From Acidobacteriota bacterium (GTDB lineage: Bacteria; Acidobacteriota; UBA6911; RPQK01; JAJDTT01): DNA of 64,000 nt. The notes beneath the pieces were generated by a model. The model ran no database searches, was not told the DNA's origin, and saw only the letters and a list, made by a program, of their open reading frames with translations. Shown here in pieces: positions 1 through 64,000 of the stretch. The translations under genes and the position numbers were made by a program. Each line of letters begins with the position of its first letter. Within the stretch, counting starts at the first letter, position 1. The stretch is taken from the NCBI GenBank assembly GCA_965217775.1, contig CBDCJH010000002.1, forward strand, positions 2,656,001 to 2,720,000, in the 5' to 3' direction.

Positions 1-400
1 GAGAGACGGCGCGCTCGAAGCTCAGGGGGGGGACCTGCTCCGAGTCCACGACTCGAACGGCGGCCCGGAGCCGGTGGCCCTGGATTTCGGCTTCGATTTC
101 GGTCTCGCCATCAGCCAAGGCTGTGACCTTGCCGGCCTTGTCGACACCTGCCAAGCTGGAATCACCGAGGCTGAAACGGGAGGCGGGAGTCAGATCCCGC
201 TCCAGACCATCGGCGAACCTGCCGACGACCAGAAACCGCTGCACTGCCCCCTTCTCCCGGAGCGTGGTCGATTCGGGAAAGATCCGAGCCGACAGCAACA
301 CCGGGTCGTGGCTGGGAATCGGGGGCATGGAGTGGCCACCGTACGCCACGTAAAGGCCGAGCCAGAGGTGAGCAATAGAGGTGAGAAACGATCTGATCAA
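1..400 (-). CDS. 5' part of a probable DUF1549/DUF1553 (PSD1)-type protein with an N-terminal Ig-like (Big_2) domain; runs off the window edge
   Basis: Manual translation from TTG at 400: MIRSFLTS...QRFLVVGRFADGLERDLT...VDKAGKVTALADGETEIEA...PLSFERAVS, open to position 1. It follows a PPC-domain gene, the usual context. Not listed in the ORF track. Confidence 0.6.
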   Translation of the reverse strand, partial: MIRSFLTSIAHLWLGLYVAYGGHSMPPIPSHDPVLLSARIFPESTTLREKGAVQRFLVVGRFADGLERDLTPASRFSLGDSSLAGVDKAGKVTALADGETEIEAEIQGHRLRAAVRVVDSEQVPPLSFERAVS

Positions 401-430
401 GGGACCCTTCTCCGTCAGGATCGCCAAAGT

Positions 431-2329
431 TCAAGTTTGTGGAGGCGCCACCACCATCAAGGGGACCTCGGCCACCGGGATCAGCGGTCCCATCTTCCCG
501 CCCACGATGGCCCGGGCCTTGACTCGCACCATGCGAGGAAGGTTCGTGGCGGGGGCTCCATCCTCGGCCATCAGCGAAATGGAGACCTTTTGGGTCTCGG
601 GACGGAACATGTGTTTCTCCGACTCGTCGAAGGCGGGGGGCTGTTCCGGCTCCGGAACCGCCGTCGCATAGGCGTGGACACCTTCGGGAAGCTCTTCGAC
701 CACAAGGGCAACTTCCCCTTCGAAATTTTCTTCGCGGTCTACGGTGACGGTCAGACGGGCGGCTTGGCCCTGCACCAGGTTGAGGCGATCCGGTTCCACC
801 TTCAAATGTCCGACGTGGGGGATCTGGGGCCGGATCAACACGCGGTAGGCGAAGTCGGACCCCGCGTGTGCCGTCGTCAACTCCCGAATCTGCAGAGTGT
901 ATTCCCCTCCCCGGTCGAAGGTGTAGATCATCTTCGATTCGAGTTCACGAAACAGCATGACGTTGTTGCCCGTGACTCGATTGTAGATGGCGCTGAAGAC
1001 CACCTCCTCTTCCCGGTCCAGAACCTGCACCCAGGGAACGAAGATGGGAACCGTATCCCGGGGGGTCTCGACTTCCACTGCCACGGACTGGCCGGCGCTG
1101 GCTGAAAACTTGACGCGGTCGGATTTGCCGGGACGATCAATGACTCCTTCGACAATCGCCGGAAGAGTCACCAGGGCCGGTTCGGGAACGTTTTCAATAG
1201 TTGCTCCGAGCCGATGTATGGAAACGGTCTCGAGAGAACCGGCTTCCGGAGCGGGACCGGCGGTGTCATCCACTCCAGAGGCGCCCGCGGATCCGGCCGA
1301 TCCGGTCACGCCCTCCTTTTCTTTTGCGCCCCCGGCCTGGAGAACGGTTCGCTTGGACAGTTCCTGGAGACGGGCCGGAGAAACCCGTACCTGGAACCTT
1401 CGTTCGAACCACGCGTACGGATCGGAATGCGCCAACGGCCAGGAACTCCTGTCGGCGGAGATCTCTTCCCCGTCCGCGTCGACGATTCGAAGTTGGTAGA
1501 CGAAATCAGGTCCTCCCCGGTCGTCGAAGCCCTTGACGGCGATCAGATACCGCCCCGAGTCGGCGAATCGACGCGTCAGGCTCGCCCTGTGGACGGTTCC
1601 GTGTTCGGCGAACAGGCCGGCTTCATGAACGACGGGGTCGTCATTGAACGCCAGCCGCCGGAGGCGGTGTGGGTCCACCCAGCTCGGTTCATGCCGATAC
1701 AGATAGAGCAGCAGCTTGGGGATCGGACCCGAACCCCGGGCCGGGAAGAAGACTTCGAAATAGAGTTCACGGCCTGAATCCACGTCGAAGCTGTAATAGT
1801 CGACCTCCCCACCCCACGACCGTCCGATCAGTCCGTTGACGGCAACGGGATATTCCAACGGCTGTCCCTGGGTCGGACGACCGGGTCCGGTCCGGCTCAC
1901 GTCCTCCCGGACCAGAGGCTCCAGTTCCGAACTCACTCGGAACGGAAGGGGGTCGGAGACGCCCCTCGGGGACACCAACCGGAGAGAATGGCCGCCGAGC
2001 TCGGCGTCGGCCGCGATCTCCACCTCCACGGTGACCCGATGGCTCAATGGGATGTTCCCAATCACATAGGGGCTGTTTCCGGCCTCATCGATCTCTTCGA
2101 TCTGCTTCACCCGGCCCCGAATCGCGTCGCAATCGGTCCAGACCCCATAGGTTCCCTGGAGTGTCTGTCCCTTGATCCGGACCTCCGCAACCGCTCCCCG
2201 CTGCCCTCCCACCGGATAGATGTAAAGGGCCCGGGGGTCACTCGGCAGAGACTTCTTTTCGGCTTTCAGCGGAGAGACCGGGAGGATGGCGGAAACCAGC
2301 AGAAACATCTGCGTCACCACCAATGACAT
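431..2329 (-). CDS. Secreted PPC-domain (pre-peptidase C-terminal) repeat protein of the type found with DUF1501/PSD1 clusters
   Basis: Signal-like N-terminus, IYPVGGQRG, and two VNGLI..EVDYYSF / VEGVIDRPGKSDRVKF repeats each followed by GGPDFVYQL / GSDFAYRV. Start uncertain (2329 or 2404). Confidence 0.7.
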   Translation of the reverse strand: MSLVVTQMFLLVSAILPVSPLKAEKKSLPSDPRALYIYPVGGQRGAVAEVRIKGQTLQGTYGVWTDCDAIRGRVKQIEEIDEAGNSPYVIGNIPLSHRVTVEVEIAADAELGGHSLRLVSPRGVSDPLPFRVSSELEPLVREDVSRTGPGRPTQGQPLEYPVAVNGLIGRSWGGEVDYYSFDVDSGRELYFEVFFPARGSGPIPKLLLYLYRHEPSWVDPHRLRRLAFNDDPVVHEAGLFAEHGTVHRASLTRRFADSGRYLIAVKGFDDRGGPDFVYQLRIVDADGEEISADRSSWPLAHSDPYAWFERRFQVRVSPARLQELSKRTVLQAGGAKEKEGVTGSAGSAGASGVDDTAGPAPEAGSLETVSIHRLGATIENVPEPALVTLPAIVEGVIDRPGKSDRVKFSASAGQSVAVEVETPRDTVPIFVPWVQVLDREEEVVFSAIYNRVTGNNVMLFRELESKMIYTFDRGGEYTLQIRELTTAHAGSDFAYRVLIRPQIPHVGHLKVEPDRLNLVQGQAARLTVTVDREENFEGEVALVVEELPEGVHAYATAVPEPEQPPAFDESEKHMFRPETQKVSISLMAEDGAPATNLPRMVRVKARAIVGGKMGPLIPVAEVPLMVVAPPQT

Positions 2330-2601
2330 GGACTTCAAAGCTTGGAATTTCGTCAACCGCAAGACAGAAGGTCCTTTGCAGATTCGCTGGACGCGCTGGT
2401 CCACTTAATCAATCTGATGCAATAACAAAGATGATAGCACAAGGCCGAGACGATTGGTTCCCCGTCGACCGGGATCCGGGCGGAAACGATCCCAGCTTTC
2501 GAGCCCGGCACGCTCGGTTTGCCCGGGCCCGAATCATGGCATACGATGAGCCCTCTCGGCAGCCCCAAATTCTTCACGGGGTGGCGAGGTGTGGAACGCC
2601 C

Positions 2602-3753
2602 ATGAACACCCGCGAACGGTTCGAAGCCGCCTACACTGGCCGATCCACCGACCGGGTTCCCGTCTGCGCCTGGCTCGGGATGCCGCTCCTGCGCCAGCTC
2701 ACGGGAAAGGGACCCCGAGCCATGCTCGAGGAGCTGGTCGAAAACCCCCTTGAAATGGTCCGAATCCAGGAAGAACTGGGCCTGGATCCGGTCCTGGTGA
2801 CCCCGGACGAACGCCGGTTTTCCATGCATCGTTTTCCCCGGCTGCTCTACAGTTGGCCGGAAGAGGCGCTGGAAACCTGGCGGGTCCGGGAGGAGGTCCA
2901 GGAGGACGGCCGCAACTTTCGCACCCACCGGTTCACGGCGACCACTCCGGAGGGACCCGTCACCTGGAGCTACAGAATGGGCGAGGGGCAGGTGGCAGAG
3001 GTGGAGCCGGCCGTCAAGAATGAGCGCGATCTGGACCTCTGCATTCGCTACCTTCCGGAACCGGAGAGCCTGAACCAGGACAAGCTGAAGGCCATGGTGG
3101 ATGCCGTCGGGGACCGGGCCTTCTTCATGCACTGCTTCATGGGCGTCTGGGGTGAGGCGTCCAACATGCGGGGACTCGTGACGCTGGCCTGCGACCTGAT
3201 CGACCAACCCAGGTTCGTGGAGAAGTTCTCCGAGTTCCTCAGAGATCGGGCCATCCGGAGAGTCCGTCATCTGGCCGCCACCGGAGTTCATTCCATCCTC
3301 TACGACCAGTCGTGGGTCGGGATCGGGTTTTCTCCCCAGCAGTTCCGGCAGTTCATGTTCCCCTACGACAAGGCCGTCGTGGAAGCGGCCAAGGAGGCGG
3401 GGTTCCTGGTCAGCTATCACAACTGCGGTTGCGGCCAGGGCTTCATCGAGGACATGGCCGACACCGGCGCCCATTCCCTGGAGACCTTGACTCCCAAGAC
3501 CTCGTCCGGCGACTTCGATCTGGCCGAGTCCAAGCGCCGGGTCGGGGATCGGATCACCCTGAACGGAGGCTTCAACGAACGAATCCTGTCGAACGGAACG
3601 CCCGAGGAGGCCCGCGATGAGGCGAAACGGTGCATCGACGCTGCCGGCGAGGGAGGCCGCTACGTTCTGCGGTCCACCGGACAGATCATGGATTCGGCAC
3701 CCGGCAACATCCAGGAGTTTGCAGAGGCCGGAAGGGAGCACGGCCGGTATTGA
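2602..3753 (+). CDS. Uroporphyrinogen decarboxylase / MtaA-CmuA methyltransferase family protein
   Basis: MNTRERF...DRVPV N-terminus, YHNCG, ITLNGGF, GTPEEARDEAKRCI, GGRYVLRS. Confidence 0.8.
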   Translation: MNTRERFEAAYTGRSTDRVPVCAWLGMPLLRQLTGKGPRAMLEELVENPLEMVRIQEELGLDPVLVTPDERRFSMHRFPRLLYSWPEEALETWRVREEVQEDGRNFRTHRFTATTPEGPVTWSYRMGEGQVAEVEPAVKNERDLDLCIRYLPEPESLNQDKLKAMVDAVGDRAFFMHCFMGVWGEASNMRGLVTLACDLIDQPRFVEKFSEFLRDRAIRRVRHLAATGVHSILYDQSWVGIGFSPQQFRQFMFPYDKAVVEAAKEAGFLVSYHNCGCGQGFIEDMADTGAHSLETLTPKTSSGDFDLAESKRRVGDRITLNGGFNERILSNGTPEEARDEAKRCIDAAGEGGRYVLRSTGQIMDSAPGNIQEFAEAGREHGRY

Positions 3754-3777
3754 GCCTTTCTCTCAGGAGCGGATCCA

Positions 3778-4665
3778 ATGACCCGAGAGTCCCCTGAATT
3801 CCAAATCGCAGCCGACCTCCGTTGCACGGTCGGCGAAGGGCCGGTCTGGCATCCCGATGAGGAACGGCTCTACTGGACCGATATCCTGTCGAGCCGAATC
3901 TACTGGTATGAGCCCGCGAGCGGAAGGAACCGGCTCTGCTACCAGGGTCGGATGGTGGGCGGGATGACGCTCCAGGCCGACGGTTCTCTGTTGCTCTTCA
4001 TGGACCGGGGAACGGTGGCGGTCTTGCGGGAGGGCAGGATTGGGCGCATGCTCCCGGACCACATCCCGGCCGAAGCCGACCGGCGCTTCAACGACGTCAT
4101 CGCGGATCCCGCAGGACGGGTGTTCGCCGGCGCCATGCCCTTCAAAGACCTGGACCGGAAGCGGGGACGTCTCTACCGGCTGGACCGCGACGGATCGTAC
4201 GAAGTGGTGCTGGAGGGGGTGGGAATACCCAATGGCATGGCCTTCACCTCCGACCGCCGTTCCTTCTACTTCATCGACTCCCTGGACAACGTGGTCTGGA
4301 AATTCGACTACGATCCCGGGACCGGCGCCATTGGCCGGCGGCGGGACTTTCTGCGATTCGATCCGGAAATTGACGGGCACGCCGACGGCATGACCCTGGA
4401 CCAAGAGGACAACCTCTGGATCGCCATGGCCATGGGCGGGAGGGTGCTCCAGTTCGGCCCCGACGGCAGCCGGAAGCGGAACCTCGAATTGCCGGCCAAG
4501 TTCACCGCCAGCGTGACGTTCGGAGGAGAAGATCTTTCGGATCTCTACGTCACGACCGGAAACCATCCGGAAGACGAGGACCTGGGACCGGCTGCCGGCG
4601 CCCTCATGGTCCTCAAGCCCGGTGCCGTCGGCGTGCCCGAGTTCCGGTCCCGCATCGCCATCTGA
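3778..4665 (+). CDS. SMP-30/gluconolactonase/LRE family protein
   Basis: GEGPVW, RFND, PNGMAF, ADGMTLD, LYVTT motifs. Confidence 0.92.
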   Translation: MTRESPEFQIAADLRCTVGEGPVWHPDEERLYWTDILSSRIYWYEPASGRNRLCYQGRMVGGMTLQADGSLLLFMDRGTVAVLREGRIGRMLPDHIPAEADRRFNDVIADPAGRVFAGAMPFKDLDRKRGRLYRLDRDGSYEVVLEGVGIPNGMAFTSDRRSFYFIDSLDNVVWKFDYDPGTGAIGRRRDFLRFDPEIDGHADGMTLDQEDNLWIAMAMGGRVLQFGPDGSRKRNLELPAKFTASVTFGGEDLSDLYVTTGNHPEDEDLGPAAGALMVLKPGAVGVPEFRSRIAI

Positions 4666-4685
4666 TCCTGGACGTCGCACCGGAG

Positions 4686-5525
4686 TCAGGGAGTTCCCAC
4701 GTATTCCGTCCCGAACCGGAAACGGCGGCGGCCGCGAAAATCGCCGGTGTTGGGCATGATCGCCAATTGGCCTCCGTCGATGACCAGCGTCTGCCCCACG
4801 ATGTAGCGCGATTCCTCGGAGGCCAGAAAGACGGCCAGACGGCCGATGTCCCTGGGCGTCCCGATAAATCCGGCGGGCAGCGTCTTTTCGGCCTCCTCCC
4901 AGTCGAAGTTCTCTCCCAGCACCTTTTCCTGATTCGGGACCCGGACCCAACCCGGTGCGATGGCATTGACGCGCACACCCTTCTGGATCAACTCCAACGA
5001 GACCTCGCGAGTGAACGCCACGATGGCTCCCTTGGTCGCGGCGTAGACCGAGTGCTCGACCAGGCCCGCATAGGCATGGACCGAGGTCAGATTGATGACC
5101 GCACCCGCCTCCTGTTCGGCCATTGCCGGAAGGACCGCCTGGGTCAGAAAGAACATGGCCTTGAAGTTGATGTCGAAGAGGGTGTCGAACTGGTGGGGCG
5201 TGGTCTCCTCGAAGGGGCTGTTCGCCGTCACCCCGGAGTTGTTGACCAGCACGTCAATTCCTCCCAGCAACTCCACTGATTGTGCCGCCAGGCCCTGGAC
5301 CGACTCCAACCGCCGAAAATCGGCGCCCAGCGCCCAGGCTCGCTCCCCTGAGCCGTGGATCTCCTCCACGGCAGACTTGCACCCGGCGCTGCTGTGACAG
5401 TAGTGGAGCACGACTGCGGCGCCCTCCGCGGCGAACTCCAGGGCAATACCCCGTCCGATCCCGGTTCCCGCTCCCGTGACCAGGACTCGCTTACCCTCCA
5501 TCTTCCCTCTCTTCTCATTGGTCAT
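4686..5525 (-). CDS. SDR family NAD(P)-dependent oxidoreductase
   Basis: TGAGTGIG, NNSG, YAATK, VNAIAPG, IDGG. Confidence 0.95.
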   Translation of the reverse strand: MTNEKRGKMEGKRVLVTGAGTGIGRGIALEFAAEGAAVVLHYCHSSAGCKSAVEEIHGSGERAWALGADFRRLESVQGLAAQSVELLGGIDVLVNNSGVTANSPFEETTPHQFDTLFDINFKAMFFLTQAVLPAMAEQEAGAVINLTSVHAYAGLVEHSVYAATKGAIVAFTREVSLELIQKGVRVNAIAPGWVRVPNQEKVLGENFDWEEAEKTLPAGFIGTPRDIGRLAVFLASEESRYIVGQTLVIDGGQLAIMPNTGDFRGRRRFRFGTEYVGTP

Positions 5526-5720
5526 GATGATCCTCCTGGTGAGGCATAATTTCTTTGGAGCTGAGCAGATAACCTAGACCACGGAACGAAGACCATGCAA
5601 CAAAGGGGACCGCAAGGCGGTCCCACGGACGGAAGGACTCCGGGAAATCTGGACAGGGGCATTCATTACACTCCGTTCGGTTACGTCGGCAAACGACCTG
5701 ATTCGAAAGGAAATACAGTG

Positions 5721-6566
5721 ATGAAAAGATCGGATCGGCCGATGCCACACACGCCCAGCCCCATCCACCGATGGTTGTCCGCAGTCTCGGTGACTGGACT
5801 CCTGATCCTCCTGGCTCAGATGGTCCCGTCGATTGCTCAGGACCGGGGCTTCTATGTCGGCGTCACGGCCCCCCTGGAATATCTCGACGTCACCTTCGAG
5901 AAGACCGTGGACAACACCGATCCGAACACTCTGGTTCCCGCGCCGCTGGCCGGGCAGATTTTTCAGGACCAGGATTCTTCCAAATCCCTGACTTATGGAA
6001 TCGGTTTCGTGGCCGGTTATCACCTGCCCTTTCCCGGAACCGGCTTCTTCGTGAGCGCCGAGTTCGACCTCGAGTTGCCCCGGGGCGTGGTGGACGGCCA
6101 ATTGTCCGGTATCGGATCGTCCCCTGGCCGCAATCAGCTTGGAGAGAGCTGGCCGGACCAATGGACATTCGAGAAAAAGAGGAGCTACGGGGTAAGTTTC
6201 AAGCTGGGCGGCAGCCCCGGCCCGCTGAGTTTCTGGGATCTACGCGTCTATGGGCTCGCAGGCATCCGCCTCGTTGAAGCGGAATTCACGACCCGCTTCA
6301 ACGGCTGTCTGAGTCCCATCCCGTGTTCAGCCGACGAGTTCACACCGGGAACGGAATCTCGAACCCAGGATTTCAAAGGCTGGGTGGCTGGTGCCGGGGT
6401 CGAAAAAATGCTCGGCGACCATATCGGGTATCGAGCGGAGGTGCGTCGTCCCAAGTCCGGCAATGAACGCTGGACAACGCCGTTCCAGGACGTGGCAGTG
6501 ACCGTCCCGGCCAGCGTGACCGCCAGCGGCACCAATGTGTCGATCGGCCTGACTACATACTTTTGA
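5721..6566 (+). CDS. Outer-membrane beta-barrel protein (OmpA-like/porin type)
   Basis: Signal peptide then GFYVGV, amphipathic strands, GWVAGAGVE, and C-terminal YF. Start uncertain. Confidence 0.7.
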   Translation: MKRSDRPMPHTPSPIHRWLSAVSVTGLLILLAQMVPSIAQDRGFYVGVTAPLEYLDVTFEKTVDNTDPNTLVPAPLAGQIFQDQDSSKSLTYGIGFVAGYHLPFPGTGFFVSAEFDLELPRGVVDGQLSGIGSSPGRNQLGESWPDQWTFEKKRSYGVSFKLGGSPGPLSFWDLRVYGLAGIRLVEAEFTTRFNGCLSPIPCSADEFTPGTESRTQDFKGWVAGAGVEKMLGDHIGYRAEVRRPKSGNERWTTPFQDVAVTVPASVTASGTNVSIGLTTYF

Positions 6567-6618
6567 GTTGTTGGTTCCTCAACCCCGAATTCTTGTGCAA
6601 ATTGACGAAGAATATTGG

Positions 6619-6740
6619 GTAGGGGCGCCCCTTGTGGGCGCCCTCTTCGGTCCAAAACGGAGCAAGACCGGGCCCGACGAAGAGTCGGCGACTGGAAAGT
6701 CACCCTTGCCAGAGGGGCGACAAGGATGTCGCCCCTCCAC
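6619..6740. repeat. REP/REPIN cluster
   Basis: GTAGGGGCGCCCCTTGTGGGCGCCCT (6619), GGCGACTGGAAAGTCACCC, and the inverted GAGGGGCGACAAGGATGTCGCCCCTCCAC ending at 6740. Confidence 0.8.
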
Positions 6741-6763
6741 GGCCCCGTCTTGGCGCAAGTGAG

Positions 6764-7129
6764 ATGTTGTTCCGATCCCTTCTTGTCGTCGCCGGGAGCG
6801 TTTCTGTGGCGCTGGGGATCGCCGGCATCTTCCTGCCCCTGCTGCCCACCACCCCCTTCCTGCTGCTGGCCGCCGCCTGTTACGTCCGCAGTTCCCCGCG
6901 CCTCTACCGTTGGCTGATGAACCACCGCTGGACCGGGGAGTACATTCGCGACTATCGCGAGAAACGGGGCCTGCCCCTCCGGACCAAGATCCTGACGGTG
7001 CTGATCCTCTGGGCCACCGTCGGCTGGTCGGCCTACCGGGTCTCGAATCCGTGGCTGCTCGCACTCTTGATCGCGGTGGCGGTCGTGATTCCCATCGTCA
7101 TTTGGAGGCTCCCCACTCGCCGGCCGTGA
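6764..7129 (+). CDS. YbaN/DUF454 family inner-membrane protein
   Basis: GIFLPLLPTTPFLLLAAACYVRSSPRLYRWL signature. Confidence 0.92.
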   Translation: MLFRSLLVVAGSVSVALGIAGIFLPLLPTTPFLLLAAACYVRSSPRLYRWLMNHRWTGEYIRDYREKRGLPLRTKILTVLILWATVGWSAYRVSNPWLLALLIAVAVVIPIVIWRLPTRRP

Positions 7130-7210
7130 ATAGCCTCCGGGACAGCCTTTTGCCGCAAGGCAGATAGCCGCATCTCTGCTATCCTTCATGCTCATGACCG
7201 AGAGGACTCC

Positions 7211-8920
7211 ATGACCCTCGTAGACTGGCTGATCGTCCTGGTCGTCAACCTGGGCATCGTCCTGTACGGCCTCATCACCTTCAAAGGCATCCGGAAGAGC
7301 TTCGACTGGTATCTGGCCGCCAAGTCCCTGCCCTGGTGGGCGGTGGGCCTCTCCGCCTTCTCCACCGCCGTGGACAGCGGCGACTACGTGGCCATCGCCG
7401 GCGGGGCCTACCGCTTCGGCCTCTCCCAGCTCACCCAGTGGTGGCTGGGCATCACCGTCGGCTGGTTCGTACTCAGTTGCTTCGTCATCATTCCCATGTA
7501 CCGCTCCGGCGTCTACACCAACGCCGAGTGGCTCGAGTTCCGGTTCGGGCCCCTCACCCGGGTGCTGGCCGTCTTCATCAACATCCAGTCCCGCACCAAC
7601 GTGGTGGGGAACATCTTCTTCTCCCTCTACCTGGTCCTGAACATCATCGGCGAGCTCAGCGCCACTTGGAGCTGGACGGTAGTGGTCCTGGTCGCTGCTA
7701 CGGCCGTAGTCTATGTCGTCACCGGCGGACTGGAGTCGGACGTCATCACCAACGCCCTCCAGGCCGTCGCCATGATCGTCTCCTCGCTGGTGCTGTGGGG
7801 AGTGGTCTGGTTCAGCACCGGCGGCATGAGCGGGCTGACGGATAAGTTGGCCCAGGTGGACGAATCCCTGCCCGCCGAACTCCTCCACGTGGGCGGCTAC
7901 ACTCCCGAGGGCGCCACGCCGATCCTGATGGTCTTCGGGCTGGTGGTGGTGCTGGTCACCTACGCCGTCATCAACCAGTACGAGGCCATCCGGTTCCTGG
8001 GAGCCCGGTCGGAATGGGACTTCAAGATGGGCGCGGTGCTGGCCAGCGTGATCACGGCCGTCTGCCTCTGGTTCAACGTCAGCCTGGGCCCCCTGGCGCG
8101 CGCCCATTTCCCGGGTCTGGAGATCATCGACTCCGCCTATCCCATGCTGGTCCGGGAATATCTGCCGGCCGGCCTCGTCGGCCTGGTTCTGGCCGGCCTG
8201 GTGGCGGCCGGGTACTCGACCTTCGCCTCCATCGGCATGGGGATCTCCAGTCTCTTCGTCCGGGACGTCTACGCCCGCTTCCTGGTGCGCAACGCCACGG
8301 ACGACCACTACACGCTGGTCGGAAAGATCGCGGTCCCCGTCATCATCGCCCTGGGTTTCGTCTACGTCCCCTTTCTCCAATCGGGAATGGTGGCCTTTTA
8401 CCTGAGACTGGCCGGCGCCATCGCCGTCCCTCTCATGACGGTCATCCTCATGGGAGTCTTCACCCGGGTTCACCGGGCCACCGGGTCCATGGGGCTGGTG
8501 GCCGGGCTGCTCTACGGACTCTCGGCGCTGGTCGGCGAATACTACGAGTGGCCCCTTCCCTACTGGTACACCAACCTCTGGTGGGCCTATCTGTGGAATC
8601 TGTTACTGCCGGCGGCGGTGATGGTCGCCGCGTCGTGGATCATCACCCTGTTCCGGGGACCGGCCACGGACGAGGAGCTGGAAGGGCTCCTCTACAGCCG
8701 GAAGGAATCGGATCGGGATCTCAGGTCTCTCATGGGAAGCCGCCTCAAGGTCCTGGAGGGTACCTGGATTCAGAAAACCCTGCTTCAGGCTCCCCTCAAG
8801 CCCCGTTATCCCTTCCCGGTTCCTGAAGGCGGCTCTCCACCCTGGAGACTGAGGCCCGAGCTCTGGATCGGCCTCTACCTGGTGGTGGCCTGCTGGCTGC
8901 TGTTCGTCGTCTTCTGGTAG
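7211..8920 (+). CDS. Sodium:solute symporter (SSS) family protein
   Basis: LPWWAVGLS, EWLEFRFG, GGLESDVITNALQ, many TM segments. Confidence 0.9.
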   Translation: MTLVDWLIVLVVNLGIVLYGLITFKGIRKSFDWYLAAKSLPWWAVGLSAFSTAVDSGDYVAIAGGAYRFGLSQLTQWWLGITVGWFVLSCFVIIPMYRSGVYTNAEWLEFRFGPLTRVLAVFINIQSRTNVVGNIFFSLYLVLNIIGELSATWSWTVVVLVAATAVVYVVTGGLESDVITNALQAVAMIVSSLVLWGVVWFSTGGMSGLTDKLAQVDESLPAELLHVGGYTPEGATPILMVFGLVVVLVTYAVINQYEAIRFLGARSEWDFKMGAVLASVITAVCLWFNVSLGPLARAHFPGLEIIDSAYPMLVREYLPAGLVGLVLAGLVAAGYSTFASIGMGISSLFVRDVYARFLVRNATDDHYTLVGKIAVPVIIALGFVYVPFLQSGMVAFYLRLAGAIAVPLMTVILMGVFTRVHRATGSMGLVAGLLYGLSALVGEYYEWPLPYWYTNLWWAYLWNLLLPAAVMVAASWIITLFRGPATDEELEGLLYSRKESDRDLRSLMGSRLKVLEGTWIQKTLLQAPLKPRYPFPVPEGGSPPWRLRPELWIGLYLVVACWLLFVVFW

Positions 8921-8977
8921 GCGCCGGCTGGACAACAATCTCTGTATCGGACAGAAAAACAGAGATGCAACTCGCCG

Positions 8978-10318
8978 TCAGCTGAACAGTTCTTCCACCG
9001 GCCGGCCGAAATCCGTGATGGGGACCGGGCGGCCGCCGGGAGTCATGAGAGGCTCGTCGGGATCGATCCCCAACGCCCGATGGATCGTGGCATGCAGGTC
9101 GGGGATGGAGACGGGACGCTCCACGATCTCCCGGCCCAGTTCGTCGGTGGCCCCGATGGCCTGTCCGCCCCGGACCCCGCCTCCGAACAGCACGGTTGAG
9201 TAGGCGACGGACTGGTGTCCTCTCCCGCCCTGCCCGTCGAATTCCGGCGGGCGGCCGAATTCCGTCGCCACCACCACCAACGTCCGGTCCAGCAGGCCTC
9301 GCCGTTCCAGATCTTCCACCAGCGCCGACAAGCCTCGGTCGAGTTGCCGGATCAACAGGTGGACCCGCTTCTGGGCGAACGCGTGCGCGTCCCACCCGTA
9401 GCCGTTGATGAAGTGCAGGTTGAAGGAGCACTCGACAAACCGAATCCCGTTCTCCACTAGCCGGCGGGACAACAACAGCCTCTGCCCGAACTCCTTTCCG
9501 TAGGACTCGCGCAGTTCGGCGGGTTCGTCCTTCACCGAGAAGGCGCTCTGGAACTTCGGGCTCATCATTTCGAAGCCCCGGTCCATGACGGAAGCGTAGG
9601 CCTGAACCGTGGGGGTGCCGGCGTGCTTGTCCAGATAGGGCTCGGAGAAGCTCTTCAGCGTCCGGGTCCACTCCTCATACTGCTGAGCCGAAACGCCGTC
9701 GGGCAGCCGAAGTGCGGACGGACCGGCTTCGGTATCCGTGAGGTAGACGAAATTGTACTTGCCCCCCAGAAATCCCGGTCCCCGCGGCTGCATGGGGTTG
9801 CCCACCACCACGTAGGCCGGCGCCTTGGGATCGAATCCGCCCAACTGGTGGGAGACGATGGAGCCGATGGAGGGGTAGACGATGGTCCCGCTGGCCACCC
9901 GGCCCGTGTGTACGAAGTCGACGGCCTGGGTGTGTTCCGCGAACTGGTGGTTCAGCGAGCGGACGATGGCGAAGCGGTCCATGCGCTCCGCGACCCGGGG
10001 CAGGTGCTTGCAAACCTGGATACCCGGCACGCTGGTCTCGATGGGGTTGTAGTAGCTTCCCGCGATCTCCTGGCCGTTCCCCTTGAGTTTGGGGTCGAAG
10101 GTGTCGACATGACACATGCCTCCCGCCAGCCAGACGAAGATGCAGGTGTCGGCGGTCGCTCTCGGCCGTGTCTTGGAGTCGGCTTCGGTCCTCCCCGTGG
10201 CGGCCACCGGTGCCGAGAGGAGATTTCCTGCAACGGCGGAGGCCCCCAGGCCAGCACCGAGTCTCGCAGTGGTTCCGAGAAACTCTCGTCGATACATCCG
10301 GGACCTGGAGTGTTTCAT
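8978..10318 (-). CDS. DUF1501 domain protein, Tat-exported
   Basis: RREFLG, FVWLAGGMCHVDTFDPK, GWDAH, TEFGRPP, GRGH. Confidence 0.92.
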   Translation of the reverse strand: MKHSRSRMYRREFLGTTARLGAGLGASAVAGNLLSAPVAATGRTEADSKTRPRATADTCIFVWLAGGMCHVDTFDPKLKGNGQEIAGSYYNPIETSVPGIQVCKHLPRVAERMDRFAIVRSLNHQFAEHTQAVDFVHTGRVASGTIVYPSIGSIVSHQLGGFDPKAPAYVVVGNPMQPRGPGFLGGKYNFVYLTDTEAGPSALRLPDGVSAQQYEEWTRTLKSFSEPYLDKHAGTPTVQAYASVMDRGFEMMSPKFQSAFSVKDEPAELRESYGKEFGQRLLLSRRLVENGIRFVECSFNLHFINGYGWDAHAFAQKRVHLLIRQLDRGLSALVEDLERRGLLDRTLVVVATEFGRPPEFDGQGGRGHQSVAYSTVLFGGGVRGGQAIGATDELGREIVERPVSIPDLHATIHRALGIDPDEPLMTPGGRPVPITDFGRPVEELFS

Positions 10319-10336
10319 GACGTCTCTCCTAGTCTC

Positions 10337-13057
10337 CTAAGGCAGGAAAATGAACTCCGGGGAGTTGAGCACGGCCCACAACACCTTCTCCGCATTCCGG
10401 CGCCAGGCCGGCGTCAGGGCCGTCGTGGCGGGCTCCCCTTGCCGGACCCGCATTATGTACTCGTGGGCCGCGATGGAGTCGGTCACCGTCACCGCCTCGA
10501 CTCGAGCCTCTTCCTTTCTCGCCTCCCGAAGCTCGGGGGGAACGAGCCTCCGGCTCCAGAGGGCGCCGAGCTCTTTCCGGAGCCACTTCTTTTCCCGCTC
10601 GGTGGGGGGCCTCGACAGGGTGTTCAGGAACAACCGGTCCCCGTATTGGTCCAGCGTGCCGGCTTCTCTCGAGAGTTCCGTGTAATACGAGCGGTCGGTG
10701 AATTTGACCAAGCGGTGCATCAGTTCGCCGTTCGCCATGGCCAAGGGCTGCAGCGCGTGGGGGTCGTCGTTCCGCACACTCACCGGGTTCGGGCGCTGGT
10801 CCCGCCATCCAAAGGCCTTGGCCAGCGTAATGATCTCCTGCAGCAGCGGCTTGGCCAGGACAGCCACGTCCTCCTCATTGGAGAGGGAGACGATCTGCCA
10901 GGTGCGTTCAGGAACTCCGTAGTCCAGCTTCTGGTAGGCAATGCGCTCGCTCTTGAACGGCCTGCGCACCGTCAGATGGAGGGAATCGACGATCTCCTCG
11001 GCACGCATTCGCCGGGCTCCTTGAGCCGCGAAGAGGAGCCGGCCGCTCGCGTCCTTCAGGCCGGCGAGTTCCTGGTCCCGCCTCCGTTGATAGGCGTGGG
11101 ATTTGAGGATCAGCTCCTGCACCTGCCGGACGCTGTACCCGCTGGCGATGAATTCCTCCGTCACAAATTCCAGCAACCGCGGGTGGGAGACTTGGGGCTC
11201 CGGATCCCAGTCGTCGATGGGGTGGACCAAGCCCCGGCCCATGAACCGCTGCCAGATGCGGTTGACGCCCACCTGGGCGAACCGGCGCTGGGACGCCATC
11301 CATGCCGCCAGAGCTTCCCGATGAGCCCGCGCATCCGGACCGACCCGAGCGGGGTCGCGTCCGCGGTCGAAGACGAATGAGGGGGGGATCTGGTCCCCCG
11401 GCTTGTTGGTGATGGGGACCGCCGGCTTGCGCCGTCCCGGGACTTCGCCCACGCTGCTGGTCTCAGGAATGCCCACCGGCTCTCCTTGCAACATGGCGGC
11501 GATGCCGAACAGATCGCGCTGCCGGTACCGGTTCAGGGGAGAGTCGTGGCAGCGGGCGCATTTCATATTGGCGCCCAGAAAAGCCTGTGAAATCACGTGG
11601 GCCTTCTCGGCCATGGGAACGTCGCTGCCGAAGGATTGCTGAAAGCCCAGCGTTCCCAATTGCTCGGGGGTGCCCTCCATGAGCAGGAGCTCGGTGGCGA
11701 ACCGGTCGTATCCCCGATCCTCCACAAAACTCCGGTGAATCCACTCCTTGAAGGGGCCGGTGGAGTGCGGGACGCCGCCGTAGAGCTTGGCGTTCTCTCC
11801 CAGCAGGTCCTGCCAGTAGCCGACCCAGGGGTCGGCCCAGCCGTCGTCGGCCAGAAGGCGATCGATGAGCAGGTTCCGCTTGCCGGGCTGCGAATCGTTG
11901 ACGAATTCCCGGACCTGCTCCCAGGTGGGGATCAAGCCCCAGACGTCGACGTAGATCCGGCGAACAAACTCGTAATCGCTGGTGAGAGGGCCCGGCTTCA
12001 CCCGATGGGCGGCCATTCCGGCGCCGAGAAAACGGTCGATGAGGTTGAACTCGGGCATGCCGGCGGCCGGTTCGACCTTCACCGGCTTTCCGGATGCGGC
12101 AACGGCGCGAGCCTGCTCCAGATGCCGCTGCTGCCAATACTCCTCCCAGCTCGCCAACCGCGGCTTCCGAACCGCATCTTCCAGCTCTCGGTTCCGCCGG
12201 GATTCGGCTCGGTTCCACTGGTCCCACCCTCTCTCGGTGAAGGGGATGCGATCGCCCAGACTCAGCAGGCGCGGCTCCTCCTCTCCCCTCCGGTAGACGA
12301 CGGAGACCTCCCGGTCCAACCGCCCGCCCGTCAGCTCGATCCTCAGGCGGTAAAGTCCGGATTCCAGGGACAAATTCTCCACCGACTCCTGGATCCGGGC
12401 GGGTGGTTCGGTATCGGACAGCTCACCCTTCTGGCGCCGGTTCGCCTTCTTGAGATCCGCCGCAACGGCCTTCTGGGTCTCTTCGTTCTGCTCCAGCAGC
12501 GCGTCTTCCAACCTCTGCCGCAGCAGATCCTGCCGCGCCTGGGCCTCGGCTTCCTTCCGGGCCGCTTCGTCCCGGGCTTTCTTGTCGGCCGCCTCCTTGG
12601 CTGCGATCTCCTCCGGGGCCAGTTCCTTTGGCTTTGGGGGCTCGGACTGGATGAGCAAACGGTCGTCGACGAAGAAGCGGGCGTGCATGCGGCTCCGGAG
12701 GCGGAACTCATAGTCGCCCCCTGGCAGGTGCAGATTGCCCTGGATCGTCACGGCGAAGGGCCGGTTCCGCGGCATGGTCATCCCCGCCGGCGAGATCCGC
12801 CCGGGGAAACCACTCAATCCCAAGACGGGCGTCGTCCAACTCAAGGAGGGCTTGAGTCCTTGAAACGACCAATCCTGGTGCCAGTCGGCCGGCAGATCCT
12901 CGAACAACCGGACCTGGAATTCATCACCTGGCGCCGTCCGCGGCAAAGCCTGCCCCGGCAAGTGCGCCGGGGCCCAACCGAGCGACAGCGCCACCGCAAT
13001 CCCAACGGCGATCCCCGTGCACCGGCTCCGGGCAGCTGTCAGGAAGCGGATCATCAC
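10337..13057 (-). CDS. DUF1549/DUF1553 (PSD1) protein with a PA14-like N-terminal region and one CxxCH motif
   Basis: IDRFL..FVRRIYVDVWGLIPT, CARCHD, VNRIWQRFMGRGLV, SHPRLL, AEEIVDS, NSPEFIF. Confidence 0.85.
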   Translation of the reverse strand: MMIRFLTAARSRCTGIAVGIAVALSLGWAPAHLPGQALPRTAPGDEFQVRLFEDLPADWHQDWSFQGLKPSLSWTTPVLGLSGFPGRISPAGMTMPRNRPFAVTIQGNLHLPGGDYEFRLRSRMHARFFVDDRLLIQSEPPKPKELAPEEIAAKEAADKKARDEAARKEAEAQARQDLLRQRLEDALLEQNEETQKAVAADLKKANRRQKGELSDTEPPARIQESVENLSLESGLYRLRIELTGGRLDREVSVVYRRGEEEPRLLSLGDRIPFTERGWDQWNRAESRRNRELEDAVRKPRLASWEEYWQQRHLEQARAVAASGKPVKVEPAAGMPEFNLIDRFLGAGMAAHRVKPGPLTSDYEFVRRIYVDVWGLIPTWEQVREFVNDSQPGKRNLLIDRLLADDGWADPWVGYWQDLLGENAKLYGGVPHSTGPFKEWIHRSFVEDRGYDRFATELLLMEGTPEQLGTLGFQQSFGSDVPMAEKAHVISQAFLGANMKCARCHDSPLNRYRQRDLFGIAAMLQGEPVGIPETSSVGEVPGRRKPAVPITNKPGDQIPPSFVFDRGRDPARVGPDARAHREALAAWMASQRRFAQVGVNRIWQRFMGRGLVHPIDDWDPEPQVSHPRLLEFVTEEFIASGYSVRQVQELILKSHAYQRRRDQELAGLKDASGRLLFAAQGARRMRAEEIVDSLHLTVRRPFKSERIAYQKLDYGVPERTWQIVSLSNEEDVAVLAKPLLQEIITLAKAFGWRDQRPNPVSVRNDDPHALQPLAMANGELMHRLVKFTDRSYYTELSREAGTLDQYGDRLFLNTLSRPPTEREKKWLRKELGALWSRRLVPPELREARKEEARVEAVTVTDSIAAHEYIMRVRQGEPATTALTPAWRRNAEKVLWAVLNSPEFIFLP

Positions 13058-13161
13058 CTGTCTTGTCTCGATACGGTGAAATTTAAAACGACTGAATGGG
13101 ACGAGACTATACGCTCCGGCGAAGGCTCGTCAAGAAACGCCGCGGCCTCCGGATGGGCCGT

Positions 13162-14274
13162 TCAGACGCCGGTTTCCACGCGCAGACGGGCGAGCTCGAT
13201 ATGGGAGTTTCCATCCCTGAACGTGGTGTAGTACGCCGCCAGCACGTGCTCGCCGTCCGGAATCATGCTGGGATAGGCGCAGTCCCGGGAGTTGTCCGGG
13301 GAGACGTAAATCGGGTCGGTCTCGGTCCAGGTCGCTCCGCCATCACCCGACACGGCCGCTCCGACCCCCACCGGAGCCCCCGGCCGCACTTGGCGGTAGG
13401 CGAAGAGAATGTGACCCGAAGGCAACGTCAACAAGCTGGGGCACTGGCCGAAGAGGTCGAGCTGTTCCGCCGGGCTCCAGGTTTTCCCGCGGTCCGCGGA
13501 ATAGCTCCGGTAGGTTTCCTTGCCGCTGCGGATCATGCTCAGCAAGCGGCCGTCGCGCAGTTCCAGGATGTCCCGTTCGTCCTGCAGATGGGTCGCGATA
13601 GTGTGCCACTCGGGCCAAGATTCTCCGTCATCGTAGGAGACGAAATAACCGGTGCGCCAGTAGTCTTCCCCTTCCCTTTGGCCGCCGCCCCCCTGCCAGA
13701 GCTTGCCGTCGATCTGCTTCAGGCGCCCGTATTGATTCTGCCACGACCAACCGGTCTGCGGTCCGATCTCCCTCCTCCTCCAGGTCCTTCCTCCGTCGTC
13801 GCTGCGCAGGTTGAAGACGCGGAACTCGAGATTCCGGAGCTGGCCCTTTTCCACGTGCCGGACGCACTGCGCCGGGACCAGTATTCTGCTGTCGGCGAGC
13901 TGATGGGGGCCATGGTGGGCTCCGGCTGCCCAACCCGGCTCTTGGAAGATGGTTTCCGGCTCGGACCAGGTCGCCCCGTTATCGGAGGATCGGGTCGCCC
14001 TGAGGACGGAGTCGTCGGTCCTCCAGTGATCGCTCCCCTCGCGGTAGACGACCAGGAAGGTCCCGTCGCGAAGGCGGGTCAGGCTCGGGAAGGCACGGTG
14101 AAGAGCTGCTCCGGCGGTCACCGCCGATCGTTTCTCCACGGTCAGGGAGACCGTTATTCCGGGCGCCGGGCGCTGGCCACTGCCGCACTCGGCCAAGCCG
14201 AACCCGGCCGTTGCCCCGACTGCCGCGGTCTGCAGGAATTCCCGGCGACTCGGGCGTGACGGCCCGCGGCTCAT
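13162..14274 (-). CDS. BNR/Asp-box sialidase-family protein with Tat (lipoprotein-like) signal
   Basis: SRREFLQ; Asp boxes SSDNGATW, SDDGGRTW, SYDDGESW, SADRGKTW, SGDGGATW; CAYPS. True start taken at MSRGPSR (14274). Confidence 0.82.
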   Translation of the reverse strand: MSRGPSRPSRREFLQTAAVGATAGFGLAECGSGQRPAPGITVSLTVEKRSAVTAGAALHRAFPSLTRLRDGTFLVVYREGSDHWRTDDSVLRATRSSDNGATWSEPETIFQEPGWAAGAHHGPHQLADSRILVPAQCVRHVEKGQLRNLEFRVFNLRSDDGGRTWRRREIGPQTGWSWQNQYGRLKQIDGKLWQGGGGQREGEDYWRTGYFVSYDDGESWPEWHTIATHLQDERDILELRDGRLLSMIRSGKETYRSYSADRGKTWSPAEQLDLFGQCPSLLTLPSGHILFAYRQVRPGAPVGVGAAVSGDGGATWTETDPIYVSPDNSRDCAYPSMIPDGEHVLAAYYTTFRDGNSHIELARLRVETGV

Positions 14275-14354
14275 GTGACGCTTCTTTGGTCGCTCGGGCT
14301 GCGCGTCCCTCCTGGAAGAACTCTCCACTCCTCGCTGTCTCAGCCGCAATTTCC

Positions 14355-15614
14355 TCAATTCCGAACTACGACCGTATCCACGTCCGTTTCCCCCTCGGAA
14401 CGGGCGATGATGGCGGCGCCGCAGGAATCGCTGAAGACGTTGACCACCGTGCGGTACATGTCCAGCGGCCGATCGATGGCCAGCATGGCGCCCACGATCA
14501 GCGCCACTTGCGGCCCGGTCAGATTGACGGCCTCCAGGACGATGAAGATCACCACCAGGCCGGCGGAGGGGACGGCCGCCGCGCCGATGGAGGCCAGCAA
14601 CGCCGTCACCACGACCAGGACCTGCTGTTCGAAACCCATGGTGACGCCCATCGCCTGGGCAATGAACAACACTCCCGCGCACTCGTACAGGGCCGTGCCG
14701 TCCATGTTGACGGTGGCGCCCATGGGCAACACGAAGGAAGTGACCCGGTTGGAGACGCCGACCTTCTTGTGCACCGATCTGATGGTCACGGGGAGCGTCG
14801 CGCCCGACGAACTGGTGGAAAAGGCCATGAACATGGGTTCCACCATGTTTTTGAAATGGATGATGGGATTGATGCCGCCCACCAACTTCAAAATCAGCGG
14901 GAGTGTGAAAAACAGATGGAAGGAGAGCCCGATGAGCAGGACCAACGCGTAGAGTCCCAACGCCTTGAAGGAGCCCAGGCCGGTGGTCCCGACCAGGGTG
15001 AGGATCAGGGAAAAGACGCCGATGGGGGCCACCCAGTGGATGATTCCCGAGGTCAGACGCATCATCGCTTGGAAGGCAGATCCGACGAAAGCCACCAGGG
15101 GTTCCCGGTGGCGCCGGGGCAGGCTGGCGATGCTCACGCCCAGCAGAATCGCGAACAGGATGATGGAGAGCATCTTGGTTTCCGCGGCAGCGGCGGCGAC
15201 GTTCTCCGGAACGATGTCGAGGATCAGATCCACCGGTGAACTCACCACCGTGACATCGGGCATCTCTTTGGTCTCCGCGTCGACCAAGTCGGCCCCGACG
15301 CCGGGTTGGATGAGATTGACCAGCACCAATCCGGTGAGCACGGCAAAAAAGCTGGTGAACACGTAGTAGCCGAGAGTCTTTCCGAACATCCGGCCCAATC
15401 CCGCTCCGCCCACCGAGGCCACGCCTGAGATGATGGAAGTCAGAACCAGGGGAACGATCACCATCTTGAGCAGCTTGATGAACAGCTGGCCGATCCATCC
15501 CAGCTTGTCCGCCAGGAACTCGCCTCCCGCCAGTCCGGCCAGAATGCCGAGAACCATGGCGATGGCGATCCTCCAGTGAAGCTGCTTGTGCCAGACGGAT
15601 CCGCCTGCGGTCAT
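14355..15614 (-). CDS. Dicarboxylate/amino acid:cation symporter (DAACS, GltP-like)
   Basis: AFSTSSSGATLP, GATVNMDGTALYE, ASIGAAAVP, DMYRTVVNV. Confidence 0.95.
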   Translation of the reverse strand: MTAGGSVWHKQLHWRIAIAMVLGILAGLAGGEFLADKLGWIGQLFIKLLKMVIVPLVLTSIISGVASVGGAGLGRMFGKTLGYYVFTSFFAVLTGLVLVNLIQPGVGADLVDAETKEMPDVTVVSSPVDLILDIVPENVAAAAAETKMLSIILFAILLGVSIASLPRRHREPLVAFVGSAFQAMMRLTSGIIHWVAPIGVFSLILTLVGTTGLGSFKALGLYALVLLIGLSFHLFFTLPLILKLVGGINPIIHFKNMVEPMFMAFSTSSSGATLPVTIRSVHKKVGVSNRVTSFVLPMGATVNMDGTALYECAGVLFIAQAMGVTMGFEQQVLVVVTALLASIGAAAVPSAGLVVIFIVLEAVNLTGPQVALIVGAMLAIDRPLDMYRTVVNVFSDSCGAAIIARSEGETDVDTVVVRN

Positions 15615-15691
15615 CAGGTCTCTCCTTTCATCTGTTCGGCTTGGGCTCTCAGCGCCACCGTGCGAAGTCACGAGCTGCCGGCGCCCGCCCT

Positions 15692-15855
15692 TAACAGCCC
15701 GGGGCAAAAGTCGTCACGGCATTCGACCGTCCCTGCATCCCGGCGGACTGCGTTGCTATCGGCTCACATACTCCCGGTATGCTCCCTCAACGCGCCTTGT
15801 CCGGCGGGCGCAGGAACGGTCTCGGTGCTCGCGGGACTTTCACCACGGACTGTTA
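15692..15855. mobile_element. Non-autonomous MITE-like element, family M1, copy 1
   Basis: Imperfect TIRs TAACAGCCCGGGGCAAAAGTC ... GACTTTCACCACGGACTGTTA with TTAA at both ends. A near-identical inverted copy lies at 43939-44103. Confidence 0.75.
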
Positions 15856-16338
15856 ATTCAATTTTCCCACCAGATCCCGGAAAGCCGCGGCGGCGGTCCG
15901 GTCTCCGGGAGCGCGCCGAAGCGCCCGGCGAAACTCTTCCAGGGCCTTTCCGTACTCCTTGCGGGCCAGATGGATCCGCCCCATGTTGAGATGCGGGAAC
16001 TGGCGCGGCTCGTAACGCTCGGCCTGCATGGCCCGGCGCAGCCAGGGCTCGGCCTCGTCCAGCCGGTTCTGCTGCATCAGATAGACCCCGATGTCGTTGT
16101 AGGGATTGCCGAAATCGGGATCCAGGTCGATGGCGATCTTGCAATGCCGGATGGCCAGCCGGAGACGCCCCTGGATTCCATACATCCAACCCAGGAAAGT
16201 GTGGGCGTCGGCGGTGGCATGCACTTGGATCGATTCCTTGTACTTCTCCTTGGCGCCTTCGATGTCCCCGTGCTGATGCCGCCGGGTCCCTTCCTCCAGC
16301 AGTCTTAGAGCCTCTTCGCGCTTGAACGACGACATCAT
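15853..16338 (-). CDS. Tetratricopeptide repeat protein
   Basis: TADAHTFLGW, AIDLDPDFGNPYNDIGVYL, PHLNMGRI. Confidence 0.88.
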   Translation of the reverse strand: MMSSFKREEALRLLEEGTRRHQHGDIEGAKEKYKESIQVHATADAHTFLGWMYGIQGRLRLAIRHCKIAIDLDPDFGNPYNDIGVYLMQQNRLDEAEPWLRRAMQAERYEPRQFPHLNMGRIHLARKEYGKALEEFRRALRRAPGDRTAAAAFRDLVGKLN

Positions 16339-16387
16339 TTCCAGCTTACTCGCTTTTGCGCCGGGTTCCCATGGGAACCTCTTCCGC

Positions 16388-18040
16388 CTACCGGAATTGG
16401 AAGGAGTAGAGCTTGGAGTTCTTCATGGAGAACCGGAGCCGAACCGTCTGCCCGGCCAGGCGGCTAACGTCGTTTCGTCCCTGCCAACTCATGACGTGCC
16501 GGCCGGTGGTCCCCACCGGGTCGGACTCCTGGAGAAGGAAGCCCTCTATGGGTTCGTGGGAGACTCCCAGCAACTCCACCCGGACCTGGGGCCGGCCGGA
16601 ACCGTGGTTGTGCTTGGCCGCCTCCAGGTTCACCACCAACTCCCTTCCCTGGAACCGCAGGGGCCGGGTCACCAGCTCGCCGGGGAGAATCTTGCCCGAG
16701 TCGACGGAGACGAATCCATCCTCCGGGAGGGTCGCCAGACCCACGGCAAAGATGGCCCGGTCGCCCTTGGCATAGAGAGCCTCCGGTCCTCTCCAGTTTC
16801 CCCCGTAGTAGTAGATCCGGATCTGCCCGTCGTGGACCAGTGGAGCCCGAACGTAGACGGTACTCTCGTCGAAGTCTCCGTAGTCTCCCACCCTGATCAG
16901 GGGTTTCCGGAACTCACGCTCGAACCGGACCCCGTCCCGGCTTACCGCCAACTGGGGATAGTGCAGGGTGTTGGTGGTCCGGAAGATCCACACCAGCCCG
17001 ATCCGGAGCCCCTCGTAGTAGAAGACCGGCATCCCGTAGAACTCGGTGTCGGGGCCATCATCCTGGTCCGGAACCATGATCGTCTCCATCTCGGTCCAGT
17101 GCATCATGTCGGGGCTCTGGGCCCGGCCGATGACCCGGATTCCCAGGGGGCAGTACCGGTGAAGGCAGTTTTCCTGGTACTTCACGTAGTGCTGTCCGAT
17201 CGGGTCCCAGTTGCCGACGAAGCCGCCCCAGCGCCGCAACCACCAGGGATCTCCCTCCCCCACGGTTCGTGGGTTGTCCGGGTATGGAGTCCAGTTGATC
17301 CCGTCGGGGGAATGGAAGAAGTCGACCTCCACGCCGTCCCAGGCGTAAAGGCCCGGATCGTTCTTAGGTTCTATGCTGGATTCGCGCCGGACCACCTTCT
17401 TGTAGCGCTTGTCCGGGTCTGGCTCGTAGGGATCATAATGGCTGGCAACGAATTGCCCGGCGGGCAAAATATTGTTGTCGCGTGAACCCTGGAACTCCAC
17501 CAGACCCAGATTCGGTTTCGTCCAGTGGATTCCGTCGGCCGATTCGGCGTAGAGATTGATCCAATCGTTGCGGCCGGCGTATTCGCTGTAGCCATAGACC
17601 TCATCCACCTTCCGGCGGACCGCCCGGCCGTCCTCCACCGTCCAGTCCCAGCGGTAGGGCCGGATCCGGTCGCCCCCTTTCTTGGGCACGAAGCGGCCGG
17701 TGGTCCCGTACCACATCCTGAAGATCTTGCGGTCCTGGTCATACAGGACCTGACCCAGTCCGAGATAATGCCCCTCCCAGGGCCGGGCCGGCTTGACCAA
17801 GGGGTTGGCCGGGTGCTTGGCCGCCGGATTGAGCACCCGTTTGGCGTGGGTCAGGCTCTCCACCACGTGGCGGTCCAGAAACAGTTGCTTGCGGTTCCCG
17901 ATCTCCAGAACCGCGGAGTTGGAAGCCTCCAGCCCTGAGAAACAAGGCAAACAGAGCAGGCCGGCCAGCAGCCAGCCGATCCGAGAGTGGGCTAGTCGCT
18001 CGTCGATACGGGCGGTCCCCGAAGCATTGGTTTTCATCAT
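16388..18040 (-). CDS. Secreted five-blade beta-propeller glycosidase-like protein (GH32/43-like fold) with C-terminal beta-sandwich
   Basis: Signal peptide, KQLFLD, KHPANP, FRMWY, YAESADGIHWTKPNLG, SRDG, DGFVS, LYSFQF. Confidence 0.65.
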   Translation of the reverse strand: MMKTNASGTARIDERLAHSRIGWLLAGLLCLPCFSGLEASNSAVLEIGNRKQLFLDRHVVESLTHAKRVLNPAAKHPANPLVKPARPWEGHYLGLGQVLYDQDRKIFRMWYGTTGRFVPKKGGDRIRPYRWDWTVEDGRAVRRKVDEVYGYSEYAGRNDWINLYAESADGIHWTKPNLGLVEFQGSRDNNILPAGQFVASHYDPYEPDPDKRYKKVVRRESSIEPKNDPGLYAWDGVEVDFFHSPDGINWTPYPDNPRTVGEGDPWWLRRWGGFVGNWDPIGQHYVKYQENCLHRYCPLGIRVIGRAQSPDMMHWTEMETIMVPDQDDGPDTEFYGMPVFYYEGLRIGLVWIFRTTNTLHYPQLAVSRDGVRFEREFRKPLIRVGDYGDFDESTVYVRAPLVHDGQIRIYYYGGNWRGPEALYAKGDRAIFAVGLATLPEDGFVSVDSGKILPGELVTRPLRFQGRELVVNLEAAKHNHGSGRPQVRVELLGVSHEPIEGFLLQESDPVGTTGRHVMSWQGRNDVSRLAGQTVRLRFSMKNSKLYSFQFR

Positions 18041-18200
18041 TCTCCTTCCCTTCCGAAACGGGGTTGCCCGGACTTGCGCCGGGTCCGCTTCGAACATCCG
18101 ATGATTATTGTCCCGCGGTCAAGTCGATGTGCGGGTGAACCGGGGAAACGCCGCCGGGAGCGCACTCGCCCGACTGTGCCTCCGTTGATATCCTGGCGCC

Positions 18201-19499
18201 ATGAATCGCCAACCGATTTCCCGGCGACAAGCTCTCGGCGGACTGGCGGCGCTGGCCGCTGTTCCCGCAAATGCCAACCGGATTTGGGCCGGATCGGAAG
18301 AGCCTATCTCGGCGGGCGTGCTGACCGAGGCGACCGGCGGCGGCCATCTCCGCCAATTCTTGCAAGGATTCGCGAGCGCCCACGGCGTGGCTCGCGTCGC
18401 GGTCTCCGACCCCACCGGGAAGAAGTTCGACCAGGCCAAGGCCATCCTTGGCGATCGCCTGGAAGGGCTCTACCGGAGCCATCAGGAGATGCTTCAGAAG
18501 GCCCGGCCCAAGCTGGTGGTCGTGGCTTTGGAAGGCCATCACTCCCCTCCCGCCATCCGAATGGCGCTGGAGGCCGGCAGCCACGTCATCACCGAGAAGC
18601 CAGGCTGCGCCCGGTTGGAAGACTTCGAGCCGCTGGTGCCGTTGGCCCAGTCGCAAAAAAGAGAACTGATGCTGGCCATGCAGACACGGATGAGCCAGGC
18701 GATACGGAAAGCCCGGGAGCTCATCCGTAAGGGCTACCTGGGAAAGCCGTACTCGGCCACCATGGACTGGATCGCGGACCAGACCCGGCTGACTCGCCCC
18801 GAATTCCACAGCTTATGGGTGGCTTCCAAGGCCAAGGCGGGAGGCGGGAAGCTCATCTACCACGGCATCCACTACCTGGACGTTCTGCAGTACCTGACCG
18901 GCGACAGAATCGACCGGATCTCGGCCCTCTGCGAAAACGTGGGTGGACAGCCCATCGACGTGGAGGACGCCGCCGTCGTCACGTTTCGCATGCGCGGAGG
19001 ATTGGTGGGGACGCTCAACGCCGGCTACTACCTGGACCGCGCCAAACAGAACCAGATCCGGCTCTGGGGATCCAAGGGCTGGATGCACCTGGAGCTGACC
19101 TCAGGCGACCCCTTGAAGTGGTATTCGACCCACCCGGACGCTCCCCGGGGAGTCCAACTCTTCGACTATCAGGACGACTCCACCCACCGGTACAGAGCCC
19201 TGATCCACGCCGCCGTGGACTTCGCGCGCGGCCAAGCCCCGCCCCCCATGACCGCCCAGGAGTGCCTGCACCTGATGCGGGTGATCTTCGCCGCCTACCG
19301 GTCCGCCGAAACCGGCCGCACCCAGGATCTGGGCAGGAGCGGCGACGTGGAGCGGCGGTTTCCAACCGCCGACGAGGGGGGCAGGGGGGACGGAGTCCCC
19401 ACTGTACACTTTCCCCCTCGACACCTTCCGGCCGCCGAATTTTCAGTAACGGCGAAGAGCAGGCGACAAGAAAGCCGCCTCCCAACGGGACGGGGCTGA
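18201..19499 (+). CDS. Tat-exported Gfo/Idh/MocA oxidoreductase, tandem copy 1; C-terminus extended by read-through into a REP
   Basis: SRRQAL, HVITEKP, GGGKLIYHGIHYLD, VEDAA. Lacks the TGA that ends copy 2 after QDLG. Confidence 0.9.
   Translation: MNRQPISRRQALGGLAALAAVPANANRIWAGSEEPISAGVLTEATGGGHLRQFLQGFASAHGVARVAVSDPTGKKFDQAKAILGDRLEGLYRSHQEMLQKARPKLVVVALEGHHSPPAIRMALEAGSHVITEKPGCARLEDFEPLVPLAQSQKRELMLAMQTRMSQAIRKARELIRKGYLGKPYSATMDWIADQTRLTRPEFHSLWVASKAKAGGGKLIYHGIHYLDVLQYLTGDRIDRISALCENVGGQPIDVEDAAVVTFRMRGGLVGTLNAGYYLDRAKQNQIRLWGSKGWMHLELTSGDPLKWYSTHPDAPRGVQLFDYQDDSTHRYRALIHAAVDFARGQAPPPMTAQECLHLMRVIFAAYRSAETGRTQDLGRSGDVERRFPTADEGGRGDGVPTVHFPPRHLPAAEFSVTAKSRRQESRLPTGRG
19347..19485. repeat. 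REPIN-like REP pair; uninterrupted (empty) IS110 target allele
   Basis: GTGGAGCGGCGGTTTCCAACCGCCG ... GGCGACAAGAAAGCCGCCTCCCAAC. The same sequence is split between 20731-20740 and 24151 onward. Confidence 0.85.
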
Positions 19500-19592
19500 C
19501 GGGGATGTTTTCAGGGTCGTTGTCCTCGACGGAGACCTCGACGACGCTGACGGTAACGGCCAGCACCACTGCGGCCTTGATATGCTGGCTCC

Positions 19593-20723
19593 ATGAAACG
19601 CCAACAAATCTCCAGACGAAGAGCTCTCAGCGGACTGGCGGCGCTGGCCGCCGTTCCCGGCAACGCCAACCGGGTTTGGGCTGGATCGGAAGAGCCCATC
19701 TCGGCGGGAGTGCTGACCGAGGCGACGGGCGGCCACCTCCGCAGTTACCTGCAAGGGTTCGCGAGCGCCCGCGGCGTGGGCCGTATAGCGGTCTCGGACC
19801 CGACCGGGAAGAAGTTCGACCAGGCCAAGTCCATCCTGGGCGATCGGTTGGAGGGTCTCTATCGGAGCCACCGGGAAATGTTGCAGAAGGCCCGGCCCAA
19901 GCTTGTGGTGGTGACGCTGGAAGGCCATCACTCCCCTCCTGCCATCCGAATGGCGCTGGAGGCCGGCTGTCACGTCATCACCGAGAAGCCGGGCTGCGCC
20001 CGTTTGGAAGACTTCGAGCCGCTGGTGCCGCTGGCCCAGTCGCAAAAAAAGGAGCTGATGCTGGCCATGTCGACGCGGGTGAGTCAGGCGATACGGAAGG
20101 CCCGTGAGCTCATCCGAAAGGGCTACCTGGGAAAACCCTACTCGGCCACCATGGACTGGATCGCGGACCAGACCCGGCTGACCCGCCCCGAATACCATGG
20201 CTTGTGGGTGGCATCCAAGGCCAAGGCGGGGGGCGGGAAGCTCATTTACCACGGCATCCACTACCTGGACGTCCTGCAGTACCTGATCGAAGACAGGATC
20301 GACCGGATCTCGGCCCTCTGCGAGAACGTGGGAGGTCAACCCATCGAAGTGGAGGACGCCGCCGTCGTCACGTTTCGCATGCGTGGAGGATTGGTCGGCA
20401 CGCTCAACGCCGGCTACTACCTGGACCGCTTCTACCAGAACCAGATCCGGCTCTGGGGTTCCAAGGGCTGGATGCACTTGGACCTGCCCTCGGGCGACCC
20501 CCTGAAGTGGTACTCGACCCACCCCGACGCTCCCCGGGGAGTCCAACTCTTCTACTATCAGGACGACCCCGACCTGTACGGAACCCTGATCCAGGCCGCC
20601 GTGGATTTCACCCGGGGGCAGGCCCCGCCCCCCATGACCGCCCAGGAGTGCCTGCACCTGATGCGGGTGATTTTCGCCGGCTACCGGTCCGCCGAGACCG
20701 GACGAACCCAGGATCTGGGCTGA
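19593..20723 (+). CDS. Tat-exported Gfo/Idh/MocA oxidoreductase, tandem copy 2
   Basis: Same motifs as copy 1; roughly 90% amino-acid identity by manual comparison. Confidence 0.92.
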   Translation: MKRQQISRRRALSGLAALAAVPGNANRVWAGSEEPISAGVLTEATGGHLRSYLQGFASARGVGRIAVSDPTGKKFDQAKSILGDRLEGLYRSHREMLQKARPKLVVVTLEGHHSPPAIRMALEAGCHVITEKPGCARLEDFEPLVPLAQSQKKELMLAMSTRVSQAIRKARELIRKGYLGKPYSATMDWIADQTRLTRPEYHGLWVASKAKAGGGKLIYHGIHYLDVLQYLIEDRIDRISALCENVGGQPIEVEDAAVVTFRMRGGLVGTLNAGYYLDRFYQNQIRLWGSKGWMHLDLPSGDPLKWYSTHPDAPRGVQLFYYQDDPDLYGTLIQAAVDFTRGQAPPPMTAQECLHLMRVIFAGYRSAETGRTQDLG

Positions 20724-20888
20724 CAAGCGGCGACGTGGAGTATCCATGTTGCAAGTGGTGGGTGCTAATCGGTGTTTCCATCCGGGTGCACGACACGAAA
20801 GTGATGCTGGTGGTGGAGGCCAGACAACGTCAGAGATTGGGCTTAGATTGTCTGTCAGTTGCTATAACTGTCAGAGAGGAGTGTGCCC

Positions 20889-21308
20889 ATGTCTCCAGGC
20901 GTTTCCCCTCAGCCCCAGCTTCAACGACGTCGCCAGCAGTTGCTGCAGGCCTTGCTCGAACTCGGTGATCTCCGGCCCGGGTCCCTGGTGGCCCGTTACC
21001 GCCGTTGCGGCAAGCCCAACTGTCACTGCGCCCAGCCCGGCGACCGGGGCCACGGGCCCAGTTTCTCCTTGACCCGTCGCGTGGCGGGCAAGACCGTGAC
21101 CAAGATCATTCCCCCGGGGCCGGCCGTCCAACGGACTCGAGAGCAGATCGGCGAGTATCGCCGGTTGCGGAGCTTGGTGAAGGAGTTGGTGGAGGTCAGC
21201 GAGCAGATTTGCCAGGCTAAGCTGGACGCCTCTCCGGCCCGGAAGGGCCAAAAAAAGGGCTCCAAAAAACGCTGGCCCAAGAAATCCAGCGAGAAGTCCG
21301 GACCCTGA
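20889..21308 (+). CDS. DUF6788-type IS accessory ORF (orf1 of the ISKra4-like element)
   Basis: GSLVARYRRCGKPNCHCA...GHGP motif; GAGGAG RBS; ends after an A_AAA_AAG slippery site at 21251-21257. Confidence 0.8.
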   Translation: MSPGVSPQPQLQRRRQQLLQALLELGDLRPGSLVARYRRCGKPNCHCAQPGDRGHGPSFSLTRRVAGKTVTKIIPPGPAVQRTREQIGEYRRLRSLVKELVEVSEQICQAKLDASPARKGQKKGSKKRWPKKSSEKSGP

Positions 21309-22601
21309 TGGGACCCGCGGCCGCCGCCGCCCTGGACTTTGAAGCGCTTGAGACAGCCCTCCGGCGTCAAGTCCTCGAGCTGGCGGCCCGGACGGTGGAA
21401 ACGCATCTGAACCAGGATCATTCCGACGCCACTCCCCGCCACAACTGCTCCTGTGGAGGGAGCGCGCGCTACGCGGGTCGGCGGACCAAACAGTTCGTCA
21501 CCGTGCTGGGACCGATGCGATTGGCGCGCGCCTACTATCACTGCGGGGATTGCAGCCATGGCTTCTGTCCCCGAGATCGAGCGCTGGGACTGGAGGGGAG
21601 TTCTTTGTCTCCCGCCCTGATGCGGATGGTGGGGGCAGTTGCCTCCATGGTCAGCTTTCAGGAAAGCAGTCAGTTGTTGCAGGAGTTGGCCGGAGTGGAC
21701 GTGGGGACCAAACAGGTGCAGCGGTCGGCCCAGGCTCTGGGAGAGCAAGTCGCGGGCTATGAACGCCAGACCCGGGAGCCCGACTCGGGGCTCCCTTTGC
21801 CCTCGACGCTCTATCTGGGCCTGGACGGCACCGGGGTGCCGATGCGATCGACCGAGGTGCAGGGGCGGGCGGGCAAACAGCCTGATGGGTCGGCCCGAAC
21901 CCGCGAAGCCAAGCTCTGTACGGTCTGGAGTGCCGAGCGACGGGACGCCCAGGGTCGGCCCCAGCGCGACCCGCACTCGGTCACCTACACCGCGGCCATC
22001 GAGAGCGCCGCCACCCTGGATACGGACCCCCAGCTTTCGGAGTTCGCGAGAGCGAGTCGAGCGCGAAAGCCAACGACGCCGTTTTGGGCAAGCGCCACGG
22101 CAAGTCGTCCTGGGAGACGGAGCGAGGTGGATCTGGAATCTCTCCGGCGAGCTCTTCCCGGAGGCGGTGCAGATTGTCGATCGTTTTCACGCCAAAGAGC
22201 GACTCCATACGCTCTCGAAGAGTCTGTATGCCGACCGCCAGTCCGGGCAGGAGTGGGCCCAACAACGTTGCGCGGAACTCGATGCCGGTCGGATCGAGAC
22301 CCTCCTGTCGGTCCTCGCCACCGAGGCCTCTCACCACGAGGAGGGAAAAGCGGCCTGCACCTATTTCCAAGAGCATCGACATCGTATGCGTTACGCGCAG
22401 TTCGAGGCCCAGGGACTCTGCACCTCAACCGGGGTGGTGGAAGCCGGATGCAAAAACGCCATCGGGGCACGACTCAAACGTTCCGGGATGCATTGGAGTG
22501 TGCGGGGAGCTAATTCGATCATGGCCCTTCGGTGCGTTCGACTCAGTGGACGTTTTGAGGACTTCTGGGAATGGCGAGCCAATTCCAAAGCCGCAGCTTG
22601 A
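21251..22601 (+). pseudogene. ISKra4/UPF0236 transposase with an internal 1-nt frameshift near 22049
   Basis: One frame gives RAYYHC..C, GLDGTGVPMR, REAK...SEFA. The next frame continues ERVERE, LGDGARWIW, VDRFHAKE, TGVVEAGCK, RLKRSGMHWS. GCG-A-GAG carries one extra base. Could be an assembly error. Confidence 0.8.
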
Positions 22602-22824
22602 CCCGGTCGTCACTTTTTTGTCGTGCACCCTTTCCATCCCGTGTCGTTAGTGCGTGATCTGTCCGGTCCAAGAGGCACAGGGTTAGGAGGAGCGTTCTTC
22701 CGCCGGAGGTGAGGCGGAGATCGGACTGGATCCGCCGGGCGCCGTGCAGGGGGCGATGAGTGGACCGATCAACTGGATCGAGGGGCCTGAGATCGTCGAC
22801 GTCAGTCCTCCGGGAGGTCCGGAT

Positions 22825-22907
22825 ACGCCCTGGGGAGCGTCGGGTCAAGCCTCCGGCTCCTCCGCTTCGCTGCGCCCCTTCGGGTGACCCGACGCTCCCC
22901 AGGGCGT
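22825..22907. repeat. Perfect 23-bp inverted repeat with a 37-nt loop inside the IS110 right end
   Basis: ACGCCCTGGGGAGCGTCGGGTCA (22825-22847) / TGACCCGACGCTCCCCAGGGCGT (22885-22907). Confidence 0.9.
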
Positions 22908-23020
22908 GAAGAGCTTTCATGGCCGTAAGCAAGCTTCCGGCCAGGCCTGACCGGAAGTTCTACAGACGTTCCTTGGGGGACCCGACACGTCCCCTCTCCT
23001 CCTCGGGTCGCTCCGTGGGC

Positions 23021-23968
23021 TCAGGAGACCACGCGGGGTGCGACGGGCAACCAGGTGCGGTCCTGCCGGACGAGGGTGTTGGCCAGGACGATGAGCTTGC
23101 GCATGACGGCGACGAGGGCCACCTTGCCGGGCTTGCCGCGCTCTCTCAGCCTCCGGTACACCTCGGCCAAGTCGGGGTTCCAGCGCAGGGCGGACACCGC
23201 CGGCATGTACAGGAGCCGTCGCGCCCGCGCCCGTCCGCCCCGGATGAACGCCCGGCCCTGCCAAGCCCCCGACTCGCGCGGAACGGCGGCCAACCCGGCC
23301 AGACTGGCGGCGGCCTTGCCGCTGAGGGCGCCCAACTCGGGCATCTCGGCCAGCAGACCGGCGGCGGTGGTGGCCGCGATCCCCGGGATGGAGGTGAGGA
23401 TCTCCAACTTGCGGGCCCGCGCCTCGTCAGCCGCGATCAGCGTCTGCATTTTGCGGTCGATGATACGCACGTGGCGCTCGAACATGTTGATCTGGGTCTG
23501 GTGCTGCTGTTTCAACACGGGTTCGCGGAGCTGTCGGCGGCGGTTGAGCGTGGCCGTGCGCTGGCGCATCAGCCCGTCCCGGACCATCTGCAGTTCCTGG
23601 AGCCGGCGTTGCGTTTTCGATGGCGCCGGGGTCCGGCGCGGATCCAGGCTGGCGGCCAACTGGGCCAGTTTCCGAGCGTCTACGGCGTCGGTCTTGGCAC
23701 GGCTCCCGGTCGCCTCGGCGAAGCGCCGCGCCTGCCAGGGGTTCACCTTCGCCAGCGGCAGCTTCGCTTTGGACAGCGCTTCCTCGAGGTCCCGGTGGTA
23801 GGGGCCGGTGGCCTCGTAGACGACGCACTCGACCGGAGTTCCGATCCAATCGATCAGCGCCCGGAAGCCGGCCGGGTCATTGTCGAACTGGGCGGAATGG
23901 CCGTCGGCCAGCCGGTGCGCGTCCAGGTGCGCTTTCGAGATGTCGATGCCTACGGTATGCTGTTTCAT
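23021..23968 (-). CDS. IS110 family transposase/recombinase (DEDD RuvC-like + Tnp domain), apparently intact
   Basis: GIDISK, YEATGPY, KTDAVDA, SIPGIA, PRESG (catalytic Ser), GGR, AVMRKL; RBS AGGAG. Confidence 0.96.
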   Translation of the reverse strand: MKQHTVGIDISKAHLDAHRLADGHSAQFDNDPAGFRALIDWIGTPVECVVYEATGPYHRDLEEALSKAKLPLAKVNPWQARRFAEATGSRAKTDAVDARKLAQLAASLDPRRTPAPSKTQRRLQELQMVRDGLMRQRTATLNRRRQLREPVLKQQHQTQINMFERHVRIIDRKMQTLIAADEARARKLEILTSIPGIAATTAAGLLAEMPELGALSGKAAASLAGLAAVPRESGAWQGRAFIRGGRARARRLLYMPAVSALRWNPDLAEVYRRLRERGKPGKVALVAVMRKLIVLANTLVRQDRTWLPVAPRVVS

Positions 23969-23974
23969 CTTTCC

Positions 23975-24135
23975 TGTCTCCTGTGCTTGTCATTCGGGCC
24001 TTGATGCCCTTGTATCCATTCAGGACATCGGGAAAGACGGTGGCCGACCTCACTCCCAAACGGTTCGTAATGGTCCGCGGCGGTACGGTCCAGCCACCGC
24101 CGTCCGGGTCGCTCATGAGCGACCCGGACGGGCCT
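23975..24135 (-). ncRNA. Predicted IS110 bridge RNA (5' hairpin, target-binding loop, donor-binding loop); ends approximate
   Basis: Minus-strand order: perfect hairpin 24100-24131; ACCGCCGC (24084-24077, left target + core C); TGGGAG (24058-24053, complementary to core + right target); ATGGATAC (24019-24012, left donor + core C); GACAAG (23991-23986, complementary to donor CTTGTC). Confidence 0.82.
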
Positions 24136-24150
24136 ATTTAAACAGACAAG

Positions 24151-24294
24151 CGGCGGTTTCCAACCGCCGACCAGGGGGGCAGGGGGGACGGAGTCCCCAC
24201 TCTACACTTTCCGGTCACCGAATCGCGTAGCAGCACAGAAGAATGGGGGACTAGAAGTCCCCTCCCAGTGGGCGACAAGAAAGTCACCCCTCCA
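24151..24294. repeat. Remainder of the interrupted REP plus two inverted REP units
   Basis: CGGCGGTTTCCAACCGCCG..., GGGGGACTAGAAGTCCCCTCCCA, GGGCGACAAGAAAGTCACCCCTCCA. Confidence 0.8.
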
Positions 24295-24381
24295 GCGCGT
24301 CCGCGTTACAATGCGGAGATTGGGGTTGGCCGATCGACGCTTTCCGCGGCTTCCGCCGGAGCGTCCTCACTGGAGCCGAGC

Positions 24382-24737
24382 GTGTCTCACCGATGGAATG
24401 ACTGGCTCGCACAGTCGGAACACGATCTCGGGCAGGCCGTCGCTTCGCGGCGCACCAAGCCGGTGAGAAGGCGGTGAAGGCACTCCACTTGGCTCAGGGC
24501 CAGAAAGCTCGGGGTCCCGTCATATCGAGGCTATTGAGCCAACTCTCTCCACATCCGCCCACCGAGTTGATCGACCGGGCACGGATTCTGGACAATTACT
24601 ATGTCGCGGCCCGGTATCCGCACGGACACGCGGACGGTCCGGCCTTCGAACACTACGGATCGCTCCAGAGCTCTCAGGCCGTTACACATGCCCGTAACCT
24701 CCTCGACTTCGTAAACAAGGCGTTGGCCAACGCCTGA
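24382..24737 (+). pseudogene. HEPN-domain protein, frameshifted by an internal deletion; no MNT partner seen
   Basis: VSHRWNDWLAQSEHDLGQAVASRR in one frame, then FAAHQAGEKAVKALH...LDNYYVAARYPHGH in another. The usual HEWAC-like segment is missing at GCTTCGCGGCG (24442-24452). Confidence 0.8.
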
Positions 24738-24896
24738 AATCTTGCCTAAGACACTACGGGAGCGGTCCGCCGTCCAAGTGCCCGGTCGGTAAGGATACGC
24801 CGCGCGCTCGGGGGAGAAGCTGACGCAGGCCGTCGGATGGAGCCGCCCACCGCGTCGATGGGACGCCGGATCATGGCCATGGACCGCTGCGGGAAG

Positions 24897-25691
24897 TCAC
24901 GCCGGCAAGCGGGTGCGAGCCGGCTTTTCGCCGGTTCGCAGCCAGTGGACGATGTCCTTCGTCCGCATTACATAGCCCCAGACCCGGCCGAAGAGGATCT
25001 GCACGGCTTCGGCGCTGCCGGCGTCGAAACCGGCGCAGGCGTCGGCGGCCATGATGACGTGGAATCCCCGGTCCGCGGCGTCGATGGCCGTGGCCAGGAC
25101 GCACTGATCCGTCGCCAGACCGGTCAAGACCAGGGTCTCCACCTTCATGTTGCGCAGGAGGAGATCCATGGGTGCGCTGTGGAAGGCGCTGCTGGTGTTC
25201 TTGTCCAGGACCAGATCTCCCCTCCGGGGCGCCACCTGATCCAGGATCTCGTGTCCCGGATCCCCGCGAACCGCCATATGGCCCGATGAGCCGTCGCCGG
25301 AGCAGATTGCTACCTCCTCCCGCCCCCGCCGCCGGACGATCAGGTCTGGGCCGCCCGGCAAGAAAGCGCCATGGCGCGTGTACACCACCGGCCGGTCCCG
25401 CTCCCTGAAGGCGGCGAGAAGTTGCCGGATATTGGCCACCATTCGCTCCGCTTGAAGCGAGAAATCGTTGAAGACCGGGCTGCCGCTGGACTTCACGGTG
25501 TGGGCCAGATGGCCTTCGCTGTCCAGGGCGTAGTGCTGAACGTCGATCACACCCAGTGCGCACGACTCGGGACGGATCGGGAGCTCGAAGCCGAACCCCG
25601 CCTGCGGCCAGTCCCGGTCGTCGACCAGTGTGATCTGCTTTCCAGCCAAGAACGCCTCCGGAGAGGGTCTCCTTATATCAGACCCGGACAA
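24897..25691 (-). CDS. Isochorismatase-family cysteine hydrolase
   Basis: GVIDVQ, DKNTSSAF, TGLATDQCVLATAIDAADRGF. Start uncertain. Confidence 0.9.
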   Translation of the reverse strand: MSGSDIRRPSPEAFLAGKQITLVDDRDWPQAGFGFELPIRPESCALGVIDVQHYALDSEGHLAHTVKSSGSPVFNDFSLQAERMVANIRQLLAAFRERDRPVVYTRHGAFLPGGPDLIVRRRGREEVAICSGDGSSGHMAVRGDPGHEILDQVAPRRGDLVLDKNTSSAFHSAPMDLLLRNMKVETLVLTGLATDQCVLATAIDAADRGFHVIMAADACAGFDAGSAEAVQILFGRVWGYVMRTKDIVHWLRTGEKPARTRLPA

Positions 25692-25849
25692 CCCGTTGAA
25701 GGAACGGATTCAACATTGATTCCGGTGCAAGGCGGGCCGGATCGGAAACTGGTGACGAAGCCCTTCTGAAGGTCTGCTACAATCCCCTCCCAGACAGGCA
25801 GTCCCCATTCGAACGAGGGAAAGAGGCCTGATAAAGGAGGACTTTGGCG

Positions 25850-26695
25850 ATGGGACGTCACATTTTTGTCAGCCTGAGCGCCGCGTTGCTGGTTGGCCTC
25901 TTCGCATGGTCGCCCGGTGCGGCGCAGGACAGCGTGTTCCCGGACAAGAACCTCGAGGCGGCGGTCCGGACCCAGGTGTTCGAGAAACGGAATACCGAAG
26001 AGCCTCTGAACAAGGAGGACGCCACCAAGGTCTACGTCCTGAAAGCCAAGGGCAAGGAGATCAAGGATCTCACCGGGCTCGAGTACTGCATCTCGCTGGG
26101 GGAAGTCGACCTCTCCGACAACCAGATCACCGACATCGGCCCCGTCAAGGCATTGGAGAACCTCCAATCCCTGGATCTCTCCGGCAACCGGATCACCGAC
26201 CTCTCCCCGCTGGCCGAACTCACCAAGCTTCAATACCTCGGACTGTCCCGGAACCGGATCGCCGACGTGGCGCCCCTGGCCAAGCTGGTCAACCTCAACG
26301 CCCTCTACCTGGCCGGCAACCAGATCACCGACATCACGCCTCTGAAGGACGTCCAGAAGGTCTGGTCCCTCTATCTGGGGGGCAATCCTCTCCGGAACAT
26401 GAGTGTCCTGGGCGGGTTGCGCTGGGTCTCGACCCTGGATCTGCGAGGGTGCGGCATCAGCGACGTCTCCCCGCTCAAAGGCCTGAAGGAGCTGAGCATG
26501 CTCTTCCTGGAGGACAACAAGATCGCCGACCTCGGTCCTCTGGTTGAGATGATTCGGGAAGACGCCGAGGGTGAGAAGAGCTTCGCCCCGTTCCTGCGCC
26601 TTTACCTCAAGGGGAATCCTCTGAGCGACATGGCCAAAGACCAGCAACTCACTGCTCTGCAGAAGTGGGGCGTCCGGATCGATCCCGCCAACTGA
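25850..26695 (+). CDS. Secreted leucine-rich repeat (internalin-like) protein
   Basis: Signal peptide, FPDKNLEAAVR cap, 22-aa LxxLxLSxNxITDLSPL repeats, NPL cap. Confidence 0.92.
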   Translation: MGRHIFVSLSAALLVGLFAWSPGAAQDSVFPDKNLEAAVRTQVFEKRNTEEPLNKEDATKVYVLKAKGKEIKDLTGLEYCISLGEVDLSDNQITDIGPVKALENLQSLDLSGNRITDLSPLAELTKLQYLGLSRNRIADVAPLAKLVNLNALYLAGNQITDITPLKDVQKVWSLYLGGNPLRNMSVLGGLRWVSTLDLRGCGISDVSPLKGLKELSMLFLEDNKIADLGPLVEMIREDAEGEKSFAPFLRLYLKGNPLSDMAKDQQLTALQKWGVRIDPAN

Positions 26696-26719
26696 GTCCG
26701 GATCGGCGGGTCCGAGCCG

Positions 26720-28072
26720 TCAGAGCTCGGTCAGATCCCCCAACTTTCCATTGCTGTCTCCCAGAGACTCGGGTTGCAGTCCGACCCGGTCCAGTATGGA
26801 GAGGTAGAGGTTGGTCATGGGGGTCTCGTCGGGGAAACGAAGGTGGCGGCCCGGATGGATCTTGCCGTTCCCTTGGCCGGCCACCAGCACCGGCAGATCG
26901 TGATGCGTGTGCTTGTTGCCGTCGGCCAACCCGCTTCCATAGACGATGATGGAGTGGTCCAGCAGTGAACCGTCGCCGTCCGGCGTGGAACGGAGCCGGT
27001 CCAGGAAGTAGCCAAACTGCTCCATGTGATACCGGTTGATCTTGGTGATGTCCCGGATCTTGTCCTCGTTCCCCTGGTGATGGGTCAAGCCGTGGTGGGC
27101 ACCGGAGACGCCGATCTCCCGGTAGGTTCGATTGCTCCCTTCCATGCCGTACATGAAGGTGATGATACGGGTCATGTCGGTCTGGAAGGCCAGGACCTGC
27201 AGGTCGTACATCAAACGCACGTGCTCGGCAAAGTCGATGGGGATTCCGGCCGGACGGTCCAGACTGGGCGGGGCCACCTGAACCTCGTTCTCGGCCCGCT
27301 CGATCCTCTTTTCGATCTCACGGACGGCGTGCAGGTACTCGTCCAGCTTTCTCCGATCCGTGGGCCCCAAGTGGCTCTTGAGCTGCTGCGTGTCCTCCCG
27401 CACGAAATCCAGGATGCTCCTGCGGTAGCGCCGCTGCTTGGCCTGGTAGGCGGGATCCGTGTTCCGGTCCGCGGCGCCGAAGAGCCGTTCGAAGACCAGC
27501 CGCGGATTCACCTCGGGTGGCAGGGGGCTGGTCTCGCCGCGCCAGGCGACGCTGTTGCTGTAGGCGCAACTGTAGCCACTGTCGCAGTTCCCGGCCATAC
27601 GGCCATGATCGACCCCCAGTTCCAAAGACGGGAAGCGGGTCCGGTCGCCGATGGCTTGAGCCGCCACCTGGTCGACGGAGATGCCGTTCTTGATGTCCGC
27701 GCCCTTGGTCTTCTTGGGATGGACTCCCGTCAGATACGAAGCCGCCGCCCGCGCGTGGTCGCCGGGTCCGTCGCCCAGGGCGCGCCCGTTGTTCTGAGTG
27801 AGGCCCGAGAGCAGCATCCAGTCCTGGCGGGACGAGGCCAGCGGTTCCAGGATCTTTGGAATCTCGAATTTGGCGCCGTCGGCCGCCGGCGTCCAGCCTT
27901 CCATGATGATGCCGTTGGGCACGTAGGCGAAGCTGAGGCGGCAGGGGGCAGCCACCAGATCACGGCCCCGGCTGGCGAACGCCGGCGCCATGGCATCGAG
28001 CATGGGGAGGGCGACGGCAGTTCCCAATCCGCGCAGAAAGGTCCTTCGATGCAGATGTTTTCCGGTGATCAT
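26720..28072 (-). CDS. DUF1552 domain protein, Tat-exported
   Basis: RRTFLRG..ALPMLDAM, YVPNG, SVDQ, FERLF, LDEYL..VREIEKRI, HGLTHH, GNKHTH. Confidence 0.92.
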   Translation of the reverse strand: MITGKHLHRRTFLRGLGTAVALPMLDAMAPAFASRGRDLVAAPCRLSFAYVPNGIIMEGWTPAADGAKFEIPKILEPLASSRQDWMLLSGLTQNNGRALGDGPGDHARAAASYLTGVHPKKTKGADIKNGISVDQVAAQAIGDRTRFPSLELGVDHGRMAGNCDSGYSCAYSNSVAWRGETSPLPPEVNPRLVFERLFGAADRNTDPAYQAKQRRYRRSILDFVREDTQQLKSHLGPTDRRKLDEYLHAVREIEKRIERAENEVQVAPPSLDRPAGIPIDFAEHVRLMYDLQVLAFQTDMTRIITFMYGMEGSNRTYREIGVSGAHHGLTHHQGNEDKIRDITKINRYHMEQFGYFLDRLRSTPDGDGSLLDHSIIVYGSGLADGNKHTHHDLPVLVAGQGNGKIHPGRHLRFPDETPMTNLYLSILDRVGLQPESLGDSNGKLGDLTEL

Positions 28073-30426
28073 CTTACTTCCTCTCCCCGCCTCATCCGGA
28101 ACGGCATGCTGTTGGCGATCTCCAACACCAAGCGGGACAAACGGTAGTAATCGTGCTCCAATCCCAGGAGGATCTTGTCGACGGCGGGCCGGTCATACTC
28201 TTCCAATCCCCGTCCTAGGGCATAGGTTAGCATCTTCTCAGTCAGGCAGCGAGCGAAGTCCTTCCGGTCCTCCACCAGGATGGCCCGGAGCTCCGACGGG
28301 TTGGTGAAGGATCGTCCCCCAGGAAGGGTCCCGGCGGAGTCGATGGGAAATTTTCCCTGACGGGTTCGCCAAGCGCCCACCGGATCGTAGTTTTCCAGTC
28401 CGAAACCCAGGGCATCCATCTTGATGTGGCAGGAGGCGCAGCCCGGGTTGGAGCGGTGCTGTTCCAACTGTTCCCGCAACGTCGCCTCGAACCCCACCTT
28501 CCCCGCCTCCAACTCGGGAATCCCGGGAGGAGGATCGGGCGGCGGCGTCCCGAGAATGTTCTCCAGCAGCCACTTTCCGCGGAGCACCGGCGAGGTGCGC
28601 GTGGGGTAGGACGACAGCGTGAGGACGCTCGCTTGGGTCAGGATGCCGGAACGCTGGAGGCCGTCGAGCTCGACCCGCCGGAAGTGGTCGCCCTCGATGC
28701 CCTCGATCCCGTAGTGACGCGCCAGGCGCTGGTTCAGAAAGCTGAACTTGGCGTCCAGGAAGTCCAGAATGCTCAGGTTCTCGCTCAGGACCGTATCGAA
28801 GAAGAGCTCCGTCTCCCGCCTCATGGAGGCGCGCAAGGGGGCGTCGAAGTCGGGGAAAAGGTCCGGATCGGGGCGGACCTCCTCCAGGTTTCGGAGCTCC
28901 AGCCATTGTCCGGCGAAATTCTCGGCCAGCGCCCGCGCCTTGGGATCGGACAGCATGCGCCGAACCTGCGCCTTCAGGACTGCCGGATCGTTCAGTTCCG
29001 AGCTCTCGGCCAAACGAAACAGCTCGTCGTCGGGCATGCTGCTCCAGATGAAATAGGAGAGCCGGGCCGCCATTTCGTGGGAGTCGATCTCGTGGGCCAA
29101 GTGCGGATCGGTGGGATCGGGGTCCCGCTCGATACGAAACAGGAAGTGGGGTGAGACCAGGACCGCCCGGACCGCCACGCGGATCGCCTGGGCGAAGGAA
29201 TCCCCCTCCTTGCAGGCCATCTCCACCAACCGCAGAACCGATTCGACTTCCCCTTCCCGAACCGGCCGCCGGTAGGCCCGGCGCAGCAACTGCTTCAGAA
29301 TCCGCCGGGCGCAATCCGGCTGGTAACCGCCGTCGGGGTCGCCGCAGATCATGAGCCTGCGGTGGCTTTCGGTCACGGGAAGGGGCCGTGCCTTCAACGG
29401 GCCCAGGAGCAGGAAATTGTCCACGAAAAGTTTCCGCTCTCCCTTGTACGAACTCTTGGGATCCTCGACCTGCGGGATGTTCTCCATGCCGTCGGAGATG
29501 AAGTGGGCATACAGTTCCAGCTTTCGCCCGTCGGCGTCCAGGGTGACGTCGAAGGTCCCCCGGTCGTAGACGTCGGGTTCCACCTCGAAGGTCTTCATCC
29601 GGTTGCCGGCGAAGGACACTGCCATGATGCCGTTCGCCGGCATGGGCGGAGGAGGCTCATCCTTCTTGGGCCGGTACCGGCGATCCACGACCCGGACCCG
29701 GAGTTCGTATTCGCCCACGGTCGGAAATTCGTGATCGATCCGGTAGTCCCCGGCGGGGAAAAAGCCCTCGTGTTCCGCCTCCCGGGGCGCCAGGTATTTC
29801 ACCAGGGTCGCCTCCACCGGAGGCCGGGCGACGATGGCCGCTTCGGCGATCCGCTCCGCCGCCGCCATGTATTTCTCCATCAGGATCGGGGGTAGCGAGA
29901 GCACGTCTCCAATGTTGTCGAAGCCGTAACCCGAGTCGTCCGCCGGAAAGTCGGCCGCAGGTTTGATATCGACGCCCAACAGACCACGGACCGTGTTGTT
30001 GTATTCCGCCCGGTTCAGCCGCCGGGCCGTGACGCGACCCGGGTCGGGCCGACTTCCACCGGTAGCATCGACCGAGTTCCCGCCAAGGCTTCGGATCCAC
30101 GCTAGGACCGCCTCGACGGCCTTGGGCTCGGGCCGGGCCTGGCCGGGGGGCGGCATCTCGCCGCGGACCAGCTTCTCGCGAACCTGTTTCCAGAGGGCCG
30201 ACTTCCGCGGACCGGGACCGGACTCGGGAAAGGCGTCCAACTCCAGTCCCCCCGTCTTCAGTTGGCGATTGTGACAACTGACGCAGTTCCGGTTCAGGAA
30301 AGGCAGGACGGAGTCCCGAAAGGCGTGGTCGTCTCCGGCCTTGGCCCGCGTCGCCGCTTCCAGCGGTGCGAATCCCTGGAGGACCAGAACCAACGACAGG
30401 AAAAGGGAGAGTAAAGGGCGACTCAT
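28069..30426 (-). CDS. DUF1592/1588/1595/1587/1585 protein with planctomycete-type cytochrome c motifs
   Basis: CVSCH, MPP, RRLNRAEYNNTV, GFDN, SPHFLFR, RLSYFIWSSMPD, TSPVLRG, CASCH, TYALGR. Confidence 0.92.
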   Translation of the reverse strand: MSRPLLSLFLSLVLVLQGFAPLEAATRAKAGDDHAFRDSVLPFLNRNCVSCHNRQLKTGGLELDAFPESGPGPRKSALWKQVREKLVRGEMPPPGQARPEPKAVEAVLAWIRSLGGNSVDATGGSRPDPGRVTARRLNRAEYNNTVRGLLGVDIKPAADFPADDSGYGFDNIGDVLSLPPILMEKYMAAAERIAEAAIVARPPVEATLVKYLAPREAEHEGFFPAGDYRIDHEFPTVGEYELRVRVVDRRYRPKKDEPPPPMPANGIMAVSFAGNRMKTFEVEPDVYDRGTFDVTLDADGRKLELYAHFISDGMENIPQVEDPKSSYKGERKLFVDNFLLLGPLKARPLPVTESHRRLMICGDPDGGYQPDCARRILKQLLRRAYRRPVREGEVESVLRLVEMACKEGDSFAQAIRVAVRAVLVSPHFLFRIERDPDPTDPHLAHEIDSHEMAARLSYFIWSSMPDDELFRLAESSELNDPAVLKAQVRRMLSDPKARALAENFAGQWLELRNLEEVRPDPDLFPDFDAPLRASMRRETELFFDTVLSENLSILDFLDAKFSFLNQRLARHYGIEGIEGDHFRRVELDGLQRSGILTQASVLTLSSYPTRTSPVLRGKWLLENILGTPPPDPPPGIPELEAGKVGFEATLREQLEQHRSNPGCASCHIKMDALGFGLENYDPVGAWRTRQGKFPIDSAGTLPGGRSFTNPSELRAILVEDRKDFARCLTEKMLTYALGRGLEEYDRPAVDKILLGLEHDYYRLSRLVLEIANSMPFRMRRGEEVR

Positions 30427-30619
30427 GGGAAACTCCTGGAAATATAACCCAAGTCCCGGACACAGGAAAAGGCGGCGGCCGAGCCGTTGCGGCAGGAGCG
30501 AGACCGTATCTCCTTCACTTATTGAGGATTAGGCCGACCGAATCCCCTCCCCGAACGGACTCTGGTACGATCCTTCCGGCACGGGACCTTAACCTACGAA
30601 ACCTCGGGAGAACTGAAAG

Positions 30620-33373
30620 ATGGCGCTTGCCGATTCCCATTGTCGTGCGACCGGGCTTGGGAAACGCGAAACGAAAAAACTGCCTCGCCTGTCCCGGCTC
30701 TTCGCCTTAGTGTTTGCATCCCTTCTGCTGGCGGAGTCCCTGCCGGCGGTGGTGACCCTGAAAGTCGGCAGCAGCGGAGGCGTCGTTCCCTTCCCTCACT
30801 CCAACGGGCGGCAGATCGGAAGGAACGGGGACGGTCTCTGGTTCGTCGCCTACGACGGCAAGTCCTCGGGCGGCAGAACCGTCTTTCTGGCCGTCTCCAA
30901 GAGCGGCGATCCCGAGTTCGCCGGCGACTTTCACCCGCCCGTGGCCCTGGCCGGAGGTTCCCCCGAGAATCGCGTCGCAGGTGCGGAAGGCGAGGCCAGT
31001 GCGGTCAGCTTCGTCCTCGACGGGGACGACATGCTGCACCTGCTCTGGCAGGGCACCGGTCCCGACGCGATCTGGTACAGTCGCTCAGAAGTCTCCGGAG
31101 CCGACGCGGCCGACAAGATCCGCGATGCCGGCAACTGGGAGCCGGCCCAACGGGTCGACGACTCGGCGAAGGACCCTCGAATGGGAGACCTCGCCGTCGA
31201 CGAAGCGGGGCGGCTCTGGATCACCTACAGCCAAGCGTCGTCTATTGCAGACGGCTACTCGCGCCTCCAGGACGGCGGAGTCGTGTACAACCGCCACAAC
31301 GGACGCAAGGAGTCGGAAGAGATTTGGATGGCCACGCCGTCGGACCGAGGCTGGACCCGCAAGGTCCTGACCCTTCCGGGTGCCTTCCGGGCGCCGGTGA
31401 TGGACCTGGACCCCAGCGGCACGCTCCACATGGCTTTCACCCGGGACGACTCCTGGCTCCTCTACTATCTCCAGATCCCAGACTTGGCCAAATCCTTCTC
31501 CGACGACCGGGACCTGACCCGGATCCTGCCTCACGGCCCCTGGAGCGGGACCGGTTATGTGAACTACAGCGTGGTCGGGTGGGGGAAACGGGCGCTGGTG
31601 GTCTTCGAGAAATCGGAACACGTCATCCTCTACGCCTATTTCGACGGCCGGAACTGGACCCGGAAGCCGCTGCACTACGGCCGGGACAAGTTCCACCGTC
31701 CCCAACTGGCCCGCGACGAGTACGGCGTCGCCTGGGTCTTCTGGTCCAATTCGACCCGCGGCCACACCTTCTACTCGCGTTGGCTGGGAAACGGCTTCGG
31801 CGCCCCCTACGAAAGTCGCACCCTGGCCGGCGACCCTCTGCTTCACAAAGAAGCCACCAACATTCTTCCCAACGAGCTGTCGGCGGGACCCGCGTTGAGC
31901 GACTTCCACACGGTCCAGAAGGAGATGTCACCCGGCTCCGGGAGTCTGGGGATGACACTGGCCGCCACCGGCTCGACCGGCGGCGGGGTCTTTTTCGACC
32001 GGATGGCGGTCCCGGACCTGAAGGTGGAGGCGGGCCGCAAAGTCCTCTTCCTGGACATGCTGGAGGTGAGCGAGACCAACGGACTGATCGAGAGCTTCCA
32101 ACCCATGAAGAAGCATCCGGCCAACCCGGTGCTTAGAACCGGTCCTCCGGGCAGTTTCGACAGTCTCCGCGCCCACGCCTACGGAGAGATCCTCTACGAC
32201 GGGGGGCGATTCCGGATGTGGTACTCGGGCCTATCTCAGGAGTACACGACGAACCAGCGGTCTCCTCATTACGTGGGCTACGCCGAGAGCCCCGACGGGG
32301 TGAACTGGGTCAAGCCCAATCTGAACCAGGTGGAATACAAGGGGTCCAAAGCCAACAACATCATGGACATGAGCGGGGATGGCGGGAGCGCCTACATGCC
32401 CATGGTGGTCAAGGACGAACGGGAGCCGGATCCCGAGCGCCGCTACAAGGCCATCGTGGCCACACGAGGCAATCCGCTCCTCTATTCACCCGACGGCATT
32501 CACTGGACCCGGGGCGGCCGCGTCCAGATGTCGTTCGGCGACCGGCGCAATCTCTTCTACGACCATCTGGAACCAAAACCGGAGCGTCGCTGGAAGGTGT
32601 ACTCCCATTGCGCGAGAGAGACCTACAAATGGGTCCGTATGACCTGCGTTTACTGGAGCCCCGACCTTCTGGAGTGGACCAGCGATCCCAGGAACCCCAA
32701 CATGATGCCCCGTGCCGGCCTGGAGGCGGAGCAGCATCTGACCTCGGTCTGGCCGGACGCCGGCATCTATCCCGGCGTGTTCGACATCTGGGGCCCCGAC
32801 CACCGGATGCCCCAGCAGTTGATCGTCAGCCGGGACGGAGTCAATTTTGTCCATGTCTTCGACGGGCGGCCCGTGATCGAATTGGGCCGGGACGGAGAAT
32901 GGGACGCCGGCTGGGTCTCTCCCGTGAACGTCCCCTTGGAAGTCAAGGGCGAACTCTGGTTCTACTATTCCGGCAGCGCCACCACCATCGGATGGTTCCA
33001 CGATTGGATCATGACTCCCATGTACACCGGTCTGGCCACCATCCGCCGGGACGGGTTCGTCAGCCTGGAGGTGGCGGGGAGGTCCGAGTCCGGTTCCTGG
33101 ACCACCATCCCCCTGAAGCCGACGGGGGCGCCCCTGGAATTGGAACTGAATGCAACGGGACTCTATCGAGGCCGAGGCCGGATTCTCGTGGAGCTGTTGC
33201 AGGGGGACCGGGTCGTGGCTCGGAGCAACGCCGTAACCGGTGACGGCCTGGCGGTGCCGGTCTCCTGGCCCTACGGGGGAGAACAGCTCAGTCTTCCCAC
33301 CAGCGGAGAACCGCTCCGGCTGCGATTCCATCTGGAGGGTCACGCCCGGCTCTACAGCTTTTCCTTCAGGTGA
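30620..33373 (+). CDS. Large secreted double beta-propeller protein; C-terminal half paralogous to 16388-18040
   Basis: Signal-like segment; LFLD, KHPANP, FRMWY, YAESPDGVNWVKPNL, SRDG, DGFVS, LYSFSF. Confidence 0.65.
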   Translation: MALADSHCRATGLGKRETKKLPRLSRLFALVFASLLLAESLPAVVTLKVGSSGGVVPFPHSNGRQIGRNGDGLWFVAYDGKSSGGRTVFLAVSKSGDPEFAGDFHPPVALAGGSPENRVAGAEGEASAVSFVLDGDDMLHLLWQGTGPDAIWYSRSEVSGADAADKIRDAGNWEPAQRVDDSAKDPRMGDLAVDEAGRLWITYSQASSIADGYSRLQDGGVVYNRHNGRKESEEIWMATPSDRGWTRKVLTLPGAFRAPVMDLDPSGTLHMAFTRDDSWLLYYLQIPDLAKSFSDDRDLTRILPHGPWSGTGYVNYSVVGWGKRALVVFEKSEHVILYAYFDGRNWTRKPLHYGRDKFHRPQLARDEYGVAWVFWSNSTRGHTFYSRWLGNGFGAPYESRTLAGDPLLHKEATNILPNELSAGPALSDFHTVQKEMSPGSGSLGMTLAATGSTGGGVFFDRMAVPDLKVEAGRKVLFLDMLEVSETNGLIESFQPMKKHPANPVLRTGPPGSFDSLRAHAYGEILYDGGRFRMWYSGLSQEYTTNQRSPHYVGYAESPDGVNWVKPNLNQVEYKGSKANNIMDMSGDGGSAYMPMVVKDEREPDPERRYKAIVATRGNPLLYSPDGIHWTRGGRVQMSFGDRRNLFYDHLEPKPERRWKVYSHCARETYKWVRMTCVYWSPDLLEWTSDPRNPNMMPRAGLEAEQHLTSVWPDAGIYPGVFDIWGPDHRMPQQLIVSRDGVNFVHVFDGRPVIELGRDGEWDAGWVSPVNVPLEVKGELWFYYSGSATTIGWFHDWIMTPMYTGLATIRRDGFVSLEVAGRSESGSWTTIPLKPTGAPLELELNATGLYRGRGRILVELLQGDRVVARSNAVTGDGLAVPVSWPYGGEQLSLPTSGEPLRLRFHLEGHARLYSFSFR

Positions 33374-33409
33374 TTCCGCGGAGCCGTGCCCCGGCCGGAT
33401 GCCGGTGTA

Positions 33410-34708
33410 ATGCGAAATCCCATCTCGACTGAGACGCGCACGCGCATTCTCACCATGTTCGCCCTGGTGTTCGCCGGGGAGATGATGTACAGCCTGCCGT
33501 TTCACATTCTTCGTTTCTTCCGACCGACCGTGCTCGAAGTCTTCGACTTTTCCAATGCCGACCTGGGTGACATCTTCGCGCCCTACGGCATCACCGCGAT
33601 GCTCTGCTATTTCCCGGGAGGGATTCTCGCCGACCGCTTCTCGGCCCGTAAGCTGATGAGCATTTCGCTCGTGGTCACGGCCGCGGGCGGTCTCTATCTC
33701 ATGACCCTGCCCGGGATCCTGGGCATGTCGATCCTGTATGCGTTCTGGGGGGTGACGAGCGTGCTCCTTTTCTGGTGCGCCCTGATCCGCGCGACCCGGG
33801 AGTGGGGGGGACAACTCGCTCAAGGCCGGGGATTCGGCCTCCTGGACGGTGGCCGCGGTCTGATCGCGGCACTGTTCGCCAGCGGCGGCGTCGTTCTGCT
33901 CAGCCTCCGAATCGGAGCCGATCCGACGATCGCCGACCCGGCCGAACGCGCGGCCGCCCTGCAGACGGTCATCCTCTTCTACACCATCTCCACTCTGGCG
34001 GCAGCAGCCGCGGTGTGGTGGCTCATACCCGAAACGCCCTCGGGCTCGCCAGTGCGCCGACGGCAGACCTGGGCGAACGTCCGGAAAGTTCTCGGCATTC
34101 GCGCGGTGTGGCTGCAGGCCGTCATCGTGATCTGCGCGTACTGCGGCTTCAAGGGACTCGACAACTATTCCCTCTACTACTACGAAGTGCTGGGCATGAA
34201 CGAGACCGATGCCGCCGGTTTCGCCGCCACTACAGGCTACCTCCGTCCCGGCGGCGCCATCCTCGCCGGAATCGTGGGAGACCGATTCGGGATCGCCTGG
34301 ACGACCACGGTGCTGTTCACGTCCCTTGCCGCCAGTTGGGCCTTACTCGCTTTCCTGGGGACGAGTCCGGAACTCGTGGTGATCCTGTACGCGAACCTGA
34401 TTGTGACCATCTTCGGTGTGTACGCGCTGCGCGGCCTCTACTTCGCCCTTCTGGAGCAGACCCGCGTGCCCCATGCGCTGACCGGGACCGCGGTCGGCGT
34501 GATCTCCCTGGTGGGCTATACGCCGGACATCTTCTACTACATGATCGCCGGCCGGCTCTTGGACGCAACACCCGGGATCGGCGGGCATCAACACTACTTC
34601 CTCCTGCTCTCGGGCCTGGCGACTGTGGGGCTCGCCGCCGCCGCCATCCTGCACCATGGTCACGGGCGCCGGATTGGACGGAGAAGTCCAGGAAGCGCCG
34701 TCAATTAG
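33410..34708 (+). CDS. MFS transporter
   Basis: GGILADRFSARKL, GIVGDRFG, about 12 hydrophobic segments. Confidence 0.9.
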   Translation: MRNPISTETRTRILTMFALVFAGEMMYSLPFHILRFFRPTVLEVFDFSNADLGDIFAPYGITAMLCYFPGGILADRFSARKLMSISLVVTAAGGLYLMTLPGILGMSILYAFWGVTSVLLFWCALIRATREWGGQLAQGRGFGLLDGGRGLIAALFASGGVVLLSLRIGADPTIADPAERAAALQTVILFYTISTLAAAAAVWWLIPETPSGSPVRRRQTWANVRKVLGIRAVWLQAVIVICAYCGFKGLDNYSLYYYEVLGMNETDAAGFAATTGYLRPGGAILAGIVGDRFGIAWTTTVLFTSLAASWALLAFLGTSPELVVILYANLIVTIFGVYALRGLYFALLEQTRVPHALTGTAVGVISLVGYTPDIFYYMIAGRLLDATPGIGGHQHYFLLLSGLATVGLAAAAILHHGHGRRIGRRSPGSAVN

Positions 34709-34751
34709 GAGACCGGCCAACTCGCGGGGACGATCTGGAACTCGATTCGTC

Positions 34752-36665
34752 TCAGTCCTTGTCCTGACCGCCGCTTCTCAACTGCTGCTCCAGCAGGTTC
34801 CCGGCGACCTCCAGGAAGTCCCGGTAGGTAACGATGCCCACCAGACGATTGTCCTGAACCACTGGAAGGCATCCGATTCTCTCGCGGCGCATAAGGGCGA
34901 TGGCTTCCACCGTCAACGTCTCCGGAGTGACGGTGATGGGATCCGGCTTCATGATCCGGCGGACCGGCTCCATCTTGCGTTGTCCGGCGCCCTGGCGGAT
35001 GAAGAAGCTGAAGATGGTGCGATAGGAGACCAGTCCCACCAGGCGGTTCCGTTCGTCCTCCACCGGGATGTGCCGGACCCGCTTCCAGTCCATGATATTG
35101 GCGGCCAGATCGATGGGGTCCTCCGGCTGGACCGTGAACACCTCCGCGGTCATGTATTGCTCGATCCTTCTGTAGTGAGCCCGCCAGTCGCCTCCCTCGT
35201 CCGATTCGGCCAACGGCCAGGAATGCACGGGTTTCCCTTGCCTCTGGCGCCGGTGAGTGGCTGCTGTCAGGGCCACCAGAGTCCCGCCCCGGCGCCGGCT
35301 GCCCCCCATTCGGGAATACGATCGCAGCAGCCAGTCCGCTCCCGTCCGGCCCTTCTCCGCACGATTTTCGATGACGCCCAGGTAACGCTCGATGTCCTCG
35401 GCGCGGATGCCGCGGTGCCGGAGCCCCTCCCTGGCCAAGGGCAGGAGCCGCCGGACAATCAGCTCGGGAGCGAGCATGGATTCTCCATCCAGCCAGACCA
35501 GCTGCGCGTTCAGGCCCGAACGAGCGGCCGACTGGAAGTTGGACTTGACCTCCCCAAAGGAGATCCGGGTGGTGACGTCGTCGTGCTCCTGGGCCACGCC
35601 CGTGACCAAGCCGCAGAAGAAGGCGGCGTTGGCCACCTCATCCAGCACCGAGGGACCGGCCGGAAGGACTCGATTCTCGATTCGCAGATGGGCCCGGCCC
35701 TGGTGAACTCCGTAACAGGGCCGATTCCAGCGGTAGACGGTGCCGTTGAACAGGCTGAGCGCCTTGAGCTTCGGCAGCCGGTTGCGGGAAAGCGCCTGAA
35801 TCGGATCCTCCGTTTTCTTGACCTTCATCAGAGCCCGGAAATGGGTCACGTCCTCTTGGAAAATATCCAGCACCGAACCTCGAACCCAGCGGTCCCCGAA
35901 ACCGACCCGAGGTCTCGCGTTGCGCGGATAGGCGAATGGCCGGCGCGTGTCGACGGAGAGTTGGAAGAGGGCGATCCGGGTTTCCTGCCAGAGTCTCTTG
36001 CCCAGCAGGAGAGGAGAGTTGACGGCGGCGGCCAGCACCGGCGCCGTCGCCAACTGGGCGATGTTGTAATAGCGGGGAAACTGATCCGGAGGGACTTGAA
36101 GGTGCACCTGGAAGCTGGTGTTGCAGGCCTCCAACATGATGGTCCTGACCTTGACCATCAATTCGTCGATCCCCCGGATGCGCAGGGAATGAGTCTCGCC
36201 GCGCAGCTTGGTGATCGCCTCCGAGAGGGTATGATAACGCTGTTGCGGGCTCATGTTCCGGTTGGTGAGCTGAGACAGGGTGAGAGTGGGCAAGATGCCC
36301 GCGAGCAGGATCCGCGCCCCGTGAGCGCGGGCCAGGACGGCCAGCTCCTCGATCGAACTGTTGAGCTGGCGCTCCGTCTCTTCCAGACAGCCGTCCCGGA
36401 ATTCCAGGGGATCGAAGTTGATCTCCAGATTGAATCGCCCCAACTCGTGGGTGACGTGGGGATTCCGGTTGTCCTCCAGAATCCGGGGACCCACGGGAGC
36501 CGGCTGCCAGGAGTCGTCCACCAGGAAGAGTTCCTGCTCGATGCCGATTCTCCTCGGGCCCGACTCGATCTTGCCCTGCTCGAGCATCAGACCAAGGGCT
36601 CGAAGGTCATCGAGCACAGAGTCCATGAAGCTCTGCGGATTCCCCGTGTCCGCCAGTTCGTCCAT
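34752..36665 (-). CDS. Glutamate-cysteine ligase family 2 (GCS2) protein fused to a C-terminal CBS pair
   Basis: RIGIEQELFLVD, ELGRFNLEIN, NTSFQVHLQ, NSP, RWNRP, LRIENR; two CBS repeats (RHIPV...LVGLVS, GCLPVV...LVGIVT). Confidence 0.88.
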   Translation of the reverse strand: MDELADTGNPQSFMDSVLDDLRALGLMLEQGKIESGPRRIGIEQELFLVDDSWQPAPVGPRILEDNRNPHVTHELGRFNLEINFDPLEFRDGCLEETERQLNSSIEELAVLARAHGARILLAGILPTLTLSQLTNRNMSPQQRYHTLSEAITKLRGETHSLRIRGIDELMVKVRTIMLEACNTSFQVHLQVPPDQFPRYYNIAQLATAPVLAAAVNSPLLLGKRLWQETRIALFQLSVDTRRPFAYPRNARPRVGFGDRWVRGSVLDIFQEDVTHFRALMKVKKTEDPIQALSRNRLPKLKALSLFNGTVYRWNRPCYGVHQGRAHLRIENRVLPAGPSVLDEVANAAFFCGLVTGVAQEHDDVTTRISFGEVKSNFQSAARSGLNAQLVWLDGESMLAPELIVRRLLPLAREGLRHRGIRAEDIERYLGVIENRAEKGRTGADWLLRSYSRMGGSRRRGGTLVALTAATHRRQRQGKPVHSWPLAESDEGGDWRAHYRRIEQYMTAEVFTVQPEDPIDLAANIMDWKRVRHIPVEDERNRLVGLVSYRTIFSFFIRQGAGQRKMEPVRRIMKPDPITVTPETLTVEAIALMRRERIGCLPVVQDNRLVGIVTYRDFLEVAGNLLEQQLRSGGQDKD

Positions 36666-36713
36666 CCGTAATCCTCGTGTCCGTCCGTTGGAACGGGAAA
36701 GGACGCTTCCGGG

Positions 36714-38288
36714 TCAATCGCCGGGACCGGAAAAGAAATCGACGTTCTTCCGCACGAGTTCCGGCGACCAGATGCGAATCCGGGACACCTTTCCGGTGTC
36801 GTCGAACGAGCCCACGCCGATCCACCCTTCAGCGAACGTCTGGTCCTGGGCGCTCATGACGGGCTTGGACATATCGTTGACGAAAACCTGAATGGAGCCG
36901 CTCTCCAGGTCGCGCCGGATCCGGACCTGGTGCCAGTCCCTCTCCCCCCAGTCGTGTCCGGCGGTCGTCGTCGTGGAGATCTTCACCCGTGCCTCGCCGT
37001 TGACCAGAAAGATGTTGTGGGCGTGGTCGTCGGTCCGGGAAGCGATGTGGGCGTAGTAGAAGTGCGCCGGGTCCTGGAAACCGAAGAAGAAACAGAGATC
37101 CCGGTGACCGTATTCCCGGCCCGTCTGCCGGACCCGCAGATCCACGACGAAACTGCCGAATTGCTGGCGATCGACCAGCGCGATGTTCAGGGGGGAACGG
37201 TGCGGAGGCTGGTACCGGCTCTGCCGAAAATGCTCCAAGGCCGGCTCTCCCTGGCTTCGGACGGAGTAGCGCCACGCCCCCGGATCGGAGAAGACGAAGT
37301 TCCGGAGCGCCTCTTTACTCCCCATTCCCTGGTTGTAGAGCAACCGGTGCCCCGCCGGCACTTCGGGCCCGGGCGCCGGCGTCAGATCCACCATCACGAC
37401 CTCGGTCGTCGTGGGGAACCGATCGGGCACGGGAAGGGTGACCCGATCCTTGGCCAACCACTCGACGCTACGGGTGAAAATGGTCTGAAAACCCACGCAG
37501 TGCAGCGAGTTCCGGTGTTCCTGTCCGGGCCAGTGGTGCCCCATCAGGTTGGTGACGACCCGGCCCTGGCCGTAGGGGATCACCCAGACCAGGGGCTCGT
37601 GCTGGCCGGACCCGGATTGCTTCGGGTCGGAATAGGCGGAAGCCAGAACCGTCATGTCCAAGGCCGGTCCCCGCTGACCATGGTAAAGCTCGTCGGTGGC
37701 GTGCATCCAGCGGACCGGAATTCCCTTCATGATGGGATGCTCCGGTTTCCGGATCCGGACCAGGTAGGAATGCCGCCGCCCGTGTCCGCCGCCGATGCCG
37801 GTGCCTCGGAGGATGCGCAGAAGCCGGCCGCTGGCGTCGTCGACGGCGATGGCGTCGCCGTAGTCCCGGTCCCGCCATCCCAGGCCGATCATCCGGTTGT
37901 ACTCGGTCCATTCGGGAAAGGCGTTGTTGGCGGCGTGGATGATCGCCAGACCCCCTCCGGAGTGGACGTACTCCTCCAACGCCTCCTGCACCGCTCTGGG
38001 CCACGGTTGACCGTTGTAGTTGCTGACGACGACGTCGAACGCCCGGAAATCAGGCCACCAGCGGCGCCAGGCGCCGGGTTCCGCTTCCTGGGGCGGGCTG
38101 GTGGCAGTGACGACCTGGAACAGACCGGTACGCTCCAGTGCGCCGCGGAGCGATTCGCTGGTCTCGACCCAGTTGTGGTTGTTCTGCCCGTCGAGCAGAA
38201 GAACTCGAATCTTCCCTTCCCCTCGGAGTTCCCCGTCCGGAATGAGCAATGAGAGGCAAATCAGGCAGCAGGTCCATATCCGAATCAT
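36714..38288 (-). CDS. Secreted ThuA-like (class I GATase fold) protein with a C-terminal ConA/DUF1080-like domain
   Basis: LDGQNNHNW, GGGLAIIHAA, DELY, YGQGRV..NLMGH; C-terminal WHQVRI, GWIGVGSFDD. Confidence 0.78.
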   Translation of the reverse strand: MIRIWTCCLICLSLLIPDGELRGEGKIRVLLLDGQNNHNWVETSESLRGALERTGLFQVVTATSPPQEAEPGAWRRWWPDFRAFDVVVSNYNGQPWPRAVQEALEEYVHSGGGLAIIHAANNAFPEWTEYNRMIGLGWRDRDYGDAIAVDDASGRLLRILRGTGIGGGHGRRHSYLVRIRKPEHPIMKGIPVRWMHATDELYHGQRGPALDMTVLASAYSDPKQSGSGQHEPLVWVIPYGQGRVVTNLMGHHWPGQEHRNSLHCVGFQTIFTRSVEWLAKDRVTLPVPDRFPTTTEVVMVDLTPAPGPEVPAGHRLLYNQGMGSKEALRNFVFSDPGAWRYSVRSQGEPALEHFRQSRYQPPHRSPLNIALVDRQQFGSFVVDLRVRQTGREYGHRDLCFFFGFQDPAHFYYAHIASRTDDHAHNIFLVNGEARVKISTTTTAGHDWGERDWHQVRIRRDLESGSIQVFVNDMSKPVMSAQDQTFAEGWIGVGSFDDTGKVSRIRIWSPELVRKNVDFFSGPGD

Positions 38289-38503
38289 GATCGGTTCCAC
38301 CTCCTCGTTTCAGTCCGGCAACCGACCCTTGGAGCTCAGCCGGAGGCCGGTCGGGAATCTCGTTCGAGAGGGAATTGTATGGAGACACGGTAGATCCGAC
38401 AAGTCAGGGGCGCCCGTGAGAGGCGGGGCAGTCGGCTCCATTCTCCGTTATTCTAAGTCTGGAGCAACGGTACGCCGGAAGTGCCGAAACTGGAGAAGTT
38501 TGA

Positions 38504-40098
<1,595 letters not shown>

Positions 40099-40102
<4 letters not shown>

Positions 40103-40201
40103 GAACGGCGATTTCCCAACCGCCGATGGGAGCGGCGGTTTCCAACCGCCGAACTCCCGACGAAACATGGGGGAACGGGCGACTGAAAGTCGCCCCTCCT
40201 T
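40099..40201. repeat. REP/REPIN cluster overlapping the pckA stop codon
   Basis: GTAGGAACGGCGATTTCCCAACCGCCG, TGGGAGCGGCGGTTTCCAACCGCCG, and inverted GGGCGACTGAAAGTCGCCCCTCCT. Confidence 0.85.
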
Positions 40202-40213
40202 GGAAACTCCCTC

Positions 40214-40330
40214 CTAGGAGGCTGTCCGAGAACTCGAAAAATCACGATCCCGAAAAACCTATCTCCTTATAAATCAATAACTTAAATTTGGATATTTGGA
40301 CGAACATCGCATTCTCGGACAGGCTCCTAG
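40214..40330. mobile_element. MITE-like element M2, CTAG-bounded with AT-rich core
   Basis: CTAGGAGGCTGTCCGAGAA ... TTCTCGGACAGGCTCCTAG; internal AATCAATAACTTA fits the IHF consensus WATCAANNNNTTR. Confidence 0.75.
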
Positions 40331-40492
40331 GAGCCTGCGCCGCAGAAATTGATCTACTGCGAAAGCGGTAGAATCGGTCCATATTTCCCCGATTTCTCGG
40401 CGAATAGCACAACTATGCACCTCCAAATCGAGAAAATCTGGCCTCGATTCCCCACTTTCTCGCTACGATCATTTCTACCGCGCAGACTCCTA
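40328..40492. mobile_element. MITE-like element M3 abutting M2
   Basis: TAGGAGCCTGCGCCGCAGAAATTGATC ... GATCATTTCTACCGCGCAGACTCCTA. Its right end coincides with the TAG of the convergent NHL gene. Confidence 0.72.
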
Positions 40493-41503
40493 CTTCAGGC
40501 GCACCATCCGCTGGACCCGGCTGCCTTGGATGTCGCCCAGGTAGACGTCTCCCCGAGAGTCGACGGCGACGGCATGGACCCAGTTCAACGAGCCCGGCTC
40601 CCCCATCGCGCTCAGGGGAAAGGTCCAGTGCTCCAGGACCCGGCCTTCCGTGTTGAACTTCATCAGGATCTGGTCCTTGGGCGGGGCGCCCAAGCGGCCA
40701 CCACTTCCCCAACGCATGGGGGAGGACCCGCAGGCGTAGATCTCGTCGGTCTCGGACACCCAGAGCCCCCAGGGCACCAGGAGGTTCCGCCACTCGGCCA
40801 GGAAGCGTCCGTCCTGCTCGAAAACCTGGACCCGGGCGTTGCTGCGGTCCGCAACATAGAGGCGGCCCTTGGAGTCGACGACGATGCCGTGGGGCGTGTC
40901 GAATTCACCCGGAGCCGTTCCCAACTTTCCCCAAGTCTTGACGAAGCGGCCGTCGGCATCGTAGTGGACGACCCGGCTGTTTCCGTAGCCGTCGGTGACG
41001 AAAATGTCCCCGGCGGGCGTGATGGCCATATCGGTGGGACGGTTGAAGTGGCGGCCGTCCTCTCCGGCCTCACCCGGAACCCCCAGGGTCATGAGCAGCT
41101 TACCCTCGGGCGTGAACTTGTAGACCGCGTGGGCGCCGGCGTCCGACAGCCAGACGTTTCCCTCCGGCCCGATCTTCATATGGTGGGCACTTTTGAAGCC
41201 CTTGTCTTCCCAGGATCGGACCAGGGACCCATCCTGCCCGTAGACCTGGACGGGATCCTTACCCCGATGGAAGATCCAGACCTGGTCCTTGGCATCGACG
41301 TAAAGACCGGGCATCTGTCCCCATTCGAGACCGGCGGGCTTACGGGGCCATTCCGGGTCGACTTGATACCCAACGGCCAAGTTCACCTTGTCCGGTGCAG
41401 CAGCACTCCCCGAAATGATTCCGCCGGACCCGGTCAACCACCAGGAGAGGCCCAAAATGCTCCCCAGGGCAACGGCCTGCACCATGAGATACCTTCTGTT
41501 CAT
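40490..41503 (-). CDS. Secreted NHL-repeat protein, peptidyl-alpha-hydroxyglycine alpha-amidating lyase (PAL)-like
   Basis: FNRPTDMAI, VTDGYGNSRV, FDTPHGIVVD, YVADRSNARVQVF. Confidence 0.88.
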   Translation of the reverse strand: MNRRYLMVQAVALGSILGLSWWLTGSGGIISGSAAAPDKVNLAVGYQVDPEWPRKPAGLEWGQMPGLYVDAKDQVWIFHRGKDPVQVYGQDGSLVRSWEDKGFKSAHHMKIGPEGNVWLSDAGAHAVYKFTPEGKLLMTLGVPGEAGEDGRHFNRPTDMAITPAGDIFVTDGYGNSRVVHYDADGRFVKTWGKLGTAPGEFDTPHGIVVDSKGRLYVADRSNARVQVFEQDGRFLAEWRNLLVPWGLWVSETDEIYACGSSPMRWGSGGRLGAPPKDQILMKFNTEGRVLEHWTFPLSAMGEPGSLNWVHAVAVDSRGDVYLGDIQGSRVQRMVRLK

Positions 41504-41529
41504 AATTCTTTCCTCCTGGCGACTCCCGG

Positions 41530-42276
41530 TCACAATCTCTTGAGCCGGATGTCCTTGAACTCCACGTGGACTCCCAGGTCGTGCAGTTGCAATGCAATGC
41601 CGCCCTCCTCCAGACGTCCGGACTCGGCGTTGTCGGTGAATTCGGACGACAGCTTGCCGTTGATGAAAAACCGGCAGTGGTTGCCGCGGGCGATGACGTG
41701 GACCCGATTCCATTCGGGGCGGCGGTTCACGTGATCCAGTGTCAGCGGATCTTCGATGCGGGTCAACTGCGGGGTCTCGTCGGCCCCGATGACCAACCGG
41801 GTCCCGCGGGGATTGTCGGGTTCGGGTCGGGAGCCGAAGTGGAAATCCCAGGAGCCCAGTATGTTCTTTCCAATGCCCACGTGACCCAAGTCGGCGTGGT
41901 AGCTCTCGAACGGGCGCTTCCCGGTCACGTCGACCCGGGACCGGATGTCGATCCCGGTGTTGGCCTCGGTCAGCAGCCGGTAGCTCAGCTCAAGCTCGAA
42001 GTCGCGCAGTTCCTGGTCCTTCCAGAGCAGGTAAGAAGACCTCCCCAGGCAGATTCCGACCAGTCGACCATCCTGAACGGACCAGTCCCGGCTCGTCCCG
42101 CCCCCGGCGGCGCGCCAACCCTCGAGACTCTCGCCGTCGAAGATGGACACGAACCCGGGCTCCTCGCTGGAGGTCGGACCGCCGCATCCGCACAGGAGGC
42201 CGACGCTCAGAAACGTCAGAATCGAACAGCGGAGCCGGTTGGTCCAATCGCCGTTTCGGTCAGGCCCCGAATTCAT
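41530..42276 (-). CDS. DUF1080 (3-keto-disaccharide hydrolase-like) lipoprotein
   Basis: LLCGC lipobox, SIFDGESLEGW, DFELEL, NTGI, WN, IALQLH, FKDIR. Confidence 0.88.
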   Translation of the reverse strand: MNSGPDRNGDWTNRLRCSILTFLSVGLLCGCGGPTSSEEPGFVSIFDGESLEGWRAAGGGTSRDWSVQDGRLVGICLGRSSYLLWKDQELRDFELELSYRLLTEANTGIDIRSRVDVTGKRPFESYHADLGHVGIGKNILGSWDFHFGSRPEPDNPRGTRLVIGADETPQLTRIEDPLTLDHVNRRPEWNRVHVIARGNHCRFFINGKLSSEFTDNAESGRLEEGGIALQLHDLGVHVEFKDIRLKRL

Positions 42277-43007
42277 TCGCCGCCCTCTTCCTGCTTCTCC
42301 CCGTAGACGTGGCGGCTGAAGATCTCACGGATCTCGGCGGCGCTGCCCGCCGCCTGCAACTGTGCCATTCGCGACTCCTCTTCCTGCTGCATGGCCCGGA
42401 CGTTCATCAGCACCGCATCAAGCTTTTCCGCGGGGAACTTGCAGGCGCCGTTTTCGTCCATGTGGATGATCTCGCCGGGCGAAACGTCCATGCCCGCCAC
42501 CGTCACCGGCACGTTGACGGCGTGGAGGGCCGTGGGACCGTGGCCGGGAGTGGCTCCGCTGAGCAGATACTGGAATTTCATGGGACGGATCTCGTCCAGA
42601 TCTCGGGACGGACCGTTGGAGATGGCCGCCACGCAGCCGATGGCCTTGAGGGCGGAGGTCATGTTGCCTCCCGACAGGCCCACCTTGCCGGCGATCTCGG
42701 GCGGGAAATTCTGCTGGAAGACCAGGACCGTGGGCTGCTCCGACGCCTCCATGGCCTCCAGCACGTCGATGAAGGTCAGTTGCTTGTAGTTGGGATCGGG
42801 GAGCCCGAAGATGCAGGTGACGGCGTAACCCACGGTCCGCCCCAATTCGGGATACATGCATCGGATGGACTGGTCCGTGTACCAGTTCGTGGACCAGGGA
42901 TTGTAGAGCCCCAGGCACAAGGGATGGTCGGGATAGGTGGCCACCACGTTGGTGATGGAGGGGGTGTCGAAGTTCTTGAGTTCTTCCAGCATTTCAGATC
43001 GGTTCAT
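42273..43007 (-). CDS. RraA / HMG aldolase family protein
   Basis: FDTPSITN, VGYAVT, SRDLDE, PGEIIHMDENG. Confidence 0.88.
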   Translation of the reverse strand: MNRSEMLEELKNFDTPSITNVVATYPDHPLCLGLYNPWSTNWYTDQSIRCMYPELGRTVGYAVTCIFGLPDPNYKQLTFIDVLEAMEASEQPTVLVFQQNFPPEIAGKVGLSGGNMTSALKAIGCVAAISNGPSRDLDEIRPMKFQYLLSGATPGHGPTALHAVNVPVTVAGMDVSPGEIIHMDENGACKFPAEKLDAVLMNVRAMQQEEESRMAQLQAAGSAAEIREIFSRHVYGEKQEEGGE

Positions 43008-43192
43008 GTCCTGTTCCTTTCGCGCCCTTCGATTCCGGGTCCGCTGCCGATAGCGGGGCCGGGTCCATATCATCACAGATGAACCGGGTTGTTGGAAGTG
43101 CCGGGAGCGGCCCCGAGTTGTAGACTGAGTGTGAGGGATCCGGTCCCTCGGGGGAACACGCGTCGCAACCGGGTGCAACGGGGGGGAGTCCC

Positions 43193-43939
43193 ATGGAGAT
43201 CGTTCGAGAGAAGGACAAGGCCACCATGAGTCAAGCCGCCGCCGCCAGGGCCTCAACCAAACTGCGGGAAGCCATCGACCGGCAGGGGACCGCCAGATTC
43301 TGCGTGGCCACGGGCAGCTCGCAGTTCGACTTCCTGGCGGCGCTGACCGCGGACCGATCGATCGACTGGTCCCGGACGACCCTGTTCCACCTCGACGAAT
43401 ACACCGGGATCTCCGAGACCCACCCCGCCAGCTTCCGCCGCTATCTCCGGGAGCGCCTGGTGGACCGGGTGCATCCGGGAGAGGTCCACTTCATCCGGGG
43501 CGAGGCGCCCGACCCTCAGGCCGAGTGCCATCGGATCTCAGGCCTCATCCAAGAGGGCCCGATCGACGTCGCCTTCATCGGCATCGGAGAGAACGGGCAC
43601 CTGGCCTTCAACGATCCACCCGCCGATTTCGAAACCGAGGAGCCCTATATCCTGGTCACCCTGGACGCCGCCTGCCGGCGGCAGCAGGTCTCCGAGGGGT
43701 GGTTCGCCAGCATCGACAAGGTGCCGGTCCAGGCGGTCTCCATGTCCATCCGCCAGATCCTGAAGGCCGAGTCCATCGTCTGCACCGTTCCCGGCATCCG
43801 CAAAGCGGAGGCGGTCCGCAATTGCGTGGAAGGCGAGATCACACCCCTGCACCCCTCGTCCATAATGAGGACCCACTCCGATTGCCGCCTGTATCTGGAC
43901 CGGGATTCCGCCTCACTCCTGGGAACTGCCTCCGGCTGA
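43193..43939 (+). CDS. nagB: Glucosamine-6-phosphate deaminase family protein
   Basis: ATGSSQ, FHLDEY, GIGENGHLAFNDPP, KAEAV, PSSIM. Confidence 0.85.
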   Translation: MEIVREKDKATMSQAAAARASTKLREAIDRQGTARFCVATGSSQFDFLAALTADRSIDWSRTTLFHLDEYTGISETHPASFRRYLRERLVDRVHPGEVHFIRGEAPDPQAECHRISGLIQEGPIDVAFIGIGENGHLAFNDPPADFETEEPYILVTLDAACRRQQVSEGWFASIDKVPVQAVSMSIRQILKAESIVCTVPGIRKAEAVRNCVEGEITPLHPSSIMRTHSDCRLYLDRDSASLLGTASG

Positions 43940-44103
43940 ACAGTCCGTGGTGAAAGTCGCGCGAGCACCGAGACCGTTCCTGCGCCCGCCGGACAAGGCG
44001 CTTCAGAGGGAGCATACCGGGAGTATGTGAGCCGATAGCAACGCAGTCCGCACACGATGCAGGGACGGTCAAATGCCGTGACGACTTTTGCCACGGGCTG
44101 TGA
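43939..44103. mobile_element. MITE-like element, family M1, copy 2 (inverted relative to 15692-15855)
   Basis: AACAGTCCGTGGTGAAAGTC ... GACTTTTGCCACGGGCTGTG; near-identical internal sequence; begins at the nagB stop codon. Confidence 0.75.
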
Positions 44104-44348
44104 AGGTCCCGAGTCTGCAATAACCTTCACCACGGGCCATCCGCTAGAATGGATCGCAGGTCCGAGTAAATCGCTGGTTCCGACTGGACAGCCGGAGAAT
44201 CGATTGCAGATTCTTGAACTCCTTCGTTACTTGGTATGTAGGCAAGGATTGACGGGACGCCTGCCGGGAGTCGGGACAAAACCCGAGGTCGAAGATTCGC
44301 GACTCCAAATCGACGTTCGGAGAAGGCTTGAAGCGCCTCCGTCACCGG

Positions 44349-44834
44349 ATGGAGAAGGAACCAGTGAGGTACAGAGAGTCGATTTGGAGCGTCCCGGCGA
44401 CATGGCGGGACGCCTACTTCAAACTTTTTGTGGCTCTCGTTATAGTGACCACGGCTCTGGTCGTCTGGCACGAGGTGGCCAGTGGGACGACGGACGGCAA
44501 CCTGGAGACGTTCCTCGCCATCGCGCGAGGGCTGTCTCCCGTGGTCGTCGTGGTCGCTGCCTGGAGCGTGGTTTCCGTGGAGGTGGGAAGAATGTTTTCG
44601 GAATGGTATCTGAATCGACGTTACGCCAAGGGACGTGCCAAGGGGCGTGCCGAGGGGCGTGCCGAGGGACGTACCCAGGGGCGTGCCGAGGGACGTACCC
44701 AGGGGCGTGCCAGAGAGCGCAAGCGCTGGGAATCCTGGAACCGCGCGCGCATAGCCGCCGAGGAACAAGGAAACAGTTTCACCGAGCTACCTCCGGCGGC
44801 CGCTGACGATCATCAGACCGGTGAGCGCGCGTGA
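44349..44834 (+). CDS. Hypothetical membrane protein: two hydrophobic helices plus a C-terminal (GRxx)7 tetrad-repeat tail
   Basis: YFKLFVALVIVTTALVVW and LSPVVVVVAAWSVVSV; 12-bp repeats at about 44631-44714; in-frame internal GGAGGT-N7-ATG at 44592. Confidence 0.75.
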   Translation: MEKEPVRYRESIWSVPATWRDAYFKLFVALVIVTTALVVWHEVASGTTDGNLETFLAIARGLSPVVVVVAAWSVVSVEVGRMFSEWYLNRRYAKGRAKGRAEGRAEGRTQGRAEGRTQGRARERKRWESWNRARIAAEEQGNSFTELPPAAADDHQTGERA

Positions 44835-44942
44835 AAGATTCGCCGGATCCTGACTGGCCCCGAAATTCGGACGGGGGAGGATAGGCCGTCGGCAGTTTCC
44901 AGTCTTTCGCTTGAAATTTGGAAATTCTTAAGGGTGGGAAGA

Positions 44943-45137
44943 ATGTTTTCGGAATGGTATCTGAATCGACGTTACGCCAAGGGGCGTGCCGAGGGACGTG
45001 CCCAGGGGCGTGCCAGAGAGCGCAAGCGCTGGGAATCCTGGAACCGCGCGCGCTTGGCCGCCGAGGAACAAGGAAAAAGTTTCACCGAGCTACCTCCGGC
45101 AGCCGCTGACGATCATCAGACCGGTGAGCGCGCGTGA
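44943..45137 (+). CDS. Small protein matching the tail of 44349-44834, with 3 GRxx units
   Basis: MFSEWYLNRRYAKGRAEGRAQGRARERKRWESWNRARLAAEEQGKSFTELPP. Confidence 0.65.
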   Translation: MFSEWYLNRRYAKGRAEGRAQGRARERKRWESWNRARLAAEEQGKSFTELPPAAADDHQTGERA

Positions 45138-45238
45138 AAGATTCGTCAGATCCTGACTGAACCCGAAATTCGGACAGAGGAGGATAGGCTGCCGGCTGAA
45201 TCCAGTCTTCCGTTTGCAATTTCTTAAGGGCGCGAAAA

Positions 45239-45445
45239 ATGTTTTCGGAATGGTATCTCAATCGTCGTTACGCCAAGGGGCTTGCTGAGGGACGTTCTGA
45301 GGGGCGGGCTGAGGGGCGGGCAAGAGAGCGCGAACGCTGGAAAACCTGGAACCGCCTCCGAATGGAGGCCGAGGAACAGGGCAAGAGGTTCACCGAGCCG
45401 CCTCCGGCAGCCGTTGACGATCGGCTGCCCGGAGAACTCACCTGA
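45239..45445 (+). CDS. Third, more diverged small tail protein with 4 tetrad units
   Basis: MFSEWYLNRRYAKGLAEGRSEGRAEGRARERERWKTWNRLRMEAEEQGKRFTEPPP; synonymous changes preserve the frame. Confidence 0.7.
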   Translation: MFSEWYLNRRYAKGLAEGRSEGRAEGRARERERWKTWNRLRMEAEEQGKRFTEPPPAAVDDRLPGELT

Positions 45446-45510
45446 AACCGGAATACGGAGAACGAACGACCGCAAGACCGGTTGCATTCAAACCAGGACG
45501 ATTTGAAACC

Positions 45511-45533
45511 CCGGTGAGCCTTCCCCTCACCGG
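45511..45533. terminator. Hairpin between convergent genes, possible terminator
   Basis: CCGGTGAG-CCTTCCC-CTCACCGG; only a weak U-tract on the minus strand. Confidence 0.3.
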
Positions 45534-45557
45534 CCGGCGCGGGTGTGGTTTATGGCG

Positions 45558-46661
45558 TTACGCGATCCTGAGCCGGACCCAGCGGTTGTGGGTGACGGAT
45601 TCGACGGTGCACCAGAAGTAGACCAGTAGATCTCCGTCCGGGAGCAGAATTCCCCAGGGCCGGCCGAAGGCGATCTTCTGGTGGGCGTCGATGAACTCGT
45701 CCACCGCTTTCGCCGTCATGGTTTCCTCGCCGGCCCGAAACACCACGGCCTGATTTTCGACGTCGTAGTTCTCCAGATCCTCGGTGATCGCGACGTGGAT
45801 TCCCTGGGGTTCGCGGCGAAAATTGTAGATGGCCGCCACCCGGCCGTCGGGTAGCGCGATGGGGGCACAGAGCTGCCCCTGCAAGTTGGTGGGACGAGGC
45901 TTGCTCCAGGTCCGGCCGGCGTCCGCTGAAACCACCCAGTGGTCGTTGACGTCCTCTCCCTGCCCCACACCCCAGGTCCGGGTCCAGAGGGTGGTGTAGA
46001 TCCGTCCATCCGGCAACACGGACTGCATCTGGTCGGCGTAGTGGAGGCGCTCCTCCGGATCGTCGGCCACCACCGACCACTCGTCCCAGGTCTGTCCCTG
46101 ATCCGATGAGAAGACGGCCCCCGCCTTCTGGTCCACCGGCCCCTCGTAGCCGTCCGGCTTCCAAGTCTCGAACGGATACATCCAGCGGTCGGGCGCGAGA
46201 ATCAGGAGCTGACCCGAAAGGCTGCTCACGTATTTCTCGGGAGGCAGCGGGTTGGGCACCACCTCGGGTCCCGACCAGGACCGGCCCTGATCGGACGAGC
46301 GGAAGAGGACCATCTGTGTCGGCTTCAATCCCTCGGTGGCCGGATTGTACATCTCGTCGTTGTCCAGGAGATAACGGGCGGCCGCCATCACCAGGCTGCC
46401 ATCCTCCAGAGGAGCGATCATGGGCGCCCGGTAGCACCATCCATCCGCCGGGAGACCGCCGTGGATGCTTCCTTCGTTGGTCCAAATGCGGCCCCCGTCG
46501 GTGGAGCGCAACACCTCGATGTGGTTGTCCGGAGAGCACAAGCCGCTCCCGACGTGCTGCGCCGCCAGCAGCGACCCGCCCTGGAGTGGCCTCACGCAGG
46601 GAAAGTAGGCGCCGCGCCCAGGAACGTGAGAGAGAATTCCTCGGTCCACGATTTCGAGCAT
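45558..46661 (-). CDS. BNR/Asp-box sialidase-family protein without a signal peptide
   Basis: STDGGRIW, SSDQGRSW, SSDQGQTW, SADAGRTW. Confidence 0.82.
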   Translation of the reverse strand: MLEIVDRGILSHVPGRGAYFPCVRPLQGGSLLAAQHVGSGLCSPDNHIEVLRSTDGGRIWTNEGSIHGGLPADGWCYRAPMIAPLEDGSLVMAAARYLLDNDEMYNPATEGLKPTQMVLFRSSDQGRSWSGPEVVPNPLPPEKYVSSLSGQLLILAPDRWMYPFETWKPDGYEGPVDQKAGAVFSSDQGQTWDEWSVVADDPEERLHYADQMQSVLPDGRIYTTLWTRTWGVGQGEDVNDHWVVSADAGRTWSKPRPTNLQGQLCAPIALPDGRVAAIYNFRREPQGIHVAITEDLENYDVENQAVVFRAGEETMTAKAVDEFIDAHQKIAFGRPWGILLPDGDLLVYFWCTVESVTHNRWVRLRIA

Positions 46662-46696
46662 GGGAATTTCCTTGGAAGTCCGTCGCGCGGAAGCGG

Positions 46697-49579
46697 CTAC
46701 CTCTCGTAGGTCACCCAGGCCGGAGAGCCCCAGGCGATCTCGCCGTCCTCCTGCAGGACCCGAATGTAGTAGTAGCTCTCACCCGAGCCGGCCGCGTCGC
46801 CGTCCGTGAAGTCCAGACGGAACGTGGGCTGGCCGGGTTCCACCGAGTAGAGGACCCGGTTGTCCTTGATCAGGTCCACCCGCCTGATGGTCCCGGTCCC
46901 CAGTATGGCCGCCTGGATTCTCACCGGCTGAGAGCTGGTGAAGATCTCCCCCATCAGATGCTCGCCGCCGGACCCCACGAACCGGACGTCCAGCACGATG
47001 TTGTCGGTGGCGCCATAGGCCCGGCGGGCTCGTATGGCCTCCATCAAACCCTCCCGGGTGAGGCGCTCCGCGATGAGACAGGCATAGCTGATGTGGGTCG
47101 AAAGGTGGTCCGAAGAGGCGATGAACCCCAGCTTGAGACCCTTCTCCAGAGCGCTCCAGGCCGTGCCGTCACGGCGGGAAGGCGAACTGTCTTCCTGGAG
47201 TGTCGGCGTGGGCTCCAGCGTCTTGGGACGAGGGGAACCGGGATGCTCGTAGGTGTCGCGCATGCCCTGGTAGATCTCCAGCAGCGTCTCCACCTCGGGA
47301 TCGGAGTCCCGCCAGTCGGTTCCGGCCCCGGTGGCGATGGTGTGGGGGATGGAGGTGCCCCCGGTCCGGCGCAGGTAACCGAAGAGGCGCTCGGCCCCGT
47401 CCAGACCCATGCGTTCCGCCGTGAGCACTTCCAGGATGTTGTTTCCGCGCTGGGTGAAGAGGACGTTCCGGTGACCGTTGGGAAACTGGACCGAGCGCTC
47501 GTAGGCATAGAACGCGGTGAAGTCGTCGTCGAGCTGGAACAGATCGGCGAACTTCTGGGTCCGCCACCAGGCGTACGGCTCGGCGATTTCGTGGTTGTGG
47601 TCCGAGGTTCCCAGAAAGTCCATGGCCGCGGCGTCCCGCGCATACCGGTAGGCGTCGAGCAGACCGCCGTCGCCGCCCCCGTCCAGGGAGATGTCGGTGT
47701 GCCGGTGGGTGTCACCCCGGTAGATGAAGTAGGTCTTCCCGCCGGCCTCCACCCGATAGGAGCGGATCCGCTCCACCTGCTCGGCCTCGTCGGGATGGAT
47801 CCGGTCCACCGAACCGGCGGCGGCCGGCGACCAGGGCTGCAGGGCCAGCGTTTTCCGACCCGGACTCGATCCCAGGGGAGAGACCATCACCCGCCCGTAC
47901 TGGGGCAATGCCGACTTGGCGCTCCGCATGTCTGTGGCCCAGATGCCCCAGACGCGTCCGTCCGCATCGAGAGCCGTGGCCGGCGACATGTCGTTCCGCC
48001 CGCTGCTCTGCCGGACCCGGACCAGTTCACTCCACCGGGAGCCGTCATAGCGGGTGACGTGGACTTCCCACATGGGGAAGTACCGAGGCCTCCCGGCAGG
48101 ACCCCGCTTGGTGACGTTGCGGACCAGCAGCCAGGGATGCCCGTCCGCGTCGATCTGGAGATGGGGAAGCTCCCACTCGCGGGCCGCATCCAGGCGATCG
48201 CCCAAGGGATGGACCGTGGTGAGCAGTCGCTCGCCGTCCACGCAGGCCAGGCCCAACCAACGAGACTCCCTCAGCTCGGTTCCCTTGCGTTGAACCAGCC
48301 GGCCCGTGTCCTTGCCCCACTCGGGACCCGACTCGTGCCAGGCCACCCAGATTCGGTCCTGCGGATCCACGGCGACCGTCGGGGCGGCCTCGAAGCGCTC
48401 GGTCCCCGCCACCACCTGGACCGGCTGCCACTCGCCGGCAGAGTATCGCCTCAGGTAGACGTCGTAGTTCCCCGCCGCATAGCCGTCCCAGACCACGGCC
48501 ACCGACCCGGATTCGCCGGCAGCCACCGACGGGGTCCAGTTGTTCCCTTCGGCTGAATCGCCCTGACCGAGTTGGACCGTCTCGCTCCAGCGGGCCCCCT
48601 CCAAGCTCCGGGCCACGATCTGGCTTCGTCCCTCGATGACCGTCTGCCAGACCAGCAAGAGGTTCCCCGATTTGTCGGTGACGGCCCTGTGATAGATGTC
48701 GGGACCCGGCTCCCGGGTCAAACGGTGAACGCCGGACCAGGCCTCGCCGTCGTGGCGGCGGGCGTACAGATCCCAGTTCCCTTCCACCTGCATCGACCAG
48801 ATGGCCCAGACCCCGCCGTCCGAGTCGTGGGCCAGAGCGCTGCGGAACACGTCCGCCTCCCGGGCCAGGACCCAGACCGGTCCCCAGGCATCCCCCTGCT
48901 TGCGCCGGACGCAGACCGAATCGTGATGGCGCTCGTCATACTCCTGCCACGCGGCCCAGAGGTCTCCCGAAGGGGTGGCCATGAGGGCCGGATAGTCCTG
49001 CTGGCCGGTCCGCTCCCGAGCCACCTGAGCCGCCGGCGGCACCCGCTCCACCCGGACTCGATCTCCGAGCCGGGACTCGGGACGGAACAACGGCAGATCC
49101 GCCGGACCGACGGAGAAGTCCTGTCCTCCGGCCCGGACCTGGAACGGCGCCTGGCCCGGATTGTCCCAGAGCCGGACGAAGAGGCTGGGGTGCCGGATCC
49201 GGGCTCGATCCTGATAGCGAACCCAGTCAAAGGTGGTGTGCGCCAGCCAGCTTTCGGGTCCCGTGAGCCGGTCGTTGGGGATCTTCGGGTCGACGATGGT
49301 GCGCCAGCCGGCGCCGAAGTCGTGACGGTAAACTCCGGCGCGGAAGTGCTCGGGGACCAGCTCCGCTTTCTGGCCCGGCTGGAGGCGGAGATTCCCGGAC
49401 CAGTCCCGGGGCTCCGAATCGGTGAGGCCCAGAGTGACCCGAAACACCGAATCCGGAAATCGGATGTCGGAAACGGGAACCGACTCGACCTTCGAGTCCA
49501 GGGCCGATTCCTGGGACCCGCATCCCGACAGGACCAAGATCAGAACCAACGAGACGGAGGCACTCTGCCTTTTCTTCAT
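46697..49579 (-). CDS. Lipoprotein with beta-propeller and C-terminal PHP-like metallohydrolase (DUF3604-like) domain
   Basis: LSGC lipobox; GDTHRHT, SDH, GHRN, IPHT, GFIASSDH, YYYIRV.QEDGEIAWGSP. Confidence 0.75.
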   Translation of the reverse strand: MKKRQSASVSLVLILVLSGCGSQESALDSKVESVPVSDIRFPDSVFRVTLGLTDSEPRDWSGNLRLQPGQKAELVPEHFRAGVYRHDFGAGWRTIVDPKIPNDRLTGPESWLAHTTFDWVRYQDRARIRHPSLFVRLWDNPGQAPFQVRAGGQDFSVGPADLPLFRPESRLGDRVRVERVPPAAQVARERTGQQDYPALMATPSGDLWAAWQEYDERHHDSVCVRRKQGDAWGPVWVLAREADVFRSALAHDSDGGVWAIWSMQVEGNWDLYARRHDGEAWSGVHRLTREPGPDIYHRAVTDKSGNLLLVWQTVIEGRSQIVARSLEGARWSETVQLGQGDSAEGNNWTPSVAAGESGSVAVVWDGYAAGNYDVYLRRYSAGEWQPVQVVAGTERFEAAPTVAVDPQDRIWVAWHESGPEWGKDTGRLVQRKGTELRESRWLGLACVDGERLLTTVHPLGDRLDAAREWELPHLQIDADGHPWLLVRNVTKRGPAGRPRYFPMWEVHVTRYDGSRWSELVRVRQSSGRNDMSPATALDADGRVWGIWATDMRSAKSALPQYGRVMVSPLGSSPGRKTLALQPWSPAAAGSVDRIHPDEAEQVERIRSYRVEAGGKTYFIYRGDTHRHTDISLDGGGDGGLLDAYRYARDAAAMDFLGTSDHNHEIAEPYAWWRTQKFADLFQLDDDFTAFYAYERSVQFPNGHRNVLFTQRGNNILEVLTAERMGLDGAERLFGYLRRTGGTSIPHTIATGAGTDWRDSDPEVETLLEIYQGMRDTYEHPGSPRPKTLEPTPTLQEDSSPSRRDGTAWSALEKGLKLGFIASSDHLSTHISYACLIAERLTREGLMEAIRARRAYGATDNIVLDVRFVGSGGEHLMGEIFTSSQPVRIQAAILGTGTIRRVDLIKDNRVLYSVEPGQPTFRLDFTDGDAAGSGESYYYIRVLQEDGEIAWGSPAWVTYER

Positions 49580-49674
49580 GGATCACAATTCCCCCGCTTA
49601 TCGGTCCGGTTTTCCCAGTGGTCTAACATGAGTATGGGGAGCGGGACAAGATTCGATTTCAAGCCGCGAGGAGA

Positions 49675-50751
49675 TCAACGGGTACGCACCTGGACCCGGC
49701 GTCCGGTTTCGCTTGACTCGTAGGCCGCTTCCACGATGCGCGCCACCTGGAGCGCGTCCTCTCCTGAAGCCGGGACAGTCCCCTCTCCCCAGGTCGCTTT
49801 CAGGAAATCCCGGACGAAACGCTCTCCGGGAACCCCGCCATAGGCCGGTGACGAAGCCAAGGTATATTCGAACTCCCGCCAAGGGGCGTCGGACCAGTCG
49901 GGATGGTCCGTCTCCACTTGGAGCCGGTCGGGAGTCCCGGCGGAAGAGAAGTACAAGCGGCCCCGCCTGCCATTGATTCCCACATAGTTGTCGTAACCCC
50001 CCACGTTGTGGTAGCCGCTGCCGCTCAGGGCCATGACGAATCCGACGTGGAGGGTGCCCACGGTCCCGGAGGCGAGACGGAAGGAGAGCACGGCCACGTC
50101 CTCCACGTCGATCTCCTCGCCGCTCCGGGTGGCCACCTCGGCCGACACCGAAACGATCTCCTCTCCGGTGACGAACCGGATCTTGTCGACGTAGTGGCAG
50201 CCCAGCCAGGAGAGCATGCCGCCCCCCGAAATCCGTTTCTTGAAGAGCCAATAGTCGGGATCGCGGAAGCGGACCTGGGTCGTGAGCATCCGGAGTTCCA
50301 GCGACATGAGCGTTCCCAGCAGGCCCTGCGCGATGATCTCCCGCACCTGGCGGACCAGGGGATGGTACCTCCGCCCGTAGAAGACACCCAGCTTCCGGCC
50401 GTTGTCCCGCGCCGACCGGACGACCCGGCCGATCTCCTCAACCGTGGGACCGATGGGCTTCTCGGCCAGGACGTGATGCCCCGTCTCCAGCGCCTGGACG
50501 CAGACGTCGGGACTCCGGTCGGTCCGCGGGCTGGCCACGGCCAGGTGCGCGCCTGCCGCCAGGATCGACGACAGATCGGTCGATACCCGCTCCACCTTTG
50601 AGCTCCCGGCTTCCTCGACGCCGGGAATGAACTTCTCACTTTCGGACCAGACCAGGACCCGATCCACCTCGGGAAGCTGATCGAGCGTTTTCAGGTGCGC
50701 AATCGAATGGGGATTGTCCAGACCCAGCAGGACCGCGTCGATTTTTCGCAT
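49675..50751 (-). CDS. Gfo/Idh/MocA oxidoreductase
   Basis: HVLAEKP, GGGMLSWLGCHYVD, VEDVA. Confidence 0.92.
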   Translation of the reverse strand: MRKIDAVLLGLDNPHSIAHLKTLDQLPEVDRVLVWSESEKFIPGVEEAGSSKVERVSTDLSSILAAGAHLAVASPRTDRSPDVCVQALETGHHVLAEKPIGPTVEEIGRVVRSARDNGRKLGVFYGRRYHPLVRQVREIIAQGLLGTLMSLELRMLTTQVRFRDPDYWLFKKRISGGGMLSWLGCHYVDKIRFVTGEEIVSVSAEVATRSGEEIDVEDVAVLSFRLASGTVGTLHVGFVMALSGSGYHNVGGYDNYVGINGRRGRLYFSSAGTPDRLQVETDHPDWSDAPWREFEYTLASSPAYGGVPGERFVRDFLKATWGEGTVPASGEDALQVARIVEAAYESSETGRRVQVRTR

Positions 50752-50907
50752 GTGAACACTCCTTCCGAACCGGCCATGCACTCACCAACGTCAACGAACC
50801 GTCAAGAGGAGGTCAAGACTACCACGCGGGGAAACTGGTAAGCTTTACGGGCTGCCGAGGCCACCGGGACCGCCGCTTCCACCATACTCGTTGAAAGGGG
50901 AATCCGA

Positions 50908-51897
50908 ATGAAGCTGAGACCTTTGGGGAAGACGGGACGCATGATGAGTCCCATCGGATTGGGTTGCGCCACCTTTGGCCGGGAGATCGATGAGGAGACC
51001 TCGTGGCGGGTGCTGGACTACGCCGTGGAGAAGGGCGTCACCTTCCTGGACACGGCCGAGTCCTACGGCGGAGGCAATTCCCAGCAGTACCGGATCAAGG
51101 AGTATGGGGTCGAGGACAGGCGCGAGGTCACCCTGGAGATGAACTCATCGGAGAACATCATCGGCCGCTGGATGGAGGCGCGGGGCTGCCGGAACGAGGT
51201 GACGGTCTGCACCAAGGTCAGCACCGGCGCCAGTCCCGAGAATATCCACAAGGCTCTGGCGGCAAGCCTGGAACGGCTCCGGACCGATTCGGTCGACGCC
51301 TACAAGATCCATTCCCCCGACCCCAACGTCCCCATCGAAGAGAGCCTGGACGCCCTCAACCAGGAAGCGGATGCGGGACGCATCGTGGCCCTGGGCTGCA
51401 GCAACTTCACCGCGGACATGATGCGCGAGTCGATGGCGATCAGCCGCAAGCGGGGCTACCGCTGTTTCGAGATCACCCAGCCTCCGTACAACCTGGCCAT
51501 CAGGGAATACGAGCGGGACCTCTTCCCCCTATGCAGCCGCGAACAGATCGCCGTCACCACCTACAGTCCTCTGGGAGCCGGCTTTTTCGCGGGCAAGTAC
51601 GCGGCCGGAATGGAAAACCTGCCCTCGGGAACCCGCTTCGACATCGTCCCCGGACACGGGGACATCTACTTTCACGACCGGTTCTTCAGGATTGTGGAAC
51701 AGCTTCGAGCCAAGTCCGAGGAGACGGGATTCTCCATGGTGCGGCTGGCCATGGCGTGGGCCATGAGCAACCCGGACGTGACGGCGGTCCTGGCGGGCGC
51801 ACGCAAGTACGACCACATCGACAACGCTCTGGAATCGTTTCGGATGAACCTGGATCCGGAGTTGAAGGCCGAAATGTCTTCGTGGGGAGAAGTCTGA
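50908..51897 (+). CDS. Aldo/keto reductase
   Basis: IGLGC, DTAESYG, SLERLRTD, GCSNF, QPPYNL, YSPLG. Confidence 0.95.
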   Translation: MKLRPLGKTGRMMSPIGLGCATFGREIDEETSWRVLDYAVEKGVTFLDTAESYGGGNSQQYRIKEYGVEDRREVTLEMNSSENIIGRWMEARGCRNEVTVCTKVSTGASPENIHKALAASLERLRTDSVDAYKIHSPDPNVPIEESLDALNQEADAGRIVALGCSNFTADMMRESMAISRKRGYRCFEITQPPYNLAIREYERDLFPLCSREQIAVTTYSPLGAGFFAGKYAAGMENLPSGTRFDIVPGHGDIYFHDRFFRIVEQLRAKSEETGFSMVRLAMAWAMSNPDVTAVLAGARKYDHIDNALESFRMNLDPELKAEMSSWGEV

Positions 51898-51958
51898 TCC
51901 GTTAGAGAAGGTCCCCCGTCAGGGCGGGACCGTTGACGCTCCTGCATGCCCAGGACGC

Positions 51959-52975
51959 TTGGCCGGGAGTACGCGACCTTTGAAGTCCAATAGCCGGACC
52001 CCGACCCCCGTCGTTGTCCTGAGCCGTTGCCTCGGCGTCGAAGCCTGCCGCTACAACGGCAAGATGATCCGGGAAGACTTCATCCACCATCTTTCCTCCT
52101 ACGTGAAGATCCGGCCGGTTTGCCCCGAACTGGAGATCGGCCTGGGCGTTCCGCGGGACCCCATCCGGATCCTCGCCGGCGACGGCGGCCGGACCCTGGT
52201 TCAACCGGCGACCGGGCGCGACCTGACCCAAGGGATGACCACCTTCAGCCAGTCGTTCTTGGGAACACTGAAAGAAGTGGACGGATTCATCCTCAAGAGC
52301 CGGTCCCCCAGTTGCGGCATCCGGGACACCAAGATCCACGACGCCGATCGGGAGACGGTGCTGGAACGCGGTGCCGGGATCTTCGCCGCGGCCGTCCTGG
52401 AGCACTTTCCCGACGCCGCCGTCGAGGACGAAAAGCGCCTCCGGAATCGAATCCGGCGGGAACAATTCCTGACCCGGCTCTACGCCCTGGCCCGGCTTCG
52501 CCGGATCACCCGAAGACCGACCCGGGAAGCCTTGAACCGGTTCCATGCCAAGAACCGCCTTCTGCTCATGGCCTACAACCGGAAGGAGCTGGATCGGCTG
52601 GACAAACTGTTGTCGGACGACGGCGAGCCGGATGCGGCCTTCCTCGCCAAGGAGTACAAGAGGCGTTTGTCGAACGCCCTTTCCCGCAATCCCCGGTACA
52701 CCTCCCTCATCGGCGTCCTGATCTACGCCTTCGGGCCGATTTCCAAGCAGTTGACCGACCGGGACAAGGCCCTCTTTCTGGATCGGCTCGAACGTTTCCG
52801 GAACGGCAAGATTCCCGCCAGCGGACCGGTGAGCCTGCTGCGGTCCTGGGTCCTGCGCCACGGTCCCAGGGACCTGAGGAATCAGACCTTGTTCAATCTC
52901 TATCCCATGGAGTTGAACGAAGTCGCCGACCCAGCCACGAAGAAGCCCCTGCAACGTTCTCTCTACGACATTTGA
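51959..52975 (+). CDS. DUF523 (2-thiouracil desulfurase-like) + DUF1722 (YbgA) protein
   Basis: SRCLG..CRYNG, CPELEIGLGVPR, LKSRSPSCG, FHAKNRLLLMA. Start uncertain. Confidence 0.9.
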   Translation: MAGSTRPLKSNSRTPTPVVVLSRCLGVEACRYNGKMIREDFIHHLSSYVKIRPVCPELEIGLGVPRDPIRILAGDGGRTLVQPATGRDLTQGMTTFSQSFLGTLKEVDGFILKSRSPSCGIRDTKIHDADRETVLERGAGIFAAAVLEHFPDAAVEDEKRLRNRIRREQFLTRLYALARLRRITRRPTREALNRFHAKNRLLLMAYNRKELDRLDKLLSDDGEPDAAFLAKEYKRRLSNALSRNPRYTSLIGVLIYAFGPISKQLTDRDKALFLDRLERFRNGKIPASGPVSLLRSWVLRHGPRDLRNQTLFNLYPMELNEVADPATKKPLQRSLYDI

Positions 52976-53090
52976 GCCGGCCGTCTCCGGTAGTCCGTGG
53001 AACCGGACCGGCGGGCTCTCCTCCAGCTTGCATTTCCTTCCCTCCCGTAGGAATCTGGCTCGGTCAACCGCCAGGGAGGCAACACACGGC

Positions 53091-54080
53091 GTGAAGAGAC
53101 GGGTTCTGGTGGTGGGGGCAGGCTCCATCGGCCTGCGGCATCTGCAGCTCCTGACCGAGGTCGAAGGTCTTGCGGTCGAGGTCTGCGACAGCCGGCCCGA
53201 GGGGTTGTCCGAAGCGGCAACCGCGGTTCCAGGCGCCCGTCAATGGAGCGATTTCCGAGAGGCTGCCGCCTCCCGGCCCGATCTGGTCTTCGTCTGCACG
53301 CCTCCCGCATCCCACGCCCCCCTGAGCCGGATTGCCCTGGAATCGGGCGCCCACATTTTTTGCGAGAAACCGATCTCCGATTCCGCCGCGGGCGCCAGGA
53401 GCATGATCCGGGATCAGAAACGGACCGGCCGGATTCTGAACGTGGGCTTCGTCCAGAGATTCATGCCCGAAATGCTGCGCGCCCAAAAACTCATCCGGGA
53501 GGGCCGCATCGGACGAGTCTGCTACGCCCGATTCTCCGTCGCCACCTTGAATACGCTGGCGAACTCCCGCTCCCGGCACCAGCGGGACGTCTTCGGCTCG
53601 GCGGCCCTGGACTATGTCTACGGATTCGACACCTTCTGGTGGCTCATGGAGGAACGGCCCATTTCGGTCTACGCCCGGGGCATTCAGGTCGAGGGACTTC
53701 CCTTCACCAGCCGCCCCAACCTCCTCAGCGCAGTGATCGAATACGAGTCGGAGCGCGTCGCCGAGCTGCACATCGACTACGTCGCCTATCCGGACCGCTG
53801 CACCTATACGTTCCAGGGAGAACTGGGCTACGTTCGGGTGGATCTGAGCCGCAACCTCGTGGAGCACGGCGACCGGGAAACCGGACGGCGGCACGTGGAG
53901 AAGCTCACCGTGGACCGGGACGACGTCATGCGGGCCCAGCGGGACCACTTTCTGGACGCTCTGGAGGGACGGCATCCGGTGAGCAGCCCGCCGCAGGATG
54001 CCCTTCACGGAACTTTGGGAGTGGATGCTCTGATACGATCTCTGAAGACGGGGCAACCCGAATCCCTGGAGACTGGCTGA
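53091..54080 (+). CDS. Gfo/Idh/MocA oxidoreductase
   Basis: GAGSIGLRH, CTPPASH, FCEKP. Confidence 0.9.
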   Translation: MKRRVLVVGAGSIGLRHLQLLTEVEGLAVEVCDSRPEGLSEAATAVPGARQWSDFREAAASRPDLVFVCTPPASHAPLSRIALESGAHIFCEKPISDSAAGARSMIRDQKRTGRILNVGFVQRFMPEMLRAQKLIREGRIGRVCYARFSVATLNTLANSRSRHQRDVFGSAALDYVYGFDTFWWLMEERPISVYARGIQVEGLPFTSRPNLLSAVIEYESERVAELHIDYVAYPDRCTYTFQGELGYVRVDLSRNLVEHGDRETGRRHVEKLTVDRDDVMRAQRDHFLDALEGRHPVSSPPQDALHGTLGVDALIRSLKTGQPESLETG

Positions 54081-54098
54081 AGCGGCCGGAGAGTCGCG

Positions 54099-55136
54099 AT
54101 GATCGACAGCGATATCCACAATCAGCTTCCCTCCCTGGAGACGTTGGTGCCTTACCTGGAGGAGCACTGGCGGGCGTACCTTCGCGAGTCGGCGTTCCTG
54201 GGCCCCGACGTGAACGACTACCCCGAGGGGACGCCCATTCCGGCGCGTCCGGGCACCACACCTCCGTCCGGGGGGCCGCCCGGTTCGGATCCCGAATTCC
54301 TCTGCGCCCAGACCCTGGACGCCTGGGATCTGGAGCTGGGCATTCTGAACTGCAACTATTGGGTCCAGAGCGTCCACAACGAATACCTGGCGTCGGCGCT
54401 GGCCACGGCCATCAACACCTGGCAGGTGGAGCACTGGTTGACGGCGGACCCCCGCCTGCGCGCCTCCCTGGTGGTGCCGAGCCAGAACCCGGTCCTGGCC
54501 GCCGAGGAGATCGATCGTCTGGGGGATCATCCCGGCTTCGTGCAGGTGATCCTGCCGGTCCGCTCCTGGACCCCCTATGGAAACCGCCGCTTCGATCCCC
54601 TTTACGAGGCGGCCCTCAGCCACGATCTGGTCGTGGGAATCCATTTCGGCGGCTCCTCCGGCAATCCCCCCACCCCCTGCGGGTGGCCCTCCACCTATCT
54701 GGAGGAGTACGCCGGCATGTCCCAGGTCTTCCAGTCCCAGGTCCTGAGCCTGATTGCCGAAGGGACCTTCGACCGCTATCCCGGCCTGCGGGTGGCTCTG
54801 ATCGAGGGCGGCTTCACCTGGATGCCCTCGCTCATGTGGCGGCTCGACAAGGAATGGAGAGGACTGCGCCGGGACATTCCGTGGGTCAAGCGGCCCCCGT
54901 CGGAATACATCCGGGAACACATCCGTCTGACCCTGCAGCCCGTGGACGCGCCGCCTCGGACCCGGCAGTTGCTGGAGGTCCTGGAGCAGATGGACGGACG
55001 GGACCTCCTGATGTTCTCCTCCGACTACCCGCACTGCCACGACGGCGCCGTGGAGGAAACGCTCCCGGTCCAGCTTCCCGACTCGCTGTGGGACCGGATC
55101 GGATCTGAAAACGCCCGTGAGTTCTATCGGCTTTGA
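54099..55136 (+). CDS. Amidohydrolase_2-fold protein, subunit 1 of a putative dinuclear oxygenase pair
   Basis: IDSDIH, PGSD, GIH, IEGGF, LQP, FSSDYPH. Confidence 0.88.
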   Translation: MIDSDIHNQLPSLETLVPYLEEHWRAYLRESAFLGPDVNDYPEGTPIPARPGTTPPSGGPPGSDPEFLCAQTLDAWDLELGILNCNYWVQSVHNEYLASALATAINTWQVEHWLTADPRLRASLVVPSQNPVLAAEEIDRLGDHPGFVQVILPVRSWTPYGNRRFDPLYEAALSHDLVVGIHFGGSSGNPPTPCGWPSTYLEEYAGMSQVFQSQVLSLIAEGTFDRYPGLRVALIEGGFTWMPSLMWRLDKEWRGLRRDIPWVKRPPSEYIREHIRLTLQPVDAPPRTRQLLEVLEQMDGRDLLMFSSDYPHCHDGAVEETLPVQLPDSLWDRIGSENAREFYRL

Positions 55137-55146
55137 GGAGGAAACC

Positions 55147-56259
55147 ATGGCCATCGCGGTTGAACCCAAGACTCGACCGATGATCCGCAGAAGGCGCCGG
55201 GCCAAGACCGCCGTCATCGACTGCGACATCCACAACGCGCTGCCCTATGATGAGGCGATCCGCAAGTACCTTCCTTCACGCTGGAGAAATCACCACCGGC
55301 TGATCGGGCTCCGTGGGCACATCGGTTGCGAGTACCCCCGAGCCAGTCCCAACGCCGCCCGGCACGATTCCTGGCCCCCTTCCGGCCTGCCCGCCGGCTC
55401 GGACCTGGACTTCATGCGGGAGCAGTTGCTGGACGAGTGGGACCTGGAATACGGCCTCCTGAACTGTCTCGTCGGCGCCGGCCGGCAGCAGAACCTGGAG
55501 TTCGGCGCCGCCTTCGCGCAGGGCCTCAACGACTGGCAGATCGAGGCCTGGCTGGAACCCGAGCCGCGGCTGCGGGCCTCCATCGTGGTGCCCTACGAAG
55601 ACGGAGAGCTGTCGGCGGCCGAGATCGACCGCGTGGGAGGCCATCCCGGCTTCGTCCAGGTGCTGGCGGCGGTCCGCACGCAACAGCCTCTGGGCCGGCG
55701 CAAATACTGGAAGATGTACGAGGCCTGCGAGCGCCACGATCTCCCCTTCGGCATCCACTTCGGAGGAAACTCGGGCCAGCCCCTGACCGGTGGAGGATGG
55801 CCCAACCACTACTACGAGGATCACGCAGGCATGCCTCAGGCCTTTCAAGCCCAGATGATCAGCATGGTCACGGAAGGGGTGTTCGAGCGATTTCCCGGAT
55901 TGAAGGTGGTGCTGATCGAGGGCGGGTTCGCCTGGTTGCCTCCCCTGATGTGGCGCCTGGACCGCTCCTGGGGGAGGCTCAAGGAGGAGGTGCCGGACCT
56001 GAGACGGCTGCCTTCGGAGACCATCCGCCGCCATTTCTGGCTCACCACCCAACCCATGGAGGAGCCGCCCCGGCACCAGTATCTCGTGCAGTTGCTGGAA
56101 CAGTTGGACATGGACGACCGACTGCTGTTTGCGACCGACTACCCCCACTGGGATTTCGACTCTCCGGCGCAGGCCATCCCGCCGAGCCTTCCCCGGGAGT
56201 TCCGTCGAGCCATCATGTCGGAGAACGCGCGGAGCCTCTACGATTTCGGAGAGGCGTAG
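55147..56259 (+). CDS. Amidohydrolase_2-fold protein, subunit 2
   Basis: IDCDIH, AGSD, GIHFGG, YYEDH, IEGGF, TQPMEEP, FATDYPHWDFD. Confidence 0.9.
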   Translation: MAIAVEPKTRPMIRRRRRAKTAVIDCDIHNALPYDEAIRKYLPSRWRNHHRLIGLRGHIGCEYPRASPNAARHDSWPPSGLPAGSDLDFMREQLLDEWDLEYGLLNCLVGAGRQQNLEFGAAFAQGLNDWQIEAWLEPEPRLRASIVVPYEDGELSAAEIDRVGGHPGFVQVLAAVRTQQPLGRRKYWKMYEACERHDLPFGIHFGGNSGQPLTGGGWPNHYYEDHAGMPQAFQAQMISMVTEGVFERFPGLKVVLIEGGFAWLPPLMWRLDRSWGRLKEEVPDLRRLPSETIRRHFWLTTQPMEEPPRHQYLVQLLEQLDMDDRLLFATDYPHWDFDSPAQAIPPSLPREFRRAIMSENARSLYDFGEA

Positions 56260-56397
56260 GGGCACCCCGGGAGCGGCGGCTTTCTTGCCGCCGAACTCCC
56301 AACTAATGATGAAGCACGAGGGTATGGCGAAGGGGGCCGACGGGGGAAAGGGCGACAAGAAAGTCGTCCCTCCCAGGCGGGCGACAAGAAAGTCGCC
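56256..56397. repeat. REP/REPIN cluster overlapping the amidohydrolase stop codon and the Rieske 5' end
   Basis: GTAGGGGCACCCC, GGGAGCGGCGGCTTTCTTGCCGCCG, and two GGGCGACAAGAAAGTCG units. Confidence 0.8.
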
Positions 56398-56893
56398 GGT
56401 CCAGCGACACCTGATCTGCAGCGTCGACTCCCTGCCGCCCGGTTCCCGCAAGCTGGTGAAGATTGGGCCCCGGGCCATCGGCGTTTTCAACGTGGGCGGA
56501 CGTTTCTACGCCCTTCGCAACAGTTGTCCCCATCAGGGCGGCCCGGTCTGCCTGGGACACCTCACGGGATTCGCCACCTCGCCGACTCCGGGCGAGTTCG
56601 AGTACCTGCGGAAAGGCGAGATCCTGCGCTGCCCCTGGCACGGGTGGGAGTTCGACGTCAAGACCGGCCAGTCCTGGTTCGACCCGGCCCGGTTGCGCGT
56701 GGCCACCTACCCGGCCCGGGTCGAGAGCGGCGCCACTCTGGCGGGGAAGAACCGCGACCCGGCGTCCGATCCCGAGATGAGCGGCCTCTGCCCGGGTCCC
56801 TACACGCTGGAGACCTACTCGGTGGCGGTGGAACGGAACTATGTCGTGGTGGAGGTGCCGGGGACTTCCCGAGGAAATCGGAGACATCAATGA
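56306..56893 (+). CDS. Rieske [2Fe-2S] ferredoxin
   Basis: CPHQGG ... CPWHGWEFD. Start uncertain (56306/56309/56324). Confidence 0.9.
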   Translation: MMKHEGMAKGADGGKGDKKVVPPRRATRKSPVQRHLICSVDSLPPGSRKLVKIGPRAIGVFNVGGRFYALRNSCPHQGGPVCLGHLTGFATSPTPGEFEYLRKGEILRCPWHGWEFDVKTGQSWFDPARLRVATYPARVESGATLAGKNRDPASDPEMSGLCPGPYTLETYSVAVERNYVVVEVPGTSRGNRRHQ

Positions 56894-56919
56894 CATCATA
56901 TTCGACAATCCATATGATG
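56894..56919 (+). promoter_or_regulatory. Probable autoregulatory operator/promoter of the vapBC remnant
   Basis: Inverted repeat CATCATAT-N10-ATATGATG containing TATGAT, directly upstream of the antitoxin ATG. Confidence 0.5.
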
Positions 56920-56924
56920 CTGTG

Positions 56925-57194
56925 ATGCGCACCACTCTCACCATCGACGAAGATATCGCTGTCCGGATCCGGGAATTGCGGCGGCGGCGCGGACACTCGT
57001 TGAAGCAGGTCATCAATCGGCTGTTGCGCGAGGGACCGCGAAACAGCCGCCGAACGCGGGATGCGAAACCATACCGCACAAAACCCCAAAGGCTCGCCCT
57101 GAGGCCCGGTTTCGACACCGTCGGGTTCAACCGACTCGTGGACGAGCTGGAGGCCGACGAACGTCGAAATCGAGAAATCCGGTTGCGCCAATGA
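56925..57194 (+). CDS. VapB-type ribbon-helix-helix antitoxin
   Basis: MRTTLTIDEDIA...SLKQVINRLLREG; ATGA overlap with a PIN remnant. Confidence 0.82.
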   Translation: MRTTLTIDEDIAVRIRELRRRRGHSLKQVINRLLREGPRNSRRTRDAKPYRTKPQRLALRPGFDTVGFNRLVDELEADERRNREIRLRQ

Positions 57195-57253
57195 TGATTC
57201 CGAACGTCAACATGCTCGTCTAGGCCGTCGACGAGACGAGTCCGCTCCATGAC
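57191..57253 (+). pseudogene. VapC/PIN toxin 5' remnant
   Basis: MMIPNVNMLV*AVDETSPLHD resembles PIN N-termini (xxPDVNxLxYA...SPxH), with D->N, TAG at 57221, and the rest deleted. Confidence 0.7.
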
Positions 57254-57281
57254 TGGAGTGCCTGAACAGGAGAAATATCCC

Positions 57282-58919
57282 ATGAACGGCGCCGATGCCA
57301 TCGTCAAGATCTTGCAAATGGAAGGGATCCGGCAGGTGTTCTGCTACCCCTTGACCAACCTGTTGGACGCCCTGGCCCGGGCCGGTGTCCGGATCCTGAG
57401 CTCCCGCCAGGAGCGGGTCGCCGGCAACATGGCCGACGGCGTCTCCCGGTCCACCAACGGCCGGCAGATCGGGGTCTTCACAGTCCAGTCCCGAGCCGGC
57501 GCCGAGAACGCCTTCGCGGGCGTGGCCCACTCCTTCACCGATTCCACACCGGTCCTCTTCCTGCCGGGGCACGCGGGATTGGACCAGATCGGGACCCATC
57601 CTTCCTTCGACTGCGTCGACAACTACCGGGCCACCACCAAGATGGCCAACAAGGTGGTCTCGCCCGAGTTGGCTCCCAGCCGATTGCGGCATGCCTTCAC
57701 GGCCCTGCGCTCCGGGAGGCCCGGCCCGGTGATGCTGGAGCTGTTGGACGACGCCTGCAACGCGGAGTTCGTCGGCGACCTGGAATACACGCCGATCCCC
57801 CGGATGCGGGTGGCCGCCGATCCGGGAGCCGTGGAAGAGGCCGCCGAACGCCTGTTGCGCGCCCGGCGTCCCATGATCTGGGCCGGCCAGGGCATCCTCT
57901 ATGCCGAGGCGAGCCGGGAATTGGTGGAGGTGGCCGAGATCTTGGGAATTCCCGTCATGACCACGCTTCAGGGAAAGAGCGGCTTCCCCGAACGCCATGA
58001 GCTTTCGGCCGGCGTCGGCGCCTACTCCATCACCCTCATGGCGCGGCATTACCTGGCCGACACCGACCTGATCCTGGCCGTCGGCTCCAGCCTGACCGTG
58101 GCTCCCTTCACACCACCGATCCCGCCTGGTAAAGCCATCATCCACGCCACCGTGGACCCGTCCGACATCAACAAGGAATATCCGGCGGTGCTCCCGGTCG
58201 TGGCCGACGCCAAACTGTTCCTGCGGCAACTGGCCGAGGTCCTGAAATCCAAGGTGGGAAAGGACCGGGAGGCCCATCGTCAGGAGACGGTCGAGACCCT
58301 CTCACGGCTGCGGACCGCCTGGCTGGAGGAGTTCGAGTCCCTCTTCAGCGACGATTCCCGACCCGTCAACGGATACCGGATGTTCCGGGAGCTCTGGTCG
58401 GCCATCGACCCGGACACCTCCATCGTGACCCACGAATCGGGCGCCTCGCGGGACATTCAGAGCGTCTTCTACCAGGCCAACACTCCCCGCAGTTATCTGG
58501 GATGGGGCCAGTCCTCCCAACTGGGTTTCTCGCTGGGTCTGGCCATGGGAGCCAAGATCGCCCATCCCGACAAGCTGGTGGTCAACGTCATGGGGGACGC
58601 CTCCGTGGGGATGACCGGAATGGACTGGGAGACGGCGGTCCGGGAGAACATCCCCATTCTGACGGTGATCAAGCACGATTCCATCTTCAGCGGCTACGAC
58701 CGTCACATCCCCGTGGCTGTCGAGCGCTACAAGATCTCGACTCAGACCGGGGACTACGCCAACGTGGCGCGGGCCCTCGGCTGCCATGCGGAGAAGGTGG
58801 AGACGGTCCAAGGGCTGCAGCCGGCCCTGAAGCGGGCGATTCAGGCTACGAGAGACGGACAGCCGGCAGTAGTGGACGTGATCACCGCGGAGACCCGCAA
58901 GCTCTCCAAGATTTTCTGA
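57282..58919 (+). CDS. Thiamine pyrophosphate-requiring protein (acetolactate synthase-like)
   Basis: RQERVAGNMADG, GRPGPV, MGDASVGM. Confidence 0.92.
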   Translation: MNGADAIVKILQMEGIRQVFCYPLTNLLDALARAGVRILSSRQERVAGNMADGVSRSTNGRQIGVFTVQSRAGAENAFAGVAHSFTDSTPVLFLPGHAGLDQIGTHPSFDCVDNYRATTKMANKVVSPELAPSRLRHAFTALRSGRPGPVMLELLDDACNAEFVGDLEYTPIPRMRVAADPGAVEEAAERLLRARRPMIWAGQGILYAEASRELVEVAEILGIPVMTTLQGKSGFPERHELSAGVGAYSITLMARHYLADTDLILAVGSSLTVAPFTPPIPPGKAIIHATVDPSDINKEYPAVLPVVADAKLFLRQLAEVLKSKVGKDREAHRQETVETLSRLRTAWLEEFESLFSDDSRPVNGYRMFRELWSAIDPDTSIVTHESGASRDIQSVFYQANTPRSYLGWGQSSQLGFSLGLAMGAKIAHPDKLVVNVMGDASVGMTGMDWETAVRENIPILTVIKHDSIFSGYDRHIPVAVERYKISTQTGDYANVARALGCHAEKVETVQGLQPALKRAIQATRDGQPAVVDVITAETRKLSKIF

Positions 58920-59004
58920 AGAACAGAGGAAAGAGGAAAGAGTGAAGACATTCGCGAGACTGTAACGGTGACAAAACCGCAACGAATTGAGATGAGGTAT
59001 TCAC

Positions 59005-59244
59005 ATGGTTACCGAGGCCTTTAGCATTCGTACCGAAAGCGGGATCGTTCGGCAACTGGATACACTTGCCAAGCTACAGGACCGGTCACGCAACGACATC
59101 GTGAACGAAGCGATCGAAAATTTTCTTGAACTGCACGCCTGGCGGGAGGAATGTATCCGGGCCGGAATCGAGGCAGCCGATCAAGGCCGTTTCGCGGAGA
59201 GAGCGAAGGTGGAACGCACATTCGGCAAGTATTCAAATGTTTGA
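59005..59244 (+). CDS. CopG/RHH antitoxin-like protein (ParD type), orphan
   Basis: FSIR...LDTLAK..DRSRNDIVNEAI...IRAGIEAADQGRF; GAGG RBS; no ParE/RelE ORF follows. Confidence 0.78.
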   Translation: MVTEAFSIRTESGIVRQLDTLAKLQDRSRNDIVNEAIENFLELHAWREECIRAGIEAADQGRFAERAKVERTFGKYSNV

Positions 59245-59383
59245 TCGTGCGTGTCCGACGGGCCGAACAATTCTGGGGCGAGTGTCGTCGATCCTCTGAT
59301 TTGGTAAAATCGTCCCAGAAGCTTGAGTCTCTTGTGTTCTCGATTTTCCTTCGTCAGTAGTCACCCAAGGAAGGAGGAATGCC

Positions 59384-59638
59384 ATGGCTGGGAATGACCT
59401 GTCTCTGGAGACTAAGATCTTTGAGCGACACAAGGCCGAGTTCGAGCGTGATCATCCCTGGGAGTGGATCGTCATTCATGGTGATGACTACGTGGAATTC
59501 TTTGAGGATTTCCAAGTTGCTGCGCAAACTGCGGTGGCTCGTTTTGGACGGGGGCCCTACCTGATTCGGCAAATTGGGGTACCCACGCCTTCACTTCCGG
59601 CTTCCGTTCTTTTCAGGCCCGTCGATGCCGACCACTGA
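59384..59638 (+). CDS. Small DUF5678-like protein
   Basis: FERHKAEFERDHPWEWIVIHGDD...AVARFGRGPYLIRQI; AGGAGG RBS; overlaps the protease gene. Confidence 0.65.
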   Translation: MAGNDLSLETKIFERHKAEFERDHPWEWIVIHGDDYVEFFEDFQVAAQTAVARFGRGPYLIRQIGVPTPSLPASVLFRPVDADH

Positions 59639-60113
59639 ATGTGGCTTCTCAGACACCCAGAACAGACCCGGATCGGCAAGGCTTGTCCTGTTTGGACCTA
59701 CTTTGGAAGTCCGTGTGGGGTTTGATCCAGACTATCGTCCTTCGTCAAAACCGGTTCCTTCACTTCCAAACCAGCGGATACCGGCACTTGTTGATACAGG
59801 TGCAGCAGAGAGTTGCATCGACAGCATTTTAGCCGACAGATTGAATCTTCCATTTGTCGGAGAGCAGGATTTTTCAGGTATATCGGGATCGAGCCGACGG
59901 CGTATGCATCTGGCTCAAATTTTCATTCCTGGTCTCCAGTGGTTAATTTATGGTCGGTTTGCAGCTGTTGACCTCATTTCTGGAGGGCAGCCGCATGCGG
60001 TCCTCATTGGGAGAACCTTCCTGAGAAGTTTCAAGATGATCTACGAAGGCCGCTCGGGAAGGGTGACTATCGAAAACGAATCCTCCATAGCTCCCACTGC
60101 TCGTCCGATTTGA
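59625..60113 (+). CDS. Retropepsin-like (clan AA) aspartyl protease
   Basis: ALVDTGAAESCI ... VLIGRTFL. Confidence 0.85.
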   Translation: MPTTECGFSDTQNRPGSARLVLFGPTLEVRVGFDPDYRPSSKPVPSLPNQRIPALVDTGAAESCIDSILADRLNLPFVGEQDFSGISGSSRRRMHLAQIFIPGLQWLIYGRFAAVDLISGGQPHAVLIGRTFLRSFKMIYEGRSGRVTIENESSIAPTARPI

Positions 60114-60265
60114 ATCGCTTCTCAATCCAACGGTGAATGGGAAGGTAAGAGGCGCACAACAAATAATCCGCGATAAATAGCTGAAGAGAATATCCTTTTC
60201 GACATTCAACCAGCGATGCGCTGAGCATTTCGAGTGAATCAAGTTCGGACTTCAGTTGTCCTCTC

Positions 60266-61888
60266 TCACACCAGCTTCTTCCGGGTAAACGGCGAGGGCT
60301 CGTGGCGAGTGGCCCAGGTCAGGCCCTTGATCCTTTCCAGATCCTTATTGGGAAACACAAAGCTCAGCAGCCATGCGGAACCCAGCGCGGCAACGGCCGA
60401 CGAGAGGATGATCCAGGTGAATCCCATCCCCTTTTCCACCAGGCGCTGAGTGAAGTCCGCACCGAAGACACCTGCCATGGCCTGGTGGGTGGAGGGGTCC
60501 ATGAGCTGCAGCAGGTCGCGCGAATAGGCCACTCCCAGAGCCACCGCCAAGCCGATGAACGCCGCCGGCCAGACGGCGCGAGTGCCGACCCTGGGGAACA
60601 GCATCCCCGCCAGGAACAGAGCTCCCATCGAACCCACCAGGGAGTTGAAGGTCTTGGGCAGTATGGTGAGGATATCGTCCATTCCGGTGAGCCCGTCCAG
60701 GTAGACGGCCGACACGGTCACCACCAACCCGACGATCAGGGTGATGATCCGGGCCTGGAAGACGCGGTTCCCGCTGGACGGCTTCTTGCGGAGCCGGCCG
60801 AAGTCCACCGTGGCCACGGTGGCCCAGGAATTGACGCCCGAGTCGATGGTGGACATGGCCGCCGCCAGGAGGGCGGCGAAGATGGCTCCGGCCAGTCCCG
60901 GCGGAATCCTGGAGGCCACGAAGAAGGGAAAGATGGAATCCCGATCCTTGCCGCTCGCCAGGTTGATGTGCTCGGGGAGGGCTTCCGGACCGTGAGTGTA
61001 GTAGTAGACCAGGGAGGCGCCGATGATAGCCAGCAGGAGCGCGATCATCGCGCTGACCACGATACTGGTGACGAAGCTGCGCTTGGCGGCCCGGACGTCC
61101 ACGGTGCTGAAGTAACGTTGCAGGGTCATCTGGTTGGCGCAATGGGCCGTCAGAGTCCAGATCACACCCGAGAGGGTCATGGTCACCACCGTGGCGGCCA
61201 CGGTGGGATCGGGGGAGAAGAAGGTGAAACTCTCGTTGTCCCTGACGTTCACGACGTGGAACCAGTCCAGCGGTCCCGAACCCGTGACCCAGGCCACGTA
61301 GCCGACGGTGAACAGCCCTCCGCCCACCAGGAGAGCCGCCTGAATCACATCGGTCCAGACCACGGCCCGAATGCCTCCCATCATGGTGTACACGGTGGCG
61401 ACGACTCCGATCACCCCGATGATCACCACCAGAGGCAGACCCGTGGCCACGGCCAGAGCGCGGGACGAGACCAGCACGATCACTCCCATGAGCACGGTGA
61501 CGAACAGGAGAAACATGGTGGCGCCCAACAGCCGCACCGAGAGGTCGTACCGGTGTTCCAGGTATTCGTAGGCCGTGGTGAACTTGAAACGGACGAAGAA
61601 GGGAATGGCCAGGAGCAGAATCAGAATCATGTCGAGGGGAATGGCGAACAGGGAGCTGACGAAGCCGCCGAAGCCGAAGCGCCAGACGATGCCGGGACTC
61701 GCCAGATAGGTGATGCTGGACAGGAGCGAGGCGATGATGCTGACTCCGACGGCAAACCAGGGGAGGCGCCGCCCGCCCAGAAAATATTCTTCTTCGGTCT
61801 GCTGACCCCTGGCGAGCCTCCAACCCAGGAACATCATGGCCGCCAGATAGACGCCCAGCACCACGTGATCGGCGAAGTGAAGTTGCAT
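60266..61888 (-). CDS. Sodium:solute symporter (SSS) family protein
   Basis: EEYFLGGR, AYEYLEHRY, GGIRAVVWTD, QRYFS, AAAMSTIDSGVNS. Confidence 0.93.
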   Translation of the reverse strand: MQLHFADHVVLGVYLAAMMFLGWRLARGQQTEEEYFLGGRRLPWFAVGVSIIASLLSSITYLASPGIVWRFGFGGFVSSLFAIPLDMILILLLAIPFFVRFKFTTAYEYLEHRYDLSVRLLGATMFLLFVTVLMGVIVLVSSRALAVATGLPLVVIIGVIGVVATVYTMMGGIRAVVWTDVIQAALLVGGGLFTVGYVAWVTGSGPLDWFHVVNVRDNESFTFFSPDPTVAATVVTMTLSGVIWTLTAHCANQMTLQRYFSTVDVRAAKRSFVTSIVVSAMIALLLAIIGASLVYYYTHGPEALPEHINLASGKDRDSIFPFFVASRIPPGLAGAIFAALLAAAMSTIDSGVNSWATVATVDFGRLRKKPSSGNRVFQARIITLIVGLVVTVSAVYLDGLTGMDDILTILPKTFNSLVGSMGALFLAGMLFPRVGTRAVWPAAFIGLAVALGVAYSRDLLQLMDPSTHQAMAGVFGADFTQRLVEKGMGFTWIILSSAVAALGSAWLLSFVFPNKDLERIKGLTWATRHEPSPFTRKKLV

Positions 61889-62005
61889 CAGGTCACCCTT
61901 TCCCGTCCTGAATCCGCGACGAGGAAGTCGCGGTTGGTCCGGCGACTCCGGCCGGACTGAATTTTATTCTGGCCATCCTTCTCCGGACCAGCCGCAGGGT
62001 TGGCA

Positions 62006-63619
62006 TCATTCCTGCGACGGCTCGATCCGGATCGACTCGATTCCGGGTCCCGGGCCTTCTCCGGTGCGGGAGAGGCGGAGATTCAGCCTCCAGCGGGCTC
62101 CCGTCATCGGGACCGTGTAGTTCTCGACGCCGCCGTGGAGCTCCCGCCAGCTCGATCCTCCGTCCGCTTCACCGTCACCGTCGGCGTCCTCTTCCAACCG
62201 GAACCGGGCCCGCCGTCCGCCGAACGTGTACTGCTCCAGGTCCGACACCATGGAGTCCCGGGTTGCATAGTAGGCCACGGCCACGAAGGCCCCGTCCACC
62301 CGCCGCTTCAGGTCTCCGTAACCGGTGTCGGTTCCCGGAAGCATGGGGCCGTGCAGCAGCTCGGGGCCCTGCCAGGTGGCGCCGTCTTCGTCGGACCAGT
62401 AGACCACCGGCTTGCGAGTGTATCCGCCGCCGATGCTGTGGAGGCCCATGCCCCAGAGACGGCCCTCGCCAGCGGCGTAGTCCAGCACGTTCCCATGCTG
62501 GAACCTGGGATTGCTCTCCTTGTAGATCCGGGCCCGCTGCCAGAGGCCCCCTTCGACGCCGCCGTCCACCTTGGGGGATATCTCCTCCAGGGGGGCGAAG
62601 GTGGCGCCCATGTCGGTGCTCACCGTCTGCCAGGTGTGCCGATTGCCGGCCGCGTCCCGCAGGACGGCCACGATGGTGCGGTTGCCCACGTACTCGATGG
62701 CCGGTTCGAAGGTCGCTCCTCCGTCCGGGTCCTTCTCGCTGGCCAGGGGACCGATCCAGCTCAGGAATTCATAGCTCCGGCCGTCGTCGGTGGAGCGGGC
62801 CAACAGGGTTCCCGCCTGGGCCTCGTGGTGGAAATACTGGAACGCCATGTAGACGTGGGTGGGATTCTCGGGATCCACGAACCAGTCTTCGGTGCCGATG
62901 GCCAGGTCCCCGGGCGCCCCGGTGACCCCCTGCACGTGAATTCGATCGTGGTCCGAGACCCAGGTCTTCCCGCCGTCGTGGGAACGGAGCTGTCGTGTTC
63001 CGGTGCTGTAGGCGGTCCGCCAGAACTGGAGGATGAGGTCGCCGCTGGGCATGTGGTAGAGGCCCGGCTCGCTGTGGGTGTAGCCGTCGTCAAAGGGCAT
63101 CCCCGAAATGGGGGAACCGTCGAACCAGCGGTCCAACTCGCCCCAGGTCCGTCCCTCGTCCGAGGAGGTCAGAATGTGGATGGCATCCTGGCCCTTCCAG
63201 TCCATGTGATTCAGTCCGGAGCGAAGCGCCATGACCCACCGGTTCTGGTCCAGAATGGCGATCATCGAGCGCCCGTACCAGTCGTGCGGAACACCGTCGC
63301 TGCCGGTGTAGGGTTCCTCGGAGCCGTCCACCACGACTTCGATGGTCTTGTCCCGGAAAAGGTCCAATCGGGACCGGAACGTAACCCGGACCGAACCGGC
63401 CTCTCCCGGCCCTTCCCGCCAGGCCCCGGTCCAACGGCCTTCGCCGCCCGCTTCCAGCTCCAGACCGTTGGGTCCGGCCACGACGCCCGCCGTGGCACCG
63501 GCGGCGTCCTTCCATTGCTGCTCCGCTTCCAGGATCAAGGTTCCGCTCCCTGCACCGCAGGCCGCCGCGGCCACGGCCAGAAGGCACCCGGCTCCCCTCA
63601 GCCCGCTCATTGGATTCAT
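62006..63619 (-). CDS. BNR/Asp-box sialidase-family lipoprotein
   Basis: AAAAC lipobox; SSDEGRTW, SHDGGKTW, STDDGRSY, STDMGATF, DEDGATW; DTGYG. Confidence 0.78.
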   Translation of the reverse strand: MNPMSGLRGAGCLLAVAAAACGAGSGTLILEAEQQWKDAAGATAGVVAGPNGLELEAGGEGRWTGAWREGPGEAGSVRVTFRSRLDLFRDKTIEVVVDGSEEPYTGSDGVPHDWYGRSMIAILDQNRWVMALRSGLNHMDWKGQDAIHILTSSDEGRTWGELDRWFDGSPISGMPFDDGYTHSEPGLYHMPSGDLILQFWRTAYSTGTRQLRSHDGGKTWVSDHDRIHVQGVTGAPGDLAIGTEDWFVDPENPTHVYMAFQYFHHEAQAGTLLARSTDDGRSYEFLSWIGPLASEKDPDGGATFEPAIEYVGNRTIVAVLRDAAGNRHTWQTVSTDMGATFAPLEEISPKVDGGVEGGLWQRARIYKESNPRFQHGNVLDYAAGEGRLWGMGLHSIGGGYTRKPVVYWSDEDGATWQGPELLHGPMLPGTDTGYGDLKRRVDGAFVAVAYYATRDSMVSDLEQYTFGGRRARFRLEEDADGDGEADGGSSWRELHGGVENYTVPMTGARWRLNLRLSRTGEGPGPGIESIRIEPSQE

Positions 63620-64000
63620 GGTTCGTTCCCTTCCTCGGCCACCACCGGGTTGGCCAGAACGCCCACCTGGGGGACCTCGATCTCCACGTTGTCTCCAGGA
63701 TAGATGGGTCCCACACCCGAGGGCGTCCCGGTCAGGATCACGTCCCCGGGAAGCAGCGTCATGGCCCGGCTCATGTAGGAGACGATCTCGGCCACGGAGT
63801 AGATGAGGTCCGAGGTATTGGTGCGTTGCCGCTCCCGGCCGTTGACGCGGGCCAGCAGCAGCAGGCCGGTGGGATCCAGCCCGGTGACGACGGCCGGCCC
63901 CAGGGGGCAAAAGGTGTCGTACCCCTTGCCCATGAGAAGACATCCCTCCTTCATCTCGGCCCTCTGGATGACGCGCTCGCTCACGTCGTTGCCGCAAGTG
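63616..64000 (-). CDS. Fumarylacetoacetate hydrolase family protein; 5' end lies outside the window
   Basis: CGNDVSER, GKGYDTFCPLGP, LLPGDVILTGTPSGVG. Confidence 0.93.
   Translation of the reverse strand, partial: TCGNDVSERVIQRAEMKEGCLLMGKGYDTFCPLGPAVVTGLDPTGLLLLARVNGRERQRTNTSDLIYSVAEIVSYMSRAMTLLPGDVILTGTPSGVGPIYPGDNVEIEVPQVGVLANPVVAEEGNEP

Follow-up and report, generated by a model that had tools for sequence, protein, structure and literature searches.

A complete IS621-type insertion sequence with a predicted REP-targeting bridge RNA, very probably present in an Acidobacteriota genome

The window (the whole 64,000-nucleotide stretch of DNA analysed here) very probably contains a complete insertion sequence of the IS110 group, of the IS621 type, that lies on the minus strand and carries its own bridge RNA. 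The element runs from the CT at 24150-24149 to ATGGATA-CT at 20747-20739, spans 3.4 kb in this copy, and is organized as follows (positions are those of the window):

24149..24150, minus strand: core CT of the left junction; all four copies in the genome diverge upstream of this CT
23969..24148, minus strand: left end (LE), 180 nt, encoding the predicted bridge RNA, with the right donor (RD) TGTC at 24148-24145
23021..23968, minus strand: IS110-family recombinase, 315 aa, with D9, E52, D94, D97 and S233-G234
20741..23020, minus strand: right end, 424 nt in the intact sister copies and enlarged in the window by a nested IS
22825-22907, minus strand: perfect 23-nt inverted repeat in the right end
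20784..22630, plus strand: nested ISKra4-family IS, 1,847 bp, in the right end of the window copy
20775-20783 and 22631-22639: 9-bp target duplication of the nested IS
20747-20741, minus strand: left donor (LD) ATGGATA in the right end
20735..20740, minus strand: core CT (20740-20739) and right target (RT) CCAC at the right junction

Both junctions agree with those given by the first-pass annotation, made earlier from the letters alone: ACCGCCG (24157-24151), CT (24150-24149) and TGTC (24148-24145) on the left, and ATGGATA (20747-20741), CT (20740-20739) and CCAC (20738-20735) on the right. The genome holds four copies: the window copy (W) and c3, which are composites carrying the nested IS, and the intact copies c2 and c4, which are ~1.55 kb long (about 1,555 bp). 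All four have identical ends and unrelated flanks, with divergence beginning exactly outside both CTs. Since four copies in the same genome diverge exactly beyond the two CTs, the boundaries are fixed independently. CT is present at both junctions in each of the four copies with no longer target duplication, and the same donor ends are found in the four own copies and in 21 copies from relatives.

The junctions of the window copy are 3.4 kb apart because the nested IS occupies its right end. This second IS, which was missing from the earlier account, has terminal inverted repeats starting GGGTGCACGAC and a transposase split across two reading frames. Contigs from all four public runs contain a joint from 20774 to 22631 that skips 1,856 bases, with 9 ambiguous bases. 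Composites W and c3 share 99.2% identity, with 26 mismatches and one 2-nt indel in an alignment of 3,409 bases; the presence of the composite at a second locus with unrelated flanks indicates that it moved after gaining the nested IS. The right end (2.3 kb in the window copy, 424 nt when intact) exceeds the left end (180 nt), whereas in the IS110 group the left end is typically described as the longer (PMC11208160). In relatives the right end shrinks from about 310 nt down to a few nt, and the long right end is therefore a lineage-specific expansion.

The recombinase is intact as a 315-aa ORF in all four own copies. It matches Pfam PF01548 and PF02371 above the cut-off (E = 3.9e-23 and 1.4e-18, respectively) and the NCBIfam model NF033542, “IS110 family RNA-guided transposase”, with 204 bits against a cut-off of 140, while phmmer searches returned the solved recombinases of ISCro4 (E = 2.1e-34) and IS621 (E = 1.5e-30). 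Alignment to IS621 chain 8wt6_A shows that the DEDD residues and the catalytic Ser(-Gly) are kept, as had been proposed. The description of the enzyme as compact holds for its length of 315 aa, but this is just 11 residues below the 326 aa given for IS621 in PMC11208158.

Upstream of the recombinase gene, the left end encodes the parts of the predicted bridge RNA listed here, among them the left and right target guides (LTG and RTG) and the left and right donor guides (LDG and RDG):

24100..24131, minus strand: 5' stem-loop, a perfect 16+16 palindrome; 12/12 pairs (helices 1 and 2) with compensatory changes in relatives
24039..24099, minus strand: target-binding module, whose outer stem encloses the LTG, the RTG and the handshake UG
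24084-24077, minus strand: LTG ACCGCCGC
24058-24053, minus strand: RTG (TG)GGAG, with GGAG at 24056-24053
24052-24051, minus strand: handshake-position UG, after the RTG
23976..24026, minus strand: donor-binding module, with outer stem GUCCUG/CAGGAGAC and inner hairpin GGGC/GCCC
24019-24012, minus strand: LDG ATGGATAC
23991-23986, minus strand: RDG GACAAG
23985-23984, minus strand: handshake-position CA, after the RDG

The perfect palindrome (16+16 nt, 24131-24100) was confirmed, as was the order of the left end reported at first pass: palindrome, ACCGCCGC, (TG)GGAG, ATGGATAC and GACAAG, which is the order of an IS621-type bridge RNA. The claim that all four guides can be read stands in that every string is present and in order; it falls short for the RTG, which amounts to 4 bp, as its extra TG mismatches the flank. 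Only the GGAG of TGGGAG is complementary to the CT-CC of the window copy, and the next two RNA bases predict CCCA where the actual flank is CCAC. The ninth LTG base in the window allele is G, leaving the second core position unpaired. To gauge chance occurrence, the 180-nt left end was simulated 40,000 times with a first-order Markov model. The 8-mer ACCGCCGC was contained in 232/40,000 simulated left ends, ATGGATAC in 69/40,000 and GACAAG in 2,434/40,000; GGAG appeared in 30,609/40,000 (77%) and is therefore uninformative on its own. All four strings together were found in 0/40,000 simulations, and the product of the marginals is 4.7e-7.

The left end has a predicted minimum free energy (MFE) of −89.9 kcal/mol (z = −7.1 against shuffles, with 0/200 shuffles as good). 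Folding had been put forward at first pass as a check on whether the guides fall in internal loops. The unconstrained MFE structure places the donor guides there but has part of the LTG base-paired to the region of the RTG. RNAalifold detected compensatory changes in 8/39 pairs. A covariance-model alignment (E <= 1e-9) was used in place of MAFFT, which misaligned the 5' half of the alphaproteobacterial RNAs; its 18 rows include two partial matches that lack the target loop (L035:833-1040 and L103:1965-2091). Across these 18 sequences 95.5% of cells were paired and 19/34 pairs had changed on both sides, in an alignment that leans towards the model's structure because it was fitted to it; none of 500 shuffles reached the observed pairing, and slid controls gave 35-52%. 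Pairing reached 96-98% in the outer stem of the target module (helices 3 and 4) and 98-100% in helices 6 and 7 of the donor module, while the inner stem of the target module (helix 5) was weak, at 79%, with its middle pair unpaired in 10/16 sequences. An Rfam search of positions 22000-25000 at E <= 10 matched the left end to no family and returned only chance-level miRNA/sRNA matches to palindromes. When the phylum was surveyed with the RNA model, matches were obtained in 3/151 genomes, this one included, and thus in two further genomes.

The sequence into which the element is inserted ends in a short hairpin directly upstream of the left junction:

24151..24169, minus strand: REP-like hairpin CGGCGGT / loop TGGAA / ACCGCCG, whose 3' arm (24157-24151) is the left target (LT)

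The target consists of the hairpin 3' arm together with the CTCC tail, 11 bp in all. The genome contains at least 143 perfect 7-bp hairpins of this REP-like family, 132 of them followed by CTCC, and the 11-mers ACCGCCGCTCC and GTCGCCGCTCC occur 152 and 60 times, respectively, where 12.6 of each would be expected. The flanks show tandem hairpins, and 27 of the 49 genome matches to the element plus flank were to the flank alone. The proposal of a REP-like target was thus borne out: the hairpins form a many-copy, GC-rich and often clustered family. Three matches to PF01797 (Y1 transposase) are present in the genome, one of them about 400 bp from copy c3.

Natural guide variants follow the flanks of the copies that encode them, which supports the earlier reading of this locus as a bridge-RNA system. 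Twenty-nine loci were examined, comprising the four own copies and L021-L045, of which 25 have a complete bridge RNA and both junctions; the junctions were placed from the donor guides only. The first-pass annotation had suggested checking the insertion sites of other copies, and the LTG is identical to the 7 bases left of the insertion in 21 of the 25 loci, with 6/7 matching in three and 5/7 in one. The mean LTG-LT match was 6.8, compared with 5.26 after shuffling, and 0/10,000 shuffles reached the observed value. The LTG variants ACCGCCG, GTCGCCG, ACCGACG and GCCCTCG were each found in matching sites. One relative's genome holds three copies with LTG ACCGACG inserted at ACCGACG-CT together with ten copies with LTG ACCGCCG inserted at (A/G)CCGCCG-CT, and in the genome under study two of the three REP arm variants have a corresponding LTG allele, ACCGCCG and GTCGCCG. 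In the alphaproteobacterial copies, LTG plus core, TTCGTGT-CT, is identical to the flank at 27 of the 35 loci with a readable junction.

The RTG is less telling. Its matched run beyond the core averaged 2.92 in the 25 close loci and 2.77 after shuffling, and 1,507/10,000 shuffles reached the observed match, which is therefore not significant among close relatives. GCAG replaces GGAG in two relatives' copies (L029 and L033), both at ordinary sites, which suggests either mismatch tolerance or guidance in trans. Further afield, the alphaproteobacterial RTG CGTGAG, read by eye, faces CT-CACG; in a second IS110 lineage of the own genome the RTG is complementary to CT-CCCTC (7/7), and in a genome of the same order it faces CT-CCCGT (7/7). 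On the donor side, RDGs TACAAG and GATAAG of relatives in Ca. Foliamicus match left ends starting CTTGTA and CTTATC. The first-pass annotation had credited the element with its own target and donor specificity, yet the donor ATGGATA-CT-TGTC is common to relatives down to 41% protein identity. PMC11208158 describes a handshake rule by which guide bases pair with position 7 of the other DNA. Every sequence has the handshake U after the RTG core, opposite donor A7, and the C after the RDG faces target G7, giving way to A in copies with T7 in the target; at the second handshake position there is a wobble pair or none.

Three other explanations of these observations were weighed. It is very improbable that the strings are not RNA guides at all and that the protein directly recognizes the REP hairpin and the element ends, the matches being junction remnants or DNA-level mimicry. 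Such recognition would suit a target that is a structured hairpin, the more so as a stem-loop is reported to aid recognition by ISPpu10 (bioRxiv 10.64898/2026.03.19.712850), the RTG carries little information in the close lineage, and the guide RNA itself is known here from sequence alone. It does not accommodate an LTG that tracks the flank base for base within and between genomes, an RDG that tracks the start of the left end, or guide strings that sit in loops bounded by stems covarying as RNA helices; moreover, IS621 and ISCro4, to which the protein is closely related in sequence, were shown experimentally to be guided by RNA (PMC11208160, PMC11208158). Still harder to credit is a right boundary at GTCGCCG-CT, 13 bp further right, with a merely coincidental ATGGATA match. 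This boundary is hinted at by a 10-bp direct repeat, GCCGCTTGTC, at 24154-24145 and 20731-20722 of the minus strand, but the sequence common to the four copies and the relatives extends to ATGGATA-CT and no further, and repeats of this type are missing from the other three copies. An IS-free contig from a related strain reads REP-CT-CC-TGTCAGCC at the locus, in a joint that links 20725 to 24165 through 19 letters, which shows TGTC to be native flank. The GTCGCCG-CT boundary was rejected on the copy comparison and this contig.

The remaining alternative accepts a genuine IS110 element but takes the window copy to be a dead relic, inactivated by the nested ISKra4-family IS, whose guides are fossil. 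We consider this unlikely. The 1,847-bp IS does sit inside the right end, the genome has only four full copies and one solo left end over roughly 300 candidate 11-mer sites, and neither a circle junction nor a same-strain empty-site polymorphism was seen in the public-run contigs. Against this, the composite also occurs at a second locus with unrelated flanks, where the nested IS, its position and its 9-bp duplication are the same, and the window copy has kept its ORF, bridge RNA, −35-like box and two ends intact. Cargo-carrying IS110 elements have, in addition, been reported active (bioRxiv 10.64898/2026.08.14.744561).

The preferred reading, a complete element with its own bridge RNA, leads us to propose a model in which circle formation, a junction promoter, RNA expression and chemistry are all modelled on IS621. 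The element would excise as a circle, and joining of the right and left ends across the CT core would unite two promoter-like boxes:

24142-24136, minus strand: −10-like TTTAAA/TTAAAT, in the left end
20754-20749, minus strand: −35-like TTGCAA, in the right end, between the nested IS and the terminus

The reconstituted promoter would then direct transcription of the left end into a non-coding RNA of about 170-180 nt, consisting of the 5' hairpin and two internal-loop modules. The first loop would pair with the target, GGAG reading the top strand of the core plus CC, and the second with the joined ends, ATGGATAC reading the left donor and GACAAG the core plus TGTC. Strand exchange at CT would be carried out by the 315-aa DEDD/Ser recombinase as a tetramer and would leave the element directly 3' of a REP-like hairpin, the 3' arm of which makes up the 11-bp target together with the CTCC tail. 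By consensus matching only, the junction hexamers with a 16/17-nt spacer agree with the sigma-70 consensus at 8/12 positions, and those at the same positions in the Foliamicus relatives at 10-11/12. No circle junction was seen in the public-run contigs, a result that carries no weight as it comes from contigs only. Joints from 24169/24170 to 20737 in those contigs (3-4 letters between) were considered as circles and rejected, as they read as a single REP with an IS copy on either side, in other strains. In an RNA-labelled run the contig depth over the left end was high, but it was equally high in DNA runs, which fits multi-copy summing; it was therefore not used as evidence of expression.

The co-resident alleles ACCGCCG and GTCGCCG, matched to different REP-hairpin subfamilies, raise the tentative possibility that this genome is a small natural experiment in guide evolution. 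In sequence, the LTG-coding DNA duplicates the target half-site. The genome also has a solo left end, at G000:C2:5910967, which stops exactly at the LTG-coding GTCGCCG-CT and is followed by a REP tail. This structure would fit “half-match” recombination, in which the recombinase joins the element's guide-coding DNA to a REP nearby, and a 9-bp microhomology deletion would give an identical product. If it occurs, half-match recombination would provide a built-in route to self-truncation. The relative's copies with mutated RTGs at normal sites hint at guidance in trans, with copies using one another's RNAs.

Mechanisms of this class have been on record since 2024, and the element therefore represents no new kind of biology. 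Its value lies in being a natural example that is clean and compact and comes from a sparsely sampled group of hosts, with target, donor and even handshake positions readable. It offers natural retargeting alleles, in which, inside a single genome, the change of one guide base goes with the change of one target base; spread across phyla (Acidobacteriota, Gammaproteobacteria in the form of Ca. Foliamicus, and an alphaproteobacterial MAG), with the same donor ends and different targets; and tolerance of cargo, the composite having moved with another IS aboard. It is thus a reasonable candidate ortholog for bridge-recombinase engineering panels and a useful case of bridge RNAs following REP-family diversification. 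Our literature search returned no paper on an Acidobacteriota IS110 bridge RNA; the supplement to PMC11208160, with thousands of orthologs, may already contain this cluster.

Among known systems, the element most resembles IS621 of Escherichia coli, which has a 177-nt bridge RNA. The phmmer match to 8wt6_A covers residues 3-299, and D9/E52/D94/D97/S233-G234 correspond to D11/E60/D102/D105/S241-G242 as named for IS621 in PMC11208158. The two share a CT core, an RNA encoded by the left end in which a 5' stem-loop precedes the internal loops for target and donor, an 11-bp target laid out as a 7-nt LT, the core and a 2-nt RT, an RTG of 4 bp, as reported for wild-type IS621 (PMC11208160), REP elements as targets and a short sub-terminal inverted repeat flanking the donor (AAC...GTT here). 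They differ in host phylum, the nearest records here being from Acidobacteriota, and in the target ACCGCCG-CT-CC and donor ATGGATA-CT-TGTC. In the present element, unlike IS621, the second core position is unpaired in the window LTG allele, the target-loop inner stem is degenerate and the right end is longer than the left, and it is from its DNA letters alone that the element is known. ISCro4 (PDB 9t56) is the best match among solved structures, also over residues 3-299 and compared by sequence only, with 341 aa to the 315 aa here. ISPpu9 and ISPpu10 of Pseudomonas putida likewise insert beside multi-copy GC-rich intergenic hairpins (PMC12288879), and for ISPpu10 the target stem-loop itself is reported to be a specificity determinant (10.64898/2026.03.19.712850), whereas here the guide-matched LT is the hairpin's own 3' arm. 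The IS1111 group, with its seekRNA, belongs to the same family and has a DEDD/Ser recombinase and an RNA guide, but its RNA is described as lying in the right end and its sub-terminal inverted repeats as long (PMC11208160), in contrast to the left-end RNA here. Finally, as in the cargo-bearing IS110 elements (10.64898/2026.08.14.744561), extra DNA between the coding sequence and the right end is tolerated and the composite has moved, although the cargo here is simply an ISKra4-family IS.

A search of the window's own genome with a 1,561-nt query identified four copies of the IS110 element with 97-100% identity, the window copy (W; minus strand, 24150 to 20739) and three sister copies (c2, c3 and c4). 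All four start with CT-TGTCTG and end with ATGGATA-CT, and the flanks outside these ends are unrelated. The left-end strings listed by the first-pass annotation were all found upstream of the recombinase ORF at the coordinates it had claimed:

24157-24145, minus strand: left junction, ACCGCCG/CT/TGTC
24131-24100, minus strand: perfect 16+16 palindrome
24084-24077, minus strand: ACCGCCGC, 8-mer of the left target guide (LTG)
24058-24053, minus strand: TGGGAG, containing the right target guide (RTG) GGAG
24019-24012, minus strand: ATGGATAC, 8-mer of the left donor guide (LDG)
23991-23986, minus strand: GACAAG, 6-mer of the right donor guide (RDG)
23968-23021, minus strand: ORF of the IS110-family recombinase, 315 aa
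20784-22630, plus strand: nested ISKra4-family IS, 1,847 bp, with terminal inverted repeats, inside the IS110 right end
20747-20735, minus strand: right junction, ATGGATA/CT/CCAC

The 315-aa protein contains both Pfam domains of IS110-family transposases (PF01548 and PF02371), scores 204 bits (cut-off 140) against NCBIfam NF033542, "IS110 family RNA-guided transposase", and matches, over residues 3-299, the solved structures of ISCro4 (E = 2.1e-34) and IS621 (E = 1.5e-30), the latter an E. coli element with a known bridge RNA. Alignment to IS621 places D9, E52, D94, D97, S233 and G234 opposite the IS621 catalytic residues D11, E60, D102, D105, S241 and G242 (PMC11208158), in agreement with the claim that the DEDD residues and the catalytic serine are kept.

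At least 143 perfect CGGCGRN-loop-NYCGCCG hairpins with CT after them are present in the genome, and 132 of these continue with CC; the three main 3'-arm variants are ACCGCCG (65 copies), GCCGCCG (40) and GTCGCCG (31). For the 11-mers ACCGCCGCTCC and GTCGCCGCTCC the genome counts are 152 and 60, vs 12.6 expected for each. The element therefore inserts directly 3' of a hairpin resembling a repetitive extragenic palindrome (REP), the 3' arm of which is the left target, in support of the REP targeting proposed at first pass. In the window the insertion point is 17 nt past the stop codon of a gene. More short GC-rich hairpins, e.g. GGGGACTTCTAGTCCCC and GGGGACTCCGTCCCC, adjoin the REP at 24185-24262 (minus strand), and of 49 matches in a search of the same genome, 27 contain the 52 nt to the left of the IS, so the REP belongs to a larger composite repeat. 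The genome has three Y1-transposase (PF01797) matches, of which one, ~400 bp past the right end of c3 (G000:C2:4665981-4666208, G000:C2 denoting coordinates in the window's own genome), may be a REP-associated transposase.

A scan seeded with the protein gave 68 loci, with 85-94% identity to the 315-aa protein in Acidobacteriota MAGs, 64-68% in the gammaproteobacterium Candidatus Foliamicus, 37-44% in ~40 copies from one alphaproteobacterial MAG, and 47% in one partial locus from a Maritimibacter MAG. For the close set (n = 29; the four own copies and the relatives' loci L021-L045), junctions were placed by the donor guides alone, and the 25 loci with a complete RNA and both junctions were kept, excluding L032 (no right junction), L034 (left end truncated), L035 (left junction replaced) and L036 (a different element). 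The LTG agrees with the heptamer preceding the core at 7/7 positions in 21 loci, 6/7 in three and 5/7 in one; the mean match of 6.8 compares with 5.26 for shuffled flanks, and 0 of 10,000 shuffles were as high. The within-genome contrasts are the most telling part of this covariation. One relative genome has three copies with the LTG ACCGACG, all at ACCGACG/CT, and ten with ACCGCCG, which sit at (A/G)CCGCCG/CT. The two bridge-RNA alleles of the window's genome match two of the three hairpin-arm variants: W and c3 (LTG ACCGCCG) are inserted at ACCGCCG, while of the two copies with GTCGCCG, c4 is at GTCGCCG and c2 at GCCGCCG. The RDG tracks the start of the left end, TACAAG occurring with CTTGTA and GATAAG with CTTATC.

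The initial reading had all four guides legible, which holds for the LTG, LDG and RDG; the RTG yields only CC past the core and nothing on its own. Its consistent match in close relatives is limited to these two bases, with no signal for extension in this set (matched run past the core 2.92 vs 2.77 shuffled; equalled in 1,507 of 10,000 shuffles). Among 40,000 left ends simulated under a first-order Markov model, ACCGCCGC was present in 232, ATGGATAC in 69, GACAAG in 2,434 and GGAG in 30,609, so the RTG alone contributes nothing; all four strings together occurred in none, and the product of their marginals is 4.7e-7. In distant lineages the RTG does track the flank: the alphaproteobacterial copies have CGTGAG opposite CT-CACG (in 27 of the 35 loci that could be read, LTG and core are identical to the flank), the window's genome has a second IS110 lineage that matches CT-CCCTC at 7/7, and a genome of the same order matches CT-CCCGT at 7/7. 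Three loci of a relative Acidobacteriota MAG (L029, L032 and L033) carry the RTG GCAG in place of GGAG; L029 and L033 occupy different, otherwise normal sites, and L032 yielded no right junction. Such copies may have been guided in trans by sister-copy RNAs or may reflect mismatch tolerance.

For the 185-nt left end a folding energy of -89.9 kcal/mol was computed (z = -7.1), which none of 200 shuffles equalled; it forms a 5' hairpin and two modules, and, as the guide reading had predicted, the donor guides lie inside an internal loop of the unconstrained fold. When guide bases were forced single-stranded, the outer stems and donor hairpin remained. RNAalifold on 10 sequences gave compensatory changes in 8 of 39 pairs. 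A covariance model was built from this alignment and a hand-adjusted structure, and 18 matches were aligned with it; 95.5% of cells pair and both partners vary in 19 of 34 pairs, values biased towards the proposed structure by the fitting and matched by 0 of 500 shuffles; pairing fell to 35-52% when partners were slid by 1-3 columns. Support is poor (79% paired) for the proposed three-pair inner stem of the target loop; relatives show clearer inner stems in other registers. An Rfam search returned no family matching the left end. A Shine-Dalgarno-like AGGAG ~10 nt upstream of the ATG shares bases with the 3' strand of the donor-module stem, an overlap that could couple RNA folding to translation.

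Copies c2 and c4 are ~1,555 bp long, and W and c3 reach 3.4 kb because a second IS sits within their right end. This nested IS is bordered by a 9-bp target duplication (20775-20783 and 22631-22639), its transposase is broken over two frames (NF033572 positions 17-249 vs 241-421), and contigs in all four public runs compared with the region bypass exactly this IS (joint 20774 to 22631; 1,856 bases skipped, 9 ambiguous). No circle junction appeared among the contigs of the public runs. It has four full copies and one partial copy in the genome, and a small zinc-finger-like ORF (20883-21308) lies upstream of its transposase. Between window positions 20741-24150 and c3 (G000:C2:4662165-4665574), whose flanks are different, there are 26 mismatches and one 2-nt indel in 3,409 aligned bases (99.2% identity); the 3.4-kb composite therefore transposed as a unit after gaining the nested IS. 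In intact copies the right end measures 424 nt vs 180 nt for the left; since it is down to a few bases in relatives, its length is a lineage-specific expansion. It also holds a perfect 23-nt inverted repeat with a 37-nt spacer (22825-22907), at which 76 nt are missing from a contig of a relative's RNA library (joint 22828 to 22905), marking it as an inserted small palindromic element. An alternative right boundary, suggested by the 10-bp repeat GCCGCTTGTC just past the right junction, was rejected by copy comparison and by a relative's IS-free contig, which reads hairpin-CT-CC-TGTCAGCC at the locus. Also just past this junction (20722-20734, minus strand), GTCGCCG-CT-TGTC forms a second REP-arm-like half-site without a 5' arm; the related IS-free strain has a full GTCGCCG-type hairpin there, then CT-CC-TGTCAGCC, so the local REP arrangement varies between strains.

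Several related or decayed elements were noted. A solo left end (G000:C2:5910967, minus strand; L009/L098) starts at an ordinary REP junction and breaks off precisely behind the LTG-coding GTCGCCG-CT, followed by the REP tail CCCG and another hairpin. This is compatible with a recombination event, or a deletion, involving the guide-coding DNA and a REP site. The second IS110 lineage (near G000:C2 3136405, 6039619, 5760224 and 1656645; L005-L008, L093-L096) has ~66% nucleotide identity, the same donor ends (ATGGATA-CT-TGTC), different guides (LTG 5/7 with the flank) and a left end of > 400 nt; its four copies all lie within the same MITE-like repeat, ~170 bp long and with inverted ends. A third, decayed relative (G000:C2:4368220-4368393; L097) has a left donor guide deletion in its bridge-RNA-like region and a broken ORF. 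The ~40 alphaproteobacterial copies (L046-L086; 41-44% identical), several broken by other insertions, share the window element's donor ends and lie nearly all at TTCGTGT-CT-CACGGCAG. Partial bridge-RNA-model matches without a target loop (L035:833-1040 and L103:1965-2091), ~460 nt upstream of a full bridge RNA, carry the donor-loop strings ATGGAGAC and GACAAG/GACCAG and may be remnants of one IS110 inserted into another's left end.

These data lead us to propose a model based on homology with IS621, whereby the element would circularise and its computed joined ends would place TTGCAA (20754-20749), a 16- or 17-nt spacer and TTTAAA/TTAAAT (24142-24136) across the core. These hexamers score 8/12, and those of the Foliamicus relatives 10-11/12 at the same positions. 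In RNA from this putative junction promoter the first loop would pair with the REP target and the second with the joined ends; strand exchange at CT, carried out by the DEDD/Ser recombinase, would follow.

A literature search found no paper joining "bridge RNA", IS110 and Acidobacteriota, ortholog-listing supplements being outside its reach. The case is a clean one, of possible use in engineering panels and studies of guide evolution, and hardly surprising to a specialist. The class was discovered through natural guide-target covariation and already includes REP targeting (PMC11208160), and cargo-carrying elements (bioRxiv 10.64898/2026.08.14.744561) and half-match recombination (bioRxiv 10.64898/2026.08.31.748434) have been described. 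The element is a further member of the IS621-type bridge recombinase systems, showing their testable defining features bar the end-length tendency, a right end longer than the left being unusual for the IS110 group (PMC11208160). Wild-type IS621 has an 11-bp target and a 4-bp RTG (PMC11208160), with which the core and CC match observed here agrees. The IS621 handshake positions are readable here too: U invariably follows the RTG core, opposite donor A7, and the RDG is followed by C opposite target G7, or by A in the lineage with target T7.

Follow-up and report, generated by a model that had tools for sequence, protein, structure and literature searches.

In the Rpn nuclease toxin-antitoxin system, so far the only one known in which a tail with a variable number of four-residue repeats is also encoded on its own, the original study describes a long protein whose C-terminal tail is additionally made alone from an internal start (PMC10400941). 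The methionine at this junction is conserved together with an upstream Shine-Dalgarno (SD)-like site, and four-residue repeats begin 8-20 residues past the internal methionine and lie in a long helix (PMC10400941). The same study reports that the number of repeat units varies between near-identical strains, that a mismatch of a single repeat abolishes neutralisation, and that extra stand-alone tail genes (rpnSs, e.g. ypaA) are found downstream, which disappear when they are deleted or become fused to the N-terminal part (PMC10400941). A commentary on Rpn raises the question of whether toxin-embedded antitoxins that are adjusted through how many four-residue repeats they contain are an isolated case or a device of general use (PMC10400984).

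Here, we analyse a locus within a window of 64,000 nt from an Acidobacteriota bacterium (contig CBDCJH010000002.1, positions 2,656,001 to 2,720,000), in which a similar anatomy appears to be attached to a small membrane protein. An earlier note on this DNA had proposed that the locus is a long/short toxin-antitoxin or defence module with a two-helix membrane effector in place of a nuclease, and that the additional tails act as spare or variant antitoxins.

Organisation of the locus

The first gene of the locus encodes two hydrophobic helices followed by a tail, for which hydropathy and charge on the one hand and AlphaFold2 on the other agree. Within this gene, the in-frame ATG that opens the tail is preceded by GGAGGT, and two further genes open at the same junction methionine and encode only the tail (Table 1). 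On all of these points, the earlier note had read the locus correctly. The ATG at 44349 is the sole candidate for the start of the long gene that is kept throughout the genus (ATG in 8/9, GTG in 1/9), and no SD-like sequence was found upstream of this conserved start. Copies 2 and 3 both open with MFSEWYLNRRYAKG, which is identical to the long protein from residue 82 on.

Table 1. Features of the tail locus, in window positions (aa, amino acids).
Feature	Position	Strand	Description
Long gene	44349..44834	+	161 aa from ATG; predicted cytoplasmic N-terminus with RESIWSV motif, two membrane helices, tail
Alternative start of the long gene in the window genome	TTG 44328	+	168 aa; GGAGAAGG upstream
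Membrane helix 1, residues 24-40	44418..44468	+	hydropathy; AlphaFold2 helix 17-44
Membrane helix 2, residues 55-77	44511..44579	+	hydropathy; AlphaFold2
Internal SD-like GGAGGT	44579..44584	+	7-nt spacer to ATG 44592
Putative internal tail-only product	44592..44834	+	80 aa, 7 repeat units; start inferred from SD-like site and ATG
Seven-unit array of the long gene	44631..44714	+	GRAK GRAE GRAE GRTQ GRAE GRTQ GRAR
Spacer 3' of the long gene	44835..44942	+	homologous to the spacer after copy 2; within the ~350-bp tandem unit
Stand-alone tail gene, copy 2	44943..45137	+	64 aa, 3 units at 44982-45017; C-terminus ELPPAAADDHQTGERA
Spacer 3' of copy 2	45138..45238	+	
Stand-alone tail gene, copy 3	45239..45445	+	68 aa, 4 units at 45278-45325

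Tandem Repeats Finder places arrays of 12 nt at 44625-44712 (7.3 copies), 44976-45015 (3.3 copies) and 45284-45321 (3.2 copies); counted by codons, the long gene, copy 2 and copy 3 contain seven, three and four units of four residues, respectively. The three tails are themselves parts of a tandem DNA unit of ~350 bp, which extends from ~13 nt 5' of the ATG to ~105 nt past the stop codon. Copy 2 derives from a recent duplication of the tail type that the long gene itself carries, and it clusters with the tails of long genes in the tree (90/95). Copy 3 is an older, short-type tail (EPPPAAVDDR...), which is common to the short genes of other species of the genus. No other tail-encoding locus was detected in the 6.4-Mb genome, in which the next matches have E >= 0.32.

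Predicted topology and structure

The loop between the two helices is free of lysine and arginine and has a net charge of -3, and the tail contains 19 lysine and arginine residues; therefore, both termini should be cytoplasmic. In the AlphaFold2 model of the long protein, helix 2 and the tail are predicted to form a single continuous helix (residues 51-139), and the tail alone is predicted as one helix (residues 3-47) followed by an extended end, with a mean pLDDT of 62. The tail starts with the basic amphipathic sequence M-x-x-E-x-Y-L-x-R-R-Y, continues as a predicted helix of a variable number of G-R-A-E-type units and terminates in the conserved sequence W-x-x-W-N-x-R-R-x-x-A-E-x-x-G-x-x-F-x-E-P-P-P. 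The repeats open at tail residue 14, that is, 13 residues past the junction methionine. A Foldseek search with the model of the long protein gave no match in the PDB at E <= 0.001, and a profile of the tail gave none among PDB sequences at E <= 10. A complex of the long protein with copy 3 was predicted from alignments A3 and A6 without control pairs (score 0.01, mark 0.32), and we draw nothing from it.

A candidate internal start

Helix 2 of the long protein ends in conserved E-[GV] codons, which double as the SD-like GGAGG. The methionine that follows is found in 47 of 62 aligned cluster representatives, and every other column has a methionine in at most 10 of the 62. Among 83 further representatives, at least 41 are tail-only proteins that start at the junction position, and they belong to several sequence subfamilies. 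GGAGG or GAGG is located 4-8 nt 5' of the junction codon in all six distant metagenome loci, although this DNA sample is too small for statistics on SD conservation; in two of the six, the amino acids at the site differ (W-R-N-G and G-G-G-A) and GGAGG is kept. Within these samples, a junction methionine with an SD-like site upstream, the absence of which among homologues would have spoken against the earlier proposal, is conserved. In the long protein, this methionine directly follows an arginine, so that trypsin would release one and the same peptide, MFSEWYLNR, from the long and the putative short form.

In the long open reading frames (ORFs) of the window genome, a GGAGG that ends 5-11 nt upstream precedes 246 of 19,676 internal in-frame ATG codons (1.25%) and, by the same criterion, 296 of 2,816 first ATG codons (10.5%), the latter being a crude proxy for true starts. 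As far as such counts go, the internal SD-like site with its ATG is beyond chance. A regex search of the genome for the 16S 3' end carrying the anti-SD gave no match. GGAGG is largely present because of the conserved E-[GV] residues and a GC-rich codon choice, and with six distant DNA sequences this codon-level cause and selection for an SD site appear inseparable. The junction methionine could be kept for structural reasons, and the tail-only proteins in the databases, for which adjacency to a long gene was checked on DNA within the genus only, could partly be long genes with an internally called start or cut genes. Weighing these points, we infer that a tail-only protein is most likely also translated from the conserved junction methionine.

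Selection, repeat number and exchange of the tails

Stand-alone tails are present in six of nine genomes of the genus; they are absent from the other three and from all six distant loci, which means that the family can do without them. Where present, every short gene has retained an ATG as well as an SD-like sequence (AAGGG or GAGGT), its frame is uninterrupted over 60, 64, 68 or 72 amino acids, and two distinct types of C-terminal tail persist across species. In the non-repeat core of the short genes (7 genes, 21 pairs), the ratio pN/pS amounts to 0.20, compared with 0.27 for the tails of the long genes and 0.23 for the membrane part. By this measure, the stand-alone tails are under purifying selection as proteins, which speaks against copies 2 and 3 being mere duplication debris, one of the outcomes that the earlier note had named as fatal to its proposal.

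The number of repeat units ranges from three to seven across the genus, and long proteins of near-identical strains have nine, seven or three units on an identical membrane part. In all six genomes with both forms (7 long/short pairs), the unit number of the stand-alone tail differs from that of the resident long tail. Under the Rpn rule, this argues against the pairing of these resident forms.

The type of tail has changed as well. Two genomes of the genus without a short gene, L013 and L015, have long-gene tails that group with window copy 3 (97/95) and with the short genes of L016 and L017 (95/92), respectively, and in the strain variant P0035 the membrane part of the window protein is fused to the tail of copy 2. 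Judged from these groupings, at least two exchanges of tails between long and short genes have taken place. Within a genome, the first 39 nt of long and short tails are 87-100% identical and the 3' core 74-96%, and the higher 5' identity suggests conversion at the 5' end. Unusual repeat units are common to the copies of one genome (GHAE in L011, GSAR in L012). As the comparison of relatives shows, unequal recombination between tail copies creates, deletes and swaps tails, and in this way the membrane form changes in both its unit number and its type of tail.

A large family of small membrane proteins

At E <= 0.01, 208 relatives of similar length to the long protein were found, the most distant with ~30% identity over ~90% of its length. 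The tail is matched by 388 representatives of clusters formed at 50% identity, and 1293 matches of the tail profile are proteins of at least 138 amino acids. No named domain was found among the long-form relatives, and Pfam, NCBIfam, PADLOC and PHROGs hold no model for the family. The few relatives that carry names are from Chloroflexota; among 301 genomes sampled from the window's own phylum, only the six that belong to its genus gave a full-length match. Pairs of long and short proteins were also seen in two other subfamilies (P0154/P0144, both on contigs of 30,263 bp, and P0390/P0391, both on contigs of 3,968,852 bp), and such pairs thus occur in no fewer than three subfamilies, with mutual identities of only 30-45%. 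Elsewhere in the family, at least five of 143 representatives are fused multi-tail proteins (strict motif count). On this evidence, the window protein belongs to a large family of small membrane proteins that is as yet undescribed. In the literature searched, with subscription journals outside its coverage, a membrane protein with Rpn-like tails is nowhere described, in line with the earlier note, whose author had not recognised the architecture.

Genomic context and expression

All 12 neighbouring ORFs in the window and the 15 in the six distant loci are metabolic, and no defence or mobile-element gene was found among them. Synteny of the locus is fixed in eight of eight relatives, and within the genus its presence is not patchy. 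No enrichment beside defence genes and no strain-level patchy presence of the kind known for Rpn was seen in the window, the six distant loci and the eight relatives, a small sample. No partner gene is conserved in any of 15 loci, so the module appears to be self-contained. The long protein is 76-86% identical between relatives, compared with 87-96% for the neighbouring NagB-like, BNR and DUF3604 proteins.

For six family members, PADLOC gave no match and PHROGs gave hits only at E >= 0.02. A tblastn search with the long protein found nothing in plasmid and phage collections, and none of 37 pattern matches in IMG/VR was confirmed. A Pfam scan at E <= 10 detected neither Transposase_31, PDDEXK_2 or another nuclease domain nor DUF4351 in the tail, and the same scan finds the nuclease domains in Rpn-type ORFs of other Acidobacteriota. 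In an hhalign comparison of the tail with six Rpn tails, only seven repeat columns align. Among 12 repeat-bearing ORFs scanned in other Acidobacteriota, five are Rpn-type and four are Uma2-type nucleases.

Rfam reported nothing at E <= 1 over 43000-46500, and scans for promoters and terminators gave two and three consensus matches, respectively, none of which lies where it would tell whether the short genes are transcribed separately. Weak evidence of expression comes from four RNA libraries, whose contigs extend over the long gene and over portions of the two short genes with 99-100% identity at a depth of 2-13, which may include DNA carry-over; they leave about 44815-44997 uncovered, a gap that carries no weight.

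Discussion

We propose, with a probability of roughly 0.45, that the locus encodes a module in which a long membrane protein and short, tail-only proteins pair through their tails. By analogy with RpnL/RpnS, free tails would pair with the membrane-anchored tail along the repeat helix, the number of repeats would fix the register of pairing, and pairing might set or block the assembly or activity of the membrane form. The simplest guess for the membrane part is a pore or a membrane-perturbing activity that would be held in check by the tail.

The same features could be taken further, to a toxin-antitoxin or anti-phage module in which the long membrane protein is toxic, the internally made tail is its cognate antitoxin and the stand-alone tails are extra or variant antitoxins. 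All of the Rpn-like features apply to it, as do the lack of a conserved partner gene, the faster evolution of the long protein relative to its neighbours, the similar repeat on Rpn-type and Uma2-type nucleases of other Acidobacteriota and a distribution that is patchy at higher rank, with six genomes of a single genus in the phylum sample and named relatives in Chloroflexota. Nevertheless, we regard this explanation as unlikely. Neither PADLOC nor PHROGs matched the six family members, the loci lack defence or mobile-element neighbours, the plasmid, phage and IMG/VR collections gave no match, synteny is fixed, and stand-alone and long tails never agree in unit number. Of the earlier proposal, the architectural parallel to Rpn stands, and is stronger than had been seen at first, but the data obtained do not support the toxin-antitoxin or defence function attached to it, given the PADLOC result, the metabolic neighbours, the fixed synteny, the lack of a nuclease domain and a tail that aligns with Rpn over the repeats only and is predicted as one long helix, not as a three-helix bundle. 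The idea of spare antitoxins sits uneasily with the repeat numbers, in which stand-alone and resident long tails differ.

If the stand-alone tails served instead mainly as donor DNA for recombining the unit number and C-terminal type of the long-gene tail, no function would fall to the proteins that they encode. The tail swaps and fusions in two species and one strain variant, the recent duplication, the high identity of the first 39 nt and the unusual units common within a genome are all expected of such a reservoir. A DNA donor, however, needs no purifying selection at the protein level, nor does it account for an ATG, an SD-like site and an open frame in every short gene, for short and long tail types that are distinct across species, or for the fused multi-tail proteins elsewhere in the family, and we find this explanation doubtful. 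It is quite improbable, in our view, that nothing special has to be explained at all, with a low-complexity tail, copies that are by-products of unequal crossing-over and a methionine that is no more than a preferred residue where the membrane part ends. The structure of the tandem unit is what simple unequal crossing-over would give, short genes are missing from three genomes of the genus and from the distant loci, and the SD-like site owes its sequence mostly to conserved residues; but the short genes are under purifying selection, long/short pairs recur in strongly diverged subfamilies, methionine is far more frequent in one boundary column than in any other, and GGAGG is kept where the amino acids differ.

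Beyond tail pairing at this locus, one might speculate that a four-residue-repeat tail with an internal start is a portable control device, which bacteria would place on various harmful effectors, among them Rpn nucleases, Uma2-type nucleases and a membrane hairpin. The Chloroflexota-centred family would then be a widespread, membrane-acting counterpart of Rpn, in which the internally made tail restrains a pore-forming long form. As a whole this is improbable; if true, the repeat number would work like a lock, for which slippage and exchange with neighbouring tail cassettes provide new keys. Since the family is large and without a model in Pfam, NCBIfam, PADLOC or PHROGs, a function could be assigned to a sizeable block of hypothetical proteins, and the family could show whether the matching of repeat numbers governs protein pairing more generally. 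Should the module prove not to be defensive, it still offers a compact case of C-terminal exchange between a gene and its tandem cassettes.

Comparison with known systems

Runs of G-x-x-x units in a helix are shared with FliH/YscL and Yae1_N (PF09811), and weak hits to NCBIfam FliH and Pfam Yae1_N fall on the repeat. The best NCBIfam hit reached 27.2 bits against a cut-off of 180 and covered the repeat region only, and in the absence of a FliH C-terminal domain and of a flagellar context we rejected FliH/YscL. Dual-start genes of phage holins and antiholins yield two products with opposing roles; their starts lie a few N-terminal residues apart, and both products are membrane proteins. Like holins, the window protein is small, has two helices and a charged, predicted cytoplasmic C-terminus, and may come with a second product, here putative. 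Its second start, however, is located past both helices, and no lysis cassette and no phage, IMG/VR or PHROGs match was found, so that a dual-start holin was rejected as well. In the orphan C-terminal cassettes of polymorphic toxins (cdiA-CT, rhs) and in silent pilS copies, downstream partial copies share a conserved 5' block with the main gene and replace its C-terminus by recombination. The window copies differ in that each has a start and an SD-like site of its own and that selection acts on them at the protein level, and the locus has neither a delivery domain nor an immunity gene.

The closest likeness is with RpnL/RpnS, whose toxin-antitoxin action is established and would apply to the window module by analogy only. 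RpnL has a PD-(D/E)XK nuclease at its N-terminus and the window protein a two-helix membrane hairpin; past the repeats, Rpn has a three-helix bundle of the DUF4351 type in place of the W..WN..EPPP motif. Common to both are the junction methionine with its SD-like site, repeats that begin 13 residues past this methionine (8-20 in Rpn), a variable number of units, optional downstream tail genes and the loss of these genes by fusion, as in L013, L015 and P0035. The anatomy shared with Rpn comprises an internal start, putative here, four-residue repeats in hypervariable number, tail copies that stand alone and fusions of tails; in this family, it would for the first time be joined to a membrane-embedded protein that is not a nuclease and whose tail has an unrelated end.

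Organisation of the locus

The long gene encodes a two-helix membrane protein with a repeat tail. The only start that it keeps throughout the genus is ATG in eight of the nine genomes and GTG in the other, and no Shine-Dalgarno (SD)-like sequence was found in the 18 nt upstream of it. The N-terminus of the protein is cytoplasmic and bears the motif RESIWSV, hydropathy places the hydrophobic helices at residues 24-40 and 55-77, and the loop between them has a net charge of -3 and contains neither K nor R. The 84-residue tail, in which 19 residues are K or R, runs from MFSEWYLNRRYAK through seven four-residue units (GRAK GRAE GRAE GRTQ GRAE GRTQ GRAR) and ERKRWESWNRARIAAEEQGNSFTELPP to 12 further residues. 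AlphaFold2 (38-row alignment, mean pLDDT 69.5) places helices at residues 17-44 and 51-139; as the latter is unbroken, helix 2 is predicted to continue into the tail as a single rod.

Features of the array and its surroundings (window positions)
Feature	Position	Description
Long ORF	44349-44834 (+)	161 aa
SD-like GGAGGT	44579-44584	7 nt 5' of Met codon 44592
Copy 2, stand-alone tail ORF	44943-45137	64 aa, 3 units
Copy 3, stand-alone tail ORF	45239-45445	68 aa, 4 units
RNA contig cover, long gene	44173-44682	
RNA contig cover, copy 2 end, spacer and copy 3 start	45041-45222, 45137-45293	
RNA contig cover, copy 3 end	45318-45536	
Hairpin element	43940-44100 (+)	~160 nt, between NagB-like gene and long gene
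Hairpin element, additional copy	15689-15854 (-)	

The opening 14 residues of copies 2 and 3 are the same as those of the long-gene tail, and the reading of the ORFs, tail starts and internal GGAGGT in the earlier note is borne out by the sequence. Each of the three tails is one copy of a tandem DNA unit of ~350 bp, which extends from ~13 nt 5' of the ATG to ~105 nt past the stop, and Tandem Repeats Finder detects 12-nt arrays in the tails. A search of the 6.4-Mb genome revealed no locus encoding the tail besides the 44349-45445 array.

Contigs from four RNA libraries labelled as sponge metagenome match the array at 99-100% identity. Their depth of 2-13 is comparable to that over the neighbouring gene and DNA may be present in the libraries, so that the contigs, which are uninformative on starts, give a weak hint that the tail array is transcribed. 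In the same libraries, the hairpin element reaches a summed contig depth of ~1000, with many different flanks, versus ~5 for genes. This element folds as a single long hairpin (-87.4 kcal/mol, z = -6.9), has at least 40 genome copies at 91-97% identity (40 scored of 300 candidates), is missing from the matching intergenic region in all eight relatives and looks like a MITE.

A putative internal start signal at the junction

Within long ORFs of the window's genome, GGAGG ends 5-11 nt upstream of 246 of 19,676 internal in-frame ATGs (1.25%) and is found at 296 of 2,816 first ATGs (10.5%), the latter being a crude proxy for true starts. By this comparison, the site at the junction Met, which opens the tail after helix 2, looks about eight times more start-like than an ordinary internal Met.

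Among the 62 cluster representatives with sequence upstream of the tail, 47 have a Met in the junction columns, and every other column has at most 10; by eye, several of the other 15 have a Met one residue off, or Val, Ile or Leu in its place. The first residue aligns to the junction position in at least 41 of the 83 remaining representatives. These tail-only proteins span several subfamilies, with starts such as MLAERYL, MVTARYL, MSLYHVIVNRF, MFLTQWYL and MVLSEWY, and the residues of each start are found again behind helix 2 in long counterparts. They could be true stand-alone genes or long genes with the start called at the internal site; either origin points to a start-like signal at the junction.

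Six distant metagenome loci contain one long gene each, and a stand-alone tail was found in none of them. Their junction codon is ATG in four cases, GTG in one and ATA in one, and GGAGG (five loci) or GAGGGGGG (one locus) lies 4-8 nt 5' of it. Two of these loci encode the pentamer via different amino acids (W-R-N-G and G-G-G-A), and in the remaining loci it can be attributed to the conserved E-[GV] together with G-ending codons; with n = 6, conservation of the SD-like site is suggestive. The internal ribosome-binding site and Met that the earlier note had looked to in homologues recur, the former in this suggestive sense only.

Stand-alone tails and tail exchange

The long gene occupies one shared site, the NagB-like/BNR interval, in all nine genus genomes (the window and its eight relatives), and one or two short genes, which encode only the tail, follow immediately 3' in six of them. 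Every short gene of the genus has an ATG, an open frame and AAGGG or GAGGT 8-10 nt upstream. The pN/pS of the short genes is 0.20 (non-repeat core, 47 codons; 7 genes, 21 pairs); the nine long-gene tails give 0.27 and the membrane part 0.23, the pairs being non-independent throughout. Judged by these sequence features, the stand-alone tails are maintained genes.

Number of four-residue units in the window and its relatives
Genome	Long	Short
Window	7	3 and 4
L010	4	3
L011	4	5
L012	5	4
L016	6	4
L017	6	5
L013	4	none
L014	3	none
L015	4	none

Database relatives of the short gene measure 60, 64, 68 or 72 aa and differ by whole units, with one exception of 63 aa and a longer N-terminus. In two other subfamilies, a long and a short protein come from contigs of equal size (P0154/P0144, 30,263 bp; P0390/P0391, 3,968,852 bp), from which we infer adjacency, and P0144 and P0391 each begin at the junction Met of the long partner. 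Tails fused head to tail within a single protein occur in at least 5 of 143 representatives by a strict motif count, and a few more are recognisable by eye. A few family members exceed the usual length: P0300 (296 aa) has two tails and then an unrelated domain of ~170 aa, P0312 and P0335 resemble a long gene whose frame runs on into another tail unit, again opening with E-V-G-N just ahead of the junction, and a second, degenerate F-N-E-P-H-P motif terminates P0333 and P0336.

The earlier note had suggested that the extra tails may serve as spare or variant antitoxins. The repeat number differs between long and short tails in all six genomes that have both, which argues against a spare-antitoxin role towards the resident long form, and exchangeable cassettes fit the stand-alone tails at least as well. 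Membrane parts identical to that of the window carry nine units (P0023), seven (window and P0024) or three (P0035), and the tail of P0035 is the copy-2 tail of the window. In a tree of 16 tails, built from a 141-nt core, long and short labels are interleaved and require six changes. The long genes of L013 and L015, two of the three genus genomes that have no short gene, carry tails that cluster with stand-alone ones: that of L013 with copy 3 (97/95), and that of L015 with the short genes found in L016 and L017 (95/92). Copy 2 falls among tails of long genes, those in the window itself, L010 and L011 (90/95). These groupings imply at least two fusions of a tail to the membrane part and at least one tail duplication. 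In any one genome, the 5' ends of long and short tails are near-identical, and uncommon units are common to both (GHAE in L011, GSAR in L012).

A large family

Searches of Pfam, NCBIfam, PADLOC and PHROGs yielded no family; the sole matches, far below threshold, link the repeat with FliH and Yae1_N, two families that have G-x-x-x repeats of their own. The long protein has 208 relatives at E <= 0.01 (88-282 aa), with identity down to ~30% over ~90% of its length. The tail profile matches 388 cluster representatives at 50% identity (lengths of 54-287 aa among the 150 listed) and 1293 proteins of at least 138 aa in a 90%-identity collection. Among 120 of these 1293 listed, the only Pfam domains are Yae1_N (four proteins) and PF24792 (one protein), and two members are named, both as hypothetical proteins from Chloroflexota MAGs. 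ESM Atlas neighbours are unnamed clusters, with Chloroflexota as the commonest phylum. In a 301-genome sample of the window's phylum, 16 genomes have any match: six, all of the window's genus, match the whole model, and ten match the repeat only.

The family consensus reads RESIWSV, helix 1, helix 2 ending E-[GV], M-[LV]-[AS]-E-[RK]-Y-L-x-R-R-Y, (G-R-A-E)n and W-x-x-W-N-x-R-R-x-x-A-E-x-x-G-E-x-F-x-E-P-P-P. The F-x-E-P-P-P that closes this consensus is near-invariant (P at 60, 55 and 59 of ~62 in three columns) and is retained by short-type tails. F-T-E/K-L-P-P takes its place in copy 2 and in the long-gene tail type shared by the window, L010 and L011 (window 44784-44801 and 45087-45104). In another acidobacterium, the 351-aa ORF L032:868-1920(+), which Pfam assigns to no family, includes the stretch K-R-R-M-E-A-Q-Q-K-G-Q-P-F-D-E-P-M-P; its similarity to the tail end, in an ORF with neither repeats nor membrane helices, may be due to chance.

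Possible role and comparison with Rpn

According to PMC10400941 and its commentary, RpnS is translated from a start inside the rpn gene. Its four-residue repeats start 8-20 residues past the Met, differ in number among strains and are part of the long helix that opens a three-helix bundle, which forms the dimer interface; an extra repeat in just one partner abolishes neutralisation. Downstream of some rpn genes there is a second copy that stands alone (rpnSs, e.g. ypaA) and that may disappear through deletion or through fusion with the N-terminal domain (PMC10400941 and commentary).

We rejected the possibility that the long protein is itself an Rpn protein: a search for a nuclease domain in it found none, in hhalign, the tail family and six Rpn tails align over only seven repeat columns, and the predicted tail fold differs. 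For the short protein, the prediction is a single helix (residues 3-47) with an extended end, in contrast to the three-helix bundle of RpnS, and a search of solved structures by tail sequence gave no match.

Twelve repeat-only ORFs from other Acidobacteriota comprise, by Pfam, five of Rpn type (DUF4351, Transposase_31 or PDDEXK_2), four of Uma2 type (three above the gathering score) and three without a family. The Rpn-type ORFs have a Met 3-17 residues ahead of G-R-Q-E-type repeats. In two with DUF4351/Transposase_31, L025:1291-1623(-) and L029:1516-1785(+), this distance is 11-13 residues and GGGAG or AAGGAG lies 6-8 nt upstream of the Met, which fits the expected internal RpnS starts. The four putative nucleases of the Uma2 family (PF05685), L024:1327-2367(-), L031:1339-2466(-), L045:1336-2370(-) and L042:1336-2427(-), have a run of G-R-A-E units and then ~60 residues at the C-terminus, and a Met precedes the first G-x-x-x run by 7-12 residues in only two of the four. 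Judged by this C-terminal layout, we regard them as another nuclease family with a hypervariable tail of Rpn-like design.

The earlier note had proposed a toxin-antitoxin or defence module. The Rpn-like anatomy speaks for such a role, but the genomic context, which differs from that of Rpn, does not. Neighbours in the window encode PEP carboxykinase, ThuA, NHL, 3-keto-disaccharide hydrolase, RraA-like, NagB-like, BNR, DUF3604, Gfo/Idh/MocA and aldo-keto reductase proteins, those in the six distant loci are unrelated metabolic genes, and searches of plasmid, phage and IMG/VR collections gave no match. A toxin-antitoxin or defence role, suggested by analogy, is unproven. Following the core idea of the earlier note, we propose that the tail-only proteins might act upon the long form at its tail. 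The observation of the earlier note extends to a large family, and as anatomy its analogy is apt: each anatomical point given above for Rpn has a counterpart in these membrane proteins, with internal translation inferred here from sequence.
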